A DNA stretch of 64,000 nucleotides from NCBI GenBank assembly GCA_016186825.1, contig JACPKW010000001.1, forward strand, positions 13,508 through 77,507, read 5' to 3'. The position numbers were made by a program, and so were the translations under genes. The DNA comes from Candidatus Giovannonibacteria bacterium. GTDB lineage: Bacteria > Patescibacteriota > Minisyncoccia > JACPKW01 > UBA11713. Under the pieces are notes generated by a model. That model saw nothing but the letters and a program-made list of their open reading frames with translations. It was not told the origin of the DNA and did not search any database. The number at the start of each line of letters is the position of its first letter. The stretch's first letter is position 1. Shown piece after piece: positions 1-64,000 of this stretch.

Positions 1-13
1 TTTGTTATGATTG

Positions 14-481
14 TTACTCATATTCTTTCGAAACATTAATACTCCACTTAAAAGTTCTGATAACGCCGCCAACGTCCGCAATTCTAAGCTCAATTGATTT
101 AGGCACAGGCTTAATTGCATTGTAAATCAATGCGCCTTCGCGATGATGTCCGCCCGGCGGAGCGCCCTCCCATTGAATCGCCGCATATTCCTTTCCGCGA
201 TCATCCATGAGCATGGAATTTAAAACCATATCCTGACTAAGTTCAACAATGTGAGTACTCATAGATATGTTAAATTTCCATTTTTCACTTTTCTCTGAAA
301 TATCGACCGGCGTGACAGTTACTGTTACATCTTTTTGTTCATCAGTTTTAGTCTCAAGCTCAATTTTCTCCGAACTTTGGTCGTTAGAAATATTTTCTTT
401 AGATAATGGCGCGCTTTTAAGTATGAAAAATCCAGCCACGATCAACGCAAAGATGAAAATATAAATTTCGATTTTGCTCAT
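14..481 (-). CDS. hypothetical secreted or membrane-anchored protein
   Basis: 155-aa ORF with an N-terminal hydrophobic segment (IYIFIFALIVAGFFIL) and no recognised catalytic motif. Lies next to a CsoR-family repressor. Confidence 0.45.
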   Translation of the reverse strand: MSKIEIYIFIFALIVAGFFILKSAPLSKENISNDQSSEKIELETKTDEQKDVTVTVTPVDISEKSEKWKFNISMSTHIVELSQDMVLNSMLMDDRGKEYAAIQWEGAPPGGHHREGALIYNAIKPVPKSIELRIADVGGVIRTFKWSINVSKEYE

Positions 482-930
482 AAATGTCCCCTAAATCTGA
501 TAATTTTATAACTTATTAAAATAATGCCGAACATATTAAACGCAAGTCCAACCCAAAATAATTCTATTTGATACTGGGTAATGACCGTAAACGCGCCTGC
601 AATGCCGATAATTGGAATGAGATTTGCAAGATAGTGCGCGCAGCAAGAGATCATGGCAATTGTAGAAGTTGTTCCCGTAACAGCGATAGTAGTTTTGGAT
701 ATCTTCTCGCTTTGAAGCCTAACAACTTTCTTTAAATATGAATAAAGGCTGATTTGAATGCCGAAACCAATAGCAAGACTTATTAGATATGGCCAAAATA
801 AAAGAAACTGGTTTATTGCAAATTGAATTCCTGAAATGAAGGATACGAGAGAAAAATATACTGCAAGTATTGTGGCAAATGCAATCAAGCCATTCAGAAA
901 AAAATTAATTTTCTGTTTTAAAGCAAGCAT
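478..930 (-). CDS. polytopic membrane protein of unknown function with a Cys-Cys motif
   Basis: 150 aa with about 4 hydrophobic helices and the motif ISCCAHYL, a possible metal-binding CC pair. Its start overlaps the stop of the upstream gene. Confidence 0.45.
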   Translation of the reverse strand: MLALKQKINFFLNGLIAFATILAVYFSLVSFISGIQFAINQFLLFWPYLISLAIGFGIQISLYSYLKKVVRLQSEKISKTTIAVTGTTSTIAMISCCAHYLANLIPIIGIAGAFTVITQYQIELFWVGLAFNMFGIILISYKIIRFRGHL

Positions 931-942
931 AAAGATTACTAA

Positions 943-1209
943 TTAATTATTCCTGATACTGACGTTATGCATCCAAACTATATACATTCCAAAAATAACC
1001 GAAAAAGTAAAAACGTAAACAGCGCCTAGCGCAATACTTGCCGTATCGCCCCATATGAACCCCGGCAAAGTCTCAAAAAAGGCATGGTGCAAGTCAGTTC
1101 CGCGAGCTGTTCTTAGCGGTAAGTAGCCGCCAATTATGCAGAGAATATAAAGAACTTCTCCGCCGAGCACGCAGAGCGGAACATAAATTTTGTAAGCGAG
1201 CTTTCCCAT
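943..1209 (-). CDS. small membrane protein
   Basis: 88 aa with two hydrophobic segments. It ends at 943 and its start at 1209 abuts the csoR-like gene, which fits operon packing. Confidence 0.4.
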   Translation of the reverse strand: MGKLAYKIYVPLCVLGGEVLYILCIIGGYLPLRTARGTDLHHAFFETLPGFIWGDTASIALGAVYVFTFSVIFGMYIVWMHNVSIRNN

Positions 1210-1481
1210 TATTTTTTTCTTTGAGCTAATTTATAAATTTTGAGGATTTCCTCAATCGACCTTTTTTCTTTACCGCTCTTCATCTGATCAATAACATGGG
1301 TTGAAAGGTGGTTTTCAAGCAAAATATGCTCTACGCCCGAAAGAGCTTCTTTGATAGCGTTTGATTGAGTTATGATATCAACGCAGTAAACATCACTAGC
1401 AACCATTTTCTGAATGCCTCGAATCTGCCCTTCAACTATCTTGAGGCGCCTCAATATCCTTTCTTTGTTTTCCTTTCGCAT
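1209..1481 (-). CDS. CsoR/RcnR/FrmR-family metal-sensing transcriptional repressor
   Basis: 90 aa. The motif RLKIVEGQIRGIQKMV followed by YCVDIITQ and downstream His residues matches the DUF156 CsoR-family core, with Cys and His metal ligands in the expected spacing. Confidence 0.7.
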   Translation of the reverse strand: MRKENKERILRRLKIVEGQIRGIQKMVASDVYCVDIITQSNAIKEALSGVEHILLENHLSTHVIDQMKSGKEKRSIEEILKIYKLAQRKK

Positions 1482-1512
1482 TTATCCATCATACCCCCAT
1501 AGGGTATGGAAG

Positions 1513-2151
1513 TCAAATCTCATATTCTATATTAAGATCAAAAACGTCGAACTTAATTCCTTTGGATTCAAGGATCTTTGCCGGAATTGATTGCGTTGGT
1601 CCAGGGATTTTCAGCATGCCGTCGTGGACTGGAAAACAGATTTTGGGTTTTAAATCTAAGGCATAATCAATTCCATCCGAAAGCCTCATCCACGGACCCG
1701 CCACAGGCAATGCCATAATTTCGATCTTTCGTCCGGGATCAGTGGTCAAAATATCTCCCGGATAAAAAAACTTTTTTGAAATAAAATAACCTGTGTTCCG
1801 CACAAGTGGGATAGAAGAATGAATTACGGCATGATCTTTTCCGTATCCTTCGATCAAAAGCCCGCCGACAGAAAGAAATTGCCCTCCTTCTACAAGATCA
1901 AATTTAATATTTTCCTTTTTAAGAATTACGCCCACTCCCCCATTTGTTATTATTCTTGTTTCAGCATTATTATTTAAAATCTGCTTAAGTGAATTTAAAT
2001 CTAGATGGTCCTGATGTTCATGTGTAATTAGTATAGCGTCAACATTTTTGACATCATTTTGACTCTCGGAATAATTACCCGGGTCGATCAAAACCCTTAC
2101 TCCATTTTCTTCAACAAGCATGCAGGCATGCCCAAACTTCGTAATCTTCAT
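1513..2151 (-). CDS. MBL-fold metallo-hydrolase
   Basis: 212 aa with ITHEHQDHLD, the HxHxDH metallo-beta-lactamase zinc motif, and a downstream His/Asp. Confidence 0.7.
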   Translation of the reverse strand: MKITKFGHACMLVEENGVRVLIDPGNYSESQNDVKNVDAILITHEHQDHLDLNSLKQILNNNAETRIITNGGVGVILKKENIKFDLVEGGQFLSVGGLLIEGYGKDHAVIHSSIPLVRNTGYFISKKFFYPGDILTTDPGRKIEIMALPVAGPWMRLSDGIDYALDLKPKICFPVHDGMLKIPGPTQSIPAKILESKGIKFDVFDLNIEYEI

Positions 2152-2218
2152 GCATTCAATAATAGCATAGAGTAAAATTTTTTTTTGTTACGGTTTGATA
2201 ATCGTGACATTTAGAAAA

Positions 2219-2260
2219 CACGGTACCATCTTGGTGCGATCGCACCAAGATGGTACCGTG
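2219..2260. repeat. perfect 42-bp palindrome CACGGTACCATCTTGGTGCGATCGCACCAAGATGGTACCGTG, a member of the GGTACC/CGATCG palindrome family
   Basis: Read directly: the first 21 nt are the exact reverse complement of the last 21 nt. It sits between the end of the VOC gene and the start of the MBL gene, with a T-run upstream. Confidence 0.85.
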
Positions 2261-2289
2261 ATAGCATTCTCAATTTTTTGAATTTCTAA

Positions 2290-2664
2290 TTAAGCGTTTT
2301 GCCAAAGGCTTAGCACATTATCTTCCGTGTCCCGGAAATATGCGACAAAACCCATCTTGCCTACCGGAGTCTTTTCTTTCAGAACTTCCCCGCCGTTTTC
2401 GCGGATTTTTTCAAGAGTCGAATCAATGTCTCGAACATTTATCGAAAATGAGGGGCCAGCTAAATTTCCTCCACGCAGTGCCATCCCCCCATTTATGGCG
2501 CCGGGCTCTTTCGGCCTCATATTCTCATCCACCTCAACTGTTTGGGCAATGACATAATTCATCTCGGGATAATCGTTCATTTTCCAACCAAAAATACCAG
2601 AGTAAAATTTTTTCGCGCGCGTGAGATCATCCGCAGGCAACTCAAAATGCACAACTTTATTCAT
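2290..2664 (-). CDS. VOC (glyoxalase/bleomycin-resistance) family protein
   Basis: 124 aa. The N-terminus VHFELPADDLTRAKKFYSGIFGW is the typical VOC beta-alpha-beta-beta-beta start. Confidence 0.6.
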   Translation of the reverse strand: MNKVVHFELPADDLTRAKKFYSGIFGWKMNDYPEMNYVIAQTVEVDENMRPKEPGAINGGMALRGGNLAGPSFSINVRDIDSTLEKIRENGGEVLKEKTPVGKMGFVAYFRDTEDNVLSLWQNA

Positions 2665-2736
2665 GTTATTACGTTAGATTAATAATATTTAATACTATGT
2701 TTGCCACTCCTTGGTTACAAAGTTTCCACTATATAA

Positions 2737-3231
2737 TCATCCTATTATTTTGGGTGTTTTATACTCGTATGAGATGCGGTTGAATTCATCTGTTGGATAT
2801 ATTCTGATGCCGTCTTCGAAACAAAGCGCAAATTCTCTAATTCCAGCCTCCAATGCCGCACGGCTGCAAATTGTGCACTTCAGGGCAGTTGCTTTAACTT
2901 TATCTCCGTTTTCATCCACGCAAACAAAGTAAATCGTTGCGCTTTCCATATCATTTCTTTTTTTTATCGCATCCTGAATTGCGCGCTGTTCGGCATGAAT
3001 ACAGCAGGTACGGTCATGCCTGAATCCGGCTGGAATTTCGTATTCATTCAGACAAGTCCTAAGTTCTGGATTATTTTGTGGAGGCGAATTGAAACCTTCG
3101 CCGATTATTTTCCCGTATTTAACTATCACGGCTCCGCATTTCGCGCGCAAACACAACGAATTTGCAGCAACTCTTGCCGTCTCATTAAACCATTTCATTT
3201 CTTTATATTGATCGAGTGGAATCAGCTTCAT
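2737..3231 (-). CDS. dCMP/cytidine deaminase-family zinc enzyme (ComEB-like)
   Basis: 164 aa with CIHAEQRAI (the H-A-E zinc motif) and a downstream CTICSRAA that supplies the PCxxC-like ligands. Confidence 0.55.
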   Translation of the reverse strand: MKLIPLDQYKEMKWFNETARVAANSLCLRAKCGAVIVKYGKIIGEGFNSPPQNNPELRTCLNEYEIPAGFRHDRTCCIHAEQRAIQDAIKKRNDMESATIYFVCVDENGDKVKATALKCTICSRAALEAGIREFALCFEDGIRIYPTDEFNRISYEYKTPKIIG

Positions 3232-3803
3232 GATTTATTAGAAAGTTCCAATAAATTTTCAATAATATCTGGCAATTCGGCGCAGGATTTCTCATCATTT
3301 ATTGGACCCGAAAAATGCCCCATATTGTGTTTCAAAATAGTTTTAGCACCAAGCTCTTTTTTAAATATTTCTGCAAATCGCATATCAACAAAAGGATCAT
3401 TATCTGAATAGACCGAAACAAAACCATTTTTAGATGATGATTTTATCTTAGCAAAGTCGAAAGGACTCCCGAAAAAATTATTAATTTCCTCAAATCCAAT
3501 ATCTTCAGTAAATCCTGCCACAAATAAAACGCCGCCTACTTTTTCATTAACTTTGAGATTTTCCAAATATCGAAGTATTGTTGCACACCCAATACTATGT
3601 CCGATTAAATACAAATCCGCATCAGGAACTCCTATAATCTTTGCCAAAAACGGAACCCAAATATCCTGTCGCGGGTTATTTGTATCGGGAAAAGCTGGAA
3701 CAGATACATTAATGCCGCGTGCTTCGAGTTCTTTTTTTACATATGGATACCAGTAATATTCCGGATTCCCTTCCCAGCAATGGACAATAATTGCTCTTTT
3801 CAT
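3228..3803 (-). CDS. alpha/beta hydrolase, YdeN/RBBP9-like serine hydrolase
   Basis: 191 aa with the GHSIGC nucleophile elbow, DPFVD and a C-terminal HF, matching the YdeN-type esterase pattern. Confidence 0.6.
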   Translation of the reverse strand: MKRAIIVHCWEGNPEYYWYPYVKKELEARGINVSVPAFPDTNNPRQDIWVPFLAKIIGVPDADLYLIGHSIGCATILRYLENLKVNEKVGGVLFVAGFTEDIGFEEINNFFGSPFDFAKIKSSSKNGFVSVYSDNDPFVDMRFAEIFKKELGAKTILKHNMGHFSGPINDEKSCAELPDIIENLLELSNKS

Positions 3804-3826
3804 TTTAAATCACTTGTCATATTTTA

Positions 3827-5698
3827 TTATTTGGTTATTGATCTTTCAATTAAATCGCTATCTTCAATATCATCAACAGCAATTTCCTCTGAAATCTCTT
3901 TCTCTTCCACTGCTGGTTCTGTTTCAGTCAAAAATCCTCCGGCCTGAATTGACCACAGTTTTTTATAAAGCCCCTCTTTTTGAAGAAGTTTTGCATGCGT
4001 TCCTTCGTCTATAATCTTCCCGTTATCAATCACTAGAATCCTATCCATTTTCATAATCGTGGAAAGGCGATGCGCAATGACAACGACAGTTTTCCCCTGC
4101 ATCAATGTTTGCAAAGCATCTTGAATTAAGGCCTCGGACTCGGAATCCAGGCTTGAAGTCGCCTCATCAAGAATCAATATTGGCGAATTTTTTAATATTG
4201 CCCGCGCAATCGCAACTCTTTGGCGTTCACCGCCGGATAATTTAACGCCACGCTCGCCAACATAAGTATTGTAACCGTCAGGAAGAGATCTGATAAATTC
4301 ATCGGCGTGCGCTTTCTTGGCGGCATCAACCACTTCTTCATCTATTGCGTCTCGCTTTCCATAACGGATATTGTCCATGAGAGTCCTATGAAATAATATC
4401 GGTTCCTGCGGAACAAAAGCAATCGAATTTCTCAAGCTTTCCTGTGTAACTCGTGAAATATTTTGCCCGTCAATCTCAATTGAACCGCTTCTAACGTCAT
4501 AAAGGCGAAGTAAAAGTTTTGTTACGGTGGTTTTTCCCGCCCCCGATGGACCGACGAGCGCAACTTTTTCTCCGCCGTCGATTTTCAGATTGAAGTTATT
4601 GAGCACAGGCCGATTTTCGTGAAAGTGAAAATTTATATTTTTTATGTTGATCTCGGCACGATAAGTTTTTATTGTAGGAGCATTAAGAATATCTTGGATT
4701 TCATGCGGAGTTGTTAAAATTTCTACCATTTCGCCCCCATCGGCAAAGGCATCATAGATGCGCCTAAATTCGCGATTGATTCCATCCAAACGGTTAAACG
4801 TGCCCAAAAGATATGTCTGGATCAAAACAAAATCTCCTATCGTAAGAAGTCCTTGCCTCCAAAAAATTATCGCCCCATATAGCATTGTGACGTTAATGAC
4901 AACCGTGAGAAATCCCTGCCCCGCCCAAATCATTTCATCCGCGTTCCATGACCGCATCGTTGCATAAAGCCACCTGGAAACCGCTAGTTTAAATCTCGCG
5001 TATTCATGCTCTAGGCCTGAAAAAAGCGTTACGGTAGTCTGATTTGAAATGGAATCAGCGAGTGCGCCAACCATGCGACTGTCCTCTTCGGAGCGCATAT
5101 TTCTGATGGGCTGGCGCAATCTCGCGACAAAAAACTGGAAAATGATGAAAAATATTACCCAAGCTGCAAGGATTAATCCCAAAGTCTCATTTCTGATAAA
5201 AAGGACAATATCCACACCAACAACAAACAAAAATGTTGGAAAAAAACTCATCATAATCGCATCGAAAAGAGTTTCAAATGCGTGGGTAAATTTACTCACA
5301 CGGCGAGTCAGAGTGCCTGCAAACTGGGAAATAAAGAAGTGATATGAATGCCCAATGAGATAGTCAAAAGCAGTCGAATAAAGATCCGCCATGGCCATAG
5401 CTTCAAGCCTCACAATACTGAATGTAAATGTCCTTCTCGCGATCCATTCAAAAAATAAAACAAACGCGATAATAACAAGAAGCGAAAGAAGTTCTCCGGC
5501 TATTTGGGCGCTTGGGGTCTTTGACGCCAGCAAATTAAAGAAAGTTCTCAAATAAAGCGGGGCCGCGAGGCTCGCCGCCTGAATCCCAATCGTTCCCAAA
5601 ACTACAGCGCTAAAAAGCCATGGATATGCAATGGCATGTTTAAAAAAAATATTTATCACCGCGCCCGCGCGGCTTTTTGAATCAAGATTACTTTGCAT
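3827..5698 (-). CDS. ABC transporter permease/ATPase fusion (MsbA-like exporter)
   Basis: 623 aa. N-terminal 6-TM domain, Walker A GPSGAGKTT, signature LSGGERQRVAIARAIL and Walker B ILILDEATSSLD. Confidence 0.85.
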   Translation of the reverse strand: MQSNLDSKSRAGAVINIFFKHAIAYPWLFSAVVLGTIGIQAASLAAPLYLRTFFNLLASKTPSAQIAGELLSLLVIIAFVLFFEWIARRTFTFSIVRLEAMAMADLYSTAFDYLIGHSYHFFISQFAGTLTRRVSKFTHAFETLFDAIMMSFFPTFLFVVGVDIVLFIRNETLGLILAAWVIFFIIFQFFVARLRQPIRNMRSEEDSRMVGALADSISNQTTVTLFSGLEHEYARFKLAVSRWLYATMRSWNADEMIWAGQGFLTVVINVTMLYGAIIFWRQGLLTIGDFVLIQTYLLGTFNRLDGINREFRRIYDAFADGGEMVEILTTPHEIQDILNAPTIKTYRAEINIKNINFHFHENRPVLNNFNLKIDGGEKVALVGPSGAGKTTVTKLLLRLYDVRSGSIEIDGQNISRVTQESLRNSIAFVPQEPILFHRTLMDNIRYGKRDAIDEEVVDAAKKAHADEFIRSLPDGYNTYVGERGVKLSGGERQRVAIARAILKNSPILILDEATSSLDSESEALIQDALQTLMQGKTVVVIAHRLSTIMKMDRILVIDNGKIIDEGTHAKLLQKEGLYKKLWSIQAGGFLTETEPAVEEKEISEEIAVDDIEDSDLIERSITK

Positions 5699-5808
5699 AA
5701 AAATAATTTAGCATGTCAAGCTAAATTTAAAAACTAGCGGAAATTCAATTTGCAAAGACTTCAATGTGAAAATTTTGATATAATTTTTGATATCTGAAAT
5801 TTCAGTTG

Positions 5809-5879
5809 CTGCCGGGCTTGGACTCGAACCAAGATACTGGGCTTCAAAGGCCCATGTCCTACCGTTAGACGACCCGGCA
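5809..5879 (-). tRNA. tRNA-Gln (anticodon UUG)
   Basis: The reverse complement folds as a cloverleaf. Acceptor stem TGCCGGG/CCCGGCA (U1-A72 as in E. coli tRNA-Gln), U8, anticodon stem TGGGC/GCCCA with loop CTTTGAA (anticodon UUG), T-arm CTTGG-TTCGAGT-CCAAG, discriminator G. CCA is not encoded. Confidence 0.75.
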
Positions 5880-5996
5880 ATACATCCAAACTTACCAAAA
5901 AATGGCCGAATTTTCAATCAAATTTTGATTGCTTTTGTTTTATTGGATGCTAGAATCCAAAAAGCTGAAACTTTACAACAAACCAAAGGAGGATAT

Positions 5997-6236
5997 ATGT
6001 TGCTATTCATCATGTCTTCAATATTGGTGGTTCTTGGAATGGCAGTCGCGCTTTTGTCCCTAATCTGCTGGCAAATTAGCGTTGGCTCTTTTTTAGAACT
6101 CAACTCATTTGACGGCGCAAACAAGGATTCAACGACAAAACAATGGATCGATGAAGCGGGACTGCCTTCAGTAAGGTGGTTTAAAATCTCACTTTTAATT
6201 TTCTTTCTGGGGCTTGTCGGAGTTTTTTACTTCTGA
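5997..6236 (+). CDS. small membrane protein
   Basis: 79 aa with two TM segments. ATG at 5997 is preceded by the strong SD AAAGGAGG at 5984-5991. The longer ORF-track version (starting 5787) overlaps the tRNA and is rejected. Confidence 0.5.
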   Translation: MLLFIMSSILVVLGMAVALLSLICWQISVGSFLELNSFDGANKDSTTKQWIDEAGLPSVRWFKISLLIFFLGLVGVFYF

Positions 6237-6256
6237 TACTGACCGTGAGCTTGCAA

Positions 6257-6297
6257 TTGAGGGCGGCGCAATATGCGACCGCCCTCAAAACGTTTTT
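6257..6297 (+). terminator. intrinsic terminator
   Basis: 10-bp stem TTGAGGGCGG/CCGCCCTCAA with a 12-nt loop, followed by AACGTTTTT. It lies immediately downstream of the 5997-6236 gene. Confidence 0.6.
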
Positions 6298-6348
6298 AGT
6301 CAAGAAAACTTGCTTCAAAAAGCATAGTTAGCACTTAATAGGAAGTTT

Positions 6349-6882
6349 ATGAAAATTTCAGACAAATTTCCTCAATTTAATAACAATAAGACCATGATGA
6401 TCGTGGCGGCAAAGCAGGATGCGAGATTTTTAATCGCTCGAGATGGAATCTTGGAAGAAGCAAAGGTATTCCGGATTGAAAAACGAAGATATTCCGATCG
6501 TGAAGGGCATTTCAAGGTCAGAGGGCACGGCATCGAAGTTTCTTCAGGCGCGGTTTATGAAGAACCAAAAGAAGCGATGCTCCGTGACTTCTTGGCACGA
6601 TTTATTGCAGTAACTAAAGACCTCCTATTAAAATATGATTTCGGGAATGTAATTATATTTATCCCAGAAAACCTGAAAAAACTGGTTATAAACGCCTTGC
6701 CTTCATACTTTCAAAAGAAAATTAGCGCCGTATTTTACGGAAATTACTTTAAATATCATCCATTCAAGCTGCTCGAGAAAATGAAAACCGAGAGCTCAAA
6801 TAAAATTCCGCCTTCAAATTTAAAACCTGAAGCTAAGAAAATCCTTGATCGTCCAAAAAAAACTTCAACAGCTAAAATTTAG
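6349..6882 (+). CDS. hypothetical protein, possibly baeRF/host-attachment (eRF1-like) family
   Basis: 177 aa. The N-terminal MMIVAAKQDARFLIARDG and the later IIFIPENLKKLVINALP resemble the VVADGxxARxF and LVLVAPPRxLGxLRKALP blocks of the Host_attach family, recalled from memory only. Confidence 0.4.
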   Translation: MKISDKFPQFNNNKTMMIVAAKQDARFLIARDGILEEAKVFRIEKRRYSDREGHFKVRGHGIEVSSGAVYEEPKEAMLRDFLARFIAVTKDLLLKYDFGNVIIFIPENLKKLVINALPSYFQKKISAVFYGNYFKYHPFKLLEKMKTESSNKIPPSNLKPEAKKILDRPKKTSTAKI

Positions 6883-6953
6883 CATCCAAATTTTAGGTTA
6901 CACCGACATGATCGCCCCAGGATGCAACGATGAAAAAAATAAACATTGACTGC

Positions 6954-7196
6954 TTACTTTTCCGTATAGCTTGCGAGGCGCATCGAAACAAACGTGATTA
7001 TGAGCGTCAAGATCAGCGCGTAGATGAATTTGGCAATGACATTGTTGGGTGCGTCGCCGAAAATTGATTTAAACAGCGACTGAATCGCATCATTCCACGC
7101 CAAAGCAGCGACTAATCCTAAACCAGCCAACATAAGAGTGATCGTTCTTTCGGTTACAGCTTTTTTAATATCTTTTTTATTGGTGTTTTCGTCCAT
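6954..7196 (-). CDS. small membrane protein
   Basis: 80 aa with two hydrophobic helices. Immediately downstream of dnaX on the same strand. Confidence 0.5.
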   Translation of the reverse strand: MDENTNKKDIKKAVTERTITLMLAGLGLVAALAWNDAIQSLFKSIFGDAPNNVIAKFIYALILTLIITFVSMRLASYTEK

Positions 7197-7200
7197 AAAA

Positions 7201-8289
7201 TTAATTAGTTATTTTTAATACCGCAAGCTCGAGCGCCAGCTGCGGGAGATAAGCAGCTTTCAATAAGTCATAAGATTCATTTAACGCAGACAAAGTTTGC
7301 TCTATTTTATTTGTTTCAGTTTTATCTGAATTTTCCTTCAGAAATGCAAGCTCTTTTTTGGAAATAATTTTTTCAAGCTCTTTTTCGTGTTCAGGAACGA
7401 CTTTTAAATAAAGCATGAATCTGAAATTTCGAATAAGCATCTTAAAAAATGCCTTAATGTCGGTGCCCCCCAAAATACTCTTCTGAACCGTTTGAATGCC
7501 GCTTTTGGTATCGTTAGAAATAAGCGCCAAAATTAATTTTTCGAGAAGCTCGCTTCCCGGAACGCCCAAAAGGAGGCGGACATCTTTCGATTTAATTTCA
7601 CCCTCTGAAAAAGCTAGCGCCTGATCAAGCACGCTTTGTGCATCTCTTAATGAGCCTTCAGCAAGGGCCGCAATTATTCCCAATGCTTCCGGTTCAGCTC
7701 TCAACTTTTCTTTTTTGCAAATCTCTGCCAATGCCCCGACTAGATCTTCTTCAGGAATTCTACGAAACTCAAAATGCTGCACCCGTGAAATTATCGTTTC
7801 AGGAACTTTATCAATTTCTGTTGTCGCAAGAATAAAAACGATATGCAAGGGCGGCTCTTCCAGCGTCTTCAAAAGCGCGTTAAAGGCTTCTTTCGTAAGC
7901 ATATGCACTTCGTCAATAATATAAACTTTGTATTTAGATCTAAACGGAAGCATCTCAACCGCTTCCTTTAAAGCGCGGATCTCGTCAATTCCTCTGGAGG
8001 ATGCCGCATCAATTTCAATTAAATCAAGCGTGGCGCCGGAGACAAATTCTCTACAAATATCGCAATCATTACAAGGGCGCGCCTCGAGCTTTTTCGATTG
8101 ACAGTTTATTGCGCGCGCAAAAATCCGCGCGACAGTTGTTTTTCCGGTCCCGCGAGGTCCTGAAAAAAGATAAGCATGTGAAATGCGATTTTTTATAATA
8201 GCGGCAGTTAAAACTGCGAGCACATGTTTTTGCCCGACGACTTCGTCGAATCTTTGGGGACGGTATTTTCGGTATAAAACTTCCGACAT
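7201..8289 (-). CDS. dnaX: DNA polymerase III subunit gamma/tau (short form)
   Basis: 362 aa. Walker A GPRGTGKTT, zinc module CQSKKLEARPCNDCDICREF, DExx box IIDEVHML and sensor motifs. Confidence 0.85.
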   Translation of the reverse strand: MSEVLYRKYRPQRFDEVVGQKHVLAVLTAAIIKNRISHAYLFSGPRGTGKTTVARIFARAINCQSKKLEARPCNDCDICREFVSGATLDLIEIDAASSRGIDEIRALKEAVEMLPFRSKYKVYIIDEVHMLTKEAFNALLKTLEEPPLHIVFILATTEIDKVPETIISRVQHFEFRRIPEEDLVGALAEICKKEKLRAEPEALGIIAALAEGSLRDAQSVLDQALAFSEGEIKSKDVRLLLGVPGSELLEKLILALISNDTKSGIQTVQKSILGGTDIKAFFKMLIRNFRFMLYLKVVPEHEKELEKIISKKELAFLKENSDKTETNKIEQTLSALNESYDLLKAAYLPQLALELAVLKITN

Positions 8290-8871
8290 TTATTTTCTAA
8301 AGACGAAAAATTTATATCCAAAAAAGTTTGCAAGCAAAGCCACAATTGAACCGAATGCCGCGCCGATATTTGCCCAAAGTTTTGGCTCAATTCCAAATTG
8401 CGGCCGAACGACATTTACAATGAAAGAGGCGACGCCCACAGTCAGCGCCAGAGATACCGCGCTAACGATGAGGAATTTCACGTACTCGCCCGCTTCGACG
8501 TTGCTCTGCATCGAAAAAGTCCAGAATTTGTTCCAGAGATAGCTATTTATGTTAGCGATAATGAAACTTAGAGCGGAAAAAAGCGAGAATCCAAAACCTT
8601 CTGTAATTCCAGTTTGAGCCATTAATAAATTTAAAACACCAAAAAAAACTACAAAATTTAAACCACCTGCCACAAAAAACTTTCCAAATTGAAAAAATCT
8701 TTGCCCAAAGGTTCCGACAAACCATATAAAAAGTCCGGAACCGAGAGGAAGCACGATAAGCAACAATAAGTTTTCAAAAGGGACTTTGAGTTCGATATAG
8801 CGAAGTGTCGGGAAAAGAAATACACCTGCGATTAATCCTGCAATCAGAGCCAAAAGGAAATCTTTTTTCAT
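8290..8871 (-). CDS. GtrA-family membrane protein (polysaccharide synthesis/flippase-associated)
   Basis: 193 aa, 4 TM, with the signature YLWNKFWTFSMQ typical of GtrA-like proteins. Confidence 0.6.
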   Translation of the reverse strand: MKKDFLLALIAGLIAGVFLFPTLRYIELKVPFENLLLLIVLPLGSGLFIWFVGTFGQRFFQFGKFFVAGGLNFVVFFGVLNLLMAQTGITEGFGFSLFSALSFIIANINSYLWNKFWTFSMQSNVEAGEYVKFLIVSAVSLALTVGVASFIVNVVRPQFGIEPKLWANIGAAFGSIVALLANFFGYKFFVFRK

Positions 8872-8920
8872 GTTTTAATAATACACTTAAATTTAACTGA
8901 TATGAAGCTATAATTAAGGC

Positions 8921-10582
8921 ATGGCCGGATATACAAAAATAGCGCTTACGGGTATCATGCTTCTCGCTATTTTTTTTCGGTTCTACGACCTAAAAAATAC
9001 GCCCCCCGGTCTATATGCCGACGAGGCCATGAACGGCAATAATATTCTGGAAGCGCGCGCGATGAATTCCCCGGCCGGAGGCTTGAAAGTTTTTTATAAA
9101 GACAATAACGGGCGTGAAGGCTTATTTATAAATCTGCAAGCTTTGTCGGTGGCGGCGTTTGGGAATAAACCCTGGGCGTTGCGCTTGCCATCTGCAATTT
9201 TCGGGACACTTACAGTTTTAGGCCTTTTTTACCTTTCGAGAATTTTATTTTGGGAGTCAAGATACCGCGATCACATCGCGTTAGCGGCTGCTTTTTTTAT
9301 GGCATCAAGTTTTTGGCACATCCTTTTTTCAAGAATCGGCTTTCGCGCGATCACAGCTCCATTCTTTCTAGTCTGGGGCTTATTTTTTCTCATAAAAATT
9401 TATAAAAATATCGGGTCAAGGCTATCGCAGATATTTTCGGCGATTATCGGCGGCCTTTTATTCGGTCTTGGTTTCCATAGCTATCTTTCATATCGCGTTT
9501 CACCCGCTCTCGCCTTACTTCCGATTATTGCGGGGCTCATTAAACATTGGCGTGACGAAGGCGAATTAAGAAAATTCATAATACTCAACTTTATTTTTAT
9601 TATCTTCGCGCTTGCCGCATTTCTTCCGCTCGGCCTTTATTTCATGGAAAATCCCGGAGACTTCCTTGGACGGACTTCGCAAGTTTCAATTTTTGCCACC
9701 GACTCTCCGCTTCAAAGCTTATCAGAAAATATCGTTAAAACTACAGGTATGTTTTGGGTAGCTGGCGACTTCAACTGGCGACATAATTATTCAGGATCCC
9801 CCCAGCTTTTCTGGCCAGTCGGAATCTTTTTCCTAATCGGCCTCATCCATATTTTTTATTTGATTTTCAAAAAAGGCGCAAAAAGTGAAAGCCGTTTTAA
9901 CGCCTGGTTTTTATTATTTTGGCTCTTGCTTATGCTGCTTCCGGTAATAATTTCATCGGAAGGCCTCCCGCATGCACTGCGGAGCATTATTGTTATTCCC
10001 GCGGCTATGATCATTTCAGCATGGGGCTTAAAAACCGCAATGGCCAGACTATTTAAATGGCTCTCAGGCCAAAAAGAAAGATATGACGAGTATGCCCATC
10101 AAATCAGACGGATCGGCAAAGAAATAAAAATTCTTTTAGCGGCTCTTTTGATCTTTATTGCATGGAATTCATATGATCTTTATTTCAATAACTGGGCGCT
10201 AAATCCGCAAGTATATAGCGCTTTTGACGAGCGAAAAAGCGATATCGCTAATTATCTCAATAAATTCGCGAACGATACCGAAAAAATCGTAGCGATAACG
10301 AGCGAAAGAATTGATTCGAGAATCGTGACAATTTCAAGCCAGCCAATTTTATTTGAAACTGATACATTTCTTATCGAAAAGCGGCGCGAAAAAAACTTTT
10401 ATTATCTTGCGCCTGATGAAGTTAAACAAAAATTGCGGAGTGAGTTTCCAGAAAAAGCAGTCATTGTTTTTTTAAACGATGACCCAGAGGACCAAAAGTT
10501 GATGGGCGATTTGCTGAAAGAATTTAATAAGTTTAAGGTTAGTTTTGGAGGAACCTTCATTGCCTTAGTTGCCGCGCCGTAA
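8921..10582 (+). CDS. GT-C glycosyltransferase, family 39/ArnT-PMT-like
   Basis: 553 aa and polytopic. N-terminal loop motif TPPGLYADEA (the DE catalytic pair) as in ArnT/PMT family GT39/GT83. Confidence 0.7.
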   Translation: MAGYTKIALTGIMLLAIFFRFYDLKNTPPGLYADEAMNGNNILEARAMNSPAGGLKVFYKDNNGREGLFINLQALSVAAFGNKPWALRLPSAIFGTLTVLGLFYLSRILFWESRYRDHIALAAAFFMASSFWHILFSRIGFRAITAPFFLVWGLFFLIKIYKNIGSRLSQIFSAIIGGLLFGLGFHSYLSYRVSPALALLPIIAGLIKHWRDEGELRKFIILNFIFIIFALAAFLPLGLYFMENPGDFLGRTSQVSIFATDSPLQSLSENIVKTTGMFWVAGDFNWRHNYSGSPQLFWPVGIFFLIGLIHIFYLIFKKGAKSESRFNAWFLLFWLLLMLLPVIISSEGLPHALRSIIVIPAAMIISAWGLKTAMARLFKWLSGQKERYDEYAHQIRRIGKEIKILLAALLIFIAWNSYDLYFNNWALNPQVYSAFDERKSDIANYLNKFANDTEKIVAITSERIDSRIVTISSQPILFETDTFLIEKRREKNFYYLAPDEVKQKLRSEFPEKAVIVFLNDDPEDQKLMGDLLKEFNKFKVSFGGTFIALVAAP

Positions 10583-10692
10583 TTTAATGAACGCAAAAAT
10601 ACTGATCGCCAAAATTACGACCAAAAATTCCGGCGGAAATAATATTTTTAAAATTGAAATAAGGGATTGCATTATTATTTTTTTATCTTGTT

Positions 10693-12528
10693 ATGAAAAA
10701 AAGTAACATAATAGCGCTCACAATGCTAGTGGTTATGTTTGTTTTGCTCGTTTCATCGACATTAAACGACACAGCGACCTTCGATGAAATTGCGCATATC
10801 GGCGCGGGGTTTACATATCTTCAGCTAAAAGACTCTCGATTAAATCCTGAACATCCTCCATTGATGAAAGACATTGCGGCGATTGGACTCTTGTTCTTGA
10901 ATCTCAATTATGAACATCCTCAGCCGTTCTGGAATGCGCCAGATGTAAATGAGCGCCAATGGGTTAATGGAAATTACCTTCTTTACGGCTCCGGAAACAA
11001 TCCCGATCAGATTCTAATTTGGTCGCGCCTTCCAATAATGATCCTTGCGATCATTTTCGGATGGCTCCTTTACCTCTGGGTGCAGTCGTTATATGGATCG
11101 CGCGTAAGCATTCTTGTCTTAACTTTTTATGCTTTTTCGCCAACATTTCTAGCACATTCCAGATACGTTACGACTGATCTCGCCGCGGCGTTTGGATTTT
11201 TTATAGGCATCGCAACTTTTCTCCGTTTTCTTGAAAAGCCCTCAATAAAAAGAACGGGAATAGCGGGGCTCGCGCTTGGGATTGCGCTTCTTCTTAAATT
11301 TTCGCTATTCTTATTAATCCCAATTTACGGAGCACTGATAATTCTCTGGACTATTCTCAAAGCCCGCGAAACAGATGACAATCTGCGGCAAAAATTAATT
11401 TACTTCCTCAAGCTGCTTTGGTCTTACATTACAAAAATAATTTTAATCGCAGTTATTGCGCTCGCTGTAATTTGGCTTGTTTATCTTTGGCATGTTTGGA
11501 ATTATCCGCAAACCGAGCAAATTCGGGATGCGCGATCAGTTCTCGGATCCTTCGGGATTAGGCCGCTGGCCGAATTAGATTTCAAACTTATTGAAAACGG
11601 CCTCACGCGTCCCTTCGGCCAATATCTTCTCGGCCTTCTTATGAACATTCAGCGCGCAGCTGGCGGCAATACTGCGTACTTTCTTGGTGAAGTTTCCGCC
11701 GGCGGGTGGATACTATATTTTCCAACAGCTTACCTGCTTAAAGAATCACTTGCCCTGCACATCTTAACTCTGCTCGCCTTGTTTATCGCGCTTGCCAATG
11801 TTTTGAAAGCTAAAAATAAAAGCATCGGTTCAGCATTGGACTGGTTTAGCAATAATTTTGTCTTAACCGCAAGTCTGGTCTTTATAGCATTTTATTGGCT
11901 TTATTCCATGAGAAGCCCGCTCAACATCGGTGTGCGCCATGTCCTGCCAACCTTTCCATTCATTTATCTTCTGGTTTCGAGAGAAGTCGCGCGCTGGATA
12001 TATCGCCCTTCCTTCGAAGAACCAGTTGGTTTTTTGAATTGGCTGCATGCGTTATACGAAAAATTCATCGAACCTATTCCAAGGCTGATATTTTTAAGCT
12101 TGGTTATCTTATGGATGTCGCTTTCCGCGTTTATAACATTCCCCTACTATTTATCTTATTATAACGAGCTTGTGGGGATTGATAACGGATACAAATATAT
12201 AAACGATTCAAACTATGATTGGGGCCAGGACTTGAAGCGTTTGCGTGAAGAAATGGACAGAAGAAATATTGAACATATTTACCTAAATTACTTTGGCGGG
12301 GGGTCTCTCAAGTATTACTTAGGCGAACGGGTGACTAATTGGTGGTCCGCGAAAGGCGCACCGCCATCAGGATCTTACTTTGCCGTTTCAGCAACCATGC
12401 TCGCAGGCGCACAGGGGAAAGCTGTGGGAGATATAAAAATCAAGCCCGAAGACTCCTATTCCTGGCTCAAGGGGCAAGATCCAATAGCACGTGGCGGAAA
12501 ATCAATCCTGATTTTCCGGATTCCGTGA
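10693..12528 (+). CDS. GT-C glycosyltransferase, family 39/PMT-like (second copy)
   Basis: 611 aa and polytopic. TFDEIAHIGAGFTY (DE motif in the first loop). A paralogous architecture to the gene at 8921-10582. Confidence 0.7.
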   Translation: MKKSNIIALTMLVVMFVLLVSSTLNDTATFDEIAHIGAGFTYLQLKDSRLNPEHPPLMKDIAAIGLLFLNLNYEHPQPFWNAPDVNERQWVNGNYLLYGSGNNPDQILIWSRLPIMILAIIFGWLLYLWVQSLYGSRVSILVLTFYAFSPTFLAHSRYVTTDLAAAFGFFIGIATFLRFLEKPSIKRTGIAGLALGIALLLKFSLFLLIPIYGALIILWTILKARETDDNLRQKLIYFLKLLWSYITKIILIAVIALAVIWLVYLWHVWNYPQTEQIRDARSVLGSFGIRPLAELDFKLIENGLTRPFGQYLLGLLMNIQRAAGGNTAYFLGEVSAGGWILYFPTAYLLKESLALHILTLLALFIALANVLKAKNKSIGSALDWFSNNFVLTASLVFIAFYWLYSMRSPLNIGVRHVLPTFPFIYLLVSREVARWIYRPSFEEPVGFLNWLHALYEKFIEPIPRLIFLSLVILWMSLSAFITFPYYLSYYNELVGIDNGYKYINDSNYDWGQDLKRLREEMDRRNIEHIYLNYFGGGSLKYYLGERVTNWWSAKGAPPSGSYFAVSATMLAGAQGKAVGDIKIKPEDSYSWLKGQDPIARGGKSILIFRIP

Positions 12529-12534
12529 AGCGGC

Positions 12535-13332
12535 TTAGTCTTTAAGGCGGTAAAAAACTTTATTTGGAAAACGAAGATCAATGTATTCAATTTGGTCTTT
12601 GAGAATAGCAAGCTCGGAGCTAAGGCTCACCGACAGATTTTCAAGCGCTATCCGCGGGTCCAATTCAAAATCAAATATCAATCTGCGGTCAGATTTTAAA
12701 ATAAGCTCCGCTTCTGAATGTTCTTTAAGCGCGACACTTTCAATATCTTCGTCCAATTTTTCCTCAACCTTTTCAACCAACAAAACTAAATTTTTAAAAT
12801 GGCCGGCAGGAAGAACGTAATTGCCAAAATTATTTTCGCCTCTCTTGTCAAAAATTTTTAAAACCGCGGTTCCGGATAAGAAAGGCGCTTTGGCAAAAAC
12901 AAAACCGCTTCTGTCAACAAGTGAACAGTCATTTTCGCTGCCTTCGCGGCAGACCACTGCCCAGCTTTTGCGTAGCGCAGTTTTAATAACTACAGTGCTT
13001 GGATATTTTTTCTCTACTGCAGGCTGATCAAAACGCGGATCTGATTCCAGCATGGATTTAATCTCGCCAGTCGCTGCTATCAAAATATTATCTTTCGGAA
13101 AAATATAAAAATATTTTTTTGATAAAATGCTCTCCGCATCAGTTTTTATTTTATCCGCTAAATCGCCGGCTACGCCCTCAACGGTTATTGAAGAAATTCG
13201 GAATTTAGGATAATAAAACGCGAAAAGTATAACCAAAAAAAGAACGGCAATTCCTCCCAAAGTGCCGTAAATTTTAAACAGCGCCCTACGCCTTTTTCGC
13301 TTGCGCGATAACTCGAGAAGGTCTTTTGACAT
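12535..13332 (-). CDS. FtsQ/DivIB-like cell-division protein with a POTRA domain
   Basis: 265 aa. Basic N-terminus, single TM (GGIAVLFLVILFAFYY), then a POTRA-like ISSITVEGVAG segment. Confidence 0.45.
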   Translation of the reverse strand: MSKDLLELSRKRKRRRALFKIYGTLGGIAVLFLVILFAFYYPKFRISSITVEGVAGDLADKIKTDAESILSKKYFYIFPKDNILIAATGEIKSMLESDPRFDQPAVEKKYPSTVVIKTALRKSWAVVCREGSENDCSLVDRSGFVFAKAPFLSGTAVLKIFDKRGENNFGNYVLPAGHFKNLVLLVEKVEEKLDEDIESVALKEHSEAELILKSDRRLIFDFELDPRIALENLSVSLSSELAILKDQIEYIDLRFPNKVFYRLKD

Positions 13333-13340
13333 ATCAAAAA

Positions 13341-14615
13341 TTAAGGCTTGTCTTTGGGCAAAATCTTATCAGCGCCCATATATTTTCTCAAGGCTTCGGG
13401 AATTGAAACCGAACCGTCTTCTTGCTGGTGATTTTCCAAAATCGCATTAAAAATTCTTGGAGTTGCAAGCGCGGTATTATTGAGCGAATGCGCAAATAAA
13501 ATTTTCCCATCGCGCGTTTTGTAGCGAATTTTCAATCGCCGTGTTTGGAAATCATGAATGATTGAAGAAGAATGAGTTTCCCGATAGCGCTGCTCCGAAG
13601 GAATCCAGCATTCAATGTCGTACATTTTTACAGCGCCAAAAGGCAAGTCGCCCGATGAATTAATCATCAACCGGTACGGAAGTTCAAGCGCCCTTACTAT
13701 CTCTTCTGAATATCCAGTTAACTCCTCATGCCATTTAACTGATTCCTGATGTTCAGCTTTACATAAAACTATCTGCTCAACTTTCATGAATTCATGAACT
13801 CGAAAGAGCCCCTTTTCATCTTTGCCATATGAGCCAGCCTCTCTTCTGTAACAAGCCGAGAACGCAGCATACTTAATAGGGAGATCATCTTCCGATAAAA
13901 TTTCGTCTTCATGATAGCCCATCATTGGAATTTCCGCAGTCGGTGAGAGCAGTAGTTTGTCTTCCGTGCCATATAGATCCTCTCTAAATAAAGGGAGCTT
14001 GCCAGTTTCAGTAAAAATATTTTCTCGAACCAATGCGGGTGAAATAAAAGGCGTAAATCCCTTTTGGGCCATAGAATCAAGCGCAAGTTGCCAAAGCGCA
14101 AAAGATAACTTCACGCCTTCGTTTTTTAAAAAATAGCCGCGAAAGCCCGAAATTTTTACCCCGCGCTCGAAGTCAGCCAAGTCGAGGCTCGCTAAAAGCT
14201 CAGCACTCGATTTTATCTTAAATGAAAATTGAGGAATGGGGCCGGAGTTCCTAAGTTCCAAATTGTCGGCGTCAGAATAGCCCTCGGGAACAGTCGGGTC
14301 AGGAGTATTAGGTATTTTTAACAAAAGATCATTAAATTCCTTTTCGATTTTATTAAGCTCATCTTCTTTTCTCCCAAGAATGTCTTTAAGGGCGCGCATC
14401 GCGATTAACGCAGCTTCTTTTTCTTTTTCTGAACCATGCACGATATCCTGCGAGGCCTTGTTCTGATTTGCGCGCATATTCTCAACTTCCTGCAGTAAGG
14501 CGCGGCGCATTTCATCGATTTCGAAAAAACGGTTTATGTCAAAATCAAAATGCCGCTTCCTGATCGCTTCGCGCAAGAGCTCTTTATTTTCCCGAATGAA
14601 CTTGAGATCGAGCAT
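13341..14615 (-). CDS. serS: seryl-tRNA synthetase
   Basis: 424 aa. N-terminal coiled-coil arm MLDLKFIREN, then class II motifs (FRVHEF, GDLPFGAVKMYDIECW, ETHSSS). Confidence 0.9.
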   Translation of the reverse strand: MLDLKFIRENKELLREAIRKRHFDFDINRFFEIDEMRRALLQEVENMRANQNKASQDIVHGSEKEKEAALIAMRALKDILGRKEDELNKIEKEFNDLLLKIPNTPDPTVPEGYSDADNLELRNSGPIPQFSFKIKSSAELLASLDLADFERGVKISGFRGYFLKNEGVKLSFALWQLALDSMAQKGFTPFISPALVRENIFTETGKLPLFREDLYGTEDKLLLSPTAEIPMMGYHEDEILSEDDLPIKYAAFSACYRREAGSYGKDEKGLFRVHEFMKVEQIVLCKAEHQESVKWHEELTGYSEEIVRALELPYRLMINSSGDLPFGAVKMYDIECWIPSEQRYRETHSSSIIHDFQTRRLKIRYKTRDGKILFAHSLNNTALATPRIFNAILENHQQEDGSVSIPEALRKYMGADKILPKDKP

Positions 14616-14675
14616 TAATAAAAATTATACATATTATTATACATCACTCTCATTTTTTTTCTAGTTAAGAAACCT

Positions 14676-14706
14676 AAAAACTCCCGAGGCTTGCTCGGGA
14701 GTTTTT
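14676..14706. terminator. bidirectional intrinsic terminator
   Basis: AAAAA-CTCCCGAG-gcttg-CTCGGGAG-TTTTT, read directly. Just downstream of the minus-strand gene ending at 14727. Confidence 0.65.
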
Positions 14707-14726
14707 AAGAAACTTTTTTACGGTGT

Positions 14727-15173
14727 TTAAAATCTGCGCTCGCGAAGAGGAAAGCCTTCAAAAAGCGGATCATGCGCCCAGAAGAAATATGCGTTTTTAA
14801 TTACACGCCGTCCAAAAAAAGCAGCAAGAAGCATGGCGGAAATAATGATCAGCAAGGAATCAATTTCTGTATACCGGAGCGTTGAGACAAAATAATGCGA
14901 TAGGCCTGAAATATTGCCATGCGAGAACTTCAAAAATAAAGTTCTGTTTATGTCTCCAAGATTTACAGCGGAAAGTTCCATGTATAATACGAACAGCGCA
15001 ACTGGCAAAACGCAAATTGCAGGCACGATAACTTTCCTAAGAAACCACGAAACATAAACCCGCCTCATTAAGTGCTCCTTAAAATTTCCGAGCTCCTGGT
15101 CATTCCAGCTTAAACTTCCCGTGATCGGGCTCACATAATCTTCTTTTTCAGTTTGAATTCTAGACATACTCAT
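14727..15173 (-). CDS. membrane protein, candidate anti-sigma factor
   Basis: 148 aa with a 40-aa cytoplasmic N-terminus then TM helices. It sits immediately downstream of an ECF sigma factor gene with a 5-bp gap. The function is inferred from context only. Confidence 0.4.
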   Translation of the reverse strand: MSMSRIQTEKEDYVSPITGSLSWNDQELGNFKEHLMRRVYVSWFLRKVIVPAICVLPVALFVLYMELSAVNLGDINRTLFLKFSHGNISGLSHYFVSTLRYTEIDSLLIIISAMLLAAFFGRRVIKNAYFFWAHDPLFEGFPLRERRF

Positions 15174-15178
15174 ATAAA

Positions 15179-15796
15179 TTATAATATGTGACCTTTAAGC
15201 GCAGATTTTTCTTCTCCACTTTCGAGAAGTTTTCGGAAAAGTTCTCGCGCCCTGAATAATCTCATTTTCAGCGCGGGAATAGTAATATTTTTCTCGCGTG
15301 AAATTTCAGCATAAGATAACTCTTTCAAATAATGCATTTCTAAAAGCTCGCGGAGATCTCTTGGCATTTTCTCAAGAATCTCTTTGACCAGAATATTTGA
15401 ATTCATTTCACCCGCAATATCCTTATCTTTTAACACATCATAAAACATCGTGTCAAGATACTCTGTTTCGCCGGCATGCCTTTTTGTTTTTCGATAATGA
15501 GTGAGCGCCGTATTAAATACTATCCGATAAGCCCAGCTTTTGAATTTCGAATCGTTATCCTGCCTAAGCTGGTCTGAAAACCGGTAGATTTTTAAAAAAG
15601 CCTCCTGCACAGAGTCCTCCGCCGCTTCTTTTGAATTCAAAATGCGCCCGGCCATGCGCAAAAATGGCTTTTGATAGCGCTCTACTAATATTTCAAAGAG
15701 ATCAGGAAATTGCTTCGCGGCCACAAGAATAGCTTCATCGGTCGCTTCCTCCATGGCCTGATTCATATTAAGCTGTGCTTCTTCCAGCATCTCCAA
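15179..15796 (-). CDS. RNA polymerase sigma-70 family, ECF-type sigma factor
   Basis: 205 aa. Region 2 motif VQEAFLKIYRF and region 4 HTH (LRELLEMHYLKELSYAEISREKNITIPALKMRLFRARELF). Confidence 0.7.
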   Translation of the reverse strand: MEMLEEAQLNMNQAMEEATDEAILVAAKQFPDLFEILVERYQKPFLRMAGRILNSKEAAEDSVQEAFLKIYRFSDQLRQDNDSKFKSWAYRIVFNTALTHYRKTKRHAGETEYLDTMFYDVLKDKDIAGEMNSNILVKEILEKMPRDLRELLEMHYLKELSYAEISREKNITIPALKMRLFRARELFRKLLESGEEKSALKGHIL

Positions 15797-16033
15797 ATTA
15801 TACCTAATATTCGGATAAAATCGAACCTTTATTATTAAAACTTTTAATTAAATTAATCAGTTTCAAAACTGTCAATACTTGGGGGTTAATTTCGGATCTT
15901 GCCGTGGAATAAGAATCAATGTGGAGTCAGAGCTTTTGAAACCGAAATATAAACTTCAATGTTTTTTATTTATAGAAGCACAAAGGTCGTAGTTTATCAT
16001 ATAAGAACGATCCCGCAACCTGCGGGGACGAAG

Positions 16034-16066
16034 AACCGGTGCCATGAAGAGGCCGGTTTTTTGTTT
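16034..16066 (+). terminator. intrinsic terminator-like hairpin, candidate attenuator
   Basis: AACCGG-13-nt loop-CCGGTT followed by TTTTTTGTTT, preceded by a second hairpin CCCGCA-acc-TGCGGG at 16012-16027. It lies 35 nt upstream of a plus-strand ORF with no plus-strand gene before it. Confidence 0.45.
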
Positions 16067-16098
16067 ATGCACACGGCATTCAAATATACGCGGTTAGA

Positions 16099-16305
16099 AT
16101 GATATCAATGGCAAATGACGCTCCAAAAATGAAGGGGAAGCGGGCGCGGGACAAAGGCACTGGTCGGCTTAGAAAAAAACGCTCAGATACAAAGGTTAAA
16201 TCAGTCGAGAAAAAATACGGCCGCCTGCTTGGAAAAGACGGACTACAGCTTGGCACTCTTCTGAAAAGACTGCATAAAAAGTCACTGAAAAAACTTCTTA
16301 AATAA
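16099..16305 (+). CDS. very basic small protein (hypothetical)
   Basis: 68 aa, lysine/arginine-rich (KGKRARDKGTGRLRKKR). No clear SD, so uncertain. Confidence 0.3.
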   Translation: MISMANDAPKMKGKRARDKGTGRLRKKRSDTKVKSVEKKYGRLLGKDGLQLGTLLKRLHKKSLKKLLK

Positions 16306-16324
16306 GAAAAGCTTACTCACGCTT

Positions 16325-16720
16325 TCACGCTTTCAGCTTTCGCGATGTCCTTTTTAAAGACTGACACCGAGCCAACCGAGCAAGCTCGATAAATTTAGGC
16401 CAATACCAAGCCATGCTTAACTCCGAATCATCAGTGGGATTGATACCCCAACATCCATCGTCTCTTTTCAAAATATGCGCAATATCATTCCCCCTGCAAA
16501 TCCGGAAAATTCGTTTTTTGGGGTCAAATGTTATCTCGTTTGGCCCCAATTTAAAAGAACGCCGGCTCCCAGCACGCCTTGAAACATTCAGCAGAAATTC
16601 ATAAAAAAACATAGCGCGCGTAGAACGCTTAAAACTCCATGGCCTCATTTTAACCCTCCTCTCGATGTTAAAGAAAAAATTAAAGAAAGCTTTTCTCTGA
16701 TGCGCAATACAATTATTCAA
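16325..16720 (-). CDS. hypothetical protein
   Basis: 131-aa ORF. No recognised motif. The start may be an internal Met (MRPWSF). Confidence 0.4.
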   Translation of the reverse strand: MNNCIAHQRKAFFNFFFNIERRVKMRPWSFKRSTRAMFFYEFLLNVSRRAGSRRSFKLGPNEITFDPKKRIFRICRGNDIAHILKRDDGCWGINPTDDSELSMAWYWPKFIELARLARCQSLKRTSRKLKA

Positions 16721-16722
16721 TA

Positions 16723-17109
16723 CTATTTATTTGCTCCGAGTTTTTCCTTTACTCTCTTTTTTAAATCCTCCAAAGTCCAGCGGTTTTTTACAATATACTC
16801 AAAAACTCCGTTTTCCAAGGCTTCCACCGTCTTTTTCGCATTGCCCTCAATGTTAGTCAAAATTAAGACCGGTGCATTTTTGCCCCATTTGTCTTCGCGA
16901 AGCTTTTTTAACATCTTCATGCCATCCATCTTCGGCATGATCAAATCAAGCAATATCAAATCTGGCTTTTCATTAAACGCAAGCTTTAAACCGGCTTGTC
17001 CATCACTCGCAATGTAAACTTTATAACCCGATTTTGTAAATTCTTCTTTAAGAATTCCTAGAAGCGGCTTCTCATCTTCAACAATGAGAAGCTTGTTCTT
17101 CGTTTTCAT
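16723..17109 (-). CDS. response regulator, stand-alone receiver (CheY-like) domain
   Basis: 128 aa. LLIVEDE acidic pocket, phospho-acceptor Asp in LILLDLIMP, then conserved T and K positions. Confidence 0.75.
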   Translation of the reverse strand: MKTKNKLLIVEDEKPLLGILKEEFTKSGYKVYIASDGQAGLKLAFNEKPDLILLDLIMPKMDGMKMLKKLREDKWGKNAPVLILTNIEGNAKKTVEALENGVFEYIVKNRWTLEDLKKRVKEKLGANK

Positions 17110-17154
17110 GATTTCAGACTATGCTTCATAACAGCTAATGTCAAACTAAAAAAA

Positions 17155-17760
17155 TTATTTTATTGTGAAAAGTCCGTCGCTTGAATCAAACGCACAGCCC
17201 ATTTGAGGTTTTTCCAAACGGCAGCTGACGCCTCCGAGAATTAATACTTGATATTTGCCTGCTTTCAGGCTCTCTGAAACTCTGTAAGAATACGAACCCC
17301 TGTTCTGAATTCCTTTAATGAAAATAGATGACGGAAAAATTTCCTGCCCGCCCGCCATTGAACTTTGGGCGAAAGAAATCGCATTTGGAATTATTTTTGC
17401 AGTCGGGATTAATATTGCATAGAAATTCGCATTGGCCGGAAGTTTCGAACTCCAAGATAAATTATATTGCTTCCCCCTTTGCCAAACTTCTCCGCCATTA
17501 GGGCTAAATAAAGTCACATCGCCGCCAGATTTTGGCTGAGTTTTTTTCTCAAGAACACCTGATGAAGTGGCAACTAAAGGAGAATCTGCATTTTGATTTT
17601 CATCCGAAGAACCCGCACTCAATGTGGGCATCGAGTCATTAGGCTTATCTGCAGATTTTCTTAATACAGCCGCATATATAACTGCTGCTGCCGCGAGAAT
17701 CAGTAAAACGCTTGCCGCAGCAGTTTTATGATTTTCAATAAATTTTGTACCTGCTTCCAT
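17155..17760 (-). CDS. hypothetical secreted protein
   Basis: 201 aa with an N-terminal TM/signal (AAASVLLILAAAAVIYAAV) and a Ser/Pro-rich linker. Confidence 0.5.
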   Translation of the reverse strand: MEAGTKFIENHKTAAASVLLILAAAAVIYAAVLRKSADKPNDSMPTLSAGSSDENQNADSPLVATSSGVLEKKTQPKSGGDVTLFSPNGGEVWQRGKQYNLSWSSKLPANANFYAILIPTAKIIPNAISFAQSSMAGGQEIFPSSIFIKGIQNRGSYSYRVSESLKAGKYQVLILGGVSCRLEKPQMGCAFDSSDGLFTIK

Positions 17761-17816
17761 TTAAAAAAGCTTAATTAACAAATGGAGACGATTGCAATAA
17801 TCTATTTCTTACAGCT

Positions 17817-18116
17817 TTAATTTTTTAAATAAATGCCCTGAATCCTAACCGCTTCGTCTGTGACGACTTCACCTTCATAATCTCCGCTATGGCGTGAAGA
17901 TCCGGAGTAACTTGGCTTTTTTTGATCCAGATGCAGATTTAAAAATAATGTGTTTCCTTCCTCTTTGACATAGCAATGAAAGCGCGGATAGTCTCCACCC
18001 ATCAAACTTTTAACACAGTTGAGCTCGCCCTCAGGCGTCCTGTCAATCGGGACGTAACCGCAATTACGCATAAAATCGAGGAGATTCTTATTGAAATTAT
18101 CAAATCTCAATTTCAT
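17817..18116 (-). CDS. hypothetical protein
   Basis: 99-aa ORF. No recognised motif. Confidence 0.4.
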   Translation of the reverse strand: MKLRFDNFNKNLLDFMRNCGYVPIDRTPEGELNCVKSLMGGDYPRFHCYVKEEGNTLFLNLHLDQKKPSYSGSSRHSGDYEGEVVTDEAVRIQGIYLKN

Positions 18117-18155
18117 AAAATAATACTAGATAAATTAGCACACTATAAAAACCAG

Positions 18156-18836
18156 TCAAAGCATGTTTTTGGAAAACCTGCGCATAAACTGTTCGAGCCG
18201 GTCGCGATAAAAATATGCGAATGCGGCAAAAACCAGCATTAGTGCGAAAAGAATGGCTGATTGGATCACTCTCCCCTGTTTTACTCCGCTTCCCACCACG
18301 CTCAAAACAGCATAACCTGGAAGACGGCCTATTATTGAAATGGACATGAGTGTTCTGATTTTTATTTTGGTAAGCCCTGCAATGTAGCAAATAGCATCGT
18401 CAGGAAATGCCGGAAGTAAAAATATCAAAAATAAAACGAACGTTCCGTTTTCTGAAATCAGATAATCAAACTTGTTAAGAATTTTTTTACTTACGAACCG
18501 CTCGACCAGCGGCCTCCCAAATTTTTTTGCAGCGATAAAAATTAAAAAGAAACCAAAAGCGGCGCCGATTATTCCGTAAACCGTCCCCCAGAAGGCACCG
18601 AAAAGATACCCGCCTACGAATCCTGTAACTTGCCCGGGGATGGGGGCAGCAAGCACTTGCAAAAATTGCAGTAGCATGAAAACCAGAGGTCCCCAAGCGC
18701 CATATCCTCTTATATAAGCTTCAATTCGATCGGGATTTCTAAAAAACTCCCACCCCCAAATGCTTATCCAAATAACAAAAATCGCAATAAAAACAGTTCC
18801 GAGAATCGGTATTGTTAGATTCTTAAGCCTATTCAC
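18156..18836 (-). CDS. DedA/TVP38-TMEM64 (VTT-domain) family membrane protein
   Basis: 226 aa. FLQVLAAPIPGQVTGFVGGYLFG is the VTT-domain core. Confidence 0.7.
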   Translation of the reverse strand: MNRLKNLTIPILGTVFIAIFVIWISIWGWEFFRNPDRIEAYIRGYGAWGPLVFMLLQFLQVLAAPIPGQVTGFVGGYLFGAFWGTVYGIIGAAFGFFLIFIAAKKFGRPLVERFVSKKILNKFDYLISENGTFVLFLIFLLPAFPDDAICYIAGLTKIKIRTLMSISIIGRLPGYAVLSVVGSGVKQGRVIQSAILFALMLVFAAFAYFYRDRLEQFMRRFSKNML

Positions 18837-18851
18837 TCTTTTAAGTTACCA

Positions 18852-19292
18852 TCATTGGCCCTTGAACTGCCACTCAATCTTGTCGCCGTTTTTTAGCTCA
18901 TAAGCGGACGCTCCGATTTCCGCGTATTTTCCGTTTATCAAATACTGCCAGTATTTTCCGTCCGTGCCGTTTTCCTTGCCCTCTATTTTCGTAATTAGTT
19001 TTCCTAGATCTCCGTAGTCCTTAGTCTCAAATTCGAGGCCAGAATTTTTCGCAACTCTTTGGGTAACCGCGAGCAGATTTTCGCCTCTGTTAAATTCTAT
19101 ATTCTCGAATTTTTTGCTTTCATTTTCGTCAAAACTGAAAATTATTGTCGCCTTGTCTTTTAGCTCACTAACTTGCTTAGTTGAATCAAGAGACTTCTCT
19201 GCAATATTCTTTGAAAAATATACCCACGCGCCGACTCCGACAACAATCAAAACAAGAACACCAAATAATAAATTCCTTATATTCTTGGACAT
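18852..19292 (-). CDS. DUF4430-domain secreted protein
   Basis: 146 aa. N-terminal TM, then GENLLAVTQRVAKNSGLEFETKDYGDLGKLITKIEGKENGTDGKYWQYLINGKYAEIGASAYELKNGDKIEWQF, which matches the DUF4430 pattern as I recall it. Confidence 0.55.
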   Translation of the reverse strand: MSKNIRNLLFGVLVLIVVGVGAWVYFSKNIAEKSLDSTKQVSELKDKATIIFSFDENESKKFENIEFNRGENLLAVTQRVAKNSGLEFETKDYGDLGKLITKIEGKENGTDGKYWQYLINGKYAEIGASAYELKNGDKIEWQFKGQ

Positions 19293-19326
19293 AAAATAAT
19301 AATTAGTTAATAAAAATGCAAATCCC

Positions 19327-19344
19327 CGCTCGAGCGCGGGGACA
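19327..19344 (-). terminator. hairpin CCCCGC-tcgagc-GCGGGG at the 3' end of a candidate leader or small RNA
   Basis: Perfect 6-bp GC stem. On the minus strand it is followed by ATTTGCATTTTT. It lies 35 nt upstream of the DUF4430 gene start. Confidence 0.35.
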
Positions 19345-19628
19345 GAAAAATAAAATTGAATACCTTGCTCGAGGAAAAACTATGCAGGATTGGCCTTCGG
19401 ACTTACGCAGTAACCGAGCATATAACGCATTATGTGCTTGGTTATTCCAACGAACACCGTAGCGGCACTGTGCGAGAATCTCACTCGCTTCCCCAACCAA
19501 CGGAACTAAAGAGTCTGCATTTATTTTTTTATTGAACTAATTCCAGCATAATTATTCGCAAATATAATGTCAAACAAAAAACGATCCCGAGACGATACTC
19601 TCAACCTCTTAACTTCAAAGGTCAAATT

Positions 19629-20108
19629 TTAATTATTTACTTTTTTTGATAAAAACAGTTGCGCACTGGATAGTATCAAACTAAAAAAGAGACTGAGAAT
19701 ACTTATCGCAAATCCCATTGCCCAATCCGGAAAACGATACAAAAAATCAAAAGTTCCGAAAGGCATCCAGGTCATAAAACCTATTAAATGATTAAATGCG
19801 CTCGTATTTAGCAATAGCAACGCAAAAAAGCTTCCATAAGCGTTTACAATGAATGCGGCCGAAAATATCGCGAATACCCAGATCGGAATTTCGATAAAAC
19901 GCAGAGCGCCCATCGCTTCCGACCATATGCGTGCAATGTAATTTGCTTCCATGCCCCAATCGCCCTGCACATTTACATTAGTAATATAGAAATCGAGAGA
20001 CATAGCAGCCAAAAAGAAAATATATGAAAAAATGAAATTCCAGCTGATTCTTTGACTTGTGATTTTATTATACAAATCCTGAAAGTCTTTAGAGAATTTT
20101 CTTTTCAC
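19629..20108 (-). CDS. polytopic membrane protein of unknown function
   Basis: 159 aa with 4 hydrophobic helices. Confidence 0.5.
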   Translation of the reverse strand: MKRKFSKDFQDLYNKITSQRISWNFIFSYIFFLAAMSLDFYITNVNVQGDWGMEANYIARIWSEAMGALRFIEIPIWVFAIFSAAFIVNAYGSFFALLLLNTSAFNHLIGFMTWMPFGTFDFLYRFPDWAMGFAISILSLFFSLILSSAQLFLSKKVNN

Positions 20109-20137
20109 CTTAAAATCGCTCCTGATATATTACTAAA

Positions 20138-20728
20138 TTATTTCTTGCGAACTTCCAGCCAATCCGGAACAGGAATAAAAGTAATTTCATTCCAAGCATC
20201 AATTTCTTCTTCTGAAACATTGTAATATGCCTGATAAGCAGTCTCTACACTGCCATGAATAGCATCAGTCCACTCAAGATTTAATTTCTTTGCAATTTCC
20301 TTCAGCGACATTTCATTTTTAGCTTCCAACTCCACGAATGTCGGTATCCACGGCCAAGTATCAATCGTAACCTCGACACCCTCAAAATCCCATCTCTCGC
20401 GTTTTGTCTCCTGATACGACTTATTTTCTAAACCAATTGCCTTTAAAAAATTAGAAATTTTATCGAAGTCTTCAATAATTAATGAAATTTCTTTTGTTCC
20501 TTCCAGGGTTCTGTCAAATAATTGCTTATACGCCAGAGTCACTTTATCACCTTCATCCCTTACTCTTATCCAGCCCCCAATCTTCTCAAGTCTTCGATCT
20601 GGAAAATCAAAATTTTTTCTCCTCATTAACCGTTCCGAGTGAATTAAGACTGCTCCGCTTTTTTTGAGAATATTGCGAAGATCACGAGTGTTGATATTTA
20701 AAAATTTAGCTTCAATCTCAACTTCCAT
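20138..20728 (-). CDS. CYTH-domain protein (CyaB/ThTPase-like triphosphate tunnel metalloenzyme)
   Basis: 196 aa. The N-terminal EIEAKFL matches the CYTH ExExK signature, followed by acidic beta-strand motifs. Confidence 0.6.
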   Translation of the reverse strand: MEVEIEAKFLNINTRDLRNILKKSGAVLIHSERLMRRKNFDFPDRRLEKIGGWIRVRDEGDKVTLAYKQLFDRTLEGTKEISLIIEDFDKISNFLKAIGLENKSYQETKRERWDFEGVEVTIDTWPWIPTFVELEAKNEMSLKEIAKKLNLEWTDAIHGSVETAYQAYYNVSEEEIDAWNEITFIPVPDWLEVRKK

Positions 20729-20774
20729 AATTTTGCGCTCATTTTTAACTCAAGAATATTTCACAAAGCGAGCC

Positions 20775-20873
20775 ATGTGGAGTATTCTGAAAATAGTTCG
20801 AACGCATTTTGCTGCCTGTGGCCGCGAGGAAAGCCCCCCGCGAAATTCCGAAATCACGGCTCCGCTGCGCCAA
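20775..20873 (+). repeat. GC-rich repeat A, copy 1
   Basis: About 99 bp that is roughly 93% identical to the reverse complement of 21889-21987, aligned by eye (ATGTGGAGTATTCTGAAAATAGTTCGAACGCATTTTGCTGCCTGTGGCCGCGAGGAAAGCCCCCCGCGAAATTCCGAAATC...). Confidence 0.8.
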
Positions 20874-20951
20874 TGACAATTTTCCGCAGGAGGCGGATCT
20901 GCCTCCGGCATGACAAGTTTTTTTAGCGGCATTGCTCTTTAAAAATCAAGA

Positions 20952-21812
20952 CTATTTAATCTCTATTTTCCCCTCACCTGATAATGGAATAACAATACTT
21001 ATCGATATGAGCTTCTTTTGCCCCGACATGAGCTCGTCGTGATATAAATTATTAGAGTTAGAATAGGTCTTCTTGGTTTTCTCTTCGGTATAAATGACTA
21101 GGACATCTAGATTTGCATTGTGTTTTGCTGAAACCTCTAGAGTATAAGTTCCTAGTAAAGGATTTAAAATCTCTACCGATTGAGATCCTGGGCTAAAACC
21201 TGCATTTGGTATTTCTTCTACCAAAACGCCATCCTTATGACCCGTACGTCGTCCAGACGGATCAATCACTACCACATCTGACACGAGGGAATCGAGAACA
21301 CTTATACTTAATCCGGTTTGACCAACATCAATTTTTGACTGCAACAAACTTAAACTGCGAATCGTTTTTACTTCGAAAATCTTGCCACCTCTTTTTAAAA
21401 GTAAAGTTACCTCTGTTCCAACGTCTCCTTTTATATGTTTAGTATATTCAGCAACCGTCAATTTGATATACTTTTTATCACTATCTATTACTGCTATGAT
21501 TTCATCACCAGCTTTTATACCACTTTTTTCTGCTGGAGAATTAGAAAGAACAGAATCCACAAAAACTCGGTTATTTTCTGAACTCCGTAATGCCACGCCA
21601 ATTCCTACCTCATTTTTTAATTCAGATTTATTTCCAGTTATTCTTTCATTCTGCTCTGATGGAGGCGGCTGTTGCGATGGCGAGGTATTTGTAGGTTTGA
21701 TTTTATCCTCAGACGCCATCTTTTTGTTCGAATAAAAATACCACGCCGTACTTGCGGTAATAATAACAATTAAAATTACAAAAGCTATATTTATAAATCC
21801 TCTTTGAATCAT
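20952..21812 (-). CDS. secreted PDZ-domain protein
   Basis: 286 aa. N-terminal TM, Pro/Gln-rich linker, then a PDZ-like segment GIGVALRSSENNRVFVDSVLSNSPAEKSGIKAGDEIIAV. Confidence 0.6.
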   Translation of the reverse strand: MIQRGFINIAFVILIVIITASTAWYFYSNKKMASEDKIKPTNTSPSQQPPPSEQNERITGNKSELKNEVGIGVALRSSENNRVFVDSVLSNSPAEKSGIKAGDEIIAVIDSDKKYIKLTVAEYTKHIKGDVGTEVTLLLKRGGKIFEVKTIRSLSLLQSKIDVGQTGLSISVLDSLVSDVVVIDPSGRRTGHKDGVLVEEIPNAGFSPGSQSVEILNPLLGTYTLEVSAKHNANLDVLVIYTEEKTKKTYSNSNNLYHDELMSGQKKLISISIVIPLSGEGKIEIK

Positions 21813-21888
21813 ATGATTAAAAATTTTCTTTTCCCAAAATTAAAATGCAGTTCGAGCCGATATTTTTACAGGTTCTTTGGCAGTTTTT

Positions 21889-21987
21889 ATCGGCGCGGCG
21901 AAGCCGCGATTTCGGAATTTCGCGGGGGGCTTCCTCGCGGCCACAGGCAGCAAAATGCGTTCGAACTATTTTCAGAATACTCCACAT
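21889..21987 (-). repeat. GC-rich repeat A, copy 2 (inverted)
   Basis: Reverse complement matches 20775-20873. Together the two copies bracket the PDZ gene. Confidence 0.8.
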
Positions 21988-21992
21988 TTTAG

Positions 21993-22070
21993 AAAAACAA
22001 ATCCACAGGTTTTCCGCCGCCTTCGGCGGCGGCCAAATCGTATGGTTTTGGGGGCGAAAAAATCCGGCGG
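21993..22070 (+). repeat. GC-rich repeat B, copy 1
   Basis: About 78 bp containing the hairpin CGCCGCC-TTCG-GGCGGCG. It matches the reverse complement of 24137-24215 almost exactly. Confidence 0.8.
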
Positions 22071-22826
22071 CTAGGTCTTTCTAAAGAAAACTGGAATAAT
22101 GCGGGGCGAATCTTCTTTTTTGAAATGGCTATCTAGATTGTAATCGCCATAGATCTCTAAATTCCATTCTACACCAAAATATTCTTTTAGCCTCTCAATC
22201 TCGACATACTGCCCATTTTCAGCGTCTTCGATAGTTTCGCTTTTTCCAGTTTTCTTATCAAAAATTTCATAAACAAATTTTGTCTTTTTCAAGTTGTCAT
22301 CAGTCAGCTCCCAATCTCGGATAACTTTCATTTTGTAATCGTCATTTTCTCCCAAATAAGTTTTATGAAATTTTTGATTATATCTATAAAAATTTGCTTC
22401 GTCTAAAATAACAATTTTCTTAATGTGTGTTTTCTGCCAATCGTAGAAGTTTCTTCTGCCTTCCTCCGAAAAAATATAGGATAAAGTTGACCACATACAA
22501 ATGGCGGCGTTGTATTCTTGATTTATATTTATGGTCTCAAACTGTCCATGAATGACTTTTAAATCGGGATAATTTTTCTTGGCGATCGAAAGTGCTTTTT
22601 CTGACTGGTCGAATAAAGTTACGTCATATCCAGCTTTTAGAAGTAATCCAGAATGAAGGCCAACGCCGCCGCCCAAATCAATTACTTTTTCTATTTTTTC
22701 GGAATATTTTTTGAAAATATCAATGACAAAATTTGTTTCCTCTCTTTCGTGTCCAACTTTTCCAAGAGTTGTTTCGCGCCACAAGGGAAATAATTCAGCC
22801 AAATTTTCATAAATTTTCGTTTTCAT
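22071..22826 (-). CDS. class I SAM-dependent methyltransferase
   Basis: 251 aa. Motif I VIDLGGGVGLHSGLLLKAGYDVTLFD and a post-I acidic residue. Confidence 0.75.
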   Translation of the reverse strand: MKTKIYENLAELFPLWRETTLGKVGHEREETNFVIDIFKKYSEKIEKVIDLGGGVGLHSGLLLKAGYDVTLFDQSEKALSIAKKNYPDLKVIHGQFETININQEYNAAICMWSTLSYIFSEEGRRNFYDWQKTHIKKIVILDEANFYRYNQKFHKTYLGENDDYKMKVIRDWELTDDNLKKTKFVYEIFDKKTGKSETIEDAENGQYVEIERLKEYFGVEWNLEIYGDYNLDSHFKKEDSPRIIPVFFRKT

Positions 22827-22831
22827 AAATT

Positions 22832-23845
22832 TCAGCCAATTTTTGTCAAAACCTCCAACAGCTTCTCTGTATATTGTTTTGATCCGATTGAAATACGCAT
22901 AAATTCTTCGGAAACAAATTTTGAAATCAAAAAATTCATTTTGTCTAATTCTTGTTCCAAAATAGGTTTTGCTGTTTTTTCTACTTTCACTAAAACAAAG
23001 TTTGCTTTTGAATCAAAGGCTTTAAAATTCTTAGATTTGTTGACCTCGGCAACAAAATTTTGCCTATCAGAAATAACCTCACTTGAAAGTTTTTCATAGT
23101 ATTCATCTGATTCAAGTGCGGCAATCGCAATTTCTTCTAAAAGTCGGCTACCGCCCAAGTAAAAATTTTGATAGCGTAAAATCTCTTTCACTTTTTTGCC
23201 GCACAATGCAAATCCAATTCGCAAACCAGCGAGCGCATAAAGTTTAGAAAAACTCCTTAAAATCATTAAATTATCATGTTTTTCCAGCAAAGCTATAAAA
23301 TCTTGCTGATTATATTTTTCGTCAAATCCAAAATAAGCTTCGTCCAAAACAACGAGAGTTGCTTTGTCGGCTTTATTCAATATCTTTTGCAAATCAGCAA
23401 GATTTGTTGAATTTCCTGTCGGATTGTTTGGCGAAGTGATTAAAACCAATTTTGGCTTTAATTCACCAACTTTTCTAAGGCAATCATCAATATCAAAAGT
23501 AAAATCGTTCTGATTTTCTATGAGTCTAAAATTTTCCAACTTTATCTTCTTAAAATCAAGATATTTGTCGTAATAAGTGTAATGAAATTCATGAGTGAGA
23601 ACAATATCATTATCTGGTTTCAAACTGTCAAAAATAGTTCTAAAAATATCTTCTAATCCATAACCAATAATGATTTGATCTTCCGGTAATTGGAAAATTT
23701 TAGACAATTTTGGAATTAAGGTCGAACCAAAATAGCCTTCAAAATACAAAGCTATATGTTCAGAGGAGAAATTTCTTGAAGTCTCCAAAACTTTTGGCGA
23801 TGGCCCTTGTATTACCTCATTTCGATTTAGTAGTTTTTTGTCCAT
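22832..23845 (-). CDS. PLP-dependent aminotransferase class I/II (HisC-like)
   Basis: 337 aa. LVLITSPNNPTGN, VVLDEAYFGF and SFSKLYALAGLRIGF, the PLP-lysine motif. Confidence 0.75.
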   Translation of the reverse strand: MDKKLLNRNEVIQGPSPKVLETSRNFSSEHIALYFEGYFGSTLIPKLSKIFQLPEDQIIIGYGLEDIFRTIFDSLKPDNDIVLTHEFHYTYYDKYLDFKKIKLENFRLIENQNDFTFDIDDCLRKVGELKPKLVLITSPNNPTGNSTNLADLQKILNKADKATLVVLDEAYFGFDEKYNQQDFIALLEKHDNLMILRSFSKLYALAGLRIGFALCGKKVKEILRYQNFYLGGSRLLEEIAIAALESDEYYEKLSSEVISDRQNFVAEVNKSKNFKAFDSKANFVLVKVEKTAKPILEQELDKMNFLISKFVSEEFMRISIGSKQYTEKLLEVLTKIG

Positions 23846-23847
23846 AA

Positions 23848-24069
23848 TTACTTCAGTAATTCATTAGCCGATACGCCCAGCGCATTAGCTATTTTAGCAA
23901 CTGTCGCAAGGGTGGGGTTTTTCTTCCCATTCTCAATATTGCTGATATAGCCCCTATCAACATCTAAAGCTCGCGCAATATCGCCTTGCGACATCTTCTT
24001 TTTAGCTCTAATGCGCTTCATGTTGTTTCCAAATTGTGCAGAGATTTTGTCCATATTTGAGATATTCAC
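23848..24069 (-). CDS. XRE-family helix-turn-helix transcriptional regulator
   Basis: 73 aa. MSQGDIARALDVDRGYISNIENGKKNPTLATVAKIANALGV is a canonical Cro/C1 HTH. Confidence 0.75.
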   Translation of the reverse strand: MNISNMDKISAQFGNNMKRIRAKKKMSQGDIARALDVDRGYISNIENGKKNPTLATVAKIANALGVSANELLK

Positions 24070-24136
24070 ATTTTAACACTTTGTTATATTGTTGGACAAT
24101 GTTATACTAAAATACACTATGGTATTTTTTGATTTT

Positions 24137-24215
24137 GCCGCCGGATTTTTTCGCCCCCAAAACCATACGATTTGGCCGCCGCCGAAGGCGGCGGAAGGCC
24201 TGTGGATTTGTCTTT
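24137..24215 (-). repeat. GC-rich repeat B, copy 2 (inverted)
   Basis: Reverse complement matches 21993-22070. It ends about 10 nt from the 3' end of tRNA-Ala. Confidence 0.8.
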
Positions 24216-24225
24216 TTCTAAAATG

Positions 24226-24296
24226 TGGACCCGGGGAGAATCGAACTCCCGCCTACCGGATGCAAACCGGTCGTTTTGCCACTTAACTACGGGCCC
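24226..24296 (-). tRNA. tRNA-Ala (anticodon UGC)
   Basis: The reverse complement starts GGGCCCG with a G3-U70 wobble pair, the Ala identity element. Anticodon loop TTTGCAT (anticodon UGC), T-arm GGGAG-TTCGATT-CTCCC, discriminator A. Confidence 0.8.
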
Positions 24297-24354
24297 TAAC
24301 CTAATAAGATAAAAGTATAACCTATAATCACTTTTTTTTTAAGTCGCAATTTCT

Positions 24355-24412
24355 CCTCTTGGCGCCATCTTTGGGCGATCGTGAACAAATGACGCCAAGA
24401 TGGTAAATGCTA
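24355..24412. repeat. degenerate member of the GGTACC/CGATCG palindrome family
   Basis: CGCCATCTTTGGGCGATCG...GACGCCAAGATGGTA retains the CCATCTTGG/CCAAGATGG arms and the CGATCG core. Confidence 0.5.
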
Positions 24413-24462
24413 GTATGTAAATGAAAAACTCCCGACAACTCAAGCGGGAGCTTTTCTGAATA

Positions 24463-24747
24463 TCAGAATAATTTTATTTCGCCGTTCTCGTCAATTTTAA
24501 CTTCGAATTCTTCGAGACCAGTTTGGGCGGGGCCTTTCAGTAATTTTCCTGCCGCCTCAAAGCGTGAACCGTGGCATGGACAATCCCATGTCTTTTCGGC
24601 ATCATTCCATTCAACGTCACAGCGCGCGTGCGGGCAGATTGTCGAGAAGACTTTTATTTTTTCCCCGTCGTTATATATAGCTAAAAGTTTTCCATCTATT
24701 TTTACAATCTTCCCATCCCCCTCCGGAATTTCCGAAATTCGTGCCAT
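24463..24747 (-). CDS. Rieske [2Fe-2S] domain protein
   Basis: 94 aa. CPH, then 15 residues, then CPCH. This is the canonical Rieske ligand spacing. Confidence 0.75.
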   Translation of the reverse strand: MARISEIPEGDGKIVKIDGKLLAIYNDGEKIKVFSTICPHARCDVEWNDAEKTWDCPCHGSRFEAAGKLLKGPAQTGLEEFEVKIDENGEIKLF

Positions 24748-24748
24748 G

Positions 24749-25216
24749 CTACTCTACCGTAACCGTTCCTCTTATGCTTGTATTCAAGTGATCGTGGAAT
24801 CCACAGCTATTCTTTTCATTGAATGTGAATGAATAAGTTTCGCCAGGATTGACGCCGCGAAGCGCATCAAATCCCGCGTAGCAAGTATGCGCTGGATGCG
24901 GCCCGGACGCCGGCCAGTGCGGCTTTGAATCTCTGTTCACGAAATTAATTTTCGTTCCCGCTGTTATGTTCACTGTTGACGGTGAAAATCCATTCGACAT
25001 CATTTCAACTGTCATTTCCTCGGACATCATCCCCGTTGTATTTCCAGTCATTCCGCTTGAATTCGTATTTCCAGCATTCTCGCTTGCGTTCGACTTATTA
25101 GATAAATCGGGCTGGCTCGAAATTCCCATGTTTTTCTGACTGGAGTTGGAATATAAATACCATCCTCCGGCAATAATAACAAAGACAACCAAAATGATAA
25201 CTAATATTTTATTCAT
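24749..25216 (-). CDS. secreted cupredoxin-like (type-1 copper fold) protein
   Basis: 155 aa. Signal/TM, then FSPSTVNITAGTKINFVNRDSKPHWPASGPHPAHT...GFHDHL, matching the plastocyanin-like strand pattern with His ligands. Confidence 0.5.
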   Translation of the reverse strand: MNKILVIILVVFVIIAGGWYLYSNSSQKNMGISSQPDLSNKSNASENAGNTNSSGMTGNTTGMMSEEMTVEMMSNGFSPSTVNITAGTKINFVNRDSKPHWPASGPHPAHTCYAGFDALRGVNPGETYSFTFNEKNSCGFHDHLNTSIRGTVTVE

Positions 25217-25276
25217 AACTTTTTAAGTTAATATTAATTTCCTCTTCAAACGCCTCGCGGTCCTCGACTCCGAGAC

Positions 25277-26059
25277 TCAAACTAAGGCGCGCCAATTTTC
25301 TTCGATAATTCGCATTATAAGATTACCCACAAGCAGCGACAACAATAAATAATCGACCTGCTTGGGGCCTTTGAACGCAAAAATTACCGCAAAGGCTCCC
25401 ACAATAATTCCATATAACACCCTGTTCCGGGTTGGGCGAAAAGATGACGTCATGGGTTCAATGAGCATTACGGTAACAAAAAATAAAACTGTCCCATCTA
25501 AAATGATGTTTCGGAATAAAAAAACCGTATTTTCGAAGCTAAATTTTTGGAAATAATTAGAAATCGCAAATAAACCCATATAAGTTAGCAAAAATGCAAT
25601 TGCCGTTTCAAATCGCCTCTGCCTCCACAGTATGAATATTCCACCCGCGAGCATAATCCAAGTTGTAAAGTATGCAAAATTGGCGCCCCACCAAGTGAGA
25701 ACAAATGGACTAAATAAGGAAAGAACGACAAGCGAAAAAGCTGCAGGGTTAAAAATATGTCGCCCATTGAATTTGATTATTTGCTTCGAAAAAACCGCCA
25801 AAAGGGGCAGCAATATAATAAAACGATAATCCTGCGCCAAAGGACCAACTAATGACAAGATTAGACCCGAGATAAGCGAGCTTTCTGGCATATACCAGAT
25901 GCGATCCCGAAAATAAGTCCAGATCAAATCGAAAAATGAATATAAAAGAACTATTGCAATAGCGTTCAAAAAAATCGCCGCATTGCCATGGAATATTGCG
26001 CCCAAAACCAAAAGCACTGCGAGATATAAAACCATGAAATGTTTAATATTGATTTTCAT
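25277..26059 (-). CDS. polytopic membrane protein, weakly NqrB/RnfD-like
   Basis: 260 aa with about 8 TM. GRHIFNPAAF resembles the FNPALVGR block of RnfD/NqrB. The family assignment is tentative. Its start overlaps the stop of the upstream Ddl gene. Confidence 0.55.
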   Translation of the reverse strand: MKINIKHFMVLYLAVLLVLGAIFHGNAAIFLNAIAIVLLYSFFDLIWTYFRDRIWYMPESSLISGLILSLVGPLAQDYRFIILLPLLAVFSKQIIKFNGRHIFNPAAFSLVVLSLFSPFVLTWWGANFAYFTTWIMLAGGIFILWRQRRFETAIAFLLTYMGLFAISNYFQKFSFENTVFLFRNIILDGTVLFFVTVMLIEPMTSSFRPTRNRVLYGIIVGAFAVIFAFKGPKQVDYLLLSLLVGNLIMRIIEENWRALV

Positions 26060-27129
26060 TAAAGCGGCCCTATTTTTTTAGCATGCGCTTCGATGCCAAG
26101 CGCAATTATTTTATCAAGAAAATCCGCGGGGTTCATCCCCACTTCCGCGGCCTGATGGAATACCATTGTTGAAGGAGTTATGCCCGGCAAAGTATTCGGT
26201 TCAAGCACAACAATTTCTCCGTCTTCTTTCACAAACATGTCAATTCTCGGATACCCGATTAAATTTAATTCATCGCATACTTTAATTGCGATTTCCTGCG
26301 CGCGCGCCGTTAACTCCAGAGAAAGCCTTGCAGGCGTGATCATTTCAGCTCCTCCGGGCAAAAATTTATCCTGCAGCGTTAGATATCCCAAATTTTTACT
26401 CCATGGCGTTTCTGTTATCGGGAGAGCAATTCGACTCGCGCGATTGCCTAATACAGAAATAGTAATTTCCATCCCCGTAATTTTTTCCTCGACTAAAATT
26501 CTCCGATCCCAGTGAAAAGCCGCCGAAAATGCCTGCGGGAGATCCTCTGCTTTCGCCACAATCCCAATCGCTGTTGAACACCCCTCGCGTGACGGCTTTA
26601 CAACAACCGGAAAGCCTAGATAGTCCTCAATACGCCTTGCCGCAATTTCCGGACGTTCGCGCCATTCATCTTCAAATAGAGCGAGGTGCTTTGGAGTTTT
26701 AATCCCCGCATTATCCAATATTTTTCTTTGAATATATTTTTCCGAACCAAGTGCGCTTCCTAAAATTCCGGGGCCGTTATAAGGAATTTTCTGAAGCTCG
26801 AGCAGTCCTTGCAGGCATCCATCCTCCATAAATTTTCCATGCCCGATAATAAATGCAAAATCAATCTGTGATTTCAACTCTTCATAAAAAATTCTCTCCC
26901 CTTTGGTTGCAAGCAGCCTTTCGATATCGGAAGTTGTATTTTGCAACAGCAAGAACTCCGGAATTTTCCAAATCCGATGTTTTGAGTCCATGAAAATAGC
27001 GAAAATATCATACTTGGATGTATCGATTTTCTGAAAAACATTGCGTCCGCCTTCGAGCGATACTTCTTTTTCAGAAGATGATCCGCCGAAAATTATCCCG
27101 ACTTTAACTTTTTTTGCCGCATCGGTCAT
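26059..27129 (-). CDS. ddl: D-alanine--D-alanine ligase family (ATP-grasp), paralog 1
   Basis: 356 aa. N-terminal GIIFGGSSSEKEVSL, ATP-grasp core, C-terminal EPNTLPGIT. Confidence 0.8.
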   Translation of the reverse strand: MTDAAKKVKVGIIFGGSSSEKEVSLEGGRNVFQKIDTSKYDIFAIFMDSKHRIWKIPEFLLLQNTTSDIERLLATKGERIFYEELKSQIDFAFIIGHGKFMEDGCLQGLLELQKIPYNGPGILGSALGSEKYIQRKILDNAGIKTPKHLALFEDEWRERPEIAARRIEDYLGFPVVVKPSREGCSTAIGIVAKAEDLPQAFSAAFHWDRRILVEEKITGMEITISVLGNRASRIALPITETPWSKNLGYLTLQDKFLPGGAEMITPARLSLELTARAQEIAIKVCDELNLIGYPRIDMFVKEDGEIVVLEPNTLPGITPSTMVFHQAAEVGMNPADFLDKIIALGIEAHAKKIGPL

Positions 27130-28196
27130 AGCGGTCCTTTTTTACCTTGATGCGCTTCCATGCCTAATTCGATGAGCTTCGTTATGAAATCTTTGGGACC
27201 AAGCCCCGCAAGCGATGCCTGATGAAAAGTCCAAGATGAAGGACCGAGACCTGTGGAAGCGCCGGAATTCGGATCCGTTATCAACACCTCGCCTGAATCC
27301 AAAACAAAGCCGTCTATCCGGGCAAAAGTTTTCGCCTCCAAGGCCTTATACGCGGCTATTGCTTGGCGCTGAATTTCCTTAATTACACTTTCATCAATTT
27401 CCATCGGCGTAACTTTCTCCGATCCGCCCGGCAAATACTTATGGTCATATGTAAAAATTTCGTCGTTATGTATAGTTTCTGTCGGCAAAAATGCGGCCGG
27501 TTCCTTGTTTCCCATTACAACGCAAGAAAACTCCCGCCCCATTAAATACTTTTCAATTAGCGCTGAAGGGTCAAAACGAAAAGCTTCAGCCATTGCGGGA
27601 TCAAAGTCTCCCTTAGCTTTAACAAGTTTCACTCCGAGAGTGGAACCCTCGCGCGAAGGTTTGGTGACAAGCGGGAAACCGAATTTTTTTTCTAGGCTCG
27701 AAGCAATTTCACTTTTCGAACGCTCCCAATCCTCTTTGTAAATAACTTCACCTTCTGGAATATTGATATTATCTGGCGAAAATTTTAAAAGTTTTCTCTG
27801 CATCGGCTTATCCATTCCGAGCGCCGCAGACAAAACACCAGATCCGCTGTAAGGAATACCGAGCAATTCGAGCAGACCCTGAATACATCCATCATCACCA
27901 TATTTGCCATGCGTTGTGAGCAAGGCAAATTCAATTTCTTTGGCAAGGCCTTCATATGAAATAGGGATCGCCGCTTTTGCCTCAAGATTTTCTTCGATTT
28001 CCTTGCATGTATTTCTGATTACAAGCGCTTCCGGAATTTTCCAGAATTTTGCTTCACGCGAAAAATATATCGCCACAGGCTCAAAAAATACTCGATCCAT
28101 GAGCTGATATGCCTGTCTGCCAGAAGCTAAAGAAACTTCCCGCTCTTCAGAAAGACCCCCAAAGATAACTCCAACTTTTAACTTGCTTTTCTCCAT
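27126..28196 (-). CDS. D-alanine--D-alanine ligase family (ATP-grasp), paralog 2
   Basis: 356 aa. VGVIFGGLSEEREVSL...DPNSGAS. Overlaps paralog 1 by 4 nt. Confidence 0.8.
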   Translation of the reverse strand: MEKSKLKVGVIFGGLSEEREVSLASGRQAYQLMDRVFFEPVAIYFSREAKFWKIPEALVIRNTCKEIEENLEAKAAIPISYEGLAKEIEFALLTTHGKYGDDGCIQGLLELLGIPYSGSGVLSAALGMDKPMQRKLLKFSPDNINIPEGEVIYKEDWERSKSEIASSLEKKFGFPLVTKPSREGSTLGVKLVKAKGDFDPAMAEAFRFDPSALIEKYLMGREFSCVVMGNKEPAAFLPTETIHNDEIFTYDHKYLPGGSEKVTPMEIDESVIKEIQRQAIAAYKALEAKTFARIDGFVLDSGEVLITDPNSGASTGLGPSSWTFHQASLAGLGPKDFITKLIELGMEAHQGKKGPL

Positions 28197-28199
28197 TGA

Positions 28200-29126
28200 T
28201 TATTTTCGAGCTTCTGAAATTAAATGCTCCAATAGTCCTTTGAAAGAAAGTCCGGCAACATTCGCCGCCTCCGGATAACAGGCCTCCGGAGTCAATTTCG
28301 GAAGAGCATTCGCTTTGTTAATATAAATCCCGCGTTTTGATAATGTGAATTCTGTGCGCGAATAATGCCTGCACCCCAAAGCCTGATGCGCAACTATTGA
28401 CGATTCTTTAATTTTATCCGTCGTGGCCTTGTCAAAACGTCCCGGACAAATCATCCCTCCTCTTTTCGGATCGCAAATTTCAACAACCGGCAGCGCGTAA
28501 TATTTTTGTCCATGAAAATTTTCAAGCACTCCGCCTGAAGCGACCCTTCCATCCAAGTTTTCTTCAATTAATGCTTCTTTGCAGTCAGGAGTCTCAAATA
28601 TTTTATCCAAAGCTCTAACAATTTCAGGCTCGCTCTTTGCTAAAATTTGCAAGGCTGAATTTGCTTGCGCTGGCTTGATTACCCACCAAGGGAAAAGCGT
28701 CTCGCGCGCCGTTGATACCATTTTTTTTCGATCGCTAAGCCGTGAGACAACCACAGCGTGGGGAACTTTCAAGCCATGGCTTTCAAAAATCTTTCTCGAA
28801 ATTATTTTATTGCCCGCGGCGGCGGCAGAAACCGCATCCGAGCCGGTAACAGGCAGCCCCAGCGTTTTAAAGCTTTGCTCGGCTTTTTTATACCCCTTGA
28901 GTCTGCCATGCAAGGCATTAAAAACAACATCAATTTTATGAGCTAGTTTTTCAGGCGGCAAGGGGAATCCATCCAAATGCCAAATTCCGTCCTTAGTCCA
29001 AAGAATGTCTTTCAATTCATACTTATTACGCGGCAAATATTTCAAAGCATTCGCCCCGGATTGGAGCGAAGCTTCGAATTCCGAATATGGTCCTCCGCGA
29101 AGCACTCCGACCCTTATCTTAGCCAT
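28200..29126 (-). CDS. D-alanine--D-alanine ligase family (ATP-grasp), shorter paralog 3
   Basis: 308 aa. VGVLRGGPYSEFEASL N-terminal domain and ATP-grasp C-terminal half. 4-nt gap to paralog 2. Confidence 0.7.
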   Translation of the reverse strand: MAKIRVGVLRGGPYSEFEASLQSGANALKYLPRNKYELKDILWTKDGIWHLDGFPLPPEKLAHKIDVVFNALHGRLKGYKKAEQSFKTLGLPVTGSDAVSAAAAGNKIISRKIFESHGLKVPHAVVVSRLSDRKKMVSTARETLFPWWVIKPAQANSALQILAKSEPEIVRALDKIFETPDCKEALIEENLDGRVASGGVLENFHGQKYYALPVVEICDPKRGGMICPGRFDKATTDKIKESSIVAHQALGCRHYSRTEFTLSKRGIYINKANALPKLTPEACYPEAANVAGLSFKGLLEHLISEARK

Positions 29127-29194
29127 GATTAATTTTAAAACATTACACCAGCGACATAAAGCGTCCGCGCAAAGTAACTCAAAGTTTATTTAAA

Positions 29195-30178
29195 CTATTC
29201 TGGAAAGTATTTCTTCTTAAGAGAGATCGACATGTAGCCGGCGCCGATCATGAGAAAGCCTGCAATTACAAGGGCAAAGGGCCAGCCCAGACCTTCTGTA
29301 AAATATTCAGCTGTGATCTTCAGAATATAAATCATTAGGAATATAGTTCCAAAGACAAGAAAAGATTTGCTTTCTACGTGAACGCTCGCAAAGAGCGTTG
29401 CGAATATCAGCAAGGGATAAATCATTTCCCAAAAAAAATTTTGCTTAGGTTCCCACCCTCCAAGCGTAAAAGCTGCTCCAAGAAAGCCAAGGATACCGAA
29501 ACTGTAGAGAAACTGTGAGATCGGAGCTTTGTCGGTCTTAGAAAACGCATACCCCAAGAGCAAATAGGTAAACCCCGCAATTAATGCGCGATATTGAAAA
29601 AAATCCCATTCTGCAACGATAGGGTTACTTCCAACAAGAAAATTGGTGAATGCAAAGAAAAACCATGTCGAAAAAATAATACTAAAAAACGCAAAAATAT
29701 TTTTCTTGAAGAGAAAATAGGATAAAAGAAAAACAACAATCAGAACACCAGAAATAAAGCTTTGCGATCCGTCACTTCCCGCATCCAATCCTGCATTGTC
29801 AAAAAACACAACAAGCCCAATTGGTAAAAGCATGGCCGAGAGGAGAAAAAAAGCTGACCCTATTACTTCTATATCCTCCCTTTTTTGAAATACGACCCCG
29901 ACAATGTATGCAGTAATGCCTGATCCAAGCGTTACAAGAATGCGCGTTAGAGGAGAAAGAAAATCCCAATTCTGCCAAACGAGAATTGCGATGCCCAAAA
30001 AAACTATTCCCCCGCCAATATAATATAGAATTTCTGACATTCCGAGTTTATTAGTAAAAACGCGGTCTCGCATTTCACCGCGCCCCTCCTCAAAAGCCGA
30101 AACCAGTTCTTCGCGCGAAACGAGGTTTTCTTTCGAAACATCTCTAATAAATTTCAAAATTTCCGCTTTGTTCGCCAT
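29195..30178 (-). CDS. polytopic membrane protein with a soluble N-terminal domain
   Basis: 327 aa. About 50 cytoplasmic residues, then more than 8 TM helices. Confidence 0.55.
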   Translation of the reverse strand: MANKAEILKFIRDVSKENLVSREELVSAFEEGRGEMRDRVFTNKLGMSEILYYIGGGIVFLGIAILVWQNWDFLSPLTRILVTLGSGITAYIVGVVFQKREDIEVIGSAFFLLSAMLLPIGLVVFFDNAGLDAGSDGSQSFISGVLIVVFLLSYFLFKKNIFAFFSIIFSTWFFFAFTNFLVGSNPIVAEWDFFQYRALIAGFTYLLLGYAFSKTDKAPISQFLYSFGILGFLGAAFTLGGWEPKQNFFWEMIYPLLIFATLFASVHVESKSFLVFGTIFLMIYILKITAEYFTEGLGWPFALVIAGFLMIGAGYMSISLKKKYFPE

Positions 30179-30179
30179 A

Positions 30180-30722
30180 TTATTTTTTTACCCAGCCAAT
30201 AAATTGAAAATCATACGCATAAATGTTTCCAGCCTCCATGTTTAATTTTTTCGCCACGCCATTGCCCTTTAGATATCGATCCCTGCTACTCCTTGGAAAA
30301 AAGGGAAATATTCCATCGCCGCTCGAACCGTAAGAAATCTCGAAACCATCTGGAGACTTATAACTCGATACAAGATTTAACCGCGAGGCTTCGTCAAATG
30401 AAATTTCTCTCGATTTATTTTCTTCTATGCCATAATAATAAATCTTTTCATCGAAAATTGTGCGGGACATGCTCCTTTCTTCAGCGGGCCTTTCCGTTCT
30501 TATTAATTTTTCATTCTCAACTGCATATGTGTATCTGCTAGAGTAACTAGCGCTGCTGATATAGATAAAGTCATATTTAGGCGAGACAAAAAGGCTTGGT
30601 AAATAAATGCTCCCGGCAACAACTAAAATCATGACTAGCGGAATAGTTAATCCAATGATCAGAGTGATATTTTTTTTCATGAATCCGAACATTAAATGCG
30701 ATAAACCAATGCGGAAAGTCAA
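30180..30722 (-). CDS. membrane-anchored hypothetical protein
   Basis: 180 aa. N-terminal TM, then a soluble domain. 2-nt gap to the downstream gene. Confidence 0.5.
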   Translation of the reverse strand: MTFRIGLSHLMFGFMKKNITLIIGLTIPLVMILVVAGSIYLPSLFVSPKYDFIYISSASYSSRYTYAVENEKLIRTERPAEERSMSRTIFDEKIYYYGIEENKSREISFDEASRLNLVSSYKSPDGFEISYGSSGDGIFPFFPRSSRDRYLKGNGVAKKLNMEAGNIYAYDFQFIGWVKK

Positions 30723-30773
30723 AATAATCTAGGCAATCGAGTCGCCATCTGCTATATTAAATAAAATCAAAAT

Positions 30774-30845
30774 GCGAGTATAGTTCAGTGGTAGAACGCT
30801 GTCCTGATAAGACAGAGGTCGAAGGTTCGATTCCTTCTACTCGCA
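30774..30845 (+). tRNA. tRNA-Ile (anticodon GAU)
   Basis: GCGAGTA acceptor stem, D-arm GTTC-AGTGGTA-GAAC, anticodon stem CTGTC/GACAG with loop CTGATAA (anticodon GAU), T-arm GAAGG-TTCGATT-CCTTC, acceptor TACTCGC plus A. Confidence 0.85.
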
Positions 30846-30856
30846 CAATCTACAAA

Positions 30857-31018
30857 CTATTTTTTTGCGCCGGGAAGGATAGAATACATTCCCGTCGAGC
30901 ATTTCGGACAGGAACCTTTCATTGCTTTGCGGCCGTTTTTCATTGTTACCTCCTTCGCCATTGCCATTTCTCGCTTTGCCTTGCACTTGACGCAATATGC
31001 CATTACTTTGTCAGCCAT
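30857..31018 (-). CDS. DUF5679-like small zinc-ribbon protein (not in the ORF track, below 60 aa)
   Basis: 53 aa: MADKVMAYCVKCKAKREMAMAKEVTMKNGRKAMKGSCPKCSTGMYSILPGAKK. The MAYCVKCK...CPKC pattern matches the widespread DUF5679 mini-protein. Confidence 0.6.
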   Translation of the reverse strand: MADKVMAYCVKCKAKREMAMAKEVTMKNGRKAMKGSCPKCSTGMYSILPGAKK

Positions 31019-31122
31019 TTTTTTAAAAAATATTTTACTTTTAATCTCGACCTGAAGGCTAATTAAATAAGCTAAGCTCTGATTTAAGTATAATTAAACA
31101 ATGATTTCAGTCAAAGCAAAAC

Positions 31123-31150
31123 CCCTTTGCACTTTGCAAAGGGGTTTTGC
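31123..31150. terminator. bidirectional intrinsic terminator (CCCCTTTGCA-ctt-TGCAAAGGGG plus T-run)
   Basis: Perfect 10-bp stem with an A-run before and a T-run after. On the minus strand it lies about 175 nt downstream of the 16S 3' end. Confidence 0.7.
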
Positions 31151-31450
31151 CCTCTCTTTTGTCCCGTTCTGCTCGGTACCGCCGAGCCGGAGCCGCCATT
31201 TTAGATTAGCGGCCAAAATCTATTCAACTAATCAACTACTAACTAGTCAACTAATTGACCGGCCTATTAAGGAGTGGCGTTTAAATTTTACCGAAGCAAA
31301 ACTAAACGAAATTTATCCTTAAAAGGAGAAAATCCACGACCAGCTTCCGCTAGCCGTGCCTTGTTACGACTTCGTCCTTGTCACCGAGCTTACCTTCGTC
31401 CGTTAAAAAACGACCTTCGGGTACTCCCGGCTTCCCTGACGTGACGGGCG

Positions 31451-32289
31451 ATTATCTTCTAGAAACTTAGAATTGATGTTCCCACGTAGTGTGCGGATTT
31501 CCCGCGCTACGCGAGCTCTAATGCATTGATGCTTTTATTTTATAGAGCTTAGCTAACCCCTGCTTGTTAAGATGTTGGCCGTTTTTTATCCTCAACATCA
31601 GATCACAGAATATCTCAAAGTCTCTTTTCTTTGATTTAAGCTGCAACTGATGAGTTTTAAAAAACGGAATAATGACATCTTCAAGATCCTTTCTATTGGA
31701 TACTTCATAGCGATAACAATTCTGGTGATTCTTACGTGTATCTTTCTGAAAATACACCTCGCCGCAACCGAAAAATTTTTTTAGCCTAAAGAGAATTTCA
31801 GAGTCTCTCTCAATAAGCTTTAAATAAAATTTCGGTTCAGCTCTAACCCATCTTTTTACATTTTTTGTAAATTCAGGGTTTTTAATGTAGGCGGTAAAAC
31901 TACCCTCGCCATCAACTAGTCCAATAATATATTCGGCATTAAGCATATTTAGAGTGGATCCTTTCCGGTTCTAGCCGGTACTATGATCCAGCTGACTTCT
32001 GACGCTGCGTAAGTTTCATTATATCTTATCTTGCGACAAAATAGCAGCGTCAGATCTCCACAGGTCATTTTATTTTCTATTCCAAGCATCCGAATTGGCC
32101 TTATTATGATCTTCCCTGCCCTCACCGCCAATTGCAGGTCGAACTGCCATTTATATATCGGCTGCTTTTTGCTTCCAGATCCTTCGCTTGCCGCTTCACA
32201 GCGGCAAACTATCTTTCGGCTATGCTCTTTGACGAGAAGAGAAATGGATTTTAACCATTCAGAAAATAAAACTGCTGCGCGCTTTTATT
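31451..32289 (-). mobile_element. intron-like insertion 1 in the 16S gene (near E. coli position 1391) carrying a LAGLIDADG ORF
   Basis: The 16S sequence stops after ...CTTGTACTCAC and resumes CGCCCGTCACG 839 bp later. Conserved rRNA flanks are intact on both sides. Confidence 0.65.
31518..31946 (-). CDS. LAGLIDADG homing endonuclease (single-motif)
   Basis: 142 aa. The N-terminal IIGLVDGEGSF is the LAGLIDADG motif. Encoded inside the 16S insertion on the same strand as the rRNA. Confidence 0.75.
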   Translation of the reverse strand: MLNAEYIIGLVDGEGSFTAYIKNPEFTKNVKRWVRAEPKFYLKLIERDSEILFRLKKFFGCGEVYFQKDTRKNHQNCYRYEVSNRKDLEDVIIPFFKTHQLQLKSKKRDFEIFCDLMLRIKNGQHLNKQGLAKLYKIKASMH

Positions 32290-32714
32290 GTGAGTACAAG
32301 ACTCGAGAACGTATTCACCGCGGCATAGCTGATCCGCGATTACTAGCGATTCCAGCTTCATGAGGTCGAGTTTCAGACCTCAATCCGAACTGAGCTCACC
32401 TTTGATGAGATTGGCTCCGCCTTACGGCATCGCGACCCATTGTAGTGAGCATTGTAGCATGTGTGTAGCCCAGGGCATCAGAGGGTCATGCTGACCTGGC
32501 GTCATCCCCGCCTTCCTCCCCCTATACGGAGGCAGTCTCGTCTGACACTTATAACAGACGATAAGGGTTGCGTTCGTTACCCCACTTAAGGGAACAGCTC
32601 AAGCCACGAACTGACGACGGCCATGCAACACCTGTGTAAGCGTCCTTGTGAGACATTTTTTCTTTCGAAAAAATTTCGCTTACATTTCAAGCCCTGGTGA
32701 GGTTCTTCGTTTAC

Positions 32715-32749
<35 letters not shown>

Positions 32750-32896
32750 AGTCCCCGTCTATTCCTTTGAGTTTTAATCTTGCGATCGTACTTCCCAGGC
32801 GGCAGGCTTAACGCGTTAGCTTACGGCTCCCGAAGGGTCGATACTTCGGATGCCTAGCCTGCATCGTTTAGGGCGTGGACTACAAGGGTATCTACA

Positions 32897-33593
32897 AATT
32901 TGTTGCTAACAACAAATTTGAAATTTTCAATTTTACAATTTCCAATTTTCAAAATGTTGTAGGGCAAGACATTTCTGCTTGTCTCTCTGCATCGCTGCAG
33001 AGTTCAGACTATATCATACGAGCACTTTGAGAAGCGGACGTCGTTAGACATCCGGACTTCAAAGTGCTCGCCTCGGCGTATAGTCGTTGAGGGGAATTAG
33101 ACTGGGATAAAACGACTCACCTCATAAAGGTTTCTGCCAATAACTCGATCTCCGCCAGCTTCGATGTTCTTGATAAATTCAGCCAAATCCGCTTTCGCAA
33201 GATCGTCGGACTCCTGTTCGATGCATTCAACTATGCTGCGGTTCTTGTTTTCTATATCAAGTATAGCGAGATAGTTCATTTTCTACTCCTTTCTTAATTC
33301 TTCCCTGCTGGTTATCCGCACCAAAACATTTTTACTCTTGCAAGTAGTTTTGGATACACCGGACTTTCCAGCATATAGCTCCCGCCTCGGCTCACGCCTC
33401 GACGGGATTCTCAATTTTGCAGCCAACATGCGTTGGGCAAAATTGGAACAAGTTTTTTATCCTCGTCCGCCAGTTAGCGGATTCGAGGGGACTAGTTTTC
33501 CGCCGATACCCTCGGCGGCCACTGCACAGCAGTAAAATCTCCAATTTGAAAATTGAAAATTGTAAATTGAAAATTTCGCTGCCATGCAGCGGG
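32897..33593 (-). mobile_element. intron-like insertion 2 in the 16S gene (within the GGATTA|GATACCC block, near E. coli position 788)
   Basis: About 697 bp interrupt a universally conserved block. The insertion termini carry complementary AT-rich repeats (AAATTTGAAATTTTCAATTTTACAATTTCC at 32921-32950 and GAAAATTGAAAATTGTAAATTGAAAATTTC at 33549-33578) that could pair the intron ends. Confidence 0.55.
33097..33279 (-). CDS. small acidic ORF inside 16S insertion 2, preceded by a strong SD
   Basis: 60 aa. The minus-strand upstream sequence reads GAATTAAGAAAGGAGTAGAAA-ATG, so the SD AAAGGAG lies 6 nt from the start. No recognised motif. Confidence 0.35.
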   Translation of the reverse strand: MNYLAILDIENKNRSIVECIEQESDDLAKADLAEFIKNIEAGGDRVIGRNLYEVSRFIPV

Positions 33594-33920
33594 TTAATCC
33601 TTTTTGATCCCCACGCTTTCGTGTTTCAGGGTCAGGAATGCCCCAGCAAATTGCCTTCGCCTTTGGTGTTCCCCTAGATATCAACGGATTTCACCCCTAC
33701 ACCTAGAGTTCCATTTGCCTCTGGCACCCTCCGAGCTCGGCCGTTTCCCCGCCAGCTTCAGGGTTGAGCCCTGAAATTTAAACGGAGACTAACCGTGCCC
33801 CCTACACACCCTTTACGCCCAATAAATCCGGATAACGCTCGGGCTCCTCGTCTTACCGCGGCTGCTGGCACGAGGTTAGCAAGCCCTTATTCCTGCGGTA
33901 CCGTCAGAGTTAGAGCTGTG

Positions 33921-34148
33921 AAGAGACAAGTTTTTTTCCTTTCTACTTGCCTCGTATTTTCCTTATTGGATAAGGACTATTGAAAATATATTTGGGGTTG
34001 TCATTTTTGATTCTTATGAATCTCCCAGGGACTTCATCTGATGTTGCTTCAAATTCTTTTGTAACTCTTTCCCCGGTTTTTTGATTTACCCCGCGCACTA
34101 TATACAAATAGCGCTGATATTCTCTATTTAACATTTTAAATATCTCCT
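33921..34148 (-). other. insertion of about 228 nt in the loop of the 16S V3 hairpin (helix 17), intervening-sequence-like
   Basis: Complementary stems GAGTTAGAGCTGTG (33907-33920) and CACAGCTCCAACTC (34149-34162) flank about 228 nt where E. coli has about 35 nt. Confidence 0.5.
33943..34134 (-). CDS. small basic ORF (63 aa) inside the 16S V3 insertion, preceded by an SD
   Basis: MLNREYQRYLYIVRGVNQKTGERVTKEFEATSDEVPGRFIRIKNDNPKYIFNSPYPIRKIRGK. The upstream minus-strand sequence is GTGAGGAGATATTT-ATG (GGAG 7 nt from the start). The longer ORF-track version (to 34299) runs into conserved rRNA and is rejected. Confidence 0.35.
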   Translation of the reverse strand: MLNREYQRYLYIVRGVNQKTGERVTKEFEATSDEVPGRFIRIKNDNPKYIFNSPYPIRKIRGK

Positions 34149-34626
34149 CACAGCTCCAACTCTTCTTCTCGCAGAAAAGCGGTTTACGCTCCGAAGAGCT
34201 TCTTCCCGCACGCGGCGTCGCTCGATCAGGCTTTCGCCCATTGTCGAATGTTCTTGACTGCAGCCACCCGTAGGTGTATGGACCGTGTCGCAGTTCCATT
34301 GGTGGGGATCAAGCTCTCACTTCCCCTAGCCGTCATAGCCTTGGTAGGCCATTACCCTACCAACAAGCTGATAGCCCGCAGGCCTTTCCCAGAGCCTATC
34401 GCTAGATTTACTCGGCACCTTCCAAACTTCGTGTAATTCGCTCGACACAAAGTCTCGAAGGTGCCGAGACTATCGGGAATTAGCTAACCTTTCGGCTAGT
34501 TATGCCCGTCTCTGGGGTAAGTTCCTACGTGTTACTACCCCGTCTGCCACTGAACATCTAAATCCGTCGCATTGATATAATCTCAACTCCTTCAAAAGAT
34601 GTTCCGTTCGACTTGCATGCCTTATC

Positions 34627-34666
<40 letters not shown>

Positions 34667-35068
34667 TTTGAATTGCTCACGCATTGCGCGAGCAAATTTT
34701 GAACGGGACAAAAGAGAGTAGTTATAACTTTCTTTTGTCACAAACTTTTCACCCGCTTAAGTATTGTCTTAAACAATTCCTTGCGGGTTGTGTGTCCCGA
34801 TTTTGCTTCTGCAAAGCAGAAATGCAAAATCGAGGATCCCCGATTTTCATTTATGAAAATCGGGACATGTTTTTGATATTCTTTTTTCAACGTTCTGTCG
34901 ATCTGAATATTCTCTGTAAACAAACCCGCAACTGCCTTCACATAAAAACAGTTGCGGACTTGTTTATTTTTCAAATAAATTTTTAGGGCTGTTTACATAA
35001 GTTTTCGAATTAATTCTAAGTCCAATGTCCATTATATGGTTCCTGCAAAGCTTGTCAACCGGCCGATT

Positions 35069-35773
35069 CTATCTCCTGTGAGCATCCCGCCAGAGCGCGA
35101 TTTTTTTATGATCCCCCGAAAGAAGGACTGGCGGAACCTTATACTTCCTTCCATGCCATTTTAGAACTTCAGGCCTTGTGTAATGAGGATATTCCAAGTC
35201 AGTTTTCAGTTGATAGTTTTTAGTTTTTAGTTTGGGGCCAAAACTTTCTTCAGCAAGCGATTCTTCTTTAAGCACCCCAGGAATAAGACGCACAAGCGCG
35301 GAAACAAACACCATAGCCCCGATATCACCGTCAGTCATAATATAGGGCCCGATTGAAATTTCCTCTGCGCGCAAAATTTTTTTGACGCGCTCATCAATTC
35401 CTTCATACCGTCCCGAAATTAAAATGAAGCGATTATATTTTTCAGACCAGTCATACGCAATTTTCTGGTTGAATTGTTTCCCCTTCGCCGAAAACAAAAT
35501 AATTTTTGTACGCAGCCCCACGGATTTTTTTTTTAAAGAAGAAACAGTGCGTAAAATTGGCTCGGCTTGAAGAACCATTCCTGCGCCTCCCCCAAACGGG
35601 CGGTCATCAACCTTTTTATGTTTGTCGCGTGTAAAATCTCGCAAATTCCAAATTTTAATCTCCGTTTTTTTCTTTTCTACCGCGCGCTTAATAATCGATT
35701 CTGAAAAATATGAATCAAAAATTTTCGGAAAAATTGTAATGATATCAAAACGAATTTTTGCCATGAATTTCAT
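35069..35773 (-). CDS. trmD: tRNA (guanine37-N1)-methyltransferase
   Basis: 234 aa. RFDIITIFPKIF, SPOUT-class knot motifs, GGGAGMVL and GRYEGIDER. Confidence 0.9.
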   Translation of the reverse strand: MKFMAKIRFDIITIFPKIFDSYFSESIIKRAVEKKKTEIKIWNLRDFTRDKHKKVDDRPFGGGAGMVLQAEPILRTVSSLKKKSVGLRTKIILFSAKGKQFNQKIAYDWSEKYNRFILISGRYEGIDERVKKILRAEEISIGPYIMTDGDIGAMVFVSALVRLIPGVLKEESLAEESFGPKLKTKNYQLKTDLEYPHYTRPEVLKWHGRKYKVPPVLLSGDHKKIALWRDAHRR

Positions 35774-35825
35774 TATACAGATAACTTTTTTTATTTTAAA
35801 ATTAAATTAAAAGGAGGTGGTTATT

Positions 35826-36062
35826 TTGGCTATTTTGCAAAGATTGCCCAACAGAGCGGACATTCGAAAGGCCAGAAAAAAATTCTGGGTAAGAATCACG
35901 GTTTCTGCTCTGTATCTGATAACGGGCGCGGCCCTCTTCTACTGGTCTCAACGTATCTGGGGTATTGTCGTTGGCATGATCGGTTTTTTGATATTTATCA
36001 GGTCGTTTAGATATTTACTTCGTGCTCTTGACTTCAAAAAACGCCTAATCCAGATCAGATGA
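35826..36062 (+). CDS. small membrane protein (TTG start inferred)
   Basis: ORF track starts at GTG 35817, but the SD AAGGAGGTG ends at 35819. The in-frame TTG at 35826 has proper spacing. Two TM helices. Confidence 0.4.
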   Translation: MAILQRLPNRADIRKARKKFWVRITVSALYLITGAALFYWSQRIWGIVVGMIGFLIFIRSFRYLLRALDFKKRLIQIR

Positions 36063-36086
36063 ATTGGTATTGTCCGCAAAAAAAAC

Positions 36087-36117
36087 AAAGCCGCCCGAGA
36101 AACACCCGGACGGCTTT
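36087..36117. terminator. bidirectional terminator hairpin between convergent genes
   Basis: AAAGCCGCCCG...CGGACGGCTTT with an A-run before and TTTGCTGTCTTT after. Confidence 0.5.
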
Positions 36118-36135
36118 GCTGTCTTTAAATCAAAA

Positions 36136-36453
36136 TTAAAGCTTCAAGTCTTCCATCACGCTGTCCATATTTGAGGATACTCTTGGGCCACGAGTAGAAC
36201 CTTCCGGTTCCTCGATTTTCAAGTTCACGCGCGCATGATTTTTCATGCCAACGACGCGCAAAAGCGTGCGGACGGCTTTCGCTGTGTTGCCGTTACGGCC
36301 GATTATTTTCCCCATGTCAGCCGGATTGATCTTGAGAGTCAAAAGGACTCCCATCTCATCAACCGTTCGGGAAATATTCACGTCCGACGGGTTGTCCACG
36401 AGCGACTTTACGACAAATTCCAGAAATTCCTGGTCACCGTAGTTTTCCGCCAT
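36136..36453 (-). CDS. KH-domain RNA-binding protein (KhpA/YlqC-like)
   Basis: 105 aa. The KH motif GKIIGRNGNTAKAVRTLL (GxxG loop). Standard position downstream of rpsP. Confidence 0.75.
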   Translation of the reverse strand: MAENYGDQEFLEFVVKSLVDNPSDVNISRTVDEMGVLLTLKINPADMGKIIGRNGNTAKAVRTLLRVVGMKNHARVNLKIEEPEGSTRGPRVSSNMDSVMEDLKL

Positions 36454-36563
36454 ACCAATATAATTAAACCTGTAATACTAACGTTTCGAGCAGTATTCGA
36501 CCCGATCATAATTAAACTGCTTTATTAATTATAGCAGATTTATGGGAAAATGCAAGCCTAATC

Positions 36564-36899
36564 CTATGCTTCAATTGCATCAGCTTTAGCAGCGCTTTTT
36601 GTCACGGCTTCGGCCAGTTTAACAGCTGAATTTTGATTTATGGATACGTGAATTTTCGTACCAGAAATAATTTTATTTTTAATCAAAAGGTTGTTTACTG
36701 TTGCGGAAGTTTTTGCACCTTTTGAAATCCAATATTTAATTCTTTCTAAATTAAACTGCTGTTTTTTATTTTTTGAATCATACGCTCCGACAACTTCAAT
36801 AAATTTTCCGGAACGCGGAGCATTTCGGGAATCAGTAATAACGATCCGGAATGAAGGATCGTTTCGCCTGCCCACACGCTGTAAGCGAATCATTAACAT
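36564..36899 (-). CDS. rpsP: 30S ribosomal protein S16
   Basis: The start is moved to the internal Met (MLMIRLQRVGRRNDPSFRIVITDSRNAPRSGKFIEVVGAYD), matching the S16 N-terminus MVxIRLxRxG. The ORF-track start at 36953 adds 18 hydrophobic residues that do not fit. Confidence 0.8.
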   Translation of the reverse strand: MLMIRLQRVGRRNDPSFRIVITDSRNAPRSGKFIEVVGAYDSKNKKQQFNLERIKYWISKGAKTSATVNNLLIKNKIISGTKIHVSINQNSAVKLAEAVTKSAAKADAIEA

Positions 36900-37390
36900 G
36901 AAAAGTATACTACAAGATTCAATATTAAAAATCAACACCGGCGTAAATAGCATTGGGGTTAACTGTGCGGATCATTGTGTACATGATTTAGCGCGGAACT
37001 TCCATAAACCAGTCCAAAAGTCCGTTGAAAGGCCGTCGGAGTTCCATCTTCACTTTCTCGCGCCGCAACGTGCAGGAGTAATAATAGAGGTCCAGATCAA
37101 AAATTATTTCATTCTCATAGAGCCTAATCTCTAGTGATGACCCCGGAGTGATTAGCTGCGAGAGCGCCAGAGCGTCAGGGCTTTCTCTAAACTCTCGGCT
37201 TCGAGCATAAAACCCAAACTAAAACACGTTTGAATTCCAAGCACGAAATCCTCGATGGTATCCTCGAGTCCAAGAGTAATATTTTCGTCGGATCCTCTCG
37301 CCCGAATTTCTAGAAAGATGTCCATGGTCTCTGTCTGCCACCTCAATCATACGCGATCGCGGATTATTGAAGAAATATAAAGTTTACTAA

Positions 37391-37936
37391 TCAAATCTTA
37401 AAGTGTTTCTTCAAATTAGTATCAGGAATAATAGGAGCTTCAATGTAATAAACCGACTCCGCAATATCGAAGAAATTAATGACAAAATTTATCTCATCCC
37501 GGCAAGGATACGGATACACAAAAACACTCTTTTGAAATTCCAGAAAGCCAAGATGCTTCAATTTCCGCCGAAGCGCATCGCGCGTTTTCTTTATTGACTC
37601 GGGAATATCAAAAAGTACAAGCCGCCACTTTCTGTCCCACTTCTTTTTGGGGATAAGTTTCATACTTTTGAATTGGTGTGAGAGAGAAAGAAATCTTCCA
37701 GCGTTGGTAAATTGCACTTTTTCTACTCCATCGCCCCGCTTAATCACTTCTATGGCGCCCCGAAGTTTTAGTCGCCCGAGAATCTGGTACAACTGTTTTC
37801 TATCCATTGAATACCAGACACGGTCGCTTTCTTCAAAAAGCTTTCGTCGTTCTTTTTTACTCTTAACAAAGCCTAAAAGTGTCCCAGCTGCCAGCAATTC
37901 TAAAACCTGTGTCATTAATTTCGCTTCTTGTGCCAT
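37391..37936 (-). CDS. winged-helix plus Cas2-like/PaaX-C-like domain protein (paralog A)
   Basis: 181 aa. N-terminal wHTH-like (QLYQILGRLKLRGAIEV). C-terminal KWDRKWRLVLFDIPESIKKTRDALRRKLKHLGFLEFQKSVFVYPYP...FFDIAESVYYIEA parallels Cas2 (LVLxxYDI...RRLRK...G.RVQNSVFEC...DSIRxY) and the PaaX middle domain. Paralogous to 61356-61898. Confidence 0.55.
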   Translation of the reverse strand: MAQEAKLMTQVLELLAAGTLLGFVKSKKERRKLFEESDRVWYSMDRKQLYQILGRLKLRGAIEVIKRGDGVEKVQFTNAGRFLSLSHQFKSMKLIPKKKWDRKWRLVLFDIPESIKKTRDALRRKLKHLGFLEFQKSVFVYPYPCRDEINFVINFFDIAESVYYIEAPIIPDTNLKKHFKI

Positions 37937-38021
37937 TATTTAAATTATACATCAACTACCTCATAACTGCACGATAGCGTATATTTGAGGAAATAAAAGT
38001 GATAAATAGGCTCTATAAAGA

Positions 38022-40223
38022 TTACGAAACTAGAGCGCCTGCTTCTTCAAACTTCAAAGACAAAAGTTTTGAAATTCCGTCAGAGCCCATCGTTACGCCG
38101 TAAAGCACTCCCGCACACTTCATAGTAGCGCGGTTGTGCGTGATCACGATAAGTTGAGTTGTTTTTGATAAATCTTCGAGCATCATTGCATAACGCTGCG
38201 AGTTCGCCTCATCAAGCGCCGCGTCAGTTTCGTCCAAAACCAAAAATGGCGGGGGATGAACACTAGAGAGCGCAAACAAAAGCGCAATTGACGCAAGCGC
38301 CCGCTCGCCTCCCGAGAGCATATCTAGTGAGCGAATTTTTTTCCGCGGGAGATCAACGTTAATATCAATTCCCTCTTCCTCCTTCGCTAAAACTTCGGGG
38401 GACAAGCCACCTTCTTCGAATTCAGCGCTTTCCTCTGTTTTTTTCTTGCGCATATCTCGAGAAATTATCCTAAGTGACGCCTTACCGCCACCGAACATCG
38501 TCTGGAAAAATTTTTCAAACTCCTTATTAATTTTATGAATCCCATCTTTAAAACTAGCTTCTATTTTTTCCTCTAGTTCTTTCATAACTTCCCGAAGGCT
38601 TTTGGCTGCAGCGCCCAAATCCGAAAGTTCTTTGGATAAATATTCTTGCCGGTTTGATACTTCCTGGAATTCCTTCAAAACCGCGGGATCAATTCCGCCT
38701 GCTTCTTCGAGTTTAATTTTTACCCGCTCAACTTTTTTTCTAAGCGTCTCCGACTCGCCTTCCGAACTGAACTCGAAAACCGCTCTCGGCAATTGAACCG
38801 AAATATAAGGCTTAGCTTCTTCCAATTCGCGCTTGTAATCGTCCGTCAAAATCTTTATCCGTTCCATCTCAAAATCCAACGCGCGCAGCTCGTCCTTTAA
38901 TTTTACGGCCGCGCTTTCGAGCTGATAAATTTTTCTTTCATCCTGCCGCAACTCTTCGGCCATGAAACGTGATTTTTCAAGAAAATTTTCATACTCCTTC
39001 GAAACTTTTCCTTCATCTTTTCTCATTTCATCAAGCCGCTCTTTTACGCGAGCGAGCTCCTTTTTATGCTTTTCCAGATCATTGGCAACTTTTGGCGAAG
39101 CGCCGGAAAAGCTCGAAAGAAAATCTGCAATCAGTTTTTTAATATCAGCGACTTTATCAAAAATCTTTTCAAGCGAAATCTCTTTGTTAAATTCAGAAAG
39201 CTGCTTTGAAATTTCGGAAAAAATTTGTTCAATTTCTCTTCTTGAAACAAGCTCCTTTGCCTCCGTCTTTAAATTCCGCTCTTCAAATGAAATTATCCCT
39301 TCAAGCTTTCCTAAAGCTGCACTGGCCTCGATTCTTGCTTCGCGAAGCTGTGAAAGCTTTCTTTCAAACGCAGTCAGCTCTGCCGGACGCTCGTAAACTT
39401 TCTTGTCTGCATGCTCTACTTTTTTTCGGGCTTCGGATATTTCATTCTCTATTATTTTAAGTTCTTTTTCCGGATCAAATTTCTTCCCTCGAAGTTCTGC
39501 GGTCTTTTTTTCCAGCGTTAGGAATTTTTTTGAAAGATATTCTTCAAGCAATGTTTTTAATTCCTCGCGTAATTTGGATGCGATTTCATATTTCTTTGCC
39601 TGATCGCTCAAAAATTTCAGATGCGGCTGTATCTCGCGCTGAAGAGACTGCACTTGTTTGATATTTTCTTCAGTTGAGTTGAGTTTGCGCTCGGCTTCTG
39701 CGCGCTTTATCTGATAAATTTTTAGTCCAAGCGCATCTTCAATCATCTCCTTTCGCTCTTTAGGCGATGCATACAAAATACGGTCAGCTTCGCCCTGCCC
39801 GATTATATGGTGCTGGCTCGAACCAAGACCTACGTTAGCCAAAAGCTCAATAATATCCCGAAGACGCGCTTGCGAGCCATTTAACAAATATTCATTGGCG
39901 CCGTCCCGATAAACGCGCCTGCCGATCGCAACTTCTGAAAATTCAATGGGGAATTCTTTTTTTGAATTATCAAAAACCAAAGAAACCGATGCTCTAGAAA
40001 GCCTCGGGGCATTTGCAGAACCATTGAAAATTAAATCTTCGCCGCGCTTGCCGCGGAGCGTCTTTATTGATTGCTCGCCTAAAACCCACCGGACAGAATC
40101 CGCTACATTGGATTTGCCGGACCCGTTGGGGCCAACTACTGCAGAAATTGAGTTCGGAAACTCTAATGAAACAGATTTTGCAAAAGATTTAAAACCGCTT
40201 AATTCTAGTCTTTTCAGGCGCAT
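38022..40223 (-). CDS. SMC-family ATPase, short hinge-less form
   Basis: 733 aa. SMC N-terminal head (FKSFA...VVGPNGSGKSNVADSVRWVLGEQS...IIGQG), long coiled coil, C-terminal head LSGGERALASIALLFAL...LVLDETDAALDEAN...LIVITHNRATM...LYGVTM. No glycine-rich hinge segment was seen. Confidence 0.75.
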   Translation of the reverse strand: MRLKRLELSGFKSFAKSVSLEFPNSISAVVGPNGSGKSNVADSVRWVLGEQSIKTLRGKRGEDLIFNGSANAPRLSRASVSLVFDNSKKEFPIEFSEVAIGRRVYRDGANEYLLNGSQARLRDIIELLANVGLGSSQHHIIGQGEADRILYASPKERKEMIEDALGLKIYQIKRAEAERKLNSTEENIKQVQSLQREIQPHLKFLSDQAKKYEIASKLREELKTLLEEYLSKKFLTLEKKTAELRGKKFDPEKELKIIENEISEARKKVEHADKKVYERPAELTAFERKLSQLREARIEASAALGKLEGIISFEERNLKTEAKELVSRREIEQIFSEISKQLSEFNKEISLEKIFDKVADIKKLIADFLSSFSGASPKVANDLEKHKKELARVKERLDEMRKDEGKVSKEYENFLEKSRFMAEELRQDERKIYQLESAAVKLKDELRALDFEMERIKILTDDYKRELEEAKPYISVQLPRAVFEFSSEGESETLRKKVERVKIKLEEAGGIDPAVLKEFQEVSNRQEYLSKELSDLGAAAKSLREVMKELEEKIEASFKDGIHKINKEFEKFFQTMFGGGKASLRIISRDMRKKKTEESAEFEEGGLSPEVLAKEEEGIDINVDLPRKKIRSLDMLSGGERALASIALLFALSSVHPPPFLVLDETDAALDEANSQRYAMMLEDLSKTTQLIVITHNRATMKCAGVLYGVTMGSDGISKLLSLKFEEAGALVS

Positions 40224-40323
40224 AGATAAGCAATTTTAACATTCCGATGAATAGTTAAAAAGATGGGACGAACGAGCGCAAATTTCTCACTGGGAAATTT
40301 GATATCGTGTTTTTCGTATAATT

Positions 40324-42597
40324 TCAGAGTTGTCGAGATCTAATGGCAATCTTTCTGAAAAAGTAATAGAGGAGATAGGCAGGAATTGCTAAGATTGCGC
40401 AAAGAATCCAAATTATGTTTGAGCCGCCGCCGAGTTGATGCCGAATTTTTTTCTTTTCAGAAATTTCATAAGCGAGCAAAGCAGAGCCTAAAATTGCAGT
40501 GAAAATAATCAGAAAAGGCTTGAAATAATCGCCGATTCCAGTATAGGGCACTTGGCTTAAAAAGATATGCGATGCGGGAATCAATTGGCCTTGAAGCGTC
40601 ACATTGCTTGAAGGTAGGATCGGGCCGCCTACGCCACCACCGCCACCTCCTCCGCCACCGCCGCCACCGCCACCTCCTCCGCCGCCATTTCCTCCACCGC
40701 CATTTCCTCCACCGCCATTTCCTCCACCGCCACCGCCACCTTTTTTAGCGTTGGTAAATGTGCAAGTAACGGTTTCACCGAAACTCAAATTTATCTCACT
40801 TGTGGAATTTACGTTGCTGCAATTTGAGCTCTGGTTGTAGTCCGAATTTGAATTTTCTGTCACGGAGTAGACGCCCGGATTAAGCCCCGAAAAAGTTTTG
40901 GAATTTGAGAACGCGTCAGTAGTACTGCCGTTATCATCCAACTGGAAAGTTGTGGTAGCTAGACCAAGCGCTTTTGAGAAGAAATTAAATGTAAAAGCAG
41001 TCGCGTCATCAGGATCCGTATTTTTTATAATCACAAGATTCGCTTTTTTCTTTGTATTCGTGAAAGTGCATGTTACCGTTTCGCGCTCTGAAATTTTGAT
41101 CTCTGAAACCTGGCTTCCATCACTGCAAGATGAAATCGTTTCAAATAATGAATTGGGATCTTCACTGACGGCATAAGTTCCTGGAACCAGATTCACGAAA
41201 GTTTTTGAATTGGAAAATTGATTTGAATTGTTTCCATCATCATCGAGCTGGAAAACACCCGGATTTAAATTATCGGAACGGAAAGTAAATACGGTGCTGT
41301 GATCGGGAACGGTGTCTTTAACAATTACCAGGGAACCGAAAGCAGGCGGGGCTGGAGGTTGAGGCGGTTCTTCTTCATCTGCGGGGTTTTCACCTTCCTC
41401 GCCTTCATCTTCTGCGTCATCTTCACCGACTCCATCATCATCTTCTTCTGCAACCCCGTCGTCATCCTCCTCCGCAACTCCATCATCGTCTTCGCCTGCC
41501 GCGCCATCATCATCTTCCCCCGCGGTGCCGTCATCATCTTCACCTGCTGACCCATCGTCATCGCCCCCTCCGTCATTGTCATTATCACCATCGTCATCAC
41601 CATCGTCATCACTATCGTCATCGCTATCTCCGTCATCATCGCTATCACTGTCTCCATCATCATCACCACCATCTCCATCGCCGTCTCCGTCACCACCATC
41701 TGTGCCATAGTAGCGAAGCTTAAATTCAATTTGATCACTGTTATTGGCACCAATTGTTTTCAAAGGAATCTGGAAAGTATATGTTTTGTGTTCCCATTTT
41801 ACCTTGCTTGTATATTCATAATCGCTTTTGCCCCATTCCGCATGATTGTTGTCGATTTTGAAAAATCGGACACCGCTGTCAGTTTTTATTGCAAGCTCCG
41901 CCCAGTCGCCCTCCGGATCAAGCGTGTTGTCTGAAGTCCAGTCCAGAAACAATCTTAACTTCTCGCCGCTTGTTCTAAAGTATGCATATCTCGTCGCGGC
42001 AGGATGGCTCGATGCAGGTATTGCATCGAATTTATAAACCTTGTTTTGGCCAACCTCGTAATTTAAGTATCCTTTTTCAGGCCATTCATAAGGGACGCCC
42101 TTGTAATCTTCCTCGACTCCCGTAATAAAAAGCGTTCTTCCTTTTTCAATCCACGAAAGCTCAATAGTCTTTGACAACGCATCAACAACATCATAATCGG
42201 CATGCGAAAGTTTCTTCGTTGAAATCAATTTTCCGTCAGATGCGTACTTCGCCTCGGAAGGAATTTTTCCGCCTAGCGAAACTTCATCCAGATGCGCGCT
42301 TTGAGAATTTCCATCATGCCTAATGCGGACCCGATTAGTTTCTCCCGGAAGCAGGATAGTTTTTGATGTATAGCGATCGGGGTAAGGTTGCCCCGGAAAA
42401 TTTTCATCTGCAACAAAAATCCATTCGCCGTTATTGTAAGCTTCAATAATAAATGTTCCCGCTTCTGCGCGCGCATCAAAAACTCCCGATGTGAAAACAG
42501 AATGCAGTATGCGGACCACAAAATATAAAATTACGAAAAACAAAACCGCGTTTATCTTCTTAATTGTTATAATTTTTTTATTTATTTCTTTTTCCAT
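40324..42597 (-). CDS. large cell-surface protein: beta-sandwich repeats, acidic Asp/Gly/Glu tract, poly-Gly tract, VPYTG sorting-like signal
   Basis: The start is moved to MEKEINKK (signal/TM at AVLFFVILYFVV). Two repeated modules end ...GETVTCTFTN. Low-complexity GDGDGD...DDDG...EEDDDG and (GGGGN)n tracts. The C-terminus has QVPYTG, a hydrophobic stretch and a basic patch. A sortase gene lies 1.4 kb upstream. Confidence 0.7.
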   Translation of the reverse strand: MEKEINKKIITIKKINAVLFFVILYFVVRILHSVFTSGVFDARAEAGTFIIEAYNNGEWIFVADENFPGQPYPDRYTSKTILLPGETNRVRIRHDGNSQSAHLDEVSLGGKIPSEAKYASDGKLISTKKLSHADYDVVDALSKTIELSWIEKGRTLFITGVEEDYKGVPYEWPEKGYLNYEVGQNKVYKFDAIPASSHPAATRYAYFRTSGEKLRLFLDWTSDNTLDPEGDWAELAIKTDSGVRFFKIDNNHAEWGKSDYEYTSKVKWEHKTYTFQIPLKTIGANNSDQIEFKLRYYGTDGGDGDGDGDGGDDDGDSDSDDDGDSDDDSDDDGDDDGDNDNDGGGDDDGSAGEDDDGTAGEDDDGAAGEDDDGVAEEDDDGVAEEDDDGVGEDDAEDEGEEGENPADEEEPPQPPAPPAFGSLVIVKDTVPDHSTVFTFRSDNLNPGVFQLDDDGNNSNQFSNSKTFVNLVPGTYAVSEDPNSLFETISSCSDGSQVSEIKISERETVTCTFTNTKKKANLVIIKNTDPDDATAFTFNFFSKALGLATTTFQLDDNGSTTDAFSNSKTFSGLNPGVYSVTENSNSDYNQSSNCSNVNSTSEINLSFGETVTCTFTNAKKGGGGGGGNGGGGNGGGGNGGGGGGGGGGGGGGGGGGVGGPILPSSNVTLQGQLIPASHIFLSQVPYTGIGDYFKPFLIIFTAILGSALLAYEISEKKKIRHQLGGGSNIIWILCAILAIPAYLLYYFFRKIAIRSRQL

Positions 42598-42723
42598 ATG
42601 ATTTTGGATCTGTTGATGCAGACCCTTCTTTGCCCCGAAATTTATTTCGGGATAAAGAAGGATCCGGAAGGAGAGCGCATGCACCCGCATGACTCTTCCT
42701 TCCGGAATTACGCGTCACTCGTT

Positions 42724-43938
42724 TCACTCGTTCGTAGAAAAGTGGAATCGTGAAAATTCTGTCACGACTCCACGTTCGCCCTTCGGCTCCCGAGTTTTGC
42801 CGAAAGGTCTGGACTTTAGTTTCCCTCCGCTCGGGTATCGGAGGATCCCTTTTGGCCCGTAAATTTCAAAAAACATATCATCACGAGCCCAAGACAGCGG
42901 GAACTTTAGTTCGCCCACGCCGTCGCAAACTTCGAGCGAAATAGTATTTGCTTCCGGTCCGAAACCTGAAAGCCTTTCGCGCCTGCCGTTCCGCTCAAAA
43001 ATGGAACCATGAGCGGCGTCAAAATTCGCATTTGTAAACCTCACCAGAAATTTCTGGCAAGGAAGCGAACTTAACTGCGCAATACCCTGCTTCTTTTCTT
43101 CCATGATTTTCTTGCCCAGGTTGTGGCTTTGAAAACCTGGTTTTTCATTAAGCAAGGCAGCAGTCCCGATCGGCTTCCACAAGCGTGGGAGAATACTAAA
43201 CATATCTTCCACACGTGTTGGTTCGACGGTAGACACGCCCGGAGGCGGCGGCGGGACATAGGCCTGCGAAACAGGCGGTTTCGCTGGGAAACACAGCCGC
43301 GACCAGTTGTTACAATCAAATGGATGTACCAGCCGGCAGGTTGTTCCTGCGATTGTTACATCCCACGATTCCTTGGATGCCTCAACGGCCAATTCAACAG
43401 GGACACCTAACTCCATACCGCTCCCCACCATCATCGCATCCAATTTATCGCCTCGAATCAGAGCTCCCGGGGCTCCCTCTTCGGTTTGAACTTTTTTTAG
43501 AAATTCTTTTTGGTAACCGAAGAACGGTGTGCCTTGGGCGAACAGGCATTTGATTGCCTCCTCGCGCGTCCCCTTGTAAGGGTCTCCTCGAAGAGACCTC
43601 CAAGGCTTGCCGCGAGCCACGATTTTACATGGATCCGCAACCCGCGCCTGCGCAGTTTTAACTTTTGGGGGCGGCTTCTTGGTTGCCTTGGCGGGCGGCT
43701 TCTTTACTTTCGCCGCCGCAACTTTTGCCGGCACATCACCTCCCGCACCCATCTCAACTTTTTTTTCAAATTCTTTTTTTGCCTTTTCGGCGGCTTTTAC
43801 CGCCGAGTCAGGCGCAGACTGGATCAACGGCACCTGCATGATTTCCTCCGCTCCCCAAGCGCTTTCCAGCAGCCCGAGAACTACTACCACGACTCCTGCC
43901 GCGAGGGAGGGCCAAAAAACCGAACCTGTCTCTTTCAT
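42724..43938 (-). CDS. secreted protein of unknown function (GC-rich gene)
   Basis: 404 aa. N-terminal signal-like hydrophobic segment, a Lys/Ala/Pro-rich tract (AAKVKKPPAKATKKPPPKVK), then a Cys-containing globular part. The composition is clearly GC-richer than the neighbours. Confidence 0.55.
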   Translation of the reverse strand: MKETGSVFWPSLAAGVVVVVLGLLESAWGAEEIMQVPLIQSAPDSAVKAAEKAKKEFEKKVEMGAGGDVPAKVAAAKVKKPPAKATKKPPPKVKTAQARVADPCKIVARGKPWRSLRGDPYKGTREEAIKCLFAQGTPFFGYQKEFLKKVQTEEGAPGALIRGDKLDAMMVGSGMELGVPVELAVEASKESWDVTIAGTTCRLVHPFDCNNWSRLCFPAKPPVSQAYVPPPPPGVSTVEPTRVEDMFSILPRLWKPIGTAALLNEKPGFQSHNLGKKIMEEKKQGIAQLSSLPCQKFLVRFTNANFDAAHGSIFERNGRRERLSGFGPEANTISLEVCDGVGELKFPLSWARDDMFFEIYGPKGILRYPSGGKLKSRPFGKTREPKGERGVVTEFSRFHFSTNE

Positions 43939-44038
43939 AACACCTCCAAATTTCTTAATTGAACGTTGTTTATTGACGCGTTTTTAGTTTAAAAAGAACT
44001 TCCTCCTTCCTTCCTCATCTCATTTCCAAACTGTTCAA

Positions 44039-44091
44039 TTTGTCAAACATTGTCAAACATCTGATGTCTGACAAATTTAGATGTTGGACAA
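44039..44091. promoter_or_regulatory. array of TTGTC(A/C)(A/G)ACATC half-sites (two direct, two inverted), candidate operator
   Basis: TTGTCAAACAT|TGTCAAACATC t GATGTCTGACAA ...GATGTTGGACAA. A 25-bp near-perfect palindrome with one mismatch, plus flanking half-site copies. It lies about 100 bp upstream of the 42724-43938 gene and just downstream of the sortase gene. Confidence 0.55.
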
Positions 44092-44093
44092 GC

Positions 44094-44870
44094 TTATGAA
44101 GAAGCACCCGCCGAGAGTAGAGTCGCTCCAAACGGATATCTCTTCACAAATTCCGCTTCAACAATGTAGCGTTCCTCATTTGCGCCGAAAATTTTGCAGG
44201 TTGAAAGGGTCAAAATTTTTCTGCCGTCAGTATGAAAATCAATTTCTGCGTCTTCAGCCCGCCTTATCTGCACATTTAAAACCTTGTAGGCATACTCGTA
44301 GCCGTTCGAACGCATGTAAATTGCATCGCCGTATTTCAATTCTTTTAAATTATTAAATACTATTGAATTTTTATTTCTCGGATTAAGCACGCCCGCAGAA
44401 TGCCCAAAGACAAACATGTTTCCAACTTCGCCCGGCATTACAGAGCCCGGGTAATGAACTGGGCCTTTGAGCAAACTCGCCGTTAAGTAATCCCAATCGT
44501 TTTTGATCGGAAAAACTATTTGGCTCTGCACGCCAGCCTTAGGAATTACAAGTTGAACTCCGCCCTCAAAACTTATTCGAGCATTTTCATCTTCTGGAAC
44601 TGTTTCAGATTCAGAAACTGCAGGCGATGCCTCCTCGTTATCACCTTGCGTAAATGACCCGAAAACCCACGCAACCGAATTTAAGAAAACTTCCGAAATT
44701 CCGTCTTTAAGATTGCCGCCAAAAATAGGCGTGAAAAAAATTAATGCAAAAATGCCGAGCAAAATTACAAGCCACAAACCCAAAAAACCCAAACTAAATA
44801 TCCCTTCGCTTTTTGCGCGTAAATCAGCTCGGCATCCATGTTTTTCTAAAATTTCACCTCTTTGATACAT
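44094..44870 (-). CDS. sortase-family transpeptidase
   Basis: 258 aa. N-terminal TM anchor, catalytic His in FVFGHSAG, Cys in ILTLSTCKIFG (TLxTC), downstream Arg. Confidence 0.75.
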   Translation of the reverse strand: MYQRGEILEKHGCRADLRAKSEGIFSLGFLGLWLVILLGIFALIFFTPIFGGNLKDGISEVFLNSVAWVFGSFTQGDNEEASPAVSESETVPEDENARISFEGGVQLVIPKAGVQSQIVFPIKNDWDYLTASLLKGPVHYPGSVMPGEVGNMFVFGHSAGVLNPRNKNSIVFNNLKELKYGDAIYMRSNGYEYAYKVLNVQIRRAEDAEIDFHTDGRKILTLSTCKIFGANEERYIVEAEFVKRYPFGATLLSAGASS

Positions 44871-44995
44871 AAATTCTAGGACCTAATTTATTCAATATTC
44901 ACTACATGATTTTAGGAATGTCGTCAAGGTTGACAGGTATTGACATTTATTTAGATAAATCCTAAAATACGCGAGTTAAAAATTCAATTACAACT

Positions 44996-45991
44996 ATGGA
45001 CCAAAACATAAATGCCAGGACAAATCAGTTTTATACGCGGCTTTTAATAATTCTCGCGATAGTTCTGATTTTAGTTATCACCGCAACCGCGCTCCTTTTT
45101 AAAGGCAGCGACAGATTGCGCCAACTCGGATCGTCTTTCGTTTCCCTGTTCTCGAGAAAAGTTACTGAAAAACAAGAACTGATTCTGAAAGCTGAACCAA
45201 TGCAGGTTAAGTCGGGAGAAAATTTCAGGCTTTCTTACGAACATCGCGGTAAAAAAGAAGACGGCTCTTACACTCTAAGCTTTCAATGCGCCGAAGATCT
45301 TAAATTAATGCTCGACACTGGTGAGCCAGTTTTTTGTTCGCGGCCGCTCGATCTAACTGTTGCGGAGTTGACGCTGAAAGCGTCAAGCACAAAAACAGGA
45401 TTTTCCGAATTGCCGATCAGACTTGAATTTCAAAGCGCTGCAACCTCGACCTCCGACCAGGTGATCGTCAGAATTGAAAGAGAGAGCAACAAGACAACCG
45501 GAGGAACAAATGCTCAAACTGGAACTTCAACTCCTCCGAAACAGACAACCACAAATCCACCGAAAGTGGTAGTCGGTCAGCCGAAGACAATTTATAACAA
45601 CGAACCTATCCGCGATCCGAGTCACGTTGATCTTGATTTAAAAATTATTGATCGCGGAGTTGTAAACCCCACGACTGGCGTATTTACATCAAAATCCACA
45701 GTAGCTTCGGGCGAACGAGCCGCAGTCGTTTTTGATGTTCAAAATAATGGCGGCGTGCCTTCTGGACCTTGGTTTCTTTATGCCCGCCTTCCGATATCCG
45801 ATAAGAATTTCACATCCTCCGTTCAGCCCTCGCTCAAGCCTGGCGACAAAATCAGATTCACGATGGGCTTCGGCGATCTTTTGAATTCCGGCCCGAACGA
45901 CGTTTCATTTAGCGCGAATATTCAGATCAGGCTCCTTGAATCTAATTTCATAAATAATACCGCGACAACTTCTGTAAATCGCGGCTTCTAA
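44996..45991 (+). CDS. secreted protein with a C-terminal CARDB-like beta-sandwich
   Basis: 331 aa. N-terminal TM (LLIILAIVLILVI). The C-terminal segment DLDLKIIDRGVVNP...AAVVFDVQNNGGVPSGPWFLYARL resembles CARDB. Confidence 0.45.
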   Translation: MDQNINARTNQFYTRLLIILAIVLILVITATALLFKGSDRLRQLGSSFVSLFSRKVTEKQELILKAEPMQVKSGENFRLSYEHRGKKEDGSYTLSFQCAEDLKLMLDTGEPVFCSRPLDLTVAELTLKASSTKTGFSELPIRLEFQSAATSTSDQVIVRIERESNKTTGGTNAQTGTSTPPKQTTTNPPKVVVGQPKTIYNNEPIRDPSHVDLDLKIIDRGVVNPTTGVFTSKSTVASGERAAVVFDVQNNGGVPSGPWFLYARLPISDKNFTSSVQPSLKPGDKIRFTMGFGDLLNSGPNDVSFSANIQIRLLESNFINNTATTSVNRGF

Positions 45992-46042
45992 ATTCTCTTC
46001 TTTCAGCTGCGAAAACTATAAACTCCAGACTATAAACTGGCC

Positions 46043-46735
46043 TCACTCCCAGCCCTGCGCTTTTAGGCCGATTTCCGCCGCCTGCTGTTGCGCTTCCTGT
46101 TTGGACGGCCCCTCGCCTTCCCCGATTAACTTTTCTCCAATATAGACGCCCACCACGAAATGTTTGTTGTGATCGGGCCCCCATTCTTTCAGCACCTCAT
46201 ATGTCGGGGTAACGCCCGATATTTCCTGCGCGCGTTCCTGAAACAAGCTTTTTGCGTCACGGAATAATTTTTTTTCTAAGACTTCCTGCATCTTCGTAAG
46301 CAAGCTTTTTTCTATAAAATCCTTGGATACTTCGTAGCCCTGATCAAGATAAATTGCCCCGATTAAAGCCTCGAAAGCATTCGCAAGAATATACTGCCGC
46401 GCGCGCCCGACGTCTTTCGCCTCGCCGCGCGAAAGCAAAATAAAATCATTCATTCCAAGCTCGCGCGCAACTTCAGAAAGCATATTAGCGTTTACCAAGG
46501 CCGCGCGAAAGCTTGTGAGCTCGCCCTCGGGCTTATCGGGGAAAATTTTATAAAGATGCTCGGTCACAATTAATTCTAAAACAGCGTCCCCCAAAAATTC
46601 GAGTCGCTCATTTTGCCCCACATCCCATGACGGATTCTCGTTCAAATACGAACGATGCGTGAATGCCTCTTTCAAAAGCCTCGCATCTTTAAATTTAAAA
46701 TTAATTTTTTCTTCAAACTCCGACAAATCTTTCAT
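46043..46735 (-). CDS. rnc: ribonuclease III
   Basis: 230 aa. The RNase III signature ERLEFLGDAVLELIV, plus a C-terminal dsRBD. Confidence 0.85.
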   Translation of the reverse strand: MKDLSEFEEKINFKFKDARLLKEAFTHRSYLNENPSWDVGQNERLEFLGDAVLELIVTEHLYKIFPDKPEGELTSFRAALVNANMLSEVARELGMNDFILLSRGEAKDVGRARQYILANAFEALIGAIYLDQGYEVSKDFIEKSLLTKMQEVLEKKLFRDAKSLFQERAQEISGVTPTYEVLKEWGPDHNKHFVVGVYIGEKLIGEGEGPSKQEAQQQAAEIGLKAQGWE

Positions 46736-46744
46736 GAATTGATT

Positions 46745-47638
46745 TTAATCATTTATCAGCTTGTGAGCCTTTTTTAAAAGCGGTTTAATATCATCATAAG
46801 TTTTCAAATCATCGAATTCTTCGGGCAAAAACCATCTCGCATCATCAAGGCCGCTATGATCTTCGCCTAAATTTAAATCGCTTTCTTTTGTTTCTGCCAA
46901 AAAATATGTGACTTGCCTGCGAATTTTCCCTTTGGCTGGATCAGATGCAATATATTCGTTTTTTCCGAGTTCTTCTGTCAACACTAAATCTTTCAAGCCA
47001 AGTTCTTCTGCAAGCTCTCTTTTTGCGCCTGCCGATGAATCTTCCTCACCTTCCAAGTGGCCCTTTGAGAGCGTCCAATATCCAAAAACATCGTGGACAA
47101 GCGCAAAAAATATTTTTTTTCCATCGCGCCTGAAAACGACTCCGCCTCCCAATTTTTCAATAGGAAGATCAGCAAGGTCTTTGATAATTTTCTTTTTTGA
47201 AGTTTCATCTTTGCCGGGCTCCCCGATCTCCCGATAAACAGTGCCTAAAACTCCGTTTATGAATTTGCCCGACGAATCAGACCCGAAAGTTTTCGCGATT
47301 TCGATTGCTTCGTTGATCGCAACTTTAGGCGGAACCTCTTCGCGATTGCCAAAAAGAAGCTCGTAAAGGCCGAGACGCAAAACATTACGGTCCACCATCG
47401 CAACCTGTTCTAAGGGCCATTCCGGAGCGGCTTTCTCAATAATCGAGTCTATTTTGTCTCGATTTGCAAGAACGCCGTTCACTAATTCTCGGGCGAATTT
47501 GGGATCATCCATTCCGGGCGCGAATTCTTCTAACATCCCATTTAAAATTTTTTCCACCTGTTCATTTTTCTGCCCGTGAAAATCCCACTCAAAAAGAGTT
47601 TGCATCGCGATACTGCGGGAAAGATGTCTATTTGCCAT
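46745..47638 (-). CDS. NusB-like N-terminal domain fused to a NUDIX hydrolase domain
   Basis: 297 aa. Residues 1-150 are NusB-like (RSIAMQTLFEWDF...LRLGLYELLF...AINEAIEIAKTFGSDSSGKFINGVLG). The C-terminus has a perfect Nudix box GHLEGEEDSSAGAKRELAEELGL (Gx5Ex7REUxEExGU). Confidence 0.75.
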   Translation of the reverse strand: MANRHLSRSIAMQTLFEWDFHGQKNEQVEKILNGMLEEFAPGMDDPKFARELVNGVLANRDKIDSIIEKAAPEWPLEQVAMVDRNVLRLGLYELLFGNREEVPPKVAINEAIEIAKTFGSDSSGKFINGVLGTVYREIGEPGKDETSKKKIIKDLADLPIEKLGGGVVFRRDGKKIFFALVHDVFGYWTLSKGHLEGEEDSSAGAKRELAEELGLKDLVLTEELGKNEYIASDPAKGKIRRQVTYFLAETKESDLNLGEDHSGLDDARWFLPEEFDDLKTYDDIKPLLKKAHKLIND

Positions 47639-47722
47639 ATTTTATTTTGGAGAACCTAAGGAGCCGGTAAAAGAACAATTTTAATTATTTCAAATTATGG
47701 ACTTATTTTTACCTTTATAAAT

Positions 47723-47995
47723 TTATTTCCTTGAAAGTTCTTCGAGGCTGCCCGAACCCTGCTCCTCCTTTGCCCCCTCTAGTTCTTTCTCTTTTTTCTT
47801 TCGCTCTTTTTTATCTAATTTTTTAAGGACATCAATTACCTGTCTGTCGTTATACCAGCCGCAATTCGCACATATTACATGCGGAAGTTTTTCAAAACCG
47901 CAATGGTTGCACTTCGAAAGCCGCCCCACTTTTAAAGCGTGGTGCGATCTCCGGTTATTTCTATGCGATTTTGTATGCCTCATTCGAACTGTCAT
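47723..47995 (-). CDS. rpmF: 50S ribosomal protein L32 with a C-terminal acidic/basic extension
   Basis: 90 aa. MTVRMRHTKSHRNNRRSHHAL plus a CxxC...CxxC zinc ribbon (CNHCG...CANCG). Confidence 0.75.
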   Translation of the reverse strand: MTVRMRHTKSHRNNRRSHHALKVGRLSKCNHCGFEKLPHVICANCGWYNDRQVIDVLKKLDKKERKKKEKELEGAKEEQGSGSLEELSRK

Positions 47996-48094
47996 AAGAA
48001 ATAGCTTAGCAATTCATCGTTTACTTTTCAAGACGTAAAAGAGGGCGAACATATTTCCCGGCCTCTTTTTGGCGTTATTGATTGCTACTGCCAC

Positions 48095-48502
48095 TCATGA
48101 GACCTTGATTTTGGCCTCGGTTGAATCAGCAGAAGCTTCCGCCGCTTTGATACTCCATTTTTTTACCGCATCCTTGATGGAGCTTCGCAAAATATAGAAC
48201 TTCTCTTCAAGCGGGGCTTCTCCAAAACGCGTTAGCAGCTTTTCGGCGAATTCTTTGCCCCACTCCCCAAAAAGAATATCAACCACCCGTCCGCAACATT
48301 CCACCACCCCCTGGTGTCCTAAAAAACCAAAGGTGTGATAACTCAAGTCCGAATCATCACGTTTTGGGTGTTTCGTGCCACAGAGTCCGCACTGGATAGC
48401 GGTATGTGTGCCGTGCATACAATTACCCAGAGTAAATATTTCCGATGGACCTACTGGTTTTTTAAATACGTATCCTCTCCCCTTTCTTTGCTTTTTCTTC
48501 AT
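48095..48502 (-). CDS. Cys-rich hypothetical protein, possibly a divergent YceD/DUF177 positional analogue
   Basis: 135 aa. Cys motifs CMHGTH, CGLCG and ECCGR. It sits upstream of rpmF, where DUF177 usually sits. No confident motif match. Confidence 0.4.
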   Translation of the reverse strand: MKKKQRKGRGYVFKKPVGPSEIFTLGNCMHGTHTAIQCGLCGTKHPKRDDSDLSYHTFGFLGHQGVVECCGRVVDILFGEWGKEFAEKLLTRFGEAPLEEKFYILRSSIKDAVKKWSIKAAEASADSTEAKIKVS

Positions 48503-48607
48503 AAATACCTCCCCGTTTTTGACCGACTTTGAACAACCGTAGAATAAAAAACTTCCAGGCCAATTATCGTACAGCCTATACTTTTTTACAAGCTCCGCTC
48601 AAAACTT

Positions 48608-49288
48608 TCATATGTTGAACATTCGATGTTCAACATTGAGCCTTTCTTCCAGTTTTCGTATGCTTGTCTTTTCAAGCAAATCTCTATACTCGGAGCGGGT
48701 TTCAAATTGATCTAAGATTAAGCTCGGATTTAAAAAATTTGCCCATCGACTTTCATAAACATAATCTTGATAGCTAGACCAAGGATATTGTAATTCTTTT
48801 TTCTTCCACCGTTTTAATTCTCCAGGGTTTAAGTGGATATACGCAGTTAGGTAATGCAAATATTTATCAGTATCTATATGCGCGGATTGAAATTTGCTTC
48901 CAAAAAGATGGCCGGAGCGATTATATCTGGTGTTGAAATATTTCGTATATGCATTTAGCAGACGCTGCATATATTTAGAAATCCCTCCTTCTTTTTCGCT
49001 ACCTACAATCAAGTGGAAGTGATTCGCCATCAAACAAAAACCTACTAGTTCAATATATCTTGACTTTTCAATCTGTCCAAAAATCAAATTGTTGAACATT
49101 CGATGTTCAACCAATGGCACGATGCGCCCAAAAGGATTCAAAACTGCATCACCTTGGAGCGCAAAGAGAAGCGAAAGAAAACGCCAGCGATCTTTATCAT
49201 CAAGAAAGATATTGCGTTTCTCAACCCCTCGGTTGAAAACATGGTAATACTCTCCACCCGCTAATTTTGCCCGAGACATAATCCTCAT
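48608..49288 (-). CDS. IS200-like Y1 (HUH) transposase, REP-associated tyrosine transposase (RAYT)-like
   Basis: The start is taken at the first ATG (MRIMSRAK). The ORF-track start at 49315 is a TTG inside a hairpin. YYHVFNRG (like YHVxxRG) and LMANHFHLIV (the HUH motif) are diagnostic. A C-terminal Tyr-containing helix is present. Confidence 0.7.
   Translation of the reverse strand: MRIMSRAKLAGGEYYHVFNRGVEKRNIFLDDKDRWRFLSLLFALQGDAVLNPFGRIVPLVEHRMFNNLIFGQIEKSRYIELVGFCLMANHFHLIVGSEKEGGISKYMQRLLNAYTKYFNTRYNRSGHLFGSKFQSAHIDTDKYLHYLTAYIHLNPGELKRWKKKELQYPWSSYQDYVYESRWANFLNPSLILDQFETRSEYRDLLEKTSIRKLEERLNVEHRMFNI
48612..48636. repeat. REP-like palindrome ATGTTGAACAT-TCG-ATGTTCAACAT (3' copy, overlaps the last 9 codons of the transposase)
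   Basis: Perfect 11-bp arms, read directly. Confidence 0.85.
49090..49111. repeat. REP-like palindrome TGTTGAACAT-TCG-ATGTTCAACC (internal copy, in-frame inside the transposase gene)
   Basis: 9/10 arm match. It encodes the same VEHRMFN peptide as the 3' copy. Confidence 0.8.
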
Positions 49289-49294
49289 TATAAA

Positions 49295-49317
49295 TGTTGA
49301 ACATCCAATGTTCAACA
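49295..49317. repeat. REP-like palindrome TGTTGAACAT-CCA-ATGTTCAACA (5' copy at the transposase start)
   Basis: Perfect 10-bp arms, immediately upstream of or overlapping the start region. Confidence 0.85.
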
Positions 49318-49331
49318 GTTAGTTCAGGAGG

Positions 49332-49928
49332 TTAGATTAGTTTCGTGCAAAAACTGACGCGGTGAATTTCGGAGAGACCGTTTTTTAAAACCAATTCGCG
49401 GTGGAGTTTCGTCCCATAACCTTTATGCTGGTCAAAATTATAAAGAGGGAATTTTTTTGCGAGGCGCATCATTTTACGATCACGCGTTACTTTTGCAACT
49501 ATGGAAGCCGCAGAAATGACTGAAATCTTTTCATCGCCTTTTATAATCGTTTCCTGCTGATATTCGGAAGGCGCATGAAGAGAACCGTCGAGCAGCAGTT
49601 TAATAGTTGAGTAGTTAAATAGTTTATTTGTTACAAATAACTTTTTGAGACAGCGCTTTATCGCGAGCCTTGTAGCGTATGTAATTCCCTTTTTATCAAT
49701 CACTGCGTTGCTTACGCATGAGACGGAATATCTAAAATTATGATTTTTTTTGATTTTCGAAAACCAGACGTCGCGTTTTTTTGCAGACAGTTTTTTTGAG
49801 TCTCTAATGCCATCAAAAAAATTCGATTTATTAAATTTTGAACCCACTGGCTGAACTAACGCCGCGACCGTAACCGGCCCCGCCAATGGCCCTCTCCCCG
49901 CTTCGTCAATTCCAACAATAAATCTCAT
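49332..49928 (-). CDS. rnhB: ribonuclease HII
   Basis: 198 aa. IVGIDEAGRGPLAGPV is the RNase HII active-site motif. Confidence 0.85.
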   Translation of the reverse strand: MRFIVGIDEAGRGPLAGPVTVAALVQPVGSKFNKSNFFDGIRDSKKLSAKKRDVWFSKIKKNHNFRYSVSCVSNAVIDKKGITYATRLAIKRCLKKLFVTNKLFNYSTIKLLLDGSLHAPSEYQQETIIKGDEKISVISAASIVAKVTRDRKMMRLAKKFPLYNFDQHKGYGTKLHRELVLKNGLSEIHRVSFCTKLI

Positions 49929-50032
49929 GATCTAAGGATAACTTCTTCTTTTACAAAATAAAGGGTAAACTCACTCACAATTAATGTATTGTCAACATAA
50001 CTTATTTTCATAAATTCATTTACAATGTTTGC

Positions 50033-53000
50033 ATGAGCTTCGTGCATCTCCATACCCACAGTCACTATTCCCTGCTCGACGGCTTGGTTAAAATCCCGGA
50101 ACTTGTCAAAGAAGCCGCGAAAATGGGTATGCCCGCGCTTGCGCTGACCGATCACGGAAATCTATACGGGGCCATCGAATTTTATAAAAAAGCCCGCAGC
50201 GCAGGAGTCAAGCCGATTATTGGGCTCGAAGCTTATGTTGCCCTCCGCACAATCCTTGACAAAGAACCTGGAATTGATGATAAGCGTTTTCATCTGATCC
50301 TGCTCGCGGAAAATGACGAGGGATACCACAATTTGATCAAACTCGTAACAATTTCAAACCTTGAAGGTTTTTATTACAAGCCCAGGATTGACAAGGAGCT
50401 TTTACGAAAATATTCCAAGGGTCTGATCTCGCTCTCCGCCTGCCTTGGCGGAGAAATTTCTCGCGCCCTTTTCAGAAGCGACTGGGAAAGCGCGGAAAAA
50501 ATTGTCTCTGAATACAAGGATATTTTTGGCGCGAATAATTTCTATATCGAAATTTCACATCATCCGAATATTCCGAATCATGCAGAAATTCAATCCAAGC
50601 TCCGTGAGCTTGCAAAAAAAACTGGCACACCTCTGGTCGCAACGCAGGACGTTCATTATTTGAAGTCGGAAGATGCTGGAGCACAGGATGTTCTTTTGGC
50701 TGTTCAGACAAACTCAAAACTTGACGATGAAGACCGGCTCACAATGAAAACTGACGATTTTTCTCTAAGGAGTCCCGAAGAAATGAGCAAACTTTTCGCG
50801 GATATTCCTGAAGCAGTCCAAAACACCCTGAAAATCGCCGAACGCTGCAATATTACAATCGAGCTCGGCATTCTCAAATTGCCGGTCTTCGCAGTTCCAG
50901 AAAACGAAACTCCGGAAAGTTTTTTGGAAAAACTCTGCTGGGAAAGAATAAGCAAACGTTATAAAAACTCAACCGATGAGATAAACAAACGCCTCGCCTA
51001 TGAACTCGATGTGATTAAAAAAACAGGCTTCGCATCTTACTTTTTGATCGTGCAGGATTTCGTAAACTGGGCAAAGGACAATGGGATTATCGTTGGCCCC
51101 GGTCGGGGCTCCGCAGCAGGCTCCATCATTTCCTACATTCTTGGAATTACAAATATAGACCCGATTCACTACAATTTAATTTTCGAGCGCTTCATGAACC
51201 CTGACCGAATTTCCCCGCCGGACATCGATCTCGATTTTCCGGACACCGGAAGAGACCGTGTGCTCCAATATGTTGAAAATAAATACGGGCGCGACAAAGT
51301 TGCGCAAATTATCACTTTCGGAACAATGGCCGCGCGTGCCGCGATTCGAGACGCGGGACGCGCGCTCGGAGTCTCTTACGGATTTTGCGACCAGCTTGCA
51401 AAGCTAATTCCTTTCAATCCCACACAAGGAATGAAGGAGGGATGGCTCGATCATTGTCTGAAAGAAATCGAGGAGTTGAAAATTTTTTATGAAAAAGACC
51501 CCGAGGCAAAAAGGGTAATTGACGCGGCATTAAAGTTGGAAGGCGTTGCGCGACATGCATCGGTGCACGCCTGCGGCGTTGTAATCACAAATGACCCGCT
51601 CGAAAATATAGTCCCGCTACAATATGCAACACCGCAAGGAGAGTCAAATGCTCCAAACAACGTAGTAGTGACTCAATATGAAATGCACGCAATTGAGGAT
51701 TTAGGGCTTTTAAAAATGGACTTTCTTGGGCTAAAAAACTTGAGCATCATTGAGGCCGCTACGAACCTAATTAAAGAGAGGCATAATCTCAAACTGGATT
51801 TGGATTCGTTGACCCTCGATGATCCAGCTGTATTTAAAACTCTGGCAGAAGGAAAAACAGTGGGAGTGTTCCAGCTTGAAGGACATGGCATGACGCGTTA
51901 TTTAAAAGAACTCGGCCCAACCAACATTGAGGATATTATCGCGATGATCTCGCTTTATCGCCCGGGACCAATGGAACTTATTCCGTCTTATATCAAGAGA
52001 AAACGCGGAATAGAGCAGGTAATTTATCTTCACCCAAAACTCGAACCAATTTTAAAAAATACCTTTGGAATTGCAGTTTACCAGGAGCAAATGATGCAGA
52101 TCGCACGCGACCTCGCAGGCTTTACTTTGGCTGAAGCGGACACGCTTCGAAAGGCTATCGGCAAGAAAATTAAAAGCTTACTCGCCGAACAGAAGAAAAA
52201 ATTTGTTGAGCGCATGATCCAAAACAAAATTGAAAAATCAGTCGCAAGAAAACTTGGCGACCTTCTTGAACCATTTGCCCGTTATGGCTTTAACCGCTCA
52301 CATGCCGCTTCGTACGCAGTCGTAGCTTACCAAACGGCATATTTGAAAACATACTATCCAATAGAATTTATGACCGCGCTCATGAATGCTGACGAAAAAG
52401 ATATAGAGCGGATCGGTTTTCTAATCAAAGAAACGAAAGAGATCGGGATTGAAGTATTGCCGCCAAATCTAAACTCGTCTTACGACGGCTTTGCTCCCGA
52501 AATATTTTTTGATAACAGCAAAGAAGCGCAGGCGATCCGCTTCGGGCTTCAGGCGATAAAAAACGTCGGATCGAATGCAGTCAAGGCGATCATCGCAGAG
52601 CGCTCTGAAAATGGAATCTTTTCGACCCTTCCGGATTTTCTTGAAAGAATCCCCGCCGAAGATATGAACAAAAAAACGCTTGAGGCGCTTGCGAAATCCG
52701 GCGCACTTGACGCTCTCGGCGAAAGAAATCAGATTCTCGAAAATATGGACACTCTTCTTTCATTTCACCGCGAAGCAAGCGATGCAAAAAATAAAAATCA
52801 AGACTCACTTTTTGGTTCGAGCGATAAAATTTATGCCCCTACGCTCCGCTTGAAAGAGGCCATGCCGGCAAGGCAGGAAGAAAAGCTGCGCTGGGAAAAG
52901 GAACTCCTCGGGCTTTTTGTTTCGGGCCACCCCTTGGAAAAATACCGCGAGGCGCTCGACCGTCATAAGATGAACATCAAAGTCGCAAAATCTTTTAAAG

Positions 53001-53269
53001 AAGGAACGCCCGTCATGCTCGCCGGAATCATCGAGGAATTCAAAAAAGTTTTAACCAAGCAAAATCAGCCAATGCTTTTCTTGAAAATCGCCGATTTTAC
53101 CGATAACATAGAGACAGTCGTTTTTCCTCGCCTGCTCGCCGCAAAAAGCGCGGTTTTCAAGCCCGACGGGTGCATTGCAATCAAAGGCAAAATTTCAATC
53201 AGAAACGGCACTCCGTCTATAATTTGCGAGGAAGCAAAACTATTGGGAGAAACAAACCTGCCCCGTTAG
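50033..53269 (+). CDS. dnaE: DNA polymerase III alpha subunit (compact form)
   Basis: 1078 aa. PHP domain FVHLHTHSHYSLLDG, polymerase core (GPGRGSAAGS, FLGLKNL) and OB-fold region. Confidence 0.9.
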   Translation: MSFVHLHTHSHYSLLDGLVKIPELVKEAAKMGMPALALTDHGNLYGAIEFYKKARSAGVKPIIGLEAYVALRTILDKEPGIDDKRFHLILLAENDEGYHNLIKLVTISNLEGFYYKPRIDKELLRKYSKGLISLSACLGGEISRALFRSDWESAEKIVSEYKDIFGANNFYIEISHHPNIPNHAEIQSKLRELAKKTGTPLVATQDVHYLKSEDAGAQDVLLAVQTNSKLDDEDRLTMKTDDFSLRSPEEMSKLFADIPEAVQNTLKIAERCNITIELGILKLPVFAVPENETPESFLEKLCWERISKRYKNSTDEINKRLAYELDVIKKTGFASYFLIVQDFVNWAKDNGIIVGPGRGSAAGSIISYILGITNIDPIHYNLIFERFMNPDRISPPDIDLDFPDTGRDRVLQYVENKYGRDKVAQIITFGTMAARAAIRDAGRALGVSYGFCDQLAKLIPFNPTQGMKEGWLDHCLKEIEELKIFYEKDPEAKRVIDAALKLEGVARHASVHACGVVITNDPLENIVPLQYATPQGESNAPNNVVVTQYEMHAIEDLGLLKMDFLGLKNLSIIEAATNLIKERHNLKLDLDSLTLDDPAVFKTLAEGKTVGVFQLEGHGMTRYLKELGPTNIEDIIAMISLYRPGPMELIPSYIKRKRGIEQVIYLHPKLEPILKNTFGIAVYQEQMMQIARDLAGFTLAEADTLRKAIGKKIKSLLAEQKKKFVERMIQNKIEKSVARKLGDLLEPFARYGFNRSHAASYAVVAYQTAYLKTYYPIEFMTALMNADEKDIERIGFLIKETKEIGIEVLPPNLNSSYDGFAPEIFFDNSKEAQAIRFGLQAIKNVGSNAVKAIIAERSENGIFSTLPDFLERIPAEDMNKKTLEALAKSGALDALGERNQILENMDTLLSFHREASDAKNKNQDSLFGSSDKIYAPTLRLKEAMPARQEEKLRWEKELLGLFVSGHPLEKYREALDRHKMNIKVAKSFKEGTPVMLAGIIEEFKKVLTKQNQPMLFLKIADFTDNIETVVFPRLLAAKSAVFKPDGCIAIKGKISIRNGTPSIICEEAKLLGETNLPR

Positions 53270-53335
53270 AATTTTATATCTCTGATTGGGGCGAATATTT
53301 TTATTCCCAAGTCTAAAAATAAATAATGAATAGTC

Positions 53336-55111
53336 ATGAAAAATTCTAATGGGGTGCTAAAGCAGAAGAAATCGCACGAATTACTTAATCCTCAAAAAAA
53401 ATTAGGCAATACCCGCCATTCGCTCGCCCATTTGCTTGCGGCTGCGGTCTTAAAAAAATTCCCAAACGCGAAACTTGGAATTGGACCCGCGATCGAGACG
53501 GGTTTTTATTATGATTTCTTACTTCCGCGGCAACTAACTTCGGGAGATCTGAAGGATTTCGAAGAAACAATGCGGACGATGATTTTAGAATGTCTCCGCT
53601 TCACTGGGAAAAAAGTTACGCCGGTTTTGGCAAAAAAACTCTTTAAGGATCAGAAATTCAAGCTTGAGCTTATTTCGGACTTCACGAAAGAAAAAAAACC
53701 GCTCACGGTTTACAGCACTGGGAATATATTTATGGATCTCTGCCGCGGAGGGCATGTTAAAAATACTTCTGAAATAAATCCTGACGCTTTCAGGCTTACG
53801 CACATTGCTGGCGCCTATTGGAAAGGTAATGAAAAAAATCCGCAGTTGACTAGAATTTATGGTGTTGCCTTCGATTCCAAAAAAGAGCTCGAAGACTATT
53901 TAATGAAGCAGGAGGAAGCCAAAAAACGAGATCACAGAAGGCTGGGAAAAGATCTTTCGCTTTTTGCAATCGCAGATGAAATCGGCCCCGGACTTCCGCT
54001 CTTTTATCCCAAAGGAGCGATCTTAAGGCGCACTGTTGAAAATTTCATTCAAGATCTACAGGAAAAAAATGGCTACGAACCTATTTGGATTCCGCATATA
54101 ACTAAAGGCGAGCTATATAAAATTTCTGGGCACCTTGATAAATACGATGCGATGTATCCCCCGATGAAATTGAAGGGCGAGGCGGAATATTATCTAAAAC
54201 CGATGAACTGCCCGCATTTCATGATGCTCTATAGAACACGCGCTCATTCCTACCGCGAGCTTCCGATTCGCTGGACCGCCACAACAACTGTTTACCGGCT
54301 TGAGAAATCCGGCGAGCTTTCGGGCCTGACGCGCGTTCGCTCGCTTACGCAAGACGACTGCCATGTTTTTGCAAAAGCGGACCAAATCGAGAATGAAATA
54401 AATCTAATGCTCGACATGCTTGAGAAAGTTTACGGCGCTTTTGGTTTTAATGACTTTCGAGTTCACATCTCCACTCACGACCCTAAAGATATCAAAAAAT
54501 ATATCGGCGAGCGCAAGATCTGGAAACAATCAGAAAAAATTCTCGAAAATTTGATCCAAAAAAGAAGCTGGAGTTTTGAAATTGTTCCCGGCGAAGCGGC
54601 GTTTTACGGGCCAAAGCTCGACTTTATTTTTAAGGATGTTTTAGGTCGGGAATGGCAGCTTTCGACGATCCAACTCGACATGAATCTTCCGAAACGATTT
54701 GAGCTTGAGTATACTGACGAAAACGGAAAAAGAAAAGAACCGATCGTCATTCATCGCGCAATTTTGGGATCAACAGAGAGATTTCTCGGAATTATTGTCG
54801 AGCATTTTGCAGGTGCATTTCCTTTTTGGTTGGCGCCAGTTCAGGTTTCAATTTTAACTATAAATGAAAAAACTTTTCCGTTTGCAAAAGGGATAGAGCG
54901 AGAGCTTCGAAAAAGTGAAATTAGAGTTGAAATAGACTCAAGAAACGAAACCATCGGCAAAAAAATTCGCGAAGCAGAAATGCAAAAAGTCCCGTTCATC
55001 TTGATAATAGGCGATAAGGAAGTTGCCGCAAATAAAGTTGCCGTGCGCGAAAGAGGCAAAGGCGACCTCGGTCAAAAAACACTCGAAGAATTTCTAAAAA
55101 TTGCGAAATAA
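53336..55111 (+). CDS. thrS: threonyl-tRNA synthetase (lacks the N-terminal TGS domain)
   Basis: 591 aa. Starts in the editing domain (RHSLAHLLAAAV...GPAIETGFYYDF). Class II catalytic motifs (KPMNCPHFMM, FRLE, GAFYGPKLD) and an anticodon-binding domain. Confidence 0.85.
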   Translation: MKNSNGVLKQKKSHELLNPQKKLGNTRHSLAHLLAAAVLKKFPNAKLGIGPAIETGFYYDFLLPRQLTSGDLKDFEETMRTMILECLRFTGKKVTPVLAKKLFKDQKFKLELISDFTKEKKPLTVYSTGNIFMDLCRGGHVKNTSEINPDAFRLTHIAGAYWKGNEKNPQLTRIYGVAFDSKKELEDYLMKQEEAKKRDHRRLGKDLSLFAIADEIGPGLPLFYPKGAILRRTVENFIQDLQEKNGYEPIWIPHITKGELYKISGHLDKYDAMYPPMKLKGEAEYYLKPMNCPHFMMLYRTRAHSYRELPIRWTATTTVYRLEKSGELSGLTRVRSLTQDDCHVFAKADQIENEINLMLDMLEKVYGAFGFNDFRVHISTHDPKDIKKYIGERKIWKQSEKILENLIQKRSWSFEIVPGEAAFYGPKLDFIFKDVLGREWQLSTIQLDMNLPKRFELEYTDENGKRKEPIVIHRAILGSTERFLGIIVEHFAGAFPFWLAPVQVSILTINEKTFPFAKGIERELRKSEIRVEIDSRNETIGKKIREAEMQKVPFILIIGDKEVAANKVAVRERGKGDLGQKTLEEFLKIAK

Positions 55112-56021
55112 TAAGGCCGCCCACGGGAAAAAAGGCAAACTGATCGTCATTCTCGGCCCAACCGCCTCGGGAAAATCTGAATTTGCAGTCAAACTTGCCA
55201 AAAAATTGAAAGGCGAGATTATTTCGGCCGATTCAAGACAAGTTTATAAAGGGCTAGATATCGGAACTGCCAAAGTTAAGGGTGAGTGGGTAGGCGGAAG
55301 ATTTATTTTCAAAGGTATCCCTCATTATTGCATTGACTTTGTATCGCCAAAGAAAGTTTTCAGTGTTCGCGACTTCATAAAATTCGCAGAGGAAGCAATC
55401 ACTTCGATATATCGAAGTGGAAAAATTCCATTTGTTGTCGGCGGAACTGCTTTTTATATCAGTGCTTTTGTGGATGGCATAATCTTGCCAGAAGTTCCAC
55501 CTAACGTAAAACTGCGAAAGAAATTATCAAACTATTCAACTAATCAACTATTTAACTATTTGACAAAATTAGATCCTGAACGCGCCAAAACAATTGACCA
55601 AAAAAATAAACGCCGCTTAATCCGCGCGCTTGAAATTGTGGCAGCCATCGAGAAAGTCCCCCCTCTATCGACATCGGATGTCGATAGGAGGAAAAAATAT
55701 ACCAGTAATTTTATCGGATTAAAAACGGCGCCAGAAAAATTAAAAAAAAGAATCAAAAAACGCACTCGAGATATGATTAGACGCGGACTGACCCGAGAAG
55801 TTTCGAGCTTACATCGTTCCGGTTTGAGTTGGAAGCGCATTTATGAGTTCGGATTTGAATATAAATACCCCGCGCTCTACTTGCAAAAGAAAATTTCAAA
55901 AACAGAAATGATTTCATCAATAAATAAAGAATCAATTGACTACACGCGCCGCCAAATGCTCTGGTGGAAGAATGATAAACGAATTCACTGGATAAGCACG
56001 GCGCCAGTTTCTCGAAACTAG
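55101..56021 (+). CDS. miaA: tRNA dimethylallyltransferase
   Basis: 306 aa. P-loop ILGPTASGKSEFAVKLAKKL, ISADSRQVYKGLDIGTAK. Confidence 0.85.
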   Translation: MRNNKAAHGKKGKLIVILGPTASGKSEFAVKLAKKLKGEIISADSRQVYKGLDIGTAKVKGEWVGGRFIFKGIPHYCIDFVSPKKVFSVRDFIKFAEEAITSIYRSGKIPFVVGGTAFYISAFVDGIILPEVPPNVKLRKKLSNYSTNQLFNYLTKLDPERAKTIDQKNKRRLIRALEIVAAIEKVPPLSTSDVDRRKKYTSNFIGLKTAPEKLKKRIKKRTRDMIRRGLTREVSSLHRSGLSWKRIYEFGFEYKYPALYLQKKISKTEMISSINKESIDYTRRQMLWWKNDKRIHWISTAPVSRN

Positions 56022-56164
56022 CTAATTGAGTATAATAATGGCTGCAGTTAACGCGAGCAGCTCCAAACTGGGGAGGATAATTTTACATACGTGATTCGAA
56101 TCCTCGCATTTTTATATTTAAAAAAAGAGAGCTCTCCGGAGAGAGCCCCCTTAGTTTCCGGCTT

Positions 56165-56524
56165 TCAAGTCTCGCCAAACCTCTTGACCGCAACATTGCT
56201 CGGAAGTTGCGTGATGGAAATGTCATCTCGTTCTTTTACGATCTCAAAAAAACCTGAAAGCGGGGAATCGGACTCGACTGCGTATATTGCGCCTTGGCCA
56301 CCATTTGCGAAAGCAAGACGCCGCCCCCGCCACACGCAAGAAACAATCACCTCGTAAATTCCGAGCGGCAAATGGCTGACGCCAGTTAAACTTGAAACTG
56401 CAAACTTTTTCCTCCAAAATTTGTCTTTCAGGAACCAAGCTGTTCCAGTGCATGCCACACCCACAGTAAATCCGATCAATAAATCCAGCCAATTCCAAAT
56501 AGACATAAAAAAAGCAGCATCCAT
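56165..56524 (-). CDS. hypothetical membrane-anchored protein (the coding strand is uncertain; a plus-strand ORF at 56091-56357 overlaps)
   Basis: 119 aa with an N-terminal TM. Neither overlapping ORF has a recognisable motif. Confidence 0.3.
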   Translation of the reverse strand: MDAAFFMSIWNWLDLLIGFTVGVACTGTAWFLKDKFWRKKFAVSSLTGVSHLPLGIYEVIVSCVWRGRRLAFANGGQGAIYAVESDSPLSGFFEIVKERDDISITQLPSNVAVKRFGET

Positions 56525-56575
56525 TTTTACGCCCTCCTTTTTAAGATATAACGAACAATAATAAGTTTGGTATTC

Positions 56576-58066
56576 TTACTTCGAAATTTTCTGGAATATT
56601 TCTTTCAAAATTTGCGGGTTTGCGCCGATTTTTTGATTTTTTGCTTCTCGCATCGCTTGCCCGATCAAAAATTGAAGTGAAGCTTCCTTCCCCTTTTTAT
56701 AATCCTCTAGCGCCTTGGGATTTGCATCTATTACCCTTTTTACAATTCCTTCGAGGCTTCCCGTCTCGCTAGTCTGCAATTGCCCTTCTTGTATTGCGAT
56801 TTCAGTTGGATCACCCCCCCTTTCTGTCATAATTCTCAAAATATCCTTCGCACCGCGCGAGGAAATTTCACCGAGCGCTGACATTTTAATAAGCTCTCCA
56901 AAATTTTCAGGACTCATTTCCAAATTTTCAATCGAAAGCGCCAATTCTTTAAGAAGCCCTACCAAATCAGAAGTGATATAGTTTACGGCAAGTGAGATAA
57001 TTTTTTCTTTGGGAACTTTGTCGATCCAGCGCTCCGCTTCTGAAACGACAGACTCAAAAAATTCAGAAAGTTTTTTATCATGAATAAAGATTTCAAGCTT
57101 CTCGCCTTCCACGCCGTACTCTTCGCGAAAACGCTCGCGCTTTGCCAAAGGCAATTCCGGAAGCTCCGCCTTCAAAATCTCCGGCGCAAACTCCGGCACT
57201 TCGCTCAATTTCAAAGGCGGCAAATCCGGCTCTGGGAAATAGCGGTAATCATGCGCTTCTTCTTTCGAGCGCTGGGAAACAGTTTTTTGATGCGCATCAT
57301 CCCATCCGCGGGTCTCCTGTTTTATTTTCTCCCCCCTCCCGATAGCTTCGGCTTGACGGTTTATTTCAAAATCAATAGCGCGCCCTACGGCCCGAAATGA
57401 ATTTATATTTTTTACTTCTACCTTCGTCCCTAACTTCGAAAACCCGTTTCCAAGTTCATCCGCAGGAGCGATAGAAACATTCGCTTCAACGCGCATCTGC
57501 CCTTTTTCCATATCGGCATCCGAAATTCCAAGATATCTCAAAATCAACTGGAGCTCCTCCGCGAACTCAACAGCTTCAGCGGCTGATTTCATATCCGGCT
57601 CCGTAACCAGTTCCATCAACGGAACACCCGCGCGATTAAAATCCACGAGCGTCGCTTTGGAATCATTATCATGCACATTCCGCGCAGCATCTTCTTCTAA
57701 ATGCACGCGCGTGATTCTAACCTCCTTTCCTGACGGCAATTTTAAAACTCCCGCGCTTACAAGCGGGTGCAAATACTGGGAAATCTGATATCCCTTCGGC
57801 AAGTCAGGATAAAAATAATTTTTTCGGTCGAAACGCGAATCGTCCGCAAGTTTCGCGCCTAAAGCCGCGCCCAACGTCAAAACAAGCCTCACAGCTTCTT
57901 TATTCATCAGGGGAAGCGTTCCGGGATGCCCCAAACAGATTGGGCACAAATTCAAATTCGGACGCTTTTCCAATGGATCATTCAAGCACTCACAAAACAT
58001 TTTCGTTTTGGTTTTCAGCTCGGCGTGAATTTCTAATCCTATGGTTGGCTCAAATTTCATGACCAA
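56576..58066 (-). CDS. gatB: Asp-tRNA(Asn)/Glu-tRNA(Gln) amidotransferase subunit B
   Basis: 496 aa. The N-terminal FEPTIGLEIHAEL and the C-terminal GatB/YqeY domain. Confidence 0.9.
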   Translation of the reverse strand: MVMKFEPTIGLEIHAELKTKTKMFCECLNDPLEKRPNLNLCPICLGHPGTLPLMNKEAVRLVLTLGAALGAKLADDSRFDRKNYFYPDLPKGYQISQYLHPLVSAGVLKLPSGKEVRITRVHLEEDAARNVHDNDSKATLVDFNRAGVPLMELVTEPDMKSAAEAVEFAEELQLILRYLGISDADMEKGQMRVEANVSIAPADELGNGFSKLGTKVEVKNINSFRAVGRAIDFEINRQAEAIGRGEKIKQETRGWDDAHQKTVSQRSKEEAHDYRYFPEPDLPPLKLSEVPEFAPEILKAELPELPLAKRERFREEYGVEGEKLEIFIHDKKLSEFFESVVSEAERWIDKVPKEKIISLAVNYITSDLVGLLKELALSIENLEMSPENFGELIKMSALGEISSRGAKDILRIMTERGGDPTEIAIQEGQLQTSETGSLEGIVKRVIDANPKALEDYKKGKEASLQFLIGQAMREAKNQKIGANPQILKEIFQKISK

Positions 58067-58232
58067 ATTTTAGCAGTTTTTAACAAAAAATTCGAATAAT
58101 TGCTGTCCGTGCGATTGCCTATTTGCATTATGAAACCAAATTATCCTAGAATAGAAAATCCTCGCGCAAGAATTTATTTAAAAAACTTTTGCTAGATTAA
58201 AATTACAAACTAATAACTATCGACATTAAGCT

Positions 58233-58802
58233 ATGTTAAGCTATACCGATCTAACCCCCGGGACTCAATTTATCCTCGACGGCGAGCCGTACGAAGTTTT
58301 GGATTATCAATTCATCCGGATGCAGCAAAGAAAACCCTCCGTTCAAACCAAAATAAAAAATTTGATTTCGGGGAAAATTGTTGCAAAAACTTTCCAGCCG
58401 TCCGATGTTGTGAAAGAGGCAGACATTGAGCGCGAAACCATCAAATTCATTTACGCTCATCGTGGCGAGTATATTTTTCAAAAACCGGACAATCCAAAGG
58501 AAAGATTCTCGCTTCTGGAAAGTCTTCTCGGCAACTCGGCAAAATATTTAAAGCCCGACCTTGAAGTTACGGCATACAAATTCAATGAAAAAATAATTAA
58601 TATCGAACTTCCCGTAAAAATCGACTACAAAGTTAAAGACGCGCCGCCAGGATTCAAAGGCGACACTGCAACGGGAGGAAATAAATTAGTCACGCTGGAA
58701 AACGATCTTCAAATCAACGTTCCGCTCTTCATCGAAACTGGCGACGTTGTTAGAATCAACACGGAATCCGGCGAATACACCGAGAGGATCAACAAAGCCT
58801 AG
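58233..58802 (+). CDS. efp: elongation factor P
   Basis: 189 aa. Three OB/KOW-like domains and a conserved loop K in PSVQTKIKNLISGK. Confidence 0.85.
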   Translation: MLSYTDLTPGTQFILDGEPYEVLDYQFIRMQQRKPSVQTKIKNLISGKIVAKTFQPSDVVKEADIERETIKFIYAHRGEYIFQKPDNPKERFSLLESLLGNSAKYLKPDLEVTAYKFNEKIINIELPVKIDYKVKDAPPGFKGDTATGGNKLVTLENDLQINVPLFIETGDVVRINTESGEYTERINKA

Positions 58803-58803
58803 C

Positions 58804-59019
58804 TTAGAAAAGGATCACTAAAAGCGCGGCGAGCGCCGAAACAGAGCCCGAGAGCACTAAACTTGTCGTAAACGGAAAATAAAATTTGAAATTGTTTTTT
58901 GTAACGAGCATGTCTCCAGGCAGCCTCCCTAAATTTGAATTTTGAAAAATGATCGTAAAAATTCCCGCGACGACCAAGAGAACAGAAAGAAAAATTGCAA
59001 CTTTTCCTAAGCTTGGCAT
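58804..59019 (-). CDS. DUF2905-like small membrane protein
   Basis: 71 aa. The LPGDMLV...FYFPFTTSLVLS pattern with two TM. Confidence 0.5.
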   Translation of the reverse strand: MPSLGKVAIFLSVLLVVAGIFTIIFQNSNLGRLPGDMLVTKNNFKFYFPFTTSLVLSGSVSALAALLVILF

Positions 59020-59022
59020 TTA

Positions 59023-59313
59023 CTAATATTTAATGCTGAAATCATTAAAATTTTCTGGCAGACTGATTTTCTCAATTAAATGCCGCTCAACTCTCGCAAA
59101 AATAGGCCCGTGCTTCGCCCATTCGAATAGTTCGAGTACTTTTTCATGCCCCCCTTTTGCGATTATTTCCACAGAACCGTCAGGCAAATTTTTTACATAA
59201 CCCGCAAGTCCCATCTTTCGAGCCCTTCGGCAGGCTGAATCTCGAAAAAGAACCATCTGCACCCGTCCGTAAACGAGCATGCGATCGTATAGAGTTAAAT
59301 TTTCTTCCGGCAT
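59023..59313 (-). CDS. acyP: acylphosphatase
   Basis: 96 aa. YGRVQMVLFR (VxGxVQGVxFR-like) and GYVKNLPDGSVE. Confidence 0.7.
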   Translation of the reverse strand: MPEENLTLYDRMLVYGRVQMVLFRDSACRRARKMGLAGYVKNLPDGSVEIIAKGGHEKVLELFEWAKHGPIFARVERHLIEKISLPENFNDFSIKY

Positions 59314-59365
59314 TATTTAAATTTTCTTAATTTTAGTATATACTAGATAGACGTTCACTTAAATC

Positions 59366-60052
59366 ATGAAGTTACAACACGTTGCGATTATTCCGGACGG
59401 AAACCGCAGATGGGCAAAAGCGCGCGGCCTTACGACTTTTAAAGGGCACGAGCAAGGGATGAAAACGATTGAAGATATAGCCCGCGAAGCCAAAAAACAA
59501 GGAATTAAATATTTAACAGCTTGGGGGTGCTCCCGCGATAATGTAACCAAAAGGAGCCCTGGCGAAGTAAGGTATTTATACAAGCTGTTCAAAGAACATC
59601 TCGAGCGCATGCTCAATGATAAAGATCTTCACAAGGATAAAGTGAGGGTTCGAGTTATTGGCGAATGGATGAAATTTTTTCCGAGCCCGCTCAAAACTGT
59701 CGCTAAAAAAATCGAGGAAGAAACAAAAAATTACGGCAACTATAATTTTACGCTCTTAATGGCATATGATGGAAAACGCGAAATGGCCGAGGCTTTTGAA
59801 AATGCGCAAAAAAAAGGGGCGAAGATCAAAGAATCGAATTTAAAAAATTATCTCTGGACAAAAGATCTGCCGCCCGTGGATCTCGTCATCCGCACCGGCG
59901 GAAGCCCGCACTGGTCTTCCGGATTTCTAATGTGGCATACGGCCGACTCTGAATTTTATTTTACAAAGACCTTTTGGCCCGCTTTTAACGTAAAGGAGTT
60001 CCGAAAAGCCATTGCTGAATACTACAAGGCGCTTCGAAACCACGGAAAATAA
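59366..60052 (+). CDS. uppS: isoprenyl transferase (undecaprenyl diphosphate synthase)
   Basis: 228 aa. HVAIIPDGNRRWAKARG and a C-terminal RTGGSPHWSSGFLMW. Confidence 0.85.
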   Translation: MKLQHVAIIPDGNRRWAKARGLTTFKGHEQGMKTIEDIAREAKKQGIKYLTAWGCSRDNVTKRSPGEVRYLYKLFKEHLERMLNDKDLHKDKVRVRVIGEWMKFFPSPLKTVAKKIEEETKNYGNYNFTLLMAYDGKREMAEAFENAQKKGAKIKESNLKNYLWTKDLPPVDLVIRTGGSPHWSSGFLMWHTADSEFYFTKTFWPAFNVKEFRKAIAEYYKALRNHGK

Positions 60053-60107
60053 CGTTGTCAAAAAAACCTCGAATTTAAGGGGTTTTTTTGTTAATTATGC
60101 AATAAGC

Positions 60108-60136
60108 TTGACTTTCCAGCCAGTCTAATATATAAT
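60108..60136 (+). promoter_or_regulatory. sigma-70 consensus promoter (TTGACT, 17 bp, TATAAT)
   Basis: TTGACT at 60108-60113, a 17-nt spacer, TATAAT at 60131-60136. About 60 nt upstream of the SD and ATG of the 60199 gene. Confidence 0.6.
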
Positions 60137-60198
60137 TAATTCTTAATGGCTGGCTTATTCGCATGGCCGGCTAAAAAACAAAAAAGGAGGAAAGGAAA

Positions 60199-60810
60199 AT
60201 GCGAAAATTTCTGTTCTTAAACATTGTGGCAATATTGGTGGTTTTCGCGGCTTCTGCCGTGAGAGCTGAAAAAGAGGTTTTTGTCTCAAAAAACTTGTCA
60301 GTTAACGACAGCCGCCTCGGGCAGATTGGCTGTCTTTCAGCTTCTAGCTATCTGTTTGCGGCAGACAGCTGGGGGCGCCACAACAAGGATAAACAAACTT
60401 ATTCTGGAGGGTATCTGAGCACGTTTGTTCATGACAGGTGCTCAGGATATGTCATCCTCGACTCAGGAGTAAGTCTGTGGTTCGATGATCAAGCCTTGAT
60501 AGTGGACAAAAGGCTCAAAAAGGCAACCTTGGTTTATGAGGGCTGGATTTATGATTACTACCAGGGTTGGGTTTACATCGACGTCGACATGGCCTGGTAT
60601 CAAACTGCCGACGAGGTAACAAAGGGCAATTCATTTTGGGTGACCAGAAAGCCCTCGGAAATAGTCAAATCCCGTTTCAAGGGGGAAGCCCGGAGCGCCA
60701 ACTCGATTGGTGTCATCATTGTGAACGGAATTGACTTTGCGGCTGGGGACCCTGACGAGGACGCTTATATCTCGAAAGGAAATAACGTTCTCACGATCAT
60801 CCGACGCTGA
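60199..60810 (+). CDS. secreted hypothetical protein
   Basis: 203 aa. Strong SD AAAAGGAGGAAAGG. Signal peptide MRKFLFLNIVAILVVFAASAVRA. Confidence 0.55.
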   Translation: MRKFLFLNIVAILVVFAASAVRAEKEVFVSKNLSVNDSRLGQIGCLSASSYLFAADSWGRHNKDKQTYSGGYLSTFVHDRCSGYVILDSGVSLWFDDQALIVDKRLKKATLVYEGWIYDYYQGWVYIDVDMAWYQTADEVTKGNSFWVTRKPSEIVKSRFKGEARSANSIGVIIVNGIDFAAGDPDEDAYISKGNNVLTIIRR

Positions 60811-60870
60811 CGCCACAGAACCGGACAGGAGGCGGAGTGCGAAAGCATTCCCCTCCTTCCACAATTTAAA

Positions 60871-60892
60871 CTCCGCAAAGCGGAGATTTTTT
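60871..60892 (+). terminator. intrinsic terminator CTCCGC-aaa-GCGGAG plus T-run
   Basis: Read directly. 60 nt after the stop of the 60199-60810 gene. Confidence 0.65.
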
Positions 60893-60915
60893 ATATTTGA
60901 GACAAAATCGGATAT

Positions 60916-60944
60916 TTGACAAACGCGCCTTGTCGTAGTATAAT
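60916..60944 (+). promoter_or_regulatory. perfect sigma-70 consensus promoter (TTGACA, 17 bp, TATAAT)
   Basis: TTGACA at 60916-60921, a 17-nt spacer, TATAAT at 60939-60944. Followed by GGAGG and ATG. Confidence 0.65.
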
Positions 60945-60968
60945 GAACAAAACTGCACTGGAGGCTAA

Positions 60969-61130
60969 ATGAAAATTTCAACAGCCCTAATGCTCCTGAT
61001 CGGAGTCCTGGGCTTTCTGTACCTATTCCTCTGGCGGCCACTGCTCCCCGTGCTGGAGCGTAAGGCCGCCGATTACCGGACACCGTCCCGCTCGGAGCTC
61101 GCAGAGCTCGAGCGGCTTGAAAAACGTTGA
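60969..61130 (+). CDS. small hydrophobic peptide (53 aa; below the ORF-track cutoff), GC-rich
   Basis: MKISTALMLLIGVLGFLYLFLWRPLLPVLERKAADYRTPSRSELAELERLEKR. SD GGAGG 4 nt upstream. One TM, then an amphipathic charged tail. Confidence 0.45.
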   Translation: MKISTALMLLIGVLGFLYLFLWRPLLPVLERKAADYRTPSRSELAELERLEKR

Positions 61131-61307
61131 ACTTTCGATCCGCAGGGGGTGCTCATTTCCTCCTACCCCTGCGGAGTAACCTCCGGGAGCTGACTGAAAA
61201 GTTGCCCGATCAGCCAGCTCTCGGAGCACACAATTTTCCCTGACACGTTCGGGGAATTTTCTTTTGTCGTTAATTACTGTTTGAATCCAAAACACCTCAA
61301 TACCTAA

Positions 61308-61350
61308 AATGGTACCATCTCCCCACGATCGCCCCAAGATGGTACCATTA
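61308..61350. repeat. palindrome AATGGTACCATCT-CCCCACGATCGCCCCA-AGATGGTACCATT immediately upstream of the 61356 gene
   Basis: 13-bp perfect inverted arms around a CGATCG core. It ends 5 nt before the start codon. Confidence 0.85.
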
Positions 61351-61355
61351 TAACA

Positions 61356-61898
61356 ATGAAAGGATACGGGAAAATTTCAGGAAAAATCCTAATGCTCCTT
61401 GCAAACGGAGTCGTTTTGGGATCAACAAAAGACAAAAAGGAGCGCGAAAAAATTTTGAGAGACTCTGATCGAATCTGGATGAGTTTTGACGCAAAAGTCC
61501 TAAATAGAATACTTAGACGTTTTCAAAAAAGTGGGCTGGCGGTTCAGAGAAATGAGAATGGCCGGCATTTATTTGCAGTCACAGAAACCGGCCGCAGAAA
61601 AGCTTTAGCATATTCACTCAATGATTTAAAAATTAAAATCCCTCGGAAATGGGATAAAAGGTGGAGAATGGTACTTTTCGACATCCCTGAACCTAAGAGA
61701 AAAAAGCGCGATGCTTTAAGGGACAAAATAAAACAACTGGGTTTTCTCGAGTTTCAGAAAAGCGTTTTTGTTTTCCCATACCCCTGCGATGATGAAATTA
61801 ATTCCATTATTAATTTTTTTGATATTGCGGAGAATGTCTATTGTATTGAGGCGTCAATCAACCCAGATGCTGAGCTTAGAAAACATTTCAAAATTTGA
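61356..61898 (+). CDS. winged-helix plus Cas2-like/PaaX-C-like domain protein (paralog B)
   Basis: 180 aa. KWDKRWRMVLFDIPEPKRKKRDALRDKIKQLGFLEFQKSVFVFPYPCDDEINSIINFFDIAENVYCIEA. Co-linear with 37391-37936, and both end KHFKI. Confidence 0.55.
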   Translation: MKGYGKISGKILMLLANGVVLGSTKDKKEREKILRDSDRIWMSFDAKVLNRILRRFQKSGLAVQRNENGRHLFAVTETGRRKALAYSLNDLKIKIPRKWDKRWRMVLFDIPEPKRKKRDALRDKIKQLGFLEFQKSVFVFPYPCDDEINSIINFFDIAENVYCIEASINPDAELRKHFKI

Positions 61899-61916
61899 TG
61901 CACAGACATTGCTCCG

Positions 61917-61954
61917 AGGTACCATCTTGGGGCGATCGCACCAAGATGGTACCT
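61917..61954. repeat. palindrome AGGTACCATCTTGG-GGCGATCGCA-CCAAGATGGTACCT, 19 nt downstream of the 61356-61898 gene
   Basis: 14-bp inverted arms around CGATCG, with one mismatch in the spacer. Confidence 0.85.
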
Positions 61955-61989
61955 ATGACTTAAATAGCAGTCTAAATGAAGCAGAATGG

Positions 61990-63501
61990 TTAATATTCCT
62001 CAAGTAGGCGGGTAAGGAGGCGCACCGGAGCGCCGGAGGCGCCCTTGGCAAGAAAATCTCCCTCCGTAGTCGTCATACGCGATGCGATATCTAGATGAAC
62101 CCACGGATAGGCTTCTTCCCCCTCTTTTGAATCTTTCACGAATTGCCACAAAAAGACTGCCGCCGTAATCGCACCGCCCCAGCGGAATTTTCCGATATTC
62201 GCCCAATCACCAAATGTTCCTTTGATATCATCCTCATAATCTTTTGAAAGCGGGAGCGGCCACACCAAATCTCCGGTTTCATCGCCAAGCCGCCGAAACT
62301 CCGCTTCTAATTTTTTATCTGACGTAAAAAGTCCGGTAAAGCGCGGGCCGACTGCAACTGCGGCGGCTCCGGTCAAAGTCGCAACGTCGACAACAAGGCG
62401 CGGATCATATTTTTTTGCATAGTGCAATGCGTCCGCCAAAATTATTCTTCCCTCGGCATCAGTATTCAACACCTCGATTGAAAGCCCCGACATGCTTCGT
62501 AACACATCACCTGGATGATAGCTCGATCCGGAAGGCATATTTTCAACGGCGGGAATCAGACCCACTATATTTTTCTTTAATTTTAAACGCGCAGCCGCGC
62601 AAATTGCATGAATTACGGCAGCGCCGCCCGACATATCCATATGCATTTCATAAATTGCGGTCTCTGGTTTTAAATTTAGTCCGCCCGTATCAAAAGTAAC
62701 ACCCTTCCCGACCAAGACAATCGGCTTTTGGCTTTTTGGGCCGTTAAAATATTCGAGCACGATAAATCTGGGCCGTTCCGCAGATCCCTTCGATACTCCG
62801 AGAACTCCTCCCATTTTTAATTCACGAATTTGTTTTTCTTCAAAGACTGTTATTTTTATTCCGACGCTTTTGGCATCCTTTCGGGCGTGTTCGGCAAGTA
62901 TTTGCGGCGTCATATCGCCGCCCGGAGTATTTGCAAGATAACGCGTATTATTGACCTCTTCTCCAATAATCGATCCCCGCTCAAAGCCCTTTTGAACATC
63001 CCTATCCACACTAGTATAAATTCCCTGAATTTCTTCCAAAAAGCTGAAGCCGTTTGCGGGCTCACTTTTGTATTTCGAAAATTCAAAATTAGCCATGAAG
63101 GCATTGGCGCTAATAACTTCATAAAAATCGCGAGTTTTCTCTTTGCTCCTCACGGGAGAAGCCCAAAATGCAAATTGTTTGATTCGCTCTTTTTTTGCCG
63201 TAATCACGGCAATACGCGTTGCGAGAGCCGCCTTTGGCGATGAAAACTTTTCACGTCTCGAAAGCCCCACTAAAATAATTTTTCGACCCAAGTCGCTTCC
63301 CTCCGAAGGAAGAATCAAGACCTTAGATTCTTTTTCCTTCAAAACAATATTTTTTGAAATGCCCCTTAGGTATTCCTTTTCGGGCAGATCGAGATATTTA
63401 AAAAGCGGCTGGGATGCAATTTCATCCCCCTCAAACATGAAAAAAACAAGAGGAATATGCCTAGGCTTAGGCTCCTTAAAGGCCCTAAAAACGATATTCA
63501 T
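61990..63501 (-). CDS. pepA: leucyl aminopeptidase (M17 family)
   Basis: 503 aa. The M17 signature NTDAEGRIILADAL, with Lys/Asp metal ligands upstream. Confidence 0.85.
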   Translation of the reverse strand: MNIVFRAFKEPKPRHIPLVFFMFEGDEIASQPLFKYLDLPEKEYLRGISKNIVLKEKESKVLILPSEGSDLGRKIILVGLSRREKFSSPKAALATRIAVITAKKERIKQFAFWASPVRSKEKTRDFYEVISANAFMANFEFSKYKSEPANGFSFLEEIQGIYTSVDRDVQKGFERGSIIGEEVNNTRYLANTPGGDMTPQILAEHARKDAKSVGIKITVFEEKQIRELKMGGVLGVSKGSAERPRFIVLEYFNGPKSQKPIVLVGKGVTFDTGGLNLKPETAIYEMHMDMSGGAAVIHAICAAARLKLKKNIVGLIPAVENMPSGSSYHPGDVLRSMSGLSIEVLNTDAEGRIILADALHYAKKYDPRLVVDVATLTGAAAVAVGPRFTGLFTSDKKLEAEFRRLGDETGDLVWPLPLSKDYEDDIKGTFGDWANIGKFRWGGAITAAVFLWQFVKDSKEGEEAYPWVHLDIASRMTTTEGDFLAKGASGAPVRLLTRLLEEY

Positions 63502-63570
63502 ATGGAAAAAATAATAACAGGCTTTTCAAATAATTAAAAGCCGCTCGGAAATTCCAATCAAAAAGAATGG

Positions 63571-63969
63571 CTATGAGATTACGCCGATCACGGGAATACG
63601 CGAGAACCAATTTTGAAGCCCCAAAATTTTTCCTGCTTGCACAGAGGCCAGAAAAAGAAGAGCGGCAGCATATATTATATGCTCATCGACAATATAAGAG
63701 TGCTCGCCAACAATTGGAAACTCCAAAATAGGCAGATAATAAAGGAACATTAAAATTACACCTAGACTTGCGGACAATCTGACTCCGATTCCGAGAATCA
63801 ACGAGACGCCAAGAAGCGCCAAACCCCATTCATTAACTAAATTTACCCAGCCGATGTTTTGGGCCTGCGAAAACCAATTAAAAAGTTCGGGCAATGTTTT
63901 TGCGCCTTTCATATAACTCTCGGCAGTCCAACTCGGATTTAATATCTTTGTGACGCCGGCGTAAAGCAT
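63571..63969 (-). CDS. DoxX-like membrane protein (N-terminus may extend beyond the window)
   Basis: 132 aa, about 4 TM, with a DoxX-like hydrophobic pattern. The ORF opens near the window edge. Confidence 0.45.
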   Translation of the reverse strand: MLYAGVTKILNPSWTAESYMKGAKTLPELFNWFSQAQNIGWVNLVNEWGLALLGVSLILGIGVRLSASLGVILMFLYYLPILEFPIVGEHSYIVDEHIIYAAALLFLASVQAGKILGLQNWFSRIPVIGVIS

Positions 63970-64000
63970 TAACCATCCGAGCGAAACTCTCAGGAAAAAA

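What the first reader, a model, noticed from the sequence alone, without database searches (positions are those of the whole stretch)
40324..44870. Sortase with a candidate non-canonical VPYTG substrate: giant acidic/poly-Gly surface protein
A sortase (44094-44870; His, Cys in TLSTC, and Arg triad) lies 1.4 kb from a 757-aa surface protein. That protein's C-terminal region has QVPYTG followed by a hydrophobic stretch and a KKKIRH patch, a sorting-signal-like arrangement with V instead of L. The unusual feature is a second TM segment after the basic patch. The substrate also carries an extraordinary acidic tract (GDGDGD...DDDGDSDDD...EEDDDGV x n, about 150 aa) and a (GGGGN)n tract of about 45 aa, between duplicated beta-sandwich modules ending in VTCTFTN. 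It may be a cation-binding (Ca2+) or adhesive surface fibre typical of episymbiotic CPR cells.
Basis: partly seen in the sequence, partly recalled or inferred. Interest (0 to 1): 0.5.

Follow-up and report, generated by a model that had tools for sequence, protein, structure and literature searches.

The report
Parcubacterial sortase with LSQVPYTG sorting signal
A surface protein of a Candidatus Giovannonibacteria (CPR) bacterium ends in LSQVPYTG, a membrane helix and a basic patch, and this turns out to be the shared, apparently undescribed LPXTG-like sorting signal of a whole unclassified group of Parcubacteria sortases.

Summary
A 258-aa sortase (44094-44870, minus strand) has the His/Cys/Arg triad. 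It lies two genes upstream of a 788-aa secreted protein (40324-42690). That protein ends in LSQVPYTG, a 6-aa spacer, a 17-aa hydrophobic segment and KKKIRH.

The motif is not peculiar to this gene. A DNA scan of GTDB genomes found about 52 more L[ST]QVPYTG+TM proteins, all in CPR/Parcubacteria genomes. 26 of these loci also hold a homologous sortase, upstream on the same strand in 25.

An independent scan started from the sortase. 31 of 44 informative metagenome loci carried a P.TG+TM protein directly downstream. The motif there was [VI][YF]L[SN]Q[VIL]P[YA]TG, including one canonical LPATG. No such signal occurred in any other ORF of those loci.

Passenger domains are varied adhesin-type Ig folds. 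Only the motif is invariant. The sortases reach no NCBIfam class cut-off.

No Pfam model, NCBIfam model or searchable paper describes the signal.

Best reading: a lineage-specific sortase and sorting-signal pair that anchors surface proteins.

One thing does not fit. About 40% of family members carry a conserved cytoplasmic domain of about 250 aa after the helix.

Cleavage and wall linkage are inferred, not shown.

The parts
44094..44870 (-). Sortase, 258 aa. It has a single N-terminal membrane anchor (aa 23-52) and an extracellular catalytic domain with His157, Cys225 and Arg234. It belongs to an unclassified Parcubacteria group.
   Evidence: Pfam PF04203 scores 84 bits. Only the generic TIGR01076 passes its cut-off; the class A-F/GN models score 58 bits or less against cut-offs of 140-166. 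The triad is aligned to PDB sortases and invariant in 26 relatives. There is no DP[WFY] lid and no C-terminal TM.
42724..43938 (-). 404-aa protein with an N-terminal signal/anchor, encoded between the sortase and the substrate. Its function is unknown and it is not a conserved part of the system.
   Evidence: No Pfam or NCBIfam hit. Only 18 representatives among 1.84 billion proteins. Intervening genes in other loci are mostly unrelated; there is a weak match only to the L036 gene.
40324..42690 (-). Candidate sortase substrate, 788 aa (757 aa from the second ATG at 42597).
   Evidence: ORF; features mapped.
42466..42555 (-). N-terminal signal peptide or signal anchor (aa 46-75, ends ...DARA/EAG).
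   Evidence: Read from the sequence. 51 of 60 complete family members have such a signal by a strict rule; among the other nine, three show one by eye and most of the rest have masked N-termini.
41701..42465 (-). N-terminal all-beta passenger domain (aa 76-330) of unknown function.
   Evidence: One homologue only, P0010, 48% identical, from an archaeal-looking contig. AlphaFold mean pLDDT is 69.6 and the model is all beta. No Foldseek PDB match below E=1e-3.
41341..41706 (-). Acidic low-complexity tract (aa 329-450; 48 D, 16 E, 27 G) built from degenerate 24/48-nt repeats.
40741..41340 (-). Two tandem modules of about 100 aa (aa 451-549 and 550-650), each ending in ETVTCTFTN. They are probably prealbumin/SpaA-like Ig folds that form a stalk.
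   Evidence: 50% identical to each other, E=7e-31. SpaA_4 scores 23 bits against a cut-off of 27.3, which is sub-threshold.
40624..40740 (-). Poly-Gly / (GGGGN)n tract, aa 651-689. Likely a flexible wall-spanning linker.
   Evidence: Three short-read contigs end inside it, so its exact length is uncertain.
40537..40560 (-). LSQVPYTG (aa 711-718), the proposed sortase recognition motif. Predicted cleavage is between Thr717 and Gly718.
   Evidence: L, Q, V, P, Y, T and G are the only invariant columns in 53 otherwise unrelated proteins. The consensus from the sortase-started scan is [VI][YF]L[SN]Q[VIL]P[YA]TG.
40468..40518 (-). Hydrophobic membrane segment of the sorting signal (aa 725-741), 6 residues after the motif.
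   Evidence: Family medians are a 6-aa spacer and a 22-aa uncharged run.
40438..40455 (-). Basic patch KKKIRH (aa 746-751), a positive-inside stop-transfer.
   Evidence: 68 of 73 family members have at least 2 K/R in the 8 residues after the helix.
40327..40416 (-). Second uncharged segment (aa 759-778) plus the basic end RKIAIRSRQL. This extra C-terminal piece was not seen in the other family members.
   Evidence: Not seen in the other tails listed.

Best explanation
This is a dedicated sortase and substrate pair of a Parcubacteria-specific type.

Proposed mechanism:
1. The 788-aa protein is exported through its N-terminal signal.
2. It is held in the membrane by the C-terminal hydrophobic segment and the Lys-rich patch. 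This places LSQVPYTG about 6 residues outside the membrane.
3. The membrane-anchored sortase encoded two genes upstream (His157/Cys225/Arg234) recognises the extended LPXTG-like motif. It cleaves between Thr717 and Gly718 and forms an acyl-enzyme.
4. The sortase hands the protein to an amine nucleophile, most probably the peptidoglycan precursor.
5. The protein ends up covalently fixed to the cell wall. The poly-Gly linker acts as the wall-spanning piece. The two Ig-like modules and the acidic tract act as stalk and spacer. The N-terminal beta domain is displayed outward.

Shown here:
- the anatomy of the signal;
- the sortase catalytic residues;
- conservation of the motif on unrelated passengers;
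- operon-level coupling of motif and sortase in many genomes, and its continuity with LPATG.

Inferred:
- the cleavage itself and its site;
- the nucleophile and wall linkage;
- the roles of the low-complexity tracts.
For: (1) Related genomes found through the sortase. The sortase orthologues in L008 and L009 are followed by a PKD protein ending in VYLSQVPYTG+TM+KRR.

(2) Scan of GTDB genomes starting from the motif.
- 69 matches. About 52 lie in long ORFs, all from CPR/Parcubacteria-type MAGs, and each is followed by a TM helix and a basic patch. The other 17 look like chance matches in other phyla.
- 26 of the real loci hold a homologous sortase within the 8-kb locus. In 25 it is upstream on the same strand, and in 12 the gap is 140 bp or less. 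None of the chance loci has a sortase.

(3) Metagenome scan starting from the sortase (pattern GNMF[ILV]FGH).
- 31 of 44 loci with at least 1.5 kb downstream carry a P.TG+TM protein.
- All 32 such signals are in downstream same-strand ORFs. None occurs in 171,000 aa of other ORF translation from the same loci.
- The 26 non-redundant motifs are VPYTG 14, VPATG 5, IPYTG 3, IPATG 2, VPDTG 1 and LPATG 1. The motif is therefore a variant of LPXTG.

(4) In 53 substrates only L, Q, V, P, Y, T and G are invariant. The passengers are PKD, DUF11, SprB, He_PIG, Ig_3, Filamin, SpaA_2, Cna_B and MucBP, which are typical adhesin and sortase-substrate domains.

(5) The tripartite geometry holds in 73 non-redundant proteins: median spacer 6 aa, median hydrophobic run 22 aa, and at least 2 K/R after the run in 68 of 73. 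N-terminal signals are present.

(6) In an NJ tree of 55 paired sortases, all 41 PYTG-linked enzymes form one clade. The PATG/PDTG-linked enzymes lie outside it.

(7) The window encodes D-Ala-D-Ala ligases, so a peptidoglycan precursor is made.
Against: - There is no biochemical evidence. Cleavage, cleavage site and acceptor are all inferred.
- 29 of 73 family members carry 65-330 residues after the helix. 22 long tails (at least 150 residues from the motif) were aligned; most share a conserved, unannotated cytoplasmic region and span about 290-350 residues from motif to stop. A disposable sorting signal is not expected to carry this.
- The window protein has 47 residues after the first helix, including a second hydrophobic segment. 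Its flanking charges do not fit a simple hairpin.
- Eight residues, not five, are nearly invariant, so something beyond classical sortase recognition may constrain the motif.
- 13 of 44 sortase loci have no adjacent substrate. The sortase-found loci L006 and L080 also have none within the fetched flanks (up to 10 kb).
- The enzyme-motif co-clustering in the tree could reflect shared descent alone. No specificity-determining column was found.
Confidence: 0.75

Rival explanations
1. The sortase recognises LSQVPYTG, but the purpose is not simple wall anchoring. Cleavage would separate an ectodomain from a membrane-embedded C-terminal fragment that has a function of its own, such as signalling or regulated shedding. 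In long-tailed relatives that fragment would be the helix plus the conserved cytoplasmic domain of about 250 aa. In this protein it would be the two-helix remnant.
For: - 29 of 73 family members have long tails after the helix. 22 long tails were aligned and most share a conserved cytoplasmic region without any Pfam match.
- Sortase genes sit directly upstream of long-tailed members too, for example L016, L023, L056, L063, L073, L075 and L076.
- Many short tails carry a recurring [IL]x[DEA]FKxxN motif after the basic patch.
- The motif is conserved over 8 residues.
Against: - The window protein has no conserved cytoplasmic domain and no FKxxN motif.
- Nothing here identifies a partner for the remnant.
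- Wall anchoring and a functional remnant are not mutually exclusive.
Confidence: 0.12
2. The sortase is a pilus-type (class C-like) polymerase. It would join copies of the SpaA-like protein into a covalent fibre rather than attach single molecules to the wall.
For: - The best PDB sequence matches are class C sortases: 2xwg at E=1e-8 and 8t28.
- The substrate has sub-threshold SpaA-type modules.
- Some relatives carry SpaA_2 or Cna_B domains.
Against: - The sortase has no DP[WFY] lid motif and no C-terminal membrane helix.
- The substrate has no [WYF]PK pilin motif.
- The class C NCBIfam model scores 38 bits against a cut-off of 160.
- Loci usually hold a single substrate gene.
- Passenger domains differ completely between genomes. 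That fits a general anchoring enzyme, not a dedicated pilin polymerase.
Confidence: 0.08
3. LSQVPYTG is only a conserved juxtamembrane segment of a Parcubacteria membrane-anchor module. It is never cleaved, and the sortase next door acts on other proteins.
For: - Long conserved cytoplasmic extensions occur in many members.
- The first residue of the pentapeptide is V or I rather than L.
- No NCBIfam sorting-signal model matches.
Against: - The invariant core P-x-T-G is exactly the sortase-recognised core, and LPATG occurs at the same position in a sister lineage.
- The coupling is tight and directional, with the sortase upstream on the same strand.
- No alternative [LVI]P.TG-type substrate exists in the 64-kb window or in the 80 sortase loci.
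Confidence: 0.05

Closest known systems
Housekeeping sortases with LPXTG-type cell-wall sorting signals (class A with LPXTG; class E with LAXTG in Actinobacteria). This comparison rests on established knowledge and on PMC5148588 as listed.
   Same: - The enzyme is a type II membrane-anchored Cys transpeptidase with a His/Cys/Arg triad.
- The substrate has an N-terminal signal, varied adhesin-type passengers and a low-complexity wall-spanning region.
- The substrate then has an x-P-x-T-G motif, a hydrophobic helix and a basic patch.
- One enzyme serves several unrelated substrates.
   Different: - No class model reaches its cut-off. Class E scores 58.5 bits against 160, and NCBI's own name 'class E sortase' for this protein is not backed by that model.
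- Position 1 of the motif is V or I.
- The conserved motif extends four residues upstream, giving Phi-[YF]-L-[SN]-Q-[VI]-P-[YA]-T-G.
- Tails are often long.
- The sortase gene is usually fused into an operon with a substrate gene.
Clostridioides difficile SrtB with (S/P)PXTG substrates (PMC4155245 and PMC4371152, seen only as titles and abstracts; the motif itself is from my own knowledge).
   Same: It is a precedent for a sortase whose natural signal departs from L at position 1 while keeping P-x-T-G.
   Different: It belongs to a different sortase class and phylum, has a different first residue, and has no extended upstream consensus.
Class C pilus sortases with SpaA-type pilins.
   Same: These are the closest solved sequences (2xwg, 8t28). 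Prealbumin-like or Cna-B-like modules occur in the substrates.
   Different: There is no lid, no C-terminal anchor, no pilin motif and no multi-pilin gene cluster.
Other C-terminal sorting systems: exosortase/PEP-CTERM, archaeosortase/PGF-CTERM, rhombosortase/GlyGly-CTERM and myxosortase/MYXO-CTERM (10.1101/2023.06.07.544157, abstract).
   Same: The logic is the same: a short lineage-specific C-terminal motif, a helix and a basic cluster, found on many unrelated secreted proteins and genomically paired with a dedicated processing enzyme. This pair was found in the same way, by co-occurrence.
   Different: The enzyme here is a true sortase (PF04203), not an exosortase, archaeosortase or rhomboid-type protease.

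Membership tests
Sortase superfamily (Pfam PF04203 / NCBIfam TIGR01076) | Domain model score above the curated cut-off. | tested here: met
   PF04203 scores 84.2 bits against 26.6. TIGR01076 scores 47.3 against 39.35.
Sortase superfamily (Pfam PF04203 / NCBIfam TIGR01076) | Catalytic His, Cys (TLxTC-like) and Arg. | tested here: met
   H157, C225 (LTLSTC) and R234 align with 2xwg and 8t28 and are invariant in 26 relatives.
Sortase classes A-F and GN (NCBIfam NF033745-8, NF058671, TIGR03784) | Class model score above the curated cut-off. | tested here: not met
   The best is class E at 58.5 bits against 160. No class model matched any of the 26 relatives better than E=8e-16 (the window sortase's own 58.5 bits), far below the 140-166-bit cut-offs.
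LPXTG-type cell-wall sorting signal | Pentapeptide L-P-x-T-G. | tested here: not met
   The window has V-P-Y-T-G. The family uses [VIL]-P-[YAD]-T-G, and L at position 1 occurs in only 1 of 26 sortase-linked motifs. P, T and G are invariant.
LPXTG-type cell-wall sorting signal | Hydrophobic membrane segment directly after the motif, then a positively charged cluster. | tested here: met
   The window has a 6-aa spacer, a 17-aa uncharged run and KKKIRH.
LPXTG-type cell-wall sorting signal | The signal lies at the extreme C-terminus with only a short charged tail (my own knowledge: about 30-40 residues from motif to end). | tested here: not met
   The window has 78 residues from the L of the motif to the stop, with a second hydrophobic segment. 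29 of 73 relatives have 65-330 residues after the helix.
LPXTG-type cell-wall sorting signal | N-terminal secretion signal on the same protein. | tested here: met
   aa 46-75 in the window protein. 51 of 60 relatives pass a strict rule.
LPXTG-type cell-wall sorting signal | Genomic pairing with a sortase. | tested here: met
LPXTG-type cell-wall sorting signal | Cleavage between T and G and an amide bond to peptidoglycan. | not testable with these tools
   This needs mass spectrometry or an in vitro assay.
Class C pilus sortase / pilin system | A lid with a DP[WFY] motif and a C-terminal membrane helix in the enzyme; a [WYF]PK pilin motif in the substrate. | tested here: not met
   None of the three is present.

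The most novel reading that the evidence does not exclude
The extended L-[SN]-Q-[VI]-P-[YA]-T-G + helix module may be more than a wall-anchoring signal. It could be a sortase-operated switch. In the roughly 40% of family members that carry a conserved cytoplasmic domain of about 250 aa (or an FKxxN tail motif), sortase cleavage of the ectodomain would release or re-program a membrane-tethered intracellular domain. Surface-protein display on these ultra-small cells would then be coupled to an intracellular response. That would be a kind of sortase-dependent transmembrane signalling with no described counterpart.
Probability: 0.12. Interest if true: 0.85.

Novelty: new variant of a known kind. 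Interest (0 to 1): 0.6.

Why it matters
CPR/Patescibacteria are thought to live attached to other cells, yet how their surface proteins are displayed is almost unknown. More than half of CPR genomes are reported to encode a sortase (PMC6744442). I found no description of what those enzymes recognise.

A nearly invariant, easily searchable signal would have several uses:
- It would let anyone list the wall-anchored surface proteome (candidate adhesins) of thousands of uncultured Parcubacteria directly from sequence.
- It would correct the 'class E sortase' annotation and justify a new sortase class and a new sorting-signal model.
- It would offer a sortase with a new, longer recognition sequence for protein-ligation chemistry.

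The conserved cytoplasmic extension on many substrates is unexpected for sortase biology and deserves its own study.

Tried and rejected
- **Tail-only protein search.** Searching the 100-aa C-terminal tail returned nothing. The word index and the E-value limits of a 5.8-billion-sequence database are too strict for a short motif. I replaced it with a degenerate DNA pattern scan.
- **Passenger domain homologues.** The N-terminal domain search gave a single homologue, so the alignments were too shallow for modelling.
- **Structure prediction.** The AlphaFold model of the whole protein was unusable (pLDDT 42.5). The N-domain model was moderate (69.6) and matched no solved fold below E=1e-3. The function of the passenger domain stays unknown, and the prealbumin fold of the modules is unconfirmed.
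- **PDB sequence search of the two modules.** No hit.
- **A conserved third component between sortase and substrate.** Rejected. The intervening genes are mostly unrelated, and the 404-aa protein family is tiny. The one neighbourhood I could fetch was too short to be informative.
- **Specificity-determining residues.** I looked for sortase positions that separate PYTG-linked from PATG-linked enzymes and found none that was clean.
- **Link to the CPR Pam pilus (bioRxiv 10.64898/2026.03.03.709456).** Only one relative has a PamR-like domain hit. That paper mentions sortase only as background.
- **Literature searches.** Searches for VPYTG, PYTG with sortase, sortase with CPR, Parcubacteria or Patescibacteria, and LPXTG with these taxa found no description of the motif.
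Full report
**What is in the window**

On the minus strand, three co-directional genes fill the finding's coordinates:
- a 258-aa sortase (44870 to 44094);
- a 404-aa protein with an N-terminal signal/anchor (43938 to 42724);
- a 788-aa protein (42690 to 40324), or 757 aa from the second ATG. An SD-like GGAAGGA precedes only the first ATG.

A 331-aa membrane protein is encoded divergently at 44996-45991.

NCBI names the identical sortase protein as coming from a Candidatus Giovannonibacteria bacterium. The surroundings are housekeeping genes: SMC, RNase III, NusB-NUDIX, L32, RNase HII, DnaE and ThrR S-type tRNA synthetase (ThrRS).

**The sortase**

Pfam Sortase scores 84 bits. His157, Cys225 (LTLSTC) and Arg234 align with the catalytic residues of solved sortases and are invariant across 26 relatives.

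The protein has one N-terminal membrane helix (aa 23-52). It has no DP[WFY] lid and no C-terminal helix.

No NCBIfam class model comes near its cut-off, either for this protein or for 26 relatives. The best is class E at 58.5 bits against 160, and only the generic TIGR01076 passes. The public label 'class E sortase' is therefore not supported by the class model. This is an unclassified group.

**The substrate**

Mapped features in 788-aa numbering:

| Feature | Residues |
|---|---|
| Signal/anchor | 46-75 |
| All-beta N-terminal domain | 76-330 |
| Acidic tract (122 aa; 48 D, 16 E, 27 G) | 329-450 |
| Module 1, ending ETVTCTFTN | 451-549 |
| Module 2, ending ETVTCTFTN | 550-650 |
| Poly-Gly/(GGGGN)n tract (39 aa) | 651-689 |
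| Linker (21 aa) | 690-710 |
| LSQVPYTG | 711-718 |
| Spacer (6 aa) | 719-724 |
| Uncharged segment (17 aa) | 725-741 |
| KKKIRH | 746-751 |
| Second uncharged segment (20 aa) | 759-778 |
| RKIAIRSRQL | 779-788 |

The two modules are 50% identical (E=7e-31). Their only family signal is a sub-threshold SpaA_4 prealbumin-like hit.

No other [LVI]P.TG-type signal exists in the 64-kb window, and there is no second sortase.

**Is VPYTG a sorting signal? Evidence starting from the sortase**

The sortase has few close relatives in the protein database (9 hits). Two of them (35-41% identity) lie in partly syntenic neighbourhoods with ThrRS, DnaE, RNase HII, L32 and NusB-NUDIX. Two genes downstream of each is a PKD-domain protein ending ...VYLSQVPYTGAKDNAKIIGLVALVAVWSVALGYYFLKRR.... 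The passenger is unrelated to the window protein, but the 8-residue motif, the helix and the basic patch are the same.

**Evidence starting from the motif**

I scanned one genome per GTDB species with a degenerate DNA pattern for L-[ST..]-Q-V-P-Y-T-G. It returned 69 matches.
- About 52 lie in long ORFs, all in CPR MAGs. The labels include Kaiser-, Adler-, Taylor- and Sungiibacteria, Paceibacterota and Parcubacteria, plus generic 'uncultured Saccharibacteria' labels that I could not verify.
- In each of these the motif is followed by a helix and K/R residues.
- The other 17 are frame-random matches in unrelated phyla.

26 of the real loci contain a homologue of this sortase within the 8-kb locus. 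In 25 it is upstream on the same strand, and in 12 the gap is 140 bp or less. None of the chance loci has one.

Several genomes or contigs hold two or more such proteins with the same motif: L008 with L027, L044 with L077, L010 with L040, and the tandem copies in L037 and L059.

Across 53 of these proteins the only invariant alignment columns are L, Q, V, P, Y, T and G. Their Pfam domains are PKD, DUF11, SprB, He_PIG, Ig_3, Filamin, SpaA_2, Cna_B and MucBP. These are the kinds of domain usually found on sortase-anchored adhesins.

**An unbiased check starting from the sortase**

The motif scan fixed the motif in advance, so I also searched metagenome contigs with the sortase peptide pattern GNMF[ILV]FGH. 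This gave 80 confirmed loci.
- Of 44 loci with at least 1.5 kb downstream of the sortase, 31 carry a P.TG+helix protein.
- All 32 such signals in the 80 loci are in downstream, same-strand ORFs. None occurs in 171,000 residues of all other ORFs of at least 100 aa in those loci.

The 26 non-redundant motifs read [VI]-[YFS]-L-[SN]-Q-[VIL]-P-[YA]-T-G. The pentapeptides are VPYTG 14, VPATG 5, IPYTG 3, IPATG 2, VPDTG 1 and LPATG 1.

VPYTG is therefore one state of a family that includes the canonical LPATG, and the invariant part is P-x-T-G.

In an NJ tree of 55 paired sortases, all 41 PYTG-linked enzymes form one clade, and the PATG/PDTG-linked enzymes fall outside it. This fits co-evolution, but shared descent could explain it equally well. 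I found no clean specificity column.

**Geometry of the signal**

Values for 73 non-redundant substrates:
- median spacer 6 residues;
- median uncharged run 22 residues;
- at least 2 K/R in the next 8 residues in 68 of 73.

N-terminal signal sequences are present in 51 of 60 complete proteins by a strict rule; among the other nine, three show one by eye and most of the rest have masked N-termini.

Low-complexity Gly/Pro/Asp-rich stretches upstream of the motif also occur in relatives, for example L011 and L032. This matches the wall-spanning regions of classical LPXTG proteins (my own knowledge).

The window also encodes three D-Ala-D-Ala ligase paralogues, so a peptidoglycan precursor is made.

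**What does not fit a classical signal**

- Position 1 is V or I.
- Four residues upstream of the pentapeptide are almost as conserved as the pentapeptide itself.
- 29 of 73 proteins continue for 65-330 residues after the helix. 22 long tails were aligned and most share a conserved cytoplasmic region with no Pfam match. These proteins still sit directly behind sortase genes.
- Many short tails share an [IL]x[DEA]FKxxN motif.
- The window protein has neither feature. It does have a second hydrophobic segment that I saw in no other member.

These points leave room for a function of the C-terminal remnant, which is the first rival and the novel case. They do not weaken the link between the sortase and the motif.

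**Comparison with known systems**

The arrangement works like a housekeeping sortase with an LPXTG-type signal. It fails strict membership of any sortase class. It also fails the strict LPXTG definition on the first residue and on the length of the tail.

It is unlike pilus systems, because it has no lid, no pilin motif and no pilin cluster.

The discovery logic parallels that of the exosortase, archaeosortase and myxosortase signals.

Pfam and NCBIfam (release of June 2026) contain no model that matches the signal.

Six literature searches found sortases in CPR mentioned only in general terms. [quoted passage not shown] None mentioned this motif. The library does not hold subscription journals, so prior description elsewhere cannot be excluded.

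**Verdict**

The window shows one instance of a Parcubacteria-wide pairing. An unclassified sortase group is paired with an extended LPXTG-like signal, with consensus Phi-[YF]-L-[SN]-Q-[VI]-P-[YA]-T-G, a helix and K/R.

I put 0.75 on the sortase processing this protein at the motif and anchoring it to the envelope. Wall linkage as the specific outcome is the least certain step.

This is a new variant of a known kind. Interest is moderate to high, 0.6. It would make the surface proteome of a very large uncultured group predictable, and the long cytoplasmic extensions are a real oddity.

Noticed in passing
L015, L023, L024, L030, L031, L048, L053, L064, L072, L073 and others (tails after the motif): 22 tails of at least 150 residues after the motif were aligned. 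Most continue for about 290-350 residues after LSQVPYTG and share a conserved cytoplasmic region. Its motifs include NLP[TV]G..[VI]GY, LEN.AH...LLS.DA.R, AK..YP.EDGW and a C-terminal helical domain. It has no Pfam match.
   Followed up: partly
Tails in L008, L010, L012, L027, L034, L040, L071, L101, L103, L112, L117, L122, L126: Many short cytoplasmic tails share a motif [IL]x[DEA]FKxxN[L] about 10-25 residues after the basic patch. The window protein lacks it.
   Followed up: no
window 26059-29126 (-): Three tandem D-Ala-D-Ala ligase paralogues (356, 356 and 308 aa). The third is more divergent. They may make different dipeptides or bridge residues for the wall precursor.
   Followed up: no
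window 32243-34672 (-): The 16S rRNA gene spans 2430 nt against a 1533-position model, so it carries about 900 nt of insertions. No intron family matched at E<=0.01 and there is no large endonuclease ORF. A 118-aa ORF lies at 33943-34299 on the same strand.
   Followed up: partly
window 41701-42465 (-) and L079:5970-7265: The only detectable homologue of the N-terminal passenger domain (48% identity, full length) sits on a contig with archaeal-type genes (CfbE, deoxyhypusine synthase). It ends in its own, different C-terminal helix + RRK anchor (...DGCQVPAISTAGIVALAGMLSLIAVFTIRRKLER). This may reflect inter-domain transfer of a surface module.
   Followed up: partly
L081:3840-5476: A more distant sortase (P0009) is followed by a DUF11 protein ending ...AATDVNTGIVSDLFGSLLLPLGLATMLLFIFK..KKRK. 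This is a TG + helix + basic tail without the Pro, and may be a further signal variant.
   Followed up: no
window 40624-40740; L001, L002, L004: Three independent short-read contigs all end at nucleotide 1988 of the substrate gene, inside the poly-Gly coding repeat. The tract length in the window assembly may not be exact.
   Followed up: partly
window 44094-44870: The public name of the identical protein is 'class E sortase', but the NCBIfam class E model scores 58.5 bits against a cut-off of 160.
   Followed up: yes
L028, L041, L062: Three proteins have YVYLSQVPYTGF followed by a short charged, amphipathic C-terminus (for example LDFLFGKVKVILFESRQFIMAN) instead of a clean helix. In L062 the sortase is on the opposite strand.
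   Followed up: no
window 44996-45991 (+): A divergently encoded 331-aa protein with an N-terminal helix and only weak BatD/SpaA_3-like signals. It has no P.TG signal. It was seen only in contigs of the same population (L001-L005).
   Followed up: no

What the first reader, a model, noticed from the sequence alone, without database searches (positions are those of the whole stretch)
42724..44091. GC-rich secreted protein gene of unknown fold, preceded by a half-site operator array
The 404-aa secreted protein gene is markedly GC-richer than its surroundings, suggesting horizontal origin. It has no recognisable domain, and contains an H1-like Lys/Ala/Pro tract and a Cys-containing core. About 100 bp upstream of its start (and just downstream of the sortase gene) lies an ordered array of half-sites: TTGTCAAACAT, TGTCAAACATC, t, GATGTCTGACAA, then 5 nt and GATGTTGGACAA. 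That is two direct plus two inverted copies of TTGTC(A/C)(A/G)ACATC, including a 25-bp near-perfect palindrome. This is typical of a multimeric repressor or activator operator.
Basis: seen in the sequence. Interest (0 to 1): 0.5.

Follow-up and report, generated by a model that had tools for sequence, protein, structure and literature searches.

The report
REP-like palindrome cluster, not an operator
The "operator array" in front of this secreted-protein gene is most likely a cluster of small selfish DNA hairpin repeats, tied to a transposase-like gene 4.5 kb away and found across many ultra-small (CPR) bacteria; the gene itself belongs to a rare protein family that always sits next to a sortase.

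Summary
The sequence features are all real. The 404-aa gene (42724-43938, minus strand) has the highest GC in the window. Four TTGTCMRACATC half-sites lie at 44040-44091, 2 nt after the sortase stop codon and 101 nt before the ATG.

The operator reading does not hold. The central palindrome fits TGTC-NN-ACATC-N-GATGT-NN-GACA. That pattern has 82 hits in species-representative genomes, mostly Patescibacteria, against about 9 expected.

In this window and in at least 30 other loci, the same palindrome class flanks and sits inside a Y1 HUH transposase-like gene (window 48608-49288). Solo copies are dispersed and mostly intergenic, facing 3' gene ends more often than 5' ends. Some lie in frame inside genes. 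Two relatives without the Y1 gene have no palindromes in the 20.7 kb examined.

Homologous sortase-p404 gene pairs elsewhere lack the array. It is therefore best read as a REP/BIME-like composite. Any regulatory effect (RNA hairpin, -18 kcal/mol) would be secondary.

The parts
44040..44091 (.). Composite palindromic array with arrangement H-H-H'-H'. It has a complete 23-bp palindrome (44051-44073, TGTCAAACATC-T-GATGTCTGACA) plus one extra copy of each arm (44040-44049 and 44080-44091). Read as a REP/BIME-like cluster.
   Evidence: The palindrome fits the pattern found in 82 genome loci. The RNA fold of 44030-44100 (minus strand) is -18 kcal/mol, z -2.94. No Rfam family matches. Extra arm copies beside a full palindrome also occur in L021, L141 and L152.
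42724..43938 (-). p404: a secreted or N-terminally anchored 404-aa protein. It has a disordered K/A/P linker and two confidently predicted globular regions, mainly beta-strand. It belongs to a rare sortase-linked family.
44094..44870 (-). Sortase gene (PF04203, 84 bits), directly upstream of the array and p404.
   Evidence: A sortase precedes the p404 homolog in L094, L095, L096, L097 and the P0009 contig.
44909..44936 (-). Weak sigma-70-like promoter match (CTGTCA-16-TAAAAT, 9/12) upstream of the sortase gene. It is the only candidate promoter found for sortase plus p404.
   Evidence: consensus match only.
40324..42600 (-). Large surface protein with weak SpaA/prealbumin-like domain matches, Asp/Gly-rich tracts and a C-terminal VPYTG motif followed by a hydrophobic segment and KKK. 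Probable sortase substrate.
   Evidence: Pfam hits are below cut-off; the motif was read from the translation.
44996..45991 (+). Divergent 331-aa cassette gene with no Pfam family. It is 30% identical to the equivalent divergent gene in L097.
48608..49288 (-). Y1 HUH transposase-like (RAYT-like) gene. Motifs are NHFH, GHLF-G-KFQ, YIHLNP and WSS.
   Evidence: PF01797 scores 39.3 bits (cut-off 23). NCBIfam REP_Tyr_transpos scores 35.7 bits, below its cut-off of 80. Motif alignment. A homolog sits at the same syntenic position in L092.
49295..49317 (.). 5' palindrome of the Y1 gene, TGTTGAACAT-NNN-ATGTTCAACA. It overlaps a TTGAAC-17-TATAAT promoter match (49315-49287).
49090..49112 (.). Internal palindrome of the Y1 gene, in frame, encoding VEHRMFN.
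48613..48635 (.). 3' palindrome of the Y1 gene. It encodes the C-terminal VEHRMFN and abuts the stop codon.
55665..55687 (.). Solo palindrome CTATCGACATC-G-GATGTCGATAG inside miaA. It is a ~7-aa in-frame insertion (STSDVDR) relative to MiaA of three relatives.

Best explanation
The array is a composite of small hairpin-forming palindromic repeats, comparable to a REP or BIME cluster. It belongs to a family with the core N6-ACAT-NNN-ATGT-N6 that is widespread in Patescibacteria.

The family is coupled to a Y1 HUH transposase-like ('RAYT-like') gene, present in this window at 48608-49288. That gene carries three copies of the palindrome: at its 5' flank, internally and at its 3' end.

Inferred mechanism: the Y1 protein recognises the palindrome as a 10-bp stem with a 3-nt loop on single-stranded DNA, and cuts and rejoins there. 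This would seed solo copies and arm duplications around the genome. One such composite landed in the gap between the sortase gene and p404.

Sortase and p404 form a conserved gene pair elsewhere, sometimes only 26-40 nt apart. They are probably co-transcribed from the sortase promoter. Any effect of the array is therefore most likely secondary: an RNA hairpin starting 2 nt after the sortase stop codon, which could protect the upstream message or lower read-through into p404.

p404 itself is a secreted protein with at least one prealbumin/pilin-like beta-sandwich domain. It most likely works at the cell surface together with the sortase and the neighbouring SpaA-like substrate.

Shown: the sequence anatomy, the association with the Y1 gene, the dispersal, the covariation and the gene neighbourhood. 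Inferred: catalysis by the Y1 protein, mobility and the RNA-level effects.
For: 1. Distribution. The central palindrome fits TGTCNNACATCNGATGTNNGACA. That pattern occurs in 82 stretches of the species-representative genome set, against about 9 expected from my estimate (596 Gb, 18 fixed bases). About 49-52 of the 80 listed loci come from Patescibacteria.

2. Window count. The window holds five palindromes of this class and shuffles give 0.0. Three of them mark the 5' flank, interior and 3' end of the Y1 gene.

3. Association with the Y1 gene. tblastn with the window Y1 protein finds homologs in 13 of the genome loci, 12 of them next to or overlapping palindromes. Eight show the same 5'/internal/3' triplet. 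Homologs also appear in 18 of 65 metagenome loci.

4. Presence and absence. Relative L092 has the Y1 gene at the same syntenic spot, with the same TGTTGAACAT palindromes and a solo copy in trmD. Relatives L090 and L093 have neither the gene nor any palindrome in 20.7 kb each.

5. Dispersal. 52 solo exact sites fall in 34 distinct flank clusters, 24 of them intergenic. Facing gene ends are 3' in 24 cases and 5' in 14. One 706-kb contig carries several solo copies. It also carries two Y1 paralogs: one flanked by its own variant, TGGCAAACAT, the other with TGTTGAACAT at its 3' end (L123).

6. Covariation. The two free stem positions are fully complementary in 32 of 55 assembly-variant combinations. 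Shuffles give a mean of 10.2 and a maximum of 20 in 2000.

7. Not conserved with the gene pair. The array is absent from the sortase-p404 gap in L094-L097.

8. Not another known element. No promoter or canonical terminator is found at the array and no Rfam family matches.

9. Similar composites elsewhere. A full palindrome plus an extra arm occurs at Y1 flanks in L141 and L152 and downstream of the Y1 gene in L021.
Against: - The array's arms (TGTCAAACAT, TGTCAGACAT, TGTCCAACAT) differ at 2-3 positions from the arms at the Y1 gene in the same window (TGTTGAACAT). The local Y1 protein may therefore not be their cognate enzyme. Both variants do co-occur on single contigs (L069; L099).
- Copy number is low. 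There are five palindromes in 64 kb and none in about 15 kb of added flanks. Classical REPs number in the hundreds.
- The palindromes lack the GT[AG]G foot of canonical REPs.
- The Y1 protein scores below the NCBIfam RAYT cut-off.
- By its motifs the protein resembles subclass 2.1, for which Quentin et al. 2018 (PMC6006769) reported no associated REPs.
- No activity, mobility event or transcript data were seen. All evidence is comparative.
- A symmetric double-stranded binding site for a dimeric protein would also explain the covariation.
Confidence: 0.72

Rival explanations
1. Operator array. A multimeric transcription factor binds the four half-sites on duplex DNA and represses or activates p404.
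For: There are four well-matched half-sites in direct and inverted orientation, 101 nt upstream of the ATG. The arms contain TTGACA-like hexamers. At the Y1 gene the same kind of palindrome overlaps a good promoter match, so protein binding near promoters is conceivable. Subclass 2.1 Y1 proteins are reported to carry HTH-like C-terminal tails.
Against: No promoter match lies between the array and the ATG. No regulator gene is adjacent. The array is absent from four homologous sortase-p404 gaps, two of which are only 26 and 40 nt long. Family members face 3' gene ends more often than 5' ends, lie between convergent genes and sit inside ORFs. Presence tracks a transposase-like gene rather than a regulon.
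Confidence: 0.08
2. Primarily an RNA element. The hairpin acts as a terminator, attenuator or 3'-end stabiliser that sets the sortase:p404 expression ratio. Its similarity to the repeats reflects co-option.
For: The minus-strand RNA folds to -18 kcal/mol, z -2.94, and 2 of 200 shuffles fold as well. It begins 2 nt after the sortase stop codon. Many solo copies lie 0-20 nt after stop codons or beside GC-rich terminator hairpins. REP hairpins in E. coli are known to stabilise upstream mRNA (established knowledge, not tested here).
Against: The stem is AT-rich and has no U-run, and the terminator scan reports nothing there. The element is not conserved in homologous operons. This reading does not exclude a REP-like origin and would be a secondary function.
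Confidence: 0.15
3. Local accident. A chance palindrome plus slippage duplications, with no relation to anything else.
For: The two direct copies are a perfect 10-nt tandem repeat.
Against: The exact pattern recurs in 82 genome loci. The window has five class members against 0.0 in shuffles.
Confidence: 0.02

Closest known systems
REP / BIME elements with RAYT (TnpA-REP), e.g. E. coli RayT and Pseudomonas REPINs
   Same: Short hairpin-forming palindromes flank a Y1 HUH transposase-like gene in a REPtron-like arrangement. Copies are dispersed elsewhere, mostly outside genes, and sometimes clustered in alternating or duplicated arrangements. Different Y1 paralogs carry different repeat variants.
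   Different: There is no GT[AG]G foot. Copy number is very low. The core ACATC-N-GATGT is conserved across several phyla, not specific to one lineage. The protein is below the NCBIfam RAYT cut-off. The hosts are Patescibacteria.
TnpA-Y1 subclass 2.1 (Quentin et al. 2018) = Bertels group 1 RAYTs / TIRYTs
   Same: HuH motif NHFH, FQ-type W motif, Y motif YIHLNP, a WSS serine motif after the core, and length 226-237 aa against a median of 238.
   Different: That subclass was reported to have no REP-like sequences nearby, or to have GGGG[AT][CG]A[CG] terminal inverted repeats. Here perfect 23-bp palindromes flank and interrupt the gene. The assignment rests on motifs only; no phylogeny was made.
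TnpA-Y1 subclass 2.4 REPs inserted in frame in their own gene; Rickettsia palindromic elements (RPE)
   Same: Palindromes sit in frame inside the Y1 gene itself and in housekeeping genes (miaA here, trmD in L092) without breaking the reading frame. Subclass 2.4 is described. RPEs are recalled from my own knowledge.
   Different: The protein motifs differ from subclass 2.4 (YIxNNP). RPEs are longer and no dedicated transposase is known for them.
IS200/IS605 insertion sequences
   Same: A Y1 HUH enzyme bracketed by hairpins about 700 bp apart.
   Different: The Y motif is Y-x-x-x-NP, not Y-x-x-x-Q. The two end hairpins are the same palindrome. No identical multicopy gene was seen, and a homolog occupies the same syntenic position in L092.
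Sortase-dependent pilins and adhesins of Gram-positive bacteria (SpaA, BcpA, CnaB domains)
   Different: p404 has no C-terminal LPXTG-type sorting signal. There is no sequence similarity to any Pfam family. Foldseek is not significant. This fold class is very common, so the similarity is weak evidence of function.

Membership tests
REP-RAYT system | Y1 HUH transposase-like gene with HUH and catalytic Tyr motifs | tested here: met
   PF01797 scores 39.3 bits against a cut-off of 23. NHFH and YIHLNP are conserved in the 11 homologs whose ORFs were extracted correctly.
REP-RAYT system | Protein reaches the curated RAYT equivalog model (NCBIfam NF047646) | tested here: not met
   35.7 bits against a cut-off of 80. 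It is a distant relative of the E. coli type.
REP-RAYT system | Gene flanked by the repeats (REPtron-like arrangement) | tested here: met
   Seen in the window, 12 genome loci, L092 and 16 of the 18 metagenome loci with a homolog.
REP-RAYT system | Repeats are 20-40 bp palindromes able to form a hairpin, with stem covariation | tested here: met
   10-bp arms with a 3-nt centre. 32 of 55 variant combinations are fully complementary against 10.2 in shuffles.
REP-RAYT system | Repeats dispersed and mainly extragenic | tested here: met
   34 distinct solo locations, 24 of them intergenic. A 706-kb contig carries several.
REP-RAYT system | High copy number (typically >100 per genome) | tested here: not met
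   Five in 64 kb and none in about 15 kb more. There are a handful per ~0.7-Mb contig. The whole genome was not available.
REP-RAYT system | Conserved 5' GT[AG]G tetranucleotide at the hairpin foot | tested here: not met
   The arms start TGTC or TGTT. No GTAG or GTGG appears at the foot.
REP-RAYT system | The Y1 protein binds and cleaves the repeat as single-stranded DNA | not testable with these tools
   Needs biochemistry.
TnpA-Y1 subclass 2.1 / Bertels group 1 | Motifs NH[YF]H, FQ, Y[IV]HLNP, SS tail, ~238 aa | tested here: met
   Motif level only; no tree was built.
TnpA-Y1 subclass 2.1 / Bertels group 1 | No REP-like sequences near the gene (as described in 2018) | tested here: not met
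   Palindromes are present at both ends of the gene. This is the respect in which the system departs from the description.
Transcription-factor operator | Site conserved upstream of orthologous or homologous genes | tested here: not met
   Absent in L094-L097.
Transcription-factor operator | Sites lie in promoter regions, facing 5' gene ends | tested here: not met
   24 3' ends against 14 5' ends, and 10 of 34 inside ORFs. No promoter match at the array.
Transcription-factor operator | Cognate regulator identified | not tested
   No regulator gene is adjacent. The wider window was not screened protein by protein.
Intrinsic terminator | GC-rich stem followed by a U-run | tested here: not met
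   Not reported by the scan at 44040-44091. The stem is AT-rich and the tail is UGUUUGAC.
IS200/IS605 (subclass 1.1) | Y motif Y-x-x-x-Q; identical multicopy elements | tested here: not met
   The Y motif is YIHLNP. A homolog occupies the same syntenic position in L092.
Sortase substrate (LPXTG protein) | C-terminal sorting motif, then a hydrophobic segment and a basic tail | tested here: not met
   p404 ends ...FSRFHFSTNE. The motif is present in the downstream 758-aa protein (VPYTG...).
Prealbumin/CnaB-type pilin domain | Beta-sandwich superimposable on pilin or CnaB domains | tested here: inconclusive

The most novel reading that the evidence does not exclude
A palindromic hairpin repeat with a conserved core (ACATC-N-GATGT; arms TGT-NNN-ACAT) is the long-missing repeat partner of the largest RAYT group (subclass 2.1 / group 1). 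It is spread across the Candidate Phyla Radiation and also appears in some Bacteroidota and Gammaproteobacteria. It builds composite arrays and inserts in frame into housekeeping genes (miaA, trmD) and into its own transposase gene. The array before p404 is one such composite. The held literature contains no description of this repeat.
Probability: 0.5. Interest if true: 0.65.

Novelty: new variant of a known kind. Interest (0 to 1): 0.5.

Why it matters
Three consequences follow if this reading is right.

1. A tidy-looking operator is really selfish DNA. Regulon inference in CPR genomes should mask this palindrome family.

2. It gives a concrete, testable substrate for a large class of domesticated Y1 transposases whose DNA target was unknown. 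It would also show that REP-type elements exist in the streamlined genomes of ultra-small bacteria, including copies carried in frame inside essential genes.

3. It defines a rare sortase-linked surface-protein family in organisms whose cell-surface biology, meaning attachment to hosts, is the central open question.

Tried and rejected
- **Profile search with alignment A1**.
- **Single-sequence AlphaFold**. The model was poor (pLDDT 43.6) and was replaced by the A1-based model.
- **afdb50 fold library.** Not available.
- **Foldseek against PDB.** Nothing significant.
- **Contigs carrying the identical p404 protein**. All seven are 100% identical to the window, so they say nothing about conservation.
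- **Promoter and terminator scan at the array**. No match, so the -35 donor and terminator readings have no support.
- **CtsR, LexA or other known operators.** I considered these from memory. No regulon-like placement was seen. The literature search for a Patescibacteria LexA motif gave nothing relevant to this sequence, and I did not test it further.
- **Literature string search for the core**. Only unrelated primer matches.
- **Literature search combining REP and CPR terms**. None of the 12 listed papers mentions repetitive extragenic palindromes.
- **Rfam**. Nothing at the array.
- **Viral contigs**. One hit on an 11,538-bp contig with the match at the same coordinates as L059, so the element is not phage-borne.
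- **Extending the genome beyond the window**. About 15 kb more sequence and no further copies.
- **phmmer of the Y1 protein against PDB**. No hit.
- **L042, a Giovannonibacteria locus with the same imperfect palindrome.** It is not orthologous to this locus.
Full report
**What is there**

The window comes from a Candidatus Giovannonibacteria genome. The 404-aa ORF is identical to the NCBI protein HYW53_00335. The ORF lies at 42724-43938 on the minus strand.

They start 2 nt after the stop codon of a sortase gene (44094-44870; PF04203). They end 101 nt before the ATG of the ORF. The only three exact matches to the 12-mer pattern in the window all fall within these 52 nt. The shorter core TGTCNNACAT gives 5 matches against 0.97 expected.

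**Composition**

The gene has the highest GC of 58 window ORFs: 0.526 against a mean of 0.411 (sd 0.038). Its GC3 of 0.526 is matched by two other genes. Its synonymous codon usage ranks 41st of 58 in deviation. Pro (8.6% against 3.8%), Ala and Gly are enriched. Amino-acid content therefore explains much of the excess, and composition alone is weak evidence for foreign origin.

**The turning point: the palindrome is a widespread repeat**

I scanned the species-representative genome collection for the central palindrome, written as TGTCNNACATCNGATGTNNGACA. The scan returned 82 stretches, where I estimate about 9 by chance. About 49-52 of the 80 listed loci are from Patescibacteria: Paceibacterota, Saccharibacteria, and Vogel-, Nomura-, Kaiser-, Uhr-, Sung- and Giovannonibacteria. 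Neolewinella/Lewinella contribute 15 loci and a gammaproteobacterial MAG contributes 4. The remainder number about as many as expected by chance.

- The two free positions in each arm are genome-specific.
- They are complementary far more often than chance allows. In 32 of 55 assembly-variant combinations both positions pair. Shuffles give a mean of 10.2 and a maximum of 20 in 2000.

**Link to a Y1 transposase-like gene**

In a Vogelbacteria locus (L038), three palindromes mark the two flanks and the interior of a 237-aa gene. The window has a homolog at 48608-49288.

- It matches PF01797 at 39 bits, above the cut-off.
- It matches the NCBIfam RAYT model at 35.7 bits, below the cut-off of 80.

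This gene carries three palindromes of the form TGTTGAACAT-NNN-ATGTTCAACA:
- one on its promoter (TTGAAC-17-TATAAT);
- one inside the gene, in frame (VEHRMFN);
- one at the 3' end of the gene, abutting its stop codon.

A fifth palindrome lies inside miaA at 55665-55687. With the array that makes five class members in the window, against 0.0 in shuffles.

tblastn with the window protein finds homologs in 13 of the genome loci, 12 of them beside or overlapping palindromes. Eight show the same 5'/internal/3' triplet.

**Dispersal and placement**

A metagenome scan for the TGTTGAACAT variant gave 65 loci.
- 18 loci have a Y1 homolog; in 16 of them palindromes lie at the gene.
- 52 solo exact sites fall in 34 different flanking contexts.
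- Of those 34, 24 are intergenic. Neighbouring gene ends are 3' in 24 cases and 5' in 14.
- Ten are inside ORFs, nine of them in the frame that reads VEHxMFN.
- One 706-kb contig carries several solo copies. It also has two Y1 paralogs: one flanked by its own variant (TGGCAAACAT), the other with TGTTGAACAT at its 3' end (L123).

**Relatives**

I took three Giovannonibacteria relatives with RNase III 77%, 73% and 70% identical to the window's.
- L092 has the Y1 gene at the same place as the window, between RNase HII and NusB. It has the same palindromes plus a solo copy in trmD. That copy replaces a variable loop without changing its length.
- L090 and L093 have no Y1 gene and no palindrome in 20.7 kb each.
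- The miaA palindrome in the window is a roughly 7-aa in-frame insertion relative to MiaA in all three relatives.

**Is the array a conserved control element of the gene pair?**

It is not. Five p404 homologs were located on contigs, and all lie directly after a sortase on the same strand. DNA was available for four of them. The intergenic gaps are 26, 121, 40 and 168 nt, and none contains a palindrome of this class. No sigma-70-like promoter and no canonical terminator is found at the array. No Rfam family matches.

As RNA the region folds to -18 kcal/mol with z -2.9. A secondary effect on the sortase-p404 transcript is therefore possible but untested.

Composites of a full palindrome plus an extra arm also occur next to Y1 genes in L141 and L152, and downstream of the Y1 gene in L021. 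These resemble the H-H-H'-H' arrangement seen here.

**Comparison with what is known**

The anatomy is that of a REP/BIME-RAYT system. The protein's motifs (NHFH, FQ, YIHLNP, WSS; about 230 aa) match TnpA-Y1 subclass 2.1 of Quentin et al. 2018, which corresponds to group 1 of Bertels et al. 2017. Those authors found no REP-like sequences for that subclass, and only a weak excess of flanking 16-mers.

The palindromes lack the GT[AG]G foot of canonical REPs, and copy number is low. In-frame copies inside the transposase gene recall subclass 2.4. In-frame copies in housekeeping genes recall Rickettsia palindromic elements, which I cite from my own knowledge.

None of the papers returned by the string and keyword searches describes this repeat or any REP in CPR bacteria. 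I therefore rate it a new variant of a known kind. The subclass assignment is by motif only.

**Weak points**

- The array's arms differ at 2-3 positions from the arms at the window's Y1 gene, so a different cognate enzyme or a decayed copy is possible. Both variants do co-occur on single contigs (L069; L099).
- Only about 79 kb of this genome was seen.
- Nothing shows catalysis or movement.

**The protein**

An exhaustive HMMER search of 1.84 billion representatives found only 17 remote relatives (E from 8e-15 to 1e-3). They share the motifs W-x-x-G-x-DPY-x-G, CNNW, HTIRIRLW, GFQSRDLG, YPPSG and NYHF, plus several cysteines.

The protein has no LPXTG-type signal. The downstream 758-aa protein has VPYTG followed by a hydrophobic segment and a basic tail. 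I infer that p404 is a surface partner in a sortase-dependent assembly.

**Origin of the gene cluster**

The segment 40224-46042 holds the 331-aa gene, the sortase, the array, p404 and the SpaA-like gene. It is missing between rnc and smc in the three close relatives. The same four-gene cassette lies next to smc in a more distant lineage, L097. There SMC is 44% identical, against 58-60% for the close relatives. Gain here and loss in relatives are both open.

**Verdict**

The operator interpretation is not supported. The best reading is a REP-like composite tied to a RAYT-like gene (confidence 0.72), sitting in front of a member of a rare sortase-linked protein family.

Noticed in passing
window 32243-34672 (minus strand): The 16S rRNA gene spans 2430 nt against a 1533-position model (full-length match, 1177 bits). 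It therefore carries about 900 nt of insertion, as reported for many CPR rRNA genes.
   Followed up: no
window 55665-55687, inside miaA (55101-56021): A perfect 23-bp palindrome CTATCGACATC-G-GATGTCGATAG encodes LSTSDVDR. It is a ~7-aa in-frame insertion relative to MiaA of three relatives. A similar variant sits in an intergenic cluster in L130.
   Followed up: partly
L092 14501-14523 (also L117, L134, L155, L157): A solo TGTTGAACAT palindrome lies inside trmD. It encodes NVEHRMFN in place of a variable loop of the same length in relatives that lack the Y1 gene.
   Followed up: partly
L008, L017, L037, L043, L047, L050, L058, L072, L085, L087 (Paceibacterota and related MAGs): About 57-nt four-arm perfect palindromes (ATGTNGGACAT-ATCA-TGTCCNACATC-N-GATGTNGGACA-TGAT-ATGTCCNACAT) are present. 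By a crude ORF call, many lie inside long ORFs of 400-950 aa. Whether these are real in-frame insertions was not checked.
   Followed up: no
L123 (706-kb contig Ga0208375_1000003): Two Y1 paralogs lie 5 kb apart. One has a TGTTGAACAT palindrome at its 3' end and the other is flanked by TGGCAAACAT palindromes. This suggests enzyme-repeat co-variation within one genome.
   Followed up: partly
L009-L084 (Neolewinella marina, 13 loci) and L016/L022/L026/L032 (Azotimanducaceae MAG): The same palindrome core occurs many times in a cultured Bacteroidota genome, as part of a larger two-palindrome repeat, and in a gammaproteobacterial MAG. In L022 of that MAG it overlaps a Y1 homolog.
   Followed up: partly
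window 42742-42773 and about 42661-42702 (minus strand): There are two strong hairpins at and just after the 3' end of p404. The first is a terminator-like 12-bp stem followed by TTTTCT, inside the last 50 nt of the coding sequence. The second is CCGGAAGGAGAG...CTCTTCCTTCCGG in the gap before the next gene (read). Together they suggest that p404 ends a transcription unit.
   Followed up: no
window 40324-42600 and 40703: The SpaA-like protein has long Asp/Gly-rich and poly-Gly tracts. Four of the seven public short-read contigs that carry p404 break at window position 40703 inside this gene.
   Followed up: no
L097 57-7031; P0009 contig: A conserved four-gene cassette is seen in distant lineages: a divergent ~250-330-aa gene, a sortase, a p404-family gene and a large protein. 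In L097 it lies directly upstream of smc, as in the window.
   Followed up: partly
window 49277-49292: The -10 box of the Y1 gene's promoter match ends 7 nt before the ATG at 49279. The mRNA may therefore be leaderless, or the start may be the ATG at 49288.
   Followed up: no
L011 5551, L079 5724, L074 4905: Several palindromes lie within about 10 nt of tRNA gene ends (read from the flanks).
   Followed up: no

What the first reader, a model, noticed from the sequence alone, without database searches (positions are those of the whole stretch)
46745..47638. NusB–NUDIX fusion protein next to RNase III
One 297-aa polypeptide has a complete NusB-like helical domain (residues about 1-150) followed by a NUDIX hydrolase domain with a textbook Nudix box (GHLEGEEDSSAGAKRELAEELGL). 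It lies directly upstream of rnc on the same strand. NusB normally partners NusE in rRNA antitermination. Fusion to a Nudix domain (RppH-like RNA pyrophosphohydrolase, or NudC-like NAD-cap decapping) would physically link transcript 5'-end processing to the antitermination/rRNA-processing machinery. This fusion is not a described architecture, to my knowledge.
Basis: partly seen in the sequence, partly recalled or inferred. Interest (0 to 1): 0.55.

Follow-up and report, generated by a model that had tools for sequence, protein, structure and literature searches.

The report
NusB with an appended Ap4A-hydrolase-type domain
This gene is a real, widespread variant of the transcription factor NusB in one group of ultra-small (Parcubacteria) bacteria, carrying an extra nucleotide-binding "Nudix" domain that across the family keeps its ligand pocket but often loses its catalytic residues. 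That pattern suggests a nucleotide or RNA-5'-end sensor attached to the ribosomal-RNA transcription machinery rather than simply an enzyme.

Summary
Window 46745..47638 (-) is one 297-aa ORF with a NusB domain (TIGR01951, 140 bits against a cutoff of 88) and a NUDIX domain with a perfect Nudix box. It lies between rpmF and rnc.

It is not an artefact. All 120 best homologs and 48 of the 80 retrieved species-representative genomes carry the same single-ORF fusion.

The interpretation needs correcting in three ways:
- **Subgroup:** the Nudix half belongs to the asymmetric Ap4A/ApnA-hydrolase group (Aquifex Ap4A hydrolase, CT771, NUDT2, Ndx1). It fails the RppH models and has no NudC features.
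- **Gene order:** rpmF-nusB-rnc is equally conserved in Parcubacteria whose NusB is unfused, so the rnc adjacency is ancestral and says nothing about the Nudix domain.
- **Catalysis:** only 12 of 46 fused species keep the full catalytic box, and the metal-binding "RE" glutamate is Glu in 22 of 46. Residues matching the adenine- and phosphate-binding residues of Ap4A hydrolases are essentially invariant. Unfused relatives keep the box (54 of 65).

This mirrors NrtR, an enzyme turned ligand-binding module. The window's copy has an intact box and may still hydrolyse. No paper describing the fusion was found; databases label it plain "NusB".

The parts
46745..47638 (-). nusB-nudix fusion gene, 297 aa plus stop codon
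   Evidence: ORF list. Pfam NusB + NUDIX. TIGR01951 above cutoff. 120 of 120 best homolog clusters carry both domains.
47225..47638 (-). NusB domain (residues 1-138), all-helical
   Evidence: Pfam match at residues 7-136. Best solved relative is T. maritima NusB 1tzt at 1.8e-24; E. coli and Aquifex NusB also match. The AF2 model has helices across residues 2-138. Foldseek TM 0.88-0.90 and rmsd 1.7-1.8 A to Aquifex NusB in the NusB-NusE-BoxA complexes 3r2c/3r2d.
47165..47224 (-). Linker (residues 139-158): conserved GEPGKD motif followed by a Lys-rich disordered stretch
   Evidence: pLDDT is below 50 for residues 144-151 and pTM is 0.64. G139, E140, P141 and G142 are invariant in close homologs. 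The same EIGEPGKD motif plus a charged tail ends many unfused Parcubacterial NusB proteins, so the motif predates the fusion.
46748..47164 (-). Nudix domain (residues 159-297) of the asymmetric Ap4A/ApnA-hydrolase type
   Evidence: Pfam NUDIX at residues 167-285. Best PDB sequence hits are CT771 (1.4e-9), human NUDT2 (1.4e-8), Ndx1, and the C. elegans and Aquifex Ap4A hydrolases. Foldseek: 3i7u TM 0.87-0.89 and rmsd about 2 A, then CT771, NUDT2, 1ktg, Ndx1 and MutT1/Rv2985. Invariant W188, K192, Y229, K/R241, W269, Y281 and D283.
46994..47062 (-). Nudix box, residues 193-215: GHLEGEEDSSAGAKRELAEELGL, fully canonical in this copy
   Evidence: Read directly from the sequence. Across the family this box is degenerate: canonical in 75 of 120 close homologs, 7 of 46 distant fused representatives and 12 of 46 fused species genomes.
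46043..46735 (-). rnc (RNase III), immediately downstream on the same strand
   Evidence: Pfam Ribonucleas_3_3, Ribonuclease_3 and dsrm. Found downstream of nusB in nearly all 80 related loci, fused or not.
47723..47995 (-). rpmF (ribosomal protein L32), upstream on the same strand
   Evidence: Pfam Ribosomal_L32p. Conserved upstream neighbour in fused and unfused loci.
49332..49928 (-). rnhB (RNase HII), a conserved member of the rnhB-rpmF-nusB-rnc neighbourhood. In this window it is separated from rpmF by an inserted IS200-like gene and a 135-aa ORF.
   Evidence: Pfam RNase_HII. Lies upstream of rpmF in many related loci.

Best explanation
The gene encodes the organism's NusB ortholog. It occupies the ancestral Parcubacterial rpmF-nusB-rnc position. 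An Ap4A/ApnA-hydrolase-type Nudix domain has been appended to its C-terminus through a roughly 20-residue disordered, Lys-rich tether that derives from the charged tail already present on unfused Parcubacterial NusB.

Inferred by homology: the NusB half works as in other bacteria. It pairs with S10/NusE on the rRNA leader to build a termination-resistant, processing-competent transcription complex.

The Nudix half is best read as an adenine-nucleoside-polyphosphate binding module held at that complex. Across the fused family, the residues that in Ap4A hydrolases stack the adenine, read its amino group and hold the P1 phosphate are invariant. The metal-binding catalytic glutamates have been lost many times. 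This is the same path from enzyme to ligand-binding accessory domain that is documented for the NrtR regulators.

The ligand is inferred and not shown. It could be a free ApnA or ATP-type nucleotide acting as a signal, or the A-initiated 5'-triphosphate or Ap4-capped end of the nascent leader RNA.

The window's own protein keeps a perfect Nudix box, so it probably both binds and hydrolyses its ligand (a bifunctional, ancestral-like state).

Shown: the architecture, the orthologous position, the fold class, the flexible tether and the conservation pattern. Inferred: the ligand identity, its effect on antitermination, and residual catalysis.
For: - **Domains and folds:**
- **Orthologous locus:** rpmF-nusB-rnc is conserved in 48 fused and 32 unfused species-representative loci. 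In unfused genomes there is no Nudix ORF within about 6 kb and no room between nusB and rnc. The linker motif predates the fusion.
- **Catalytic residues relaxed:**
  - Full box in 75 of 120 close homologs, 7 of 46 distant fused representatives and 12 of 46 species genomes.
  - E208 is Glu in 22 of 46 species genomes.
  - At least 14 independent E208 changes inside the close clade.
- **Control:** unfused relatives from the same search keep the box in 54 of 65. Eight of the eleven exceptions carry the fused-family WTLSKG-type motif, and one of them (P0122) is a confirmed contig-edge fragment of a fused gene.
- **Ligand site invariant:** W188, K192, K/R241, W269 and Y281 in 46 of 46; Y229 in 44 of 46; D283 in 43 of 46.
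- **Residue mapping:** by the alignments, K192 = human Lys42, K/R241 = Lys89, Y281 = Phe128 and D283 = Glu130. PMC4734340 assigns these residues to P1-phosphate binding, adenine stacking and adenine-NH2 hydrogen bonding.
- **Metal binding:** the RExxEE glutamates ligate the essential metals, and the ligands overlay in Ap4A hydrolase and RppH (PMC5526541).
- **Precedent:** in NrtR, perturbed Nudix signatures give no activity but retain ligand binding, and members with an intact signature remain active (PMC2330246).
- **Purifying selection:** the Nudix domain is still conserved (58% mean pairwise identity in the close clade against 73% for NusB).
Against: - No biochemical data exist for any family member.
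- The conserved aromatic and basic residues are also conserved in catalytically active Ap4A hydrolases. Some (W188, Y245, W269) may simply be fold-core residues, so their invariance alone does not prove ligand binding.
- Lys frequently replaces E208, and residual or altered catalysis in those proteins cannot be excluded.
- Y229 = human Tyr82 is uncertain, because the loop length differs and the mapping is supported only by the CT771 alignment.
- No boxA element could be recognised in the window's 16S leader with the E. coli consensus, so even the NusB-side target is assumed.
- A second nusB elsewhere in the genome cannot be excluded.
- The same Nudix subtype is fused to unrelated partners elsewhere, which is compatible with a non-specific fusion.
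Confidence: 0.5

Rival explanations
1. One reading: the Nudix domain is primarily an RNA 5'-end processing enzyme (RppH-type pyrophosphohydrolase or a decapping enzyme). NusB delivers it to nascent rRNA, so that leader 5' ends become monophosphorylated or decapped for decay and processing.
For: - The window's copy has a perfect Nudix box.
- Np4A hydrolases in bacteria act both on free Np4A and on Np4-capped RNA 5' ends (PMC13010140; PMC8833179 and PMC7044304).
- The flexible tether on an RNA-leader-binding factor would place the domain near nascent RNA.
Against: - RppH NCBIfam models reach only 16-18 bits against cutoffs of 116-118, and only over the Nudix box.
- There is no NudC hit, no Cys and no SQPWPFPxS motif.
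- RppH is not among the PDB sequence hits or the top 50 fold hits.
- The metal-binding glutamate is lost in about half of fused species. That would be incompatible with an essential catalytic role for the family.
Confidence: 0.2
2. A fortuitous 'Rosetta-stone' fusion. A housekeeping Ap4A/NTP-cleaning Nudix enzyme became joined to nusB in a compact genome for co-expression only, with no functional coupling to antitermination.
For: - The same Nudix subtype occurs fused to shikimate kinase, endonuclease III, PDZ domains and a DnaA_C/sigma-r4 HTH protein.
- The linker is disordered and pTM is 0.64, so no fixed interdomain interface is predicted.
Against: - A housekeeping hydrolase should keep its catalytic box, as the unfused relatives do (54 of 65). 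The fused lineage does not (12 of 46), yet it retains the domain and its pocket over deep divergence. The fused family spans at least 51 clusters at 50% identity and 48 species genomes among the 80 examined.
Confidence: 0.15
3. A structural scaffold. The Nudix fold has been co-opted as a protein-protein interaction module that stabilises the antitermination complex, analogous to the enzyme-fold protein SuhB in E. coli rrnTAC. Ligand binding would be irrelevant.
For: - SuhB, an inositol-monophosphatase-fold protein, is an integral rrnTAC subunit (PMC6614801).
- Its recruitment converts transient NusB/E binding into stable complexes that boost RNase III processing (bioRxiv 10.64898/2026.03.17.712431).
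- Catalytic residues are dispensable in the fused family.
Against: - The residues that stay invariant are those lining the nucleotide pocket by homology, not an obvious new surface.
- No interaction data or multimer model are available.
- The presence or absence of SuhB in these genomes was not testable.
Confidence: 0.1
4. An artefact: two separate genes joined by a frameshift or assembly error.
For: None found.
Against: - The same single ORF occurs in 120 of 120 best clusters from independent sources.
- It also occurs in 48 independent species-level assemblies.
- The only two interrupted cases are explained by an N-run (L046) and by in-frame TGA codons at Trp columns (L052).
Confidence: 0.01

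Closest known systems
Bacterial NusB (E. coli, Aquifex, T. maritima; TIGR01951 / PF01029)
   Same: The N-terminal 138 residues score above the equivalog cutoff, share the all-helical fold (TM about 0.89 to NusB in the NusB-NusE-BoxA complex) and sit in the locus where unfused Parcubacterial nusB sits.
   Different: Carries a C-terminal 140-residue Nudix domain on a disordered tether. Canonical NusB is a single-domain protein of about 140 aa.
RsmB/Sun (NusB-like N-terminal domain fused to a 16S rRNA m5C methyltransferase)
   Same: Another natural fusion of a NusB-fold RNA-binding domain to an enzyme domain acting in rRNA biogenesis. RsmB models hit the NusB half weakly.
   Different: The partner domain is a SAM methyltransferase, not Nudix. 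RsmB models score far below their cutoffs here (64 bits against 319), so this is not RsmB.
Asymmetric Ap4A/ApnA hydrolases (human NUDT2, C. trachomatis CT771, C. elegans and Aquifex Ap4A hydrolases, T. thermophilus Ndx1, mycobacterial MutT1/Rv2985)
   Same: Best sequence and fold matches of the C-terminal domain. It shares the WxxPKGH-type motif, the phosphate-binding lysines, the adenine-stacking aromatic residue and the acidic adenine reader.
   Different: Fused to NusB. Across the fused family the catalytic metal ligands are frequently lost. Activity is untested.
NrtR / AraR Nudix-related transcriptional regulators
   Same: A Nudix hydrolase fused to a nucleic-acid-binding transcription factor. 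Most members have a degenerate Nudix signature yet bind the ligand, and members with an intact signature remain catalytic (PMC2330246). NrtR and AraR Nudix domains appear among the fold and sequence hits.
   Different: NrtR derives from ADP-ribose pyrophosphatases and is fused to a winged-HTH DNA-binding domain that acts as a repressor. Here the source is an ApnA hydrolase and the partner is an RNA-binding antitermination factor.
SuhB in the E. coli rRNA antitermination complex
   Same: An enzyme-fold protein that serves as an accessory component of the NusB/NusE-containing complex and promotes coupling to RNase III processing.
   Different: SuhB is a separate inositol-monophosphatase-fold dimer. 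No homology, and no evidence here for an equivalent role.
RppH / ApaH / YqeK (Np4A hydrolases that also decap Np4-capped RNA)
   Same: Enzymes of ApnA metabolism that also act on RNA 5' ends. This gives a plausible chemistry for copies with an intact box, such as the window's.
   Different: RppH family models are not met. ApaH and YqeK have unrelated folds.

Membership tests
NusB (TIGR01951 / PF01029) | Profile score above the curated cutoff | tested here: met
   TIGR01951 scores 140.4 bits against a cutoff of 88.35; PF01029 scores 130 bits against 23.1.
NusB (TIGR01951 / PF01029) | All-alpha NusB fold | tested here: met
   The AF2 model has seven helices over residues 2-138 with pLDDT above 90. 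Foldseek TM 0.88-0.90 to 3r2c/3r2d NusB.
NusB (TIGR01951 / PF01029) | Orthologous genomic position | tested here: met
   rpmF-nusB-rnc is conserved in 80 Parcubacterial loci, fused and unfused.
NusB (TIGR01951 / PF01029) | Binds NusE/S10 and a boxA element in the rRNA leader | tested here: inconclusive
   Binding is not testable with these tools. The E. coli boxA consensus finds 35 matches against 33.5 expected by chance, with none on the rRNA strand in the 16S leader.
Nudix superfamily (PF00293) | Nudix fold and the GX5EX7REUXEEXGU box | tested here: met
   PF00293 scores 54 bits against 21.1. The box at residues 193-215 is exact. However, the box is canonical in only 12 of 46 fused species.
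Asymmetric Ap4A/ApnA hydrolase group (NUDT2 / CT771 / Ndx1) | Closest sequence and structural similarity | tested here: met
   The top PDB sequence hits are all of this group. Foldseek ranks 1-22 are Ap4A/Ap6A hydrolases and MutT1/Rv2985.
Asymmetric Ap4A/ApnA hydrolase group (NUDT2 / CT771 / Ndx1) | P1-phosphate lysines, adenine-stacking aromatic residue and acidic adenine reader | tested here: met
   K192, K/R241, Y281 and D283 align to human Lys42, Lys89, Phe128 and Glu130 (residue roles from PMC4734340). They are 93-100% conserved.
Asymmetric Ap4A/ApnA hydrolase group (NUDT2 / CT771 / Ndx1) | Mg2+-dependent ApnA hydrolysis | not testable with these tools
   Needs an enzyme assay. It is plausible for the window protein (intact box) and doubtful for the many orthologs lacking E208.
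RppH (NCBIfam NF001936 / NF001938) | Profile score above the cutoff over the whole domain | tested here: not met
   18.3 and 16.4 bits against cutoffs of 118 and 116, aligned only over residues about 174-224.
NudC (NAD-cap decapping / NADH pyrophosphatase) | Zn-binding Cys motif and an SQPWPFPxS motif after the Nudix box | tested here: not met
   The protein has no cysteine and no such motif (sequence). There is no NudC hit at E <= 0.01.
NrtR family | Nudix effector domain plus a C-terminal winged-HTH DNA-binding domain | tested here: not met
   No HTH domain is present. The partner is an N-terminal NusB domain. The resemblance is in evolutionary logic only.

The most novel reading that the evidence does not exclude
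The Nudix domain is a built-in nucleotide or 5'-end reader of the rRNA antitermination complex. It would bind an adenine nucleoside polyphosphate: the stress alarmone Ap4A or ATP, or the pppA/Ap4-capped 5' end of the nascent rRNA leader. Through that binding it would tune or anchor NusB-S10 assembly on RNA polymerase. Intact-box copies, such as this one, would additionally erase the ligand. This would be the first Nus factor with a small-molecule or RNA-cap sensing domain. It would give genome-reduced Parcubacteria a direct link between adenylate or alarmone status and ribosome synthesis.
Probability: 0.3. Interest if true: 0.75.

Novelty: new variant of a known kind. Interest (0 to 1): 0.55.

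Why it matters
NusB is a universal core factor of bacterial rRNA transcription, and no ligand-sensing or enzymatic accessory domain on it has been described in the literature I could search. The finding matters for three reasons:
- **Breadth:** a large Parcubacteria clade has replaced plain NusB with this version, so in those organisms the rRNA antitermination machinery necessarily carries an ApnA-hydrolase-derived domain.
- **Testable question:** the conservation pattern (pocket kept, catalysis often lost) converts a vague "fusion enzyme" idea into a concrete one. Do Ap4A/ATP-type nucleotides or RNA 5'-end status regulate rRNA synthesis in CPR bacteria, whose regulatory repertoire is largely unknown?
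- **Evolution and annotation:** it is a second, independent example of the NrtR-type route by which a Nudix hydrolase becomes a regulatory module. It is also a caution for annotation, because thousands of database entries are labelled only "NusB".

Tried and rejected
- **Split-gene versions:** the best apparently standalone Nudix hit (P0122, 53% identity) is a contig-edge fragment followed by rnc. Eight short non-canonical "standalone" hits carry the fused-family WTLSKG-type motif and are probably fragments as well.
- **Donor lineage:** genuinely standalone relatives (P0161, P0191) lie in integrase/methylase/Rep_O and SIR2/PLD/helicase neighbourhoods, which say nothing about the origin.
- **Single versus multiple origin:** an NJ tree of the 140-aa NusB domain mostly separates fused from unfused sequences but is too poorly resolved to count gains and losses.
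- **boxA in the 16S leader:** the E. coli consensus with up to 3 mismatches matches at chance level.
- **Promoter and terminator scan of the operon:** matches at chance level, not informative.
- **Second NusB or Nudix gene:** none in the 64-kb window with family-specific HMMs. The rest of the genome is not available.
- **Mapping conservation onto the 3D model:** coordinates are not exposed to the scripting environment, so residue roles rest on alignments to solved homologs.
- **Literature:** searches for NusB+Nudix+fusion, NusB+CPR and Nudix+Patescibacteria found nothing relevant. The CT771 paper was not held.
- **Cluster names:** these added only one generic label, "ADP-ribose pyrophosphatase YjhB".
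Full report
**1. The observation**

Window 46745..47638 (minus strand) is a single 297-aa ORF.
- Pfam places NusB (PF01029) at residues 7-136 (E 8.6e-38) and NUDIX (PF00293) at residues 167-285 (E 2.3e-14).
- The NCBIfam nusB equivalog TIGR01951 scores 140 bits against a cutoff of 88.
- The quoted Nudix box is residues 193-215 and fits GX5EX7REUXEEXGU exactly.
- rnc (Ribonuclease_3 + dsrm) begins 9 nt after the stop codon on the same strand, and rpmF lies 84 nt upstream.

**2. Not an artefact, and not rare**

A search of about 5.8 billion protein clusters returned the capped maximum of 8000 hits. All 120 best hits are about 295-300 aa and carry both Pfam domains. They come from NCBI, JGI, ENA, Logan and UniRef, and where named they are called only 'transcription antitermination factor NusB'. 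The named sources are Giovannoni-, Niyogi- and Tagabacteria and 'Patescibacteria group'.

An exhaustive HMMER search with the Nudix half alone found 204 representatives (50%-identity clusters) at E <= 1e-10. Of the best 150, 51 also contain NusB, and 35 of those are full length.

A scan of one genome per GTDB species matched at least 597 stretches. In the 80 loci kept, 48 have both domains in one reading frame and 32 have plain NusB. Two apparent interruptions are explained: L046 by an N-run, and L052 by three in-frame TGA codons at invariant Trp columns.

Named fused lineages are Niyogi-, Kaiser-, Ryan-, Nomura-, Zambryski- and Komeilibacteria. Named unfused ones are Yanofsky-, Moran-, Azam-, Wildermuth-, Staskawicz- and Harrisonbacteria. 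Representatives of both sets sit in NCBI's Parcubacteria group.

**3. Genomic context**

(rnhB-)rpmF-nusB-rnc is conserved in essentially all 80 loci. In unfused genomes nusB abuts rnc, with no Nudix ORF between them or within about 6 kb. Two conclusions follow.
- The fused gene is the ortholog of nusB at its ancestral position. It is not an extra paralog.
- The RNase III adjacency predates the fusion, so it cannot be used as evidence for what the Nudix domain does.

Many unfused Parcubacterial NusB proteins end with the motif EIGEPGKD followed by a 10-45-residue K/E-rich tail. The conserved 'linker' of the fusion (G139-E-P-G142 is invariant in close homologs) is therefore inherited, and the Nudix domain was added behind it.

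An NJ tree of the NusB domain mostly separates fused from unfused sequences but is too weak to count origins. No second NusB or Nudix gene lies in the window. The rest of the genome is unavailable.

**4. Structure**

AlphaFold2 with a 42-sequence alignment gives a mean pLDDT of 91.8. The model has seven helices (residues 2-138), a disordered stretch (residues 144-151, pLDDT below 50) and an alpha/beta Nudix domain (residues 160-296). pTM is 0.64, which fits two rigid domains on a flexible tether.

Foldseek against the PDB gives the following.
- The NusB half matches Aquifex NusB from the NusB-NusE-BoxA complexes (TM 0.88-0.90, rmsd 1.7-1.8 A).
- The Nudix half matches Aquifex Ap4A hydrolase (TM 0.87-0.89, rmsd about 2 A). 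Next come CT771, human NUDT2, C. elegans Ap4A hydrolase, Ndx1 (an Ap6A hydrolase) and mycobacterial MutT1/Rv2985.
- NrtR Nudix domains also appear.

The sequence search agrees: CT771 at 1.4e-9, NUDT2 at 1.4e-8, then Ndx1 and the C. elegans and Aquifex enzymes.

RppH models reach only 16-18 bits over the box against cutoffs of about 117. NudC does not hit. The protein has no cysteine and no SQPWPFPxS motif. The domain is therefore of the ApnA-hydrolase type, not RppH or NudC.

**5. The key finding: catalytic residues decay while the pocket is kept**

Using window numbering, the Nudix-box set is G193/E199/R207/E208/E211/E212/G214.

| Sample | Full canonical box | E208 status |
|---|---|---|
| Close homologs (at least 61% identity) | 75 of 120 | non-Glu in 29 of 120 |
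| Distant fused representatives | 7 of 46 | Glu in 12 of 46 |
| Fused species-representative genomes | 12 of 46 | Glu in 22 of 46 |
| Unfused relatives (control) | 54 of 65 | Glu in 56 of 65 |

- Substitutions at E208 are K, V, I, A, S or G. E199 is also often P or V.
- Fitch parsimony on an NJ tree needs at least 14 independent changes at E208 within the close clade alone.
- In the control, 8 of the 11 exceptions carry the fused-family 'WTLSKG'-type motif. One of these (P0122) is a confirmed contig-edge fragment of a fused gene.
- In contrast to the box, W188, K192, K/R241, W269 and Y281 are conserved in 46 of 46 species genomes. Y229 is conserved in 44 of 46, Y245 (Y or F) in 44 of 46 and D283 in 43 of 46.
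- The Nudix domain evolves faster than NusB (58% against 73% mean pairwise identity in the close clade) but is clearly under constraint.

**6. What those residues do in solved homologs**

PMC5526541 states that RExxEE binds the required metal. In DHNTPase the 'RE' Glu ligates M2/M3, and the ligands overlay in Ap4A hydrolase and RppH.

PMC4734340 describes the human enzyme as follows.
- Lys42, Tyr82 and (in Plasmodium) the Lys89 equivalent hold the P1 phosphate.
- A loop-5 Tyr and Phe128 stack the adenine.
- Glu130 hydrogen-bonds the adenine amino group.

In the HMMER alignments, K192 = Lys42, K/R241 = Lys89, Y281 = Phe128 and D283 = Glu130. These regions align without gaps. Y229 aligns to the corresponding Tyr of CT771, but its mapping to human Tyr82 is less certain because the loop length differs.

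So the fused family preserves the adenine and phosphate site and lets the metal site go.

**7. Interpretation**

This is the pattern documented for NrtR regulators. There, a Nudix hydrolase fused to a nucleic-acid-binding transcription factor keeps effector binding while most members lose the signature and the activity. Members with an intact signature remain active, and restoring the signature raised kcat 600-fold (PMC2330246).

I therefore favour the following reading. It is a NusB ortholog carrying an adenine-nucleoside-polyphosphate-binding module, flexibly tethered to the rRNA antitermination complex. The window's intact-box copy probably still hydrolyses its ligand.

Candidate ligands, which are inferred, are:
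- free ApnA or ATP-type nucleotides acting as a signal; or
- the pppA or Ap4-capped 5' end of the nascent leader.

Np4A hydrolases are known to govern both Np4A pools and Np4 caps in bacteria. The E. coli complex is known to be stabilised by an accessory enzyme-fold protein, SuhB, and to boost co-transcriptional RNase III cleavage. Either an anchoring or a regulatory role is therefore mechanistically conceivable.

The rivals are a purely catalytic RppH-like role, a fortuitous housekeeping fusion (the same Nudix subtype is fused to shikimate kinase, EndoIII, PDZ and an HTH protein elsewhere) and a ligand-independent scaffold. Each is listed with its tests.

**8. Limits**

- No activity or binding data exist.
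- Some invariant aromatic residues may be fold-core residues.
- Lys at position 208 might support altered chemistry.
- boxA could not be recognised in the window's 16S leader with the E. coli consensus.
- Whole genomes could not be inspected for a second nusB or for other ApnA hydrolases, RppH or SuhB.

**9. Novelty and score**

Both domains belong to well-known families. The combination is abundant in databases but is annotated as plain NusB, and I found no description in 8 million full-text papers and preprints.

It is a new variant of a known kind: NusB with an NrtR-like, ApnA-hydrolase-derived accessory domain.

Interest is moderate (0.55). It is a clade-wide remodelling of a universal transcription factor with a concrete, testable regulatory hypothesis, but its function is unproven.

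Noticed in passing
L052 6001-6912 (CAZWMQ010000003.1, GC 29%): The fused nusB-nudix gene has three in-frame TGA codons exactly at the family's invariant Trp columns (W74, W188, W269). Translating the locus with table 4 raises its longest ORF from 554 to 1142 aa (this does not happen in three control loci), and all long ORFs whose stop codon lies within the locus end in TAA. This suggests UGA=Trp recoding in a Patescibacteria-like genome.
   Followed up: partly
window 32243-34672 (-), and 31518-31946 (-): The 16S rRNA gene spans 2430 nt for a 1533-nt model, so it carries about 900 nt of insertion. An internal 118-aa ORF (33943..34299) has no Pfam hit. A LAGLIDADG_1 homing-endonuclease ORF lies about 300 nt downstream of the 16S 3' end. 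No 23S rRNA was detected in the window.
   Followed up: partly
window 48608-49322 (-): An IS200-like Y1 transposase ORF (PF01797) is inserted between rnhB and rpmF. In many of the related loci the two lie within a few hundred bases of each other. Three copies of a palindrome, TGTTGAACATNNNATGTTCAACA, lie at 48612-48640, 49089-49117 and 49294-49322: one at each end of the ORF and one inside it. This looks like a REP/RAYT-type element.
   Followed up: partly
window 48095-48502 (-): A 135-aa Cys/His-rich ORF between the transposase and rpmF has no Pfam family.
   Followed up: no
window 34673-35060 (-): A consensus sigma-70 promoter, TTGACA-16 nt-TATAAT (35058..35031), lies directly after trmD (35069..35773) and about 350 nt upstream of the 16S gene. 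The leader RNA folds into several strong hairpins (MFE -121.6 kcal/mol, z = -8.8), including a terminator-like stem followed by GUUUGUUU. No E. coli-type boxA is recognisable.
   Followed up: partly
P0251 (1219 aa, 4-kb Logan contig) and P0214 (577 aa): Larger architectures end in NusB-Nudix. P0251 has a weak HEPN_Swt1 match plus NB-ARC/STAND NTPase, TPR repeats, NusB and Nudix. P0214 has an unannotated N-terminal region of about 315 residues before NusB-Nudix. These could be real or gene-call fusions.
   Followed up: no
P0164, P0260, P0222/P0231, P0242, P0180: The same ApnA-hydrolase-like Nudix subtype occurs fused to Sigma70_r4 + DnaA_C HTH, shikimate kinase, PDZ domains and endonuclease III, and also in tandem with a second Nudix domain. 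All but P0164 (RKTREE) have an intact box.
   Followed up: no
L041-L080 (unfused nusB loci): Many unfused Parcubacterial NusB proteins carry a conserved C-terminal EIGEPGKD motif followed by a 10-45-residue K/E-rich low-complexity tail. This feature is absent from E. coli-type NusB and its function is unknown.
   Followed up: partly
L082 5001-5453; L083 5001-5456: The nearest genuinely standalone relatives of the Nudix domain lie in mobile-element or defence-like neighbourhoods: phage integrase, DNA methylase and Phage_rep_O in L082; SIR2_2, PLDc_2 and a large helicase in L083.
   Followed up: no
window 40324-44870 (-): A sortase gene (44094..44870) lies next to large ORFs, one of which has a weak SpaA-type prealbumin-fold hit (40324..42690). 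This may be a sortase-dependent surface or pilus locus immediately downstream of the convergent gene after rnc.
   Followed up: no
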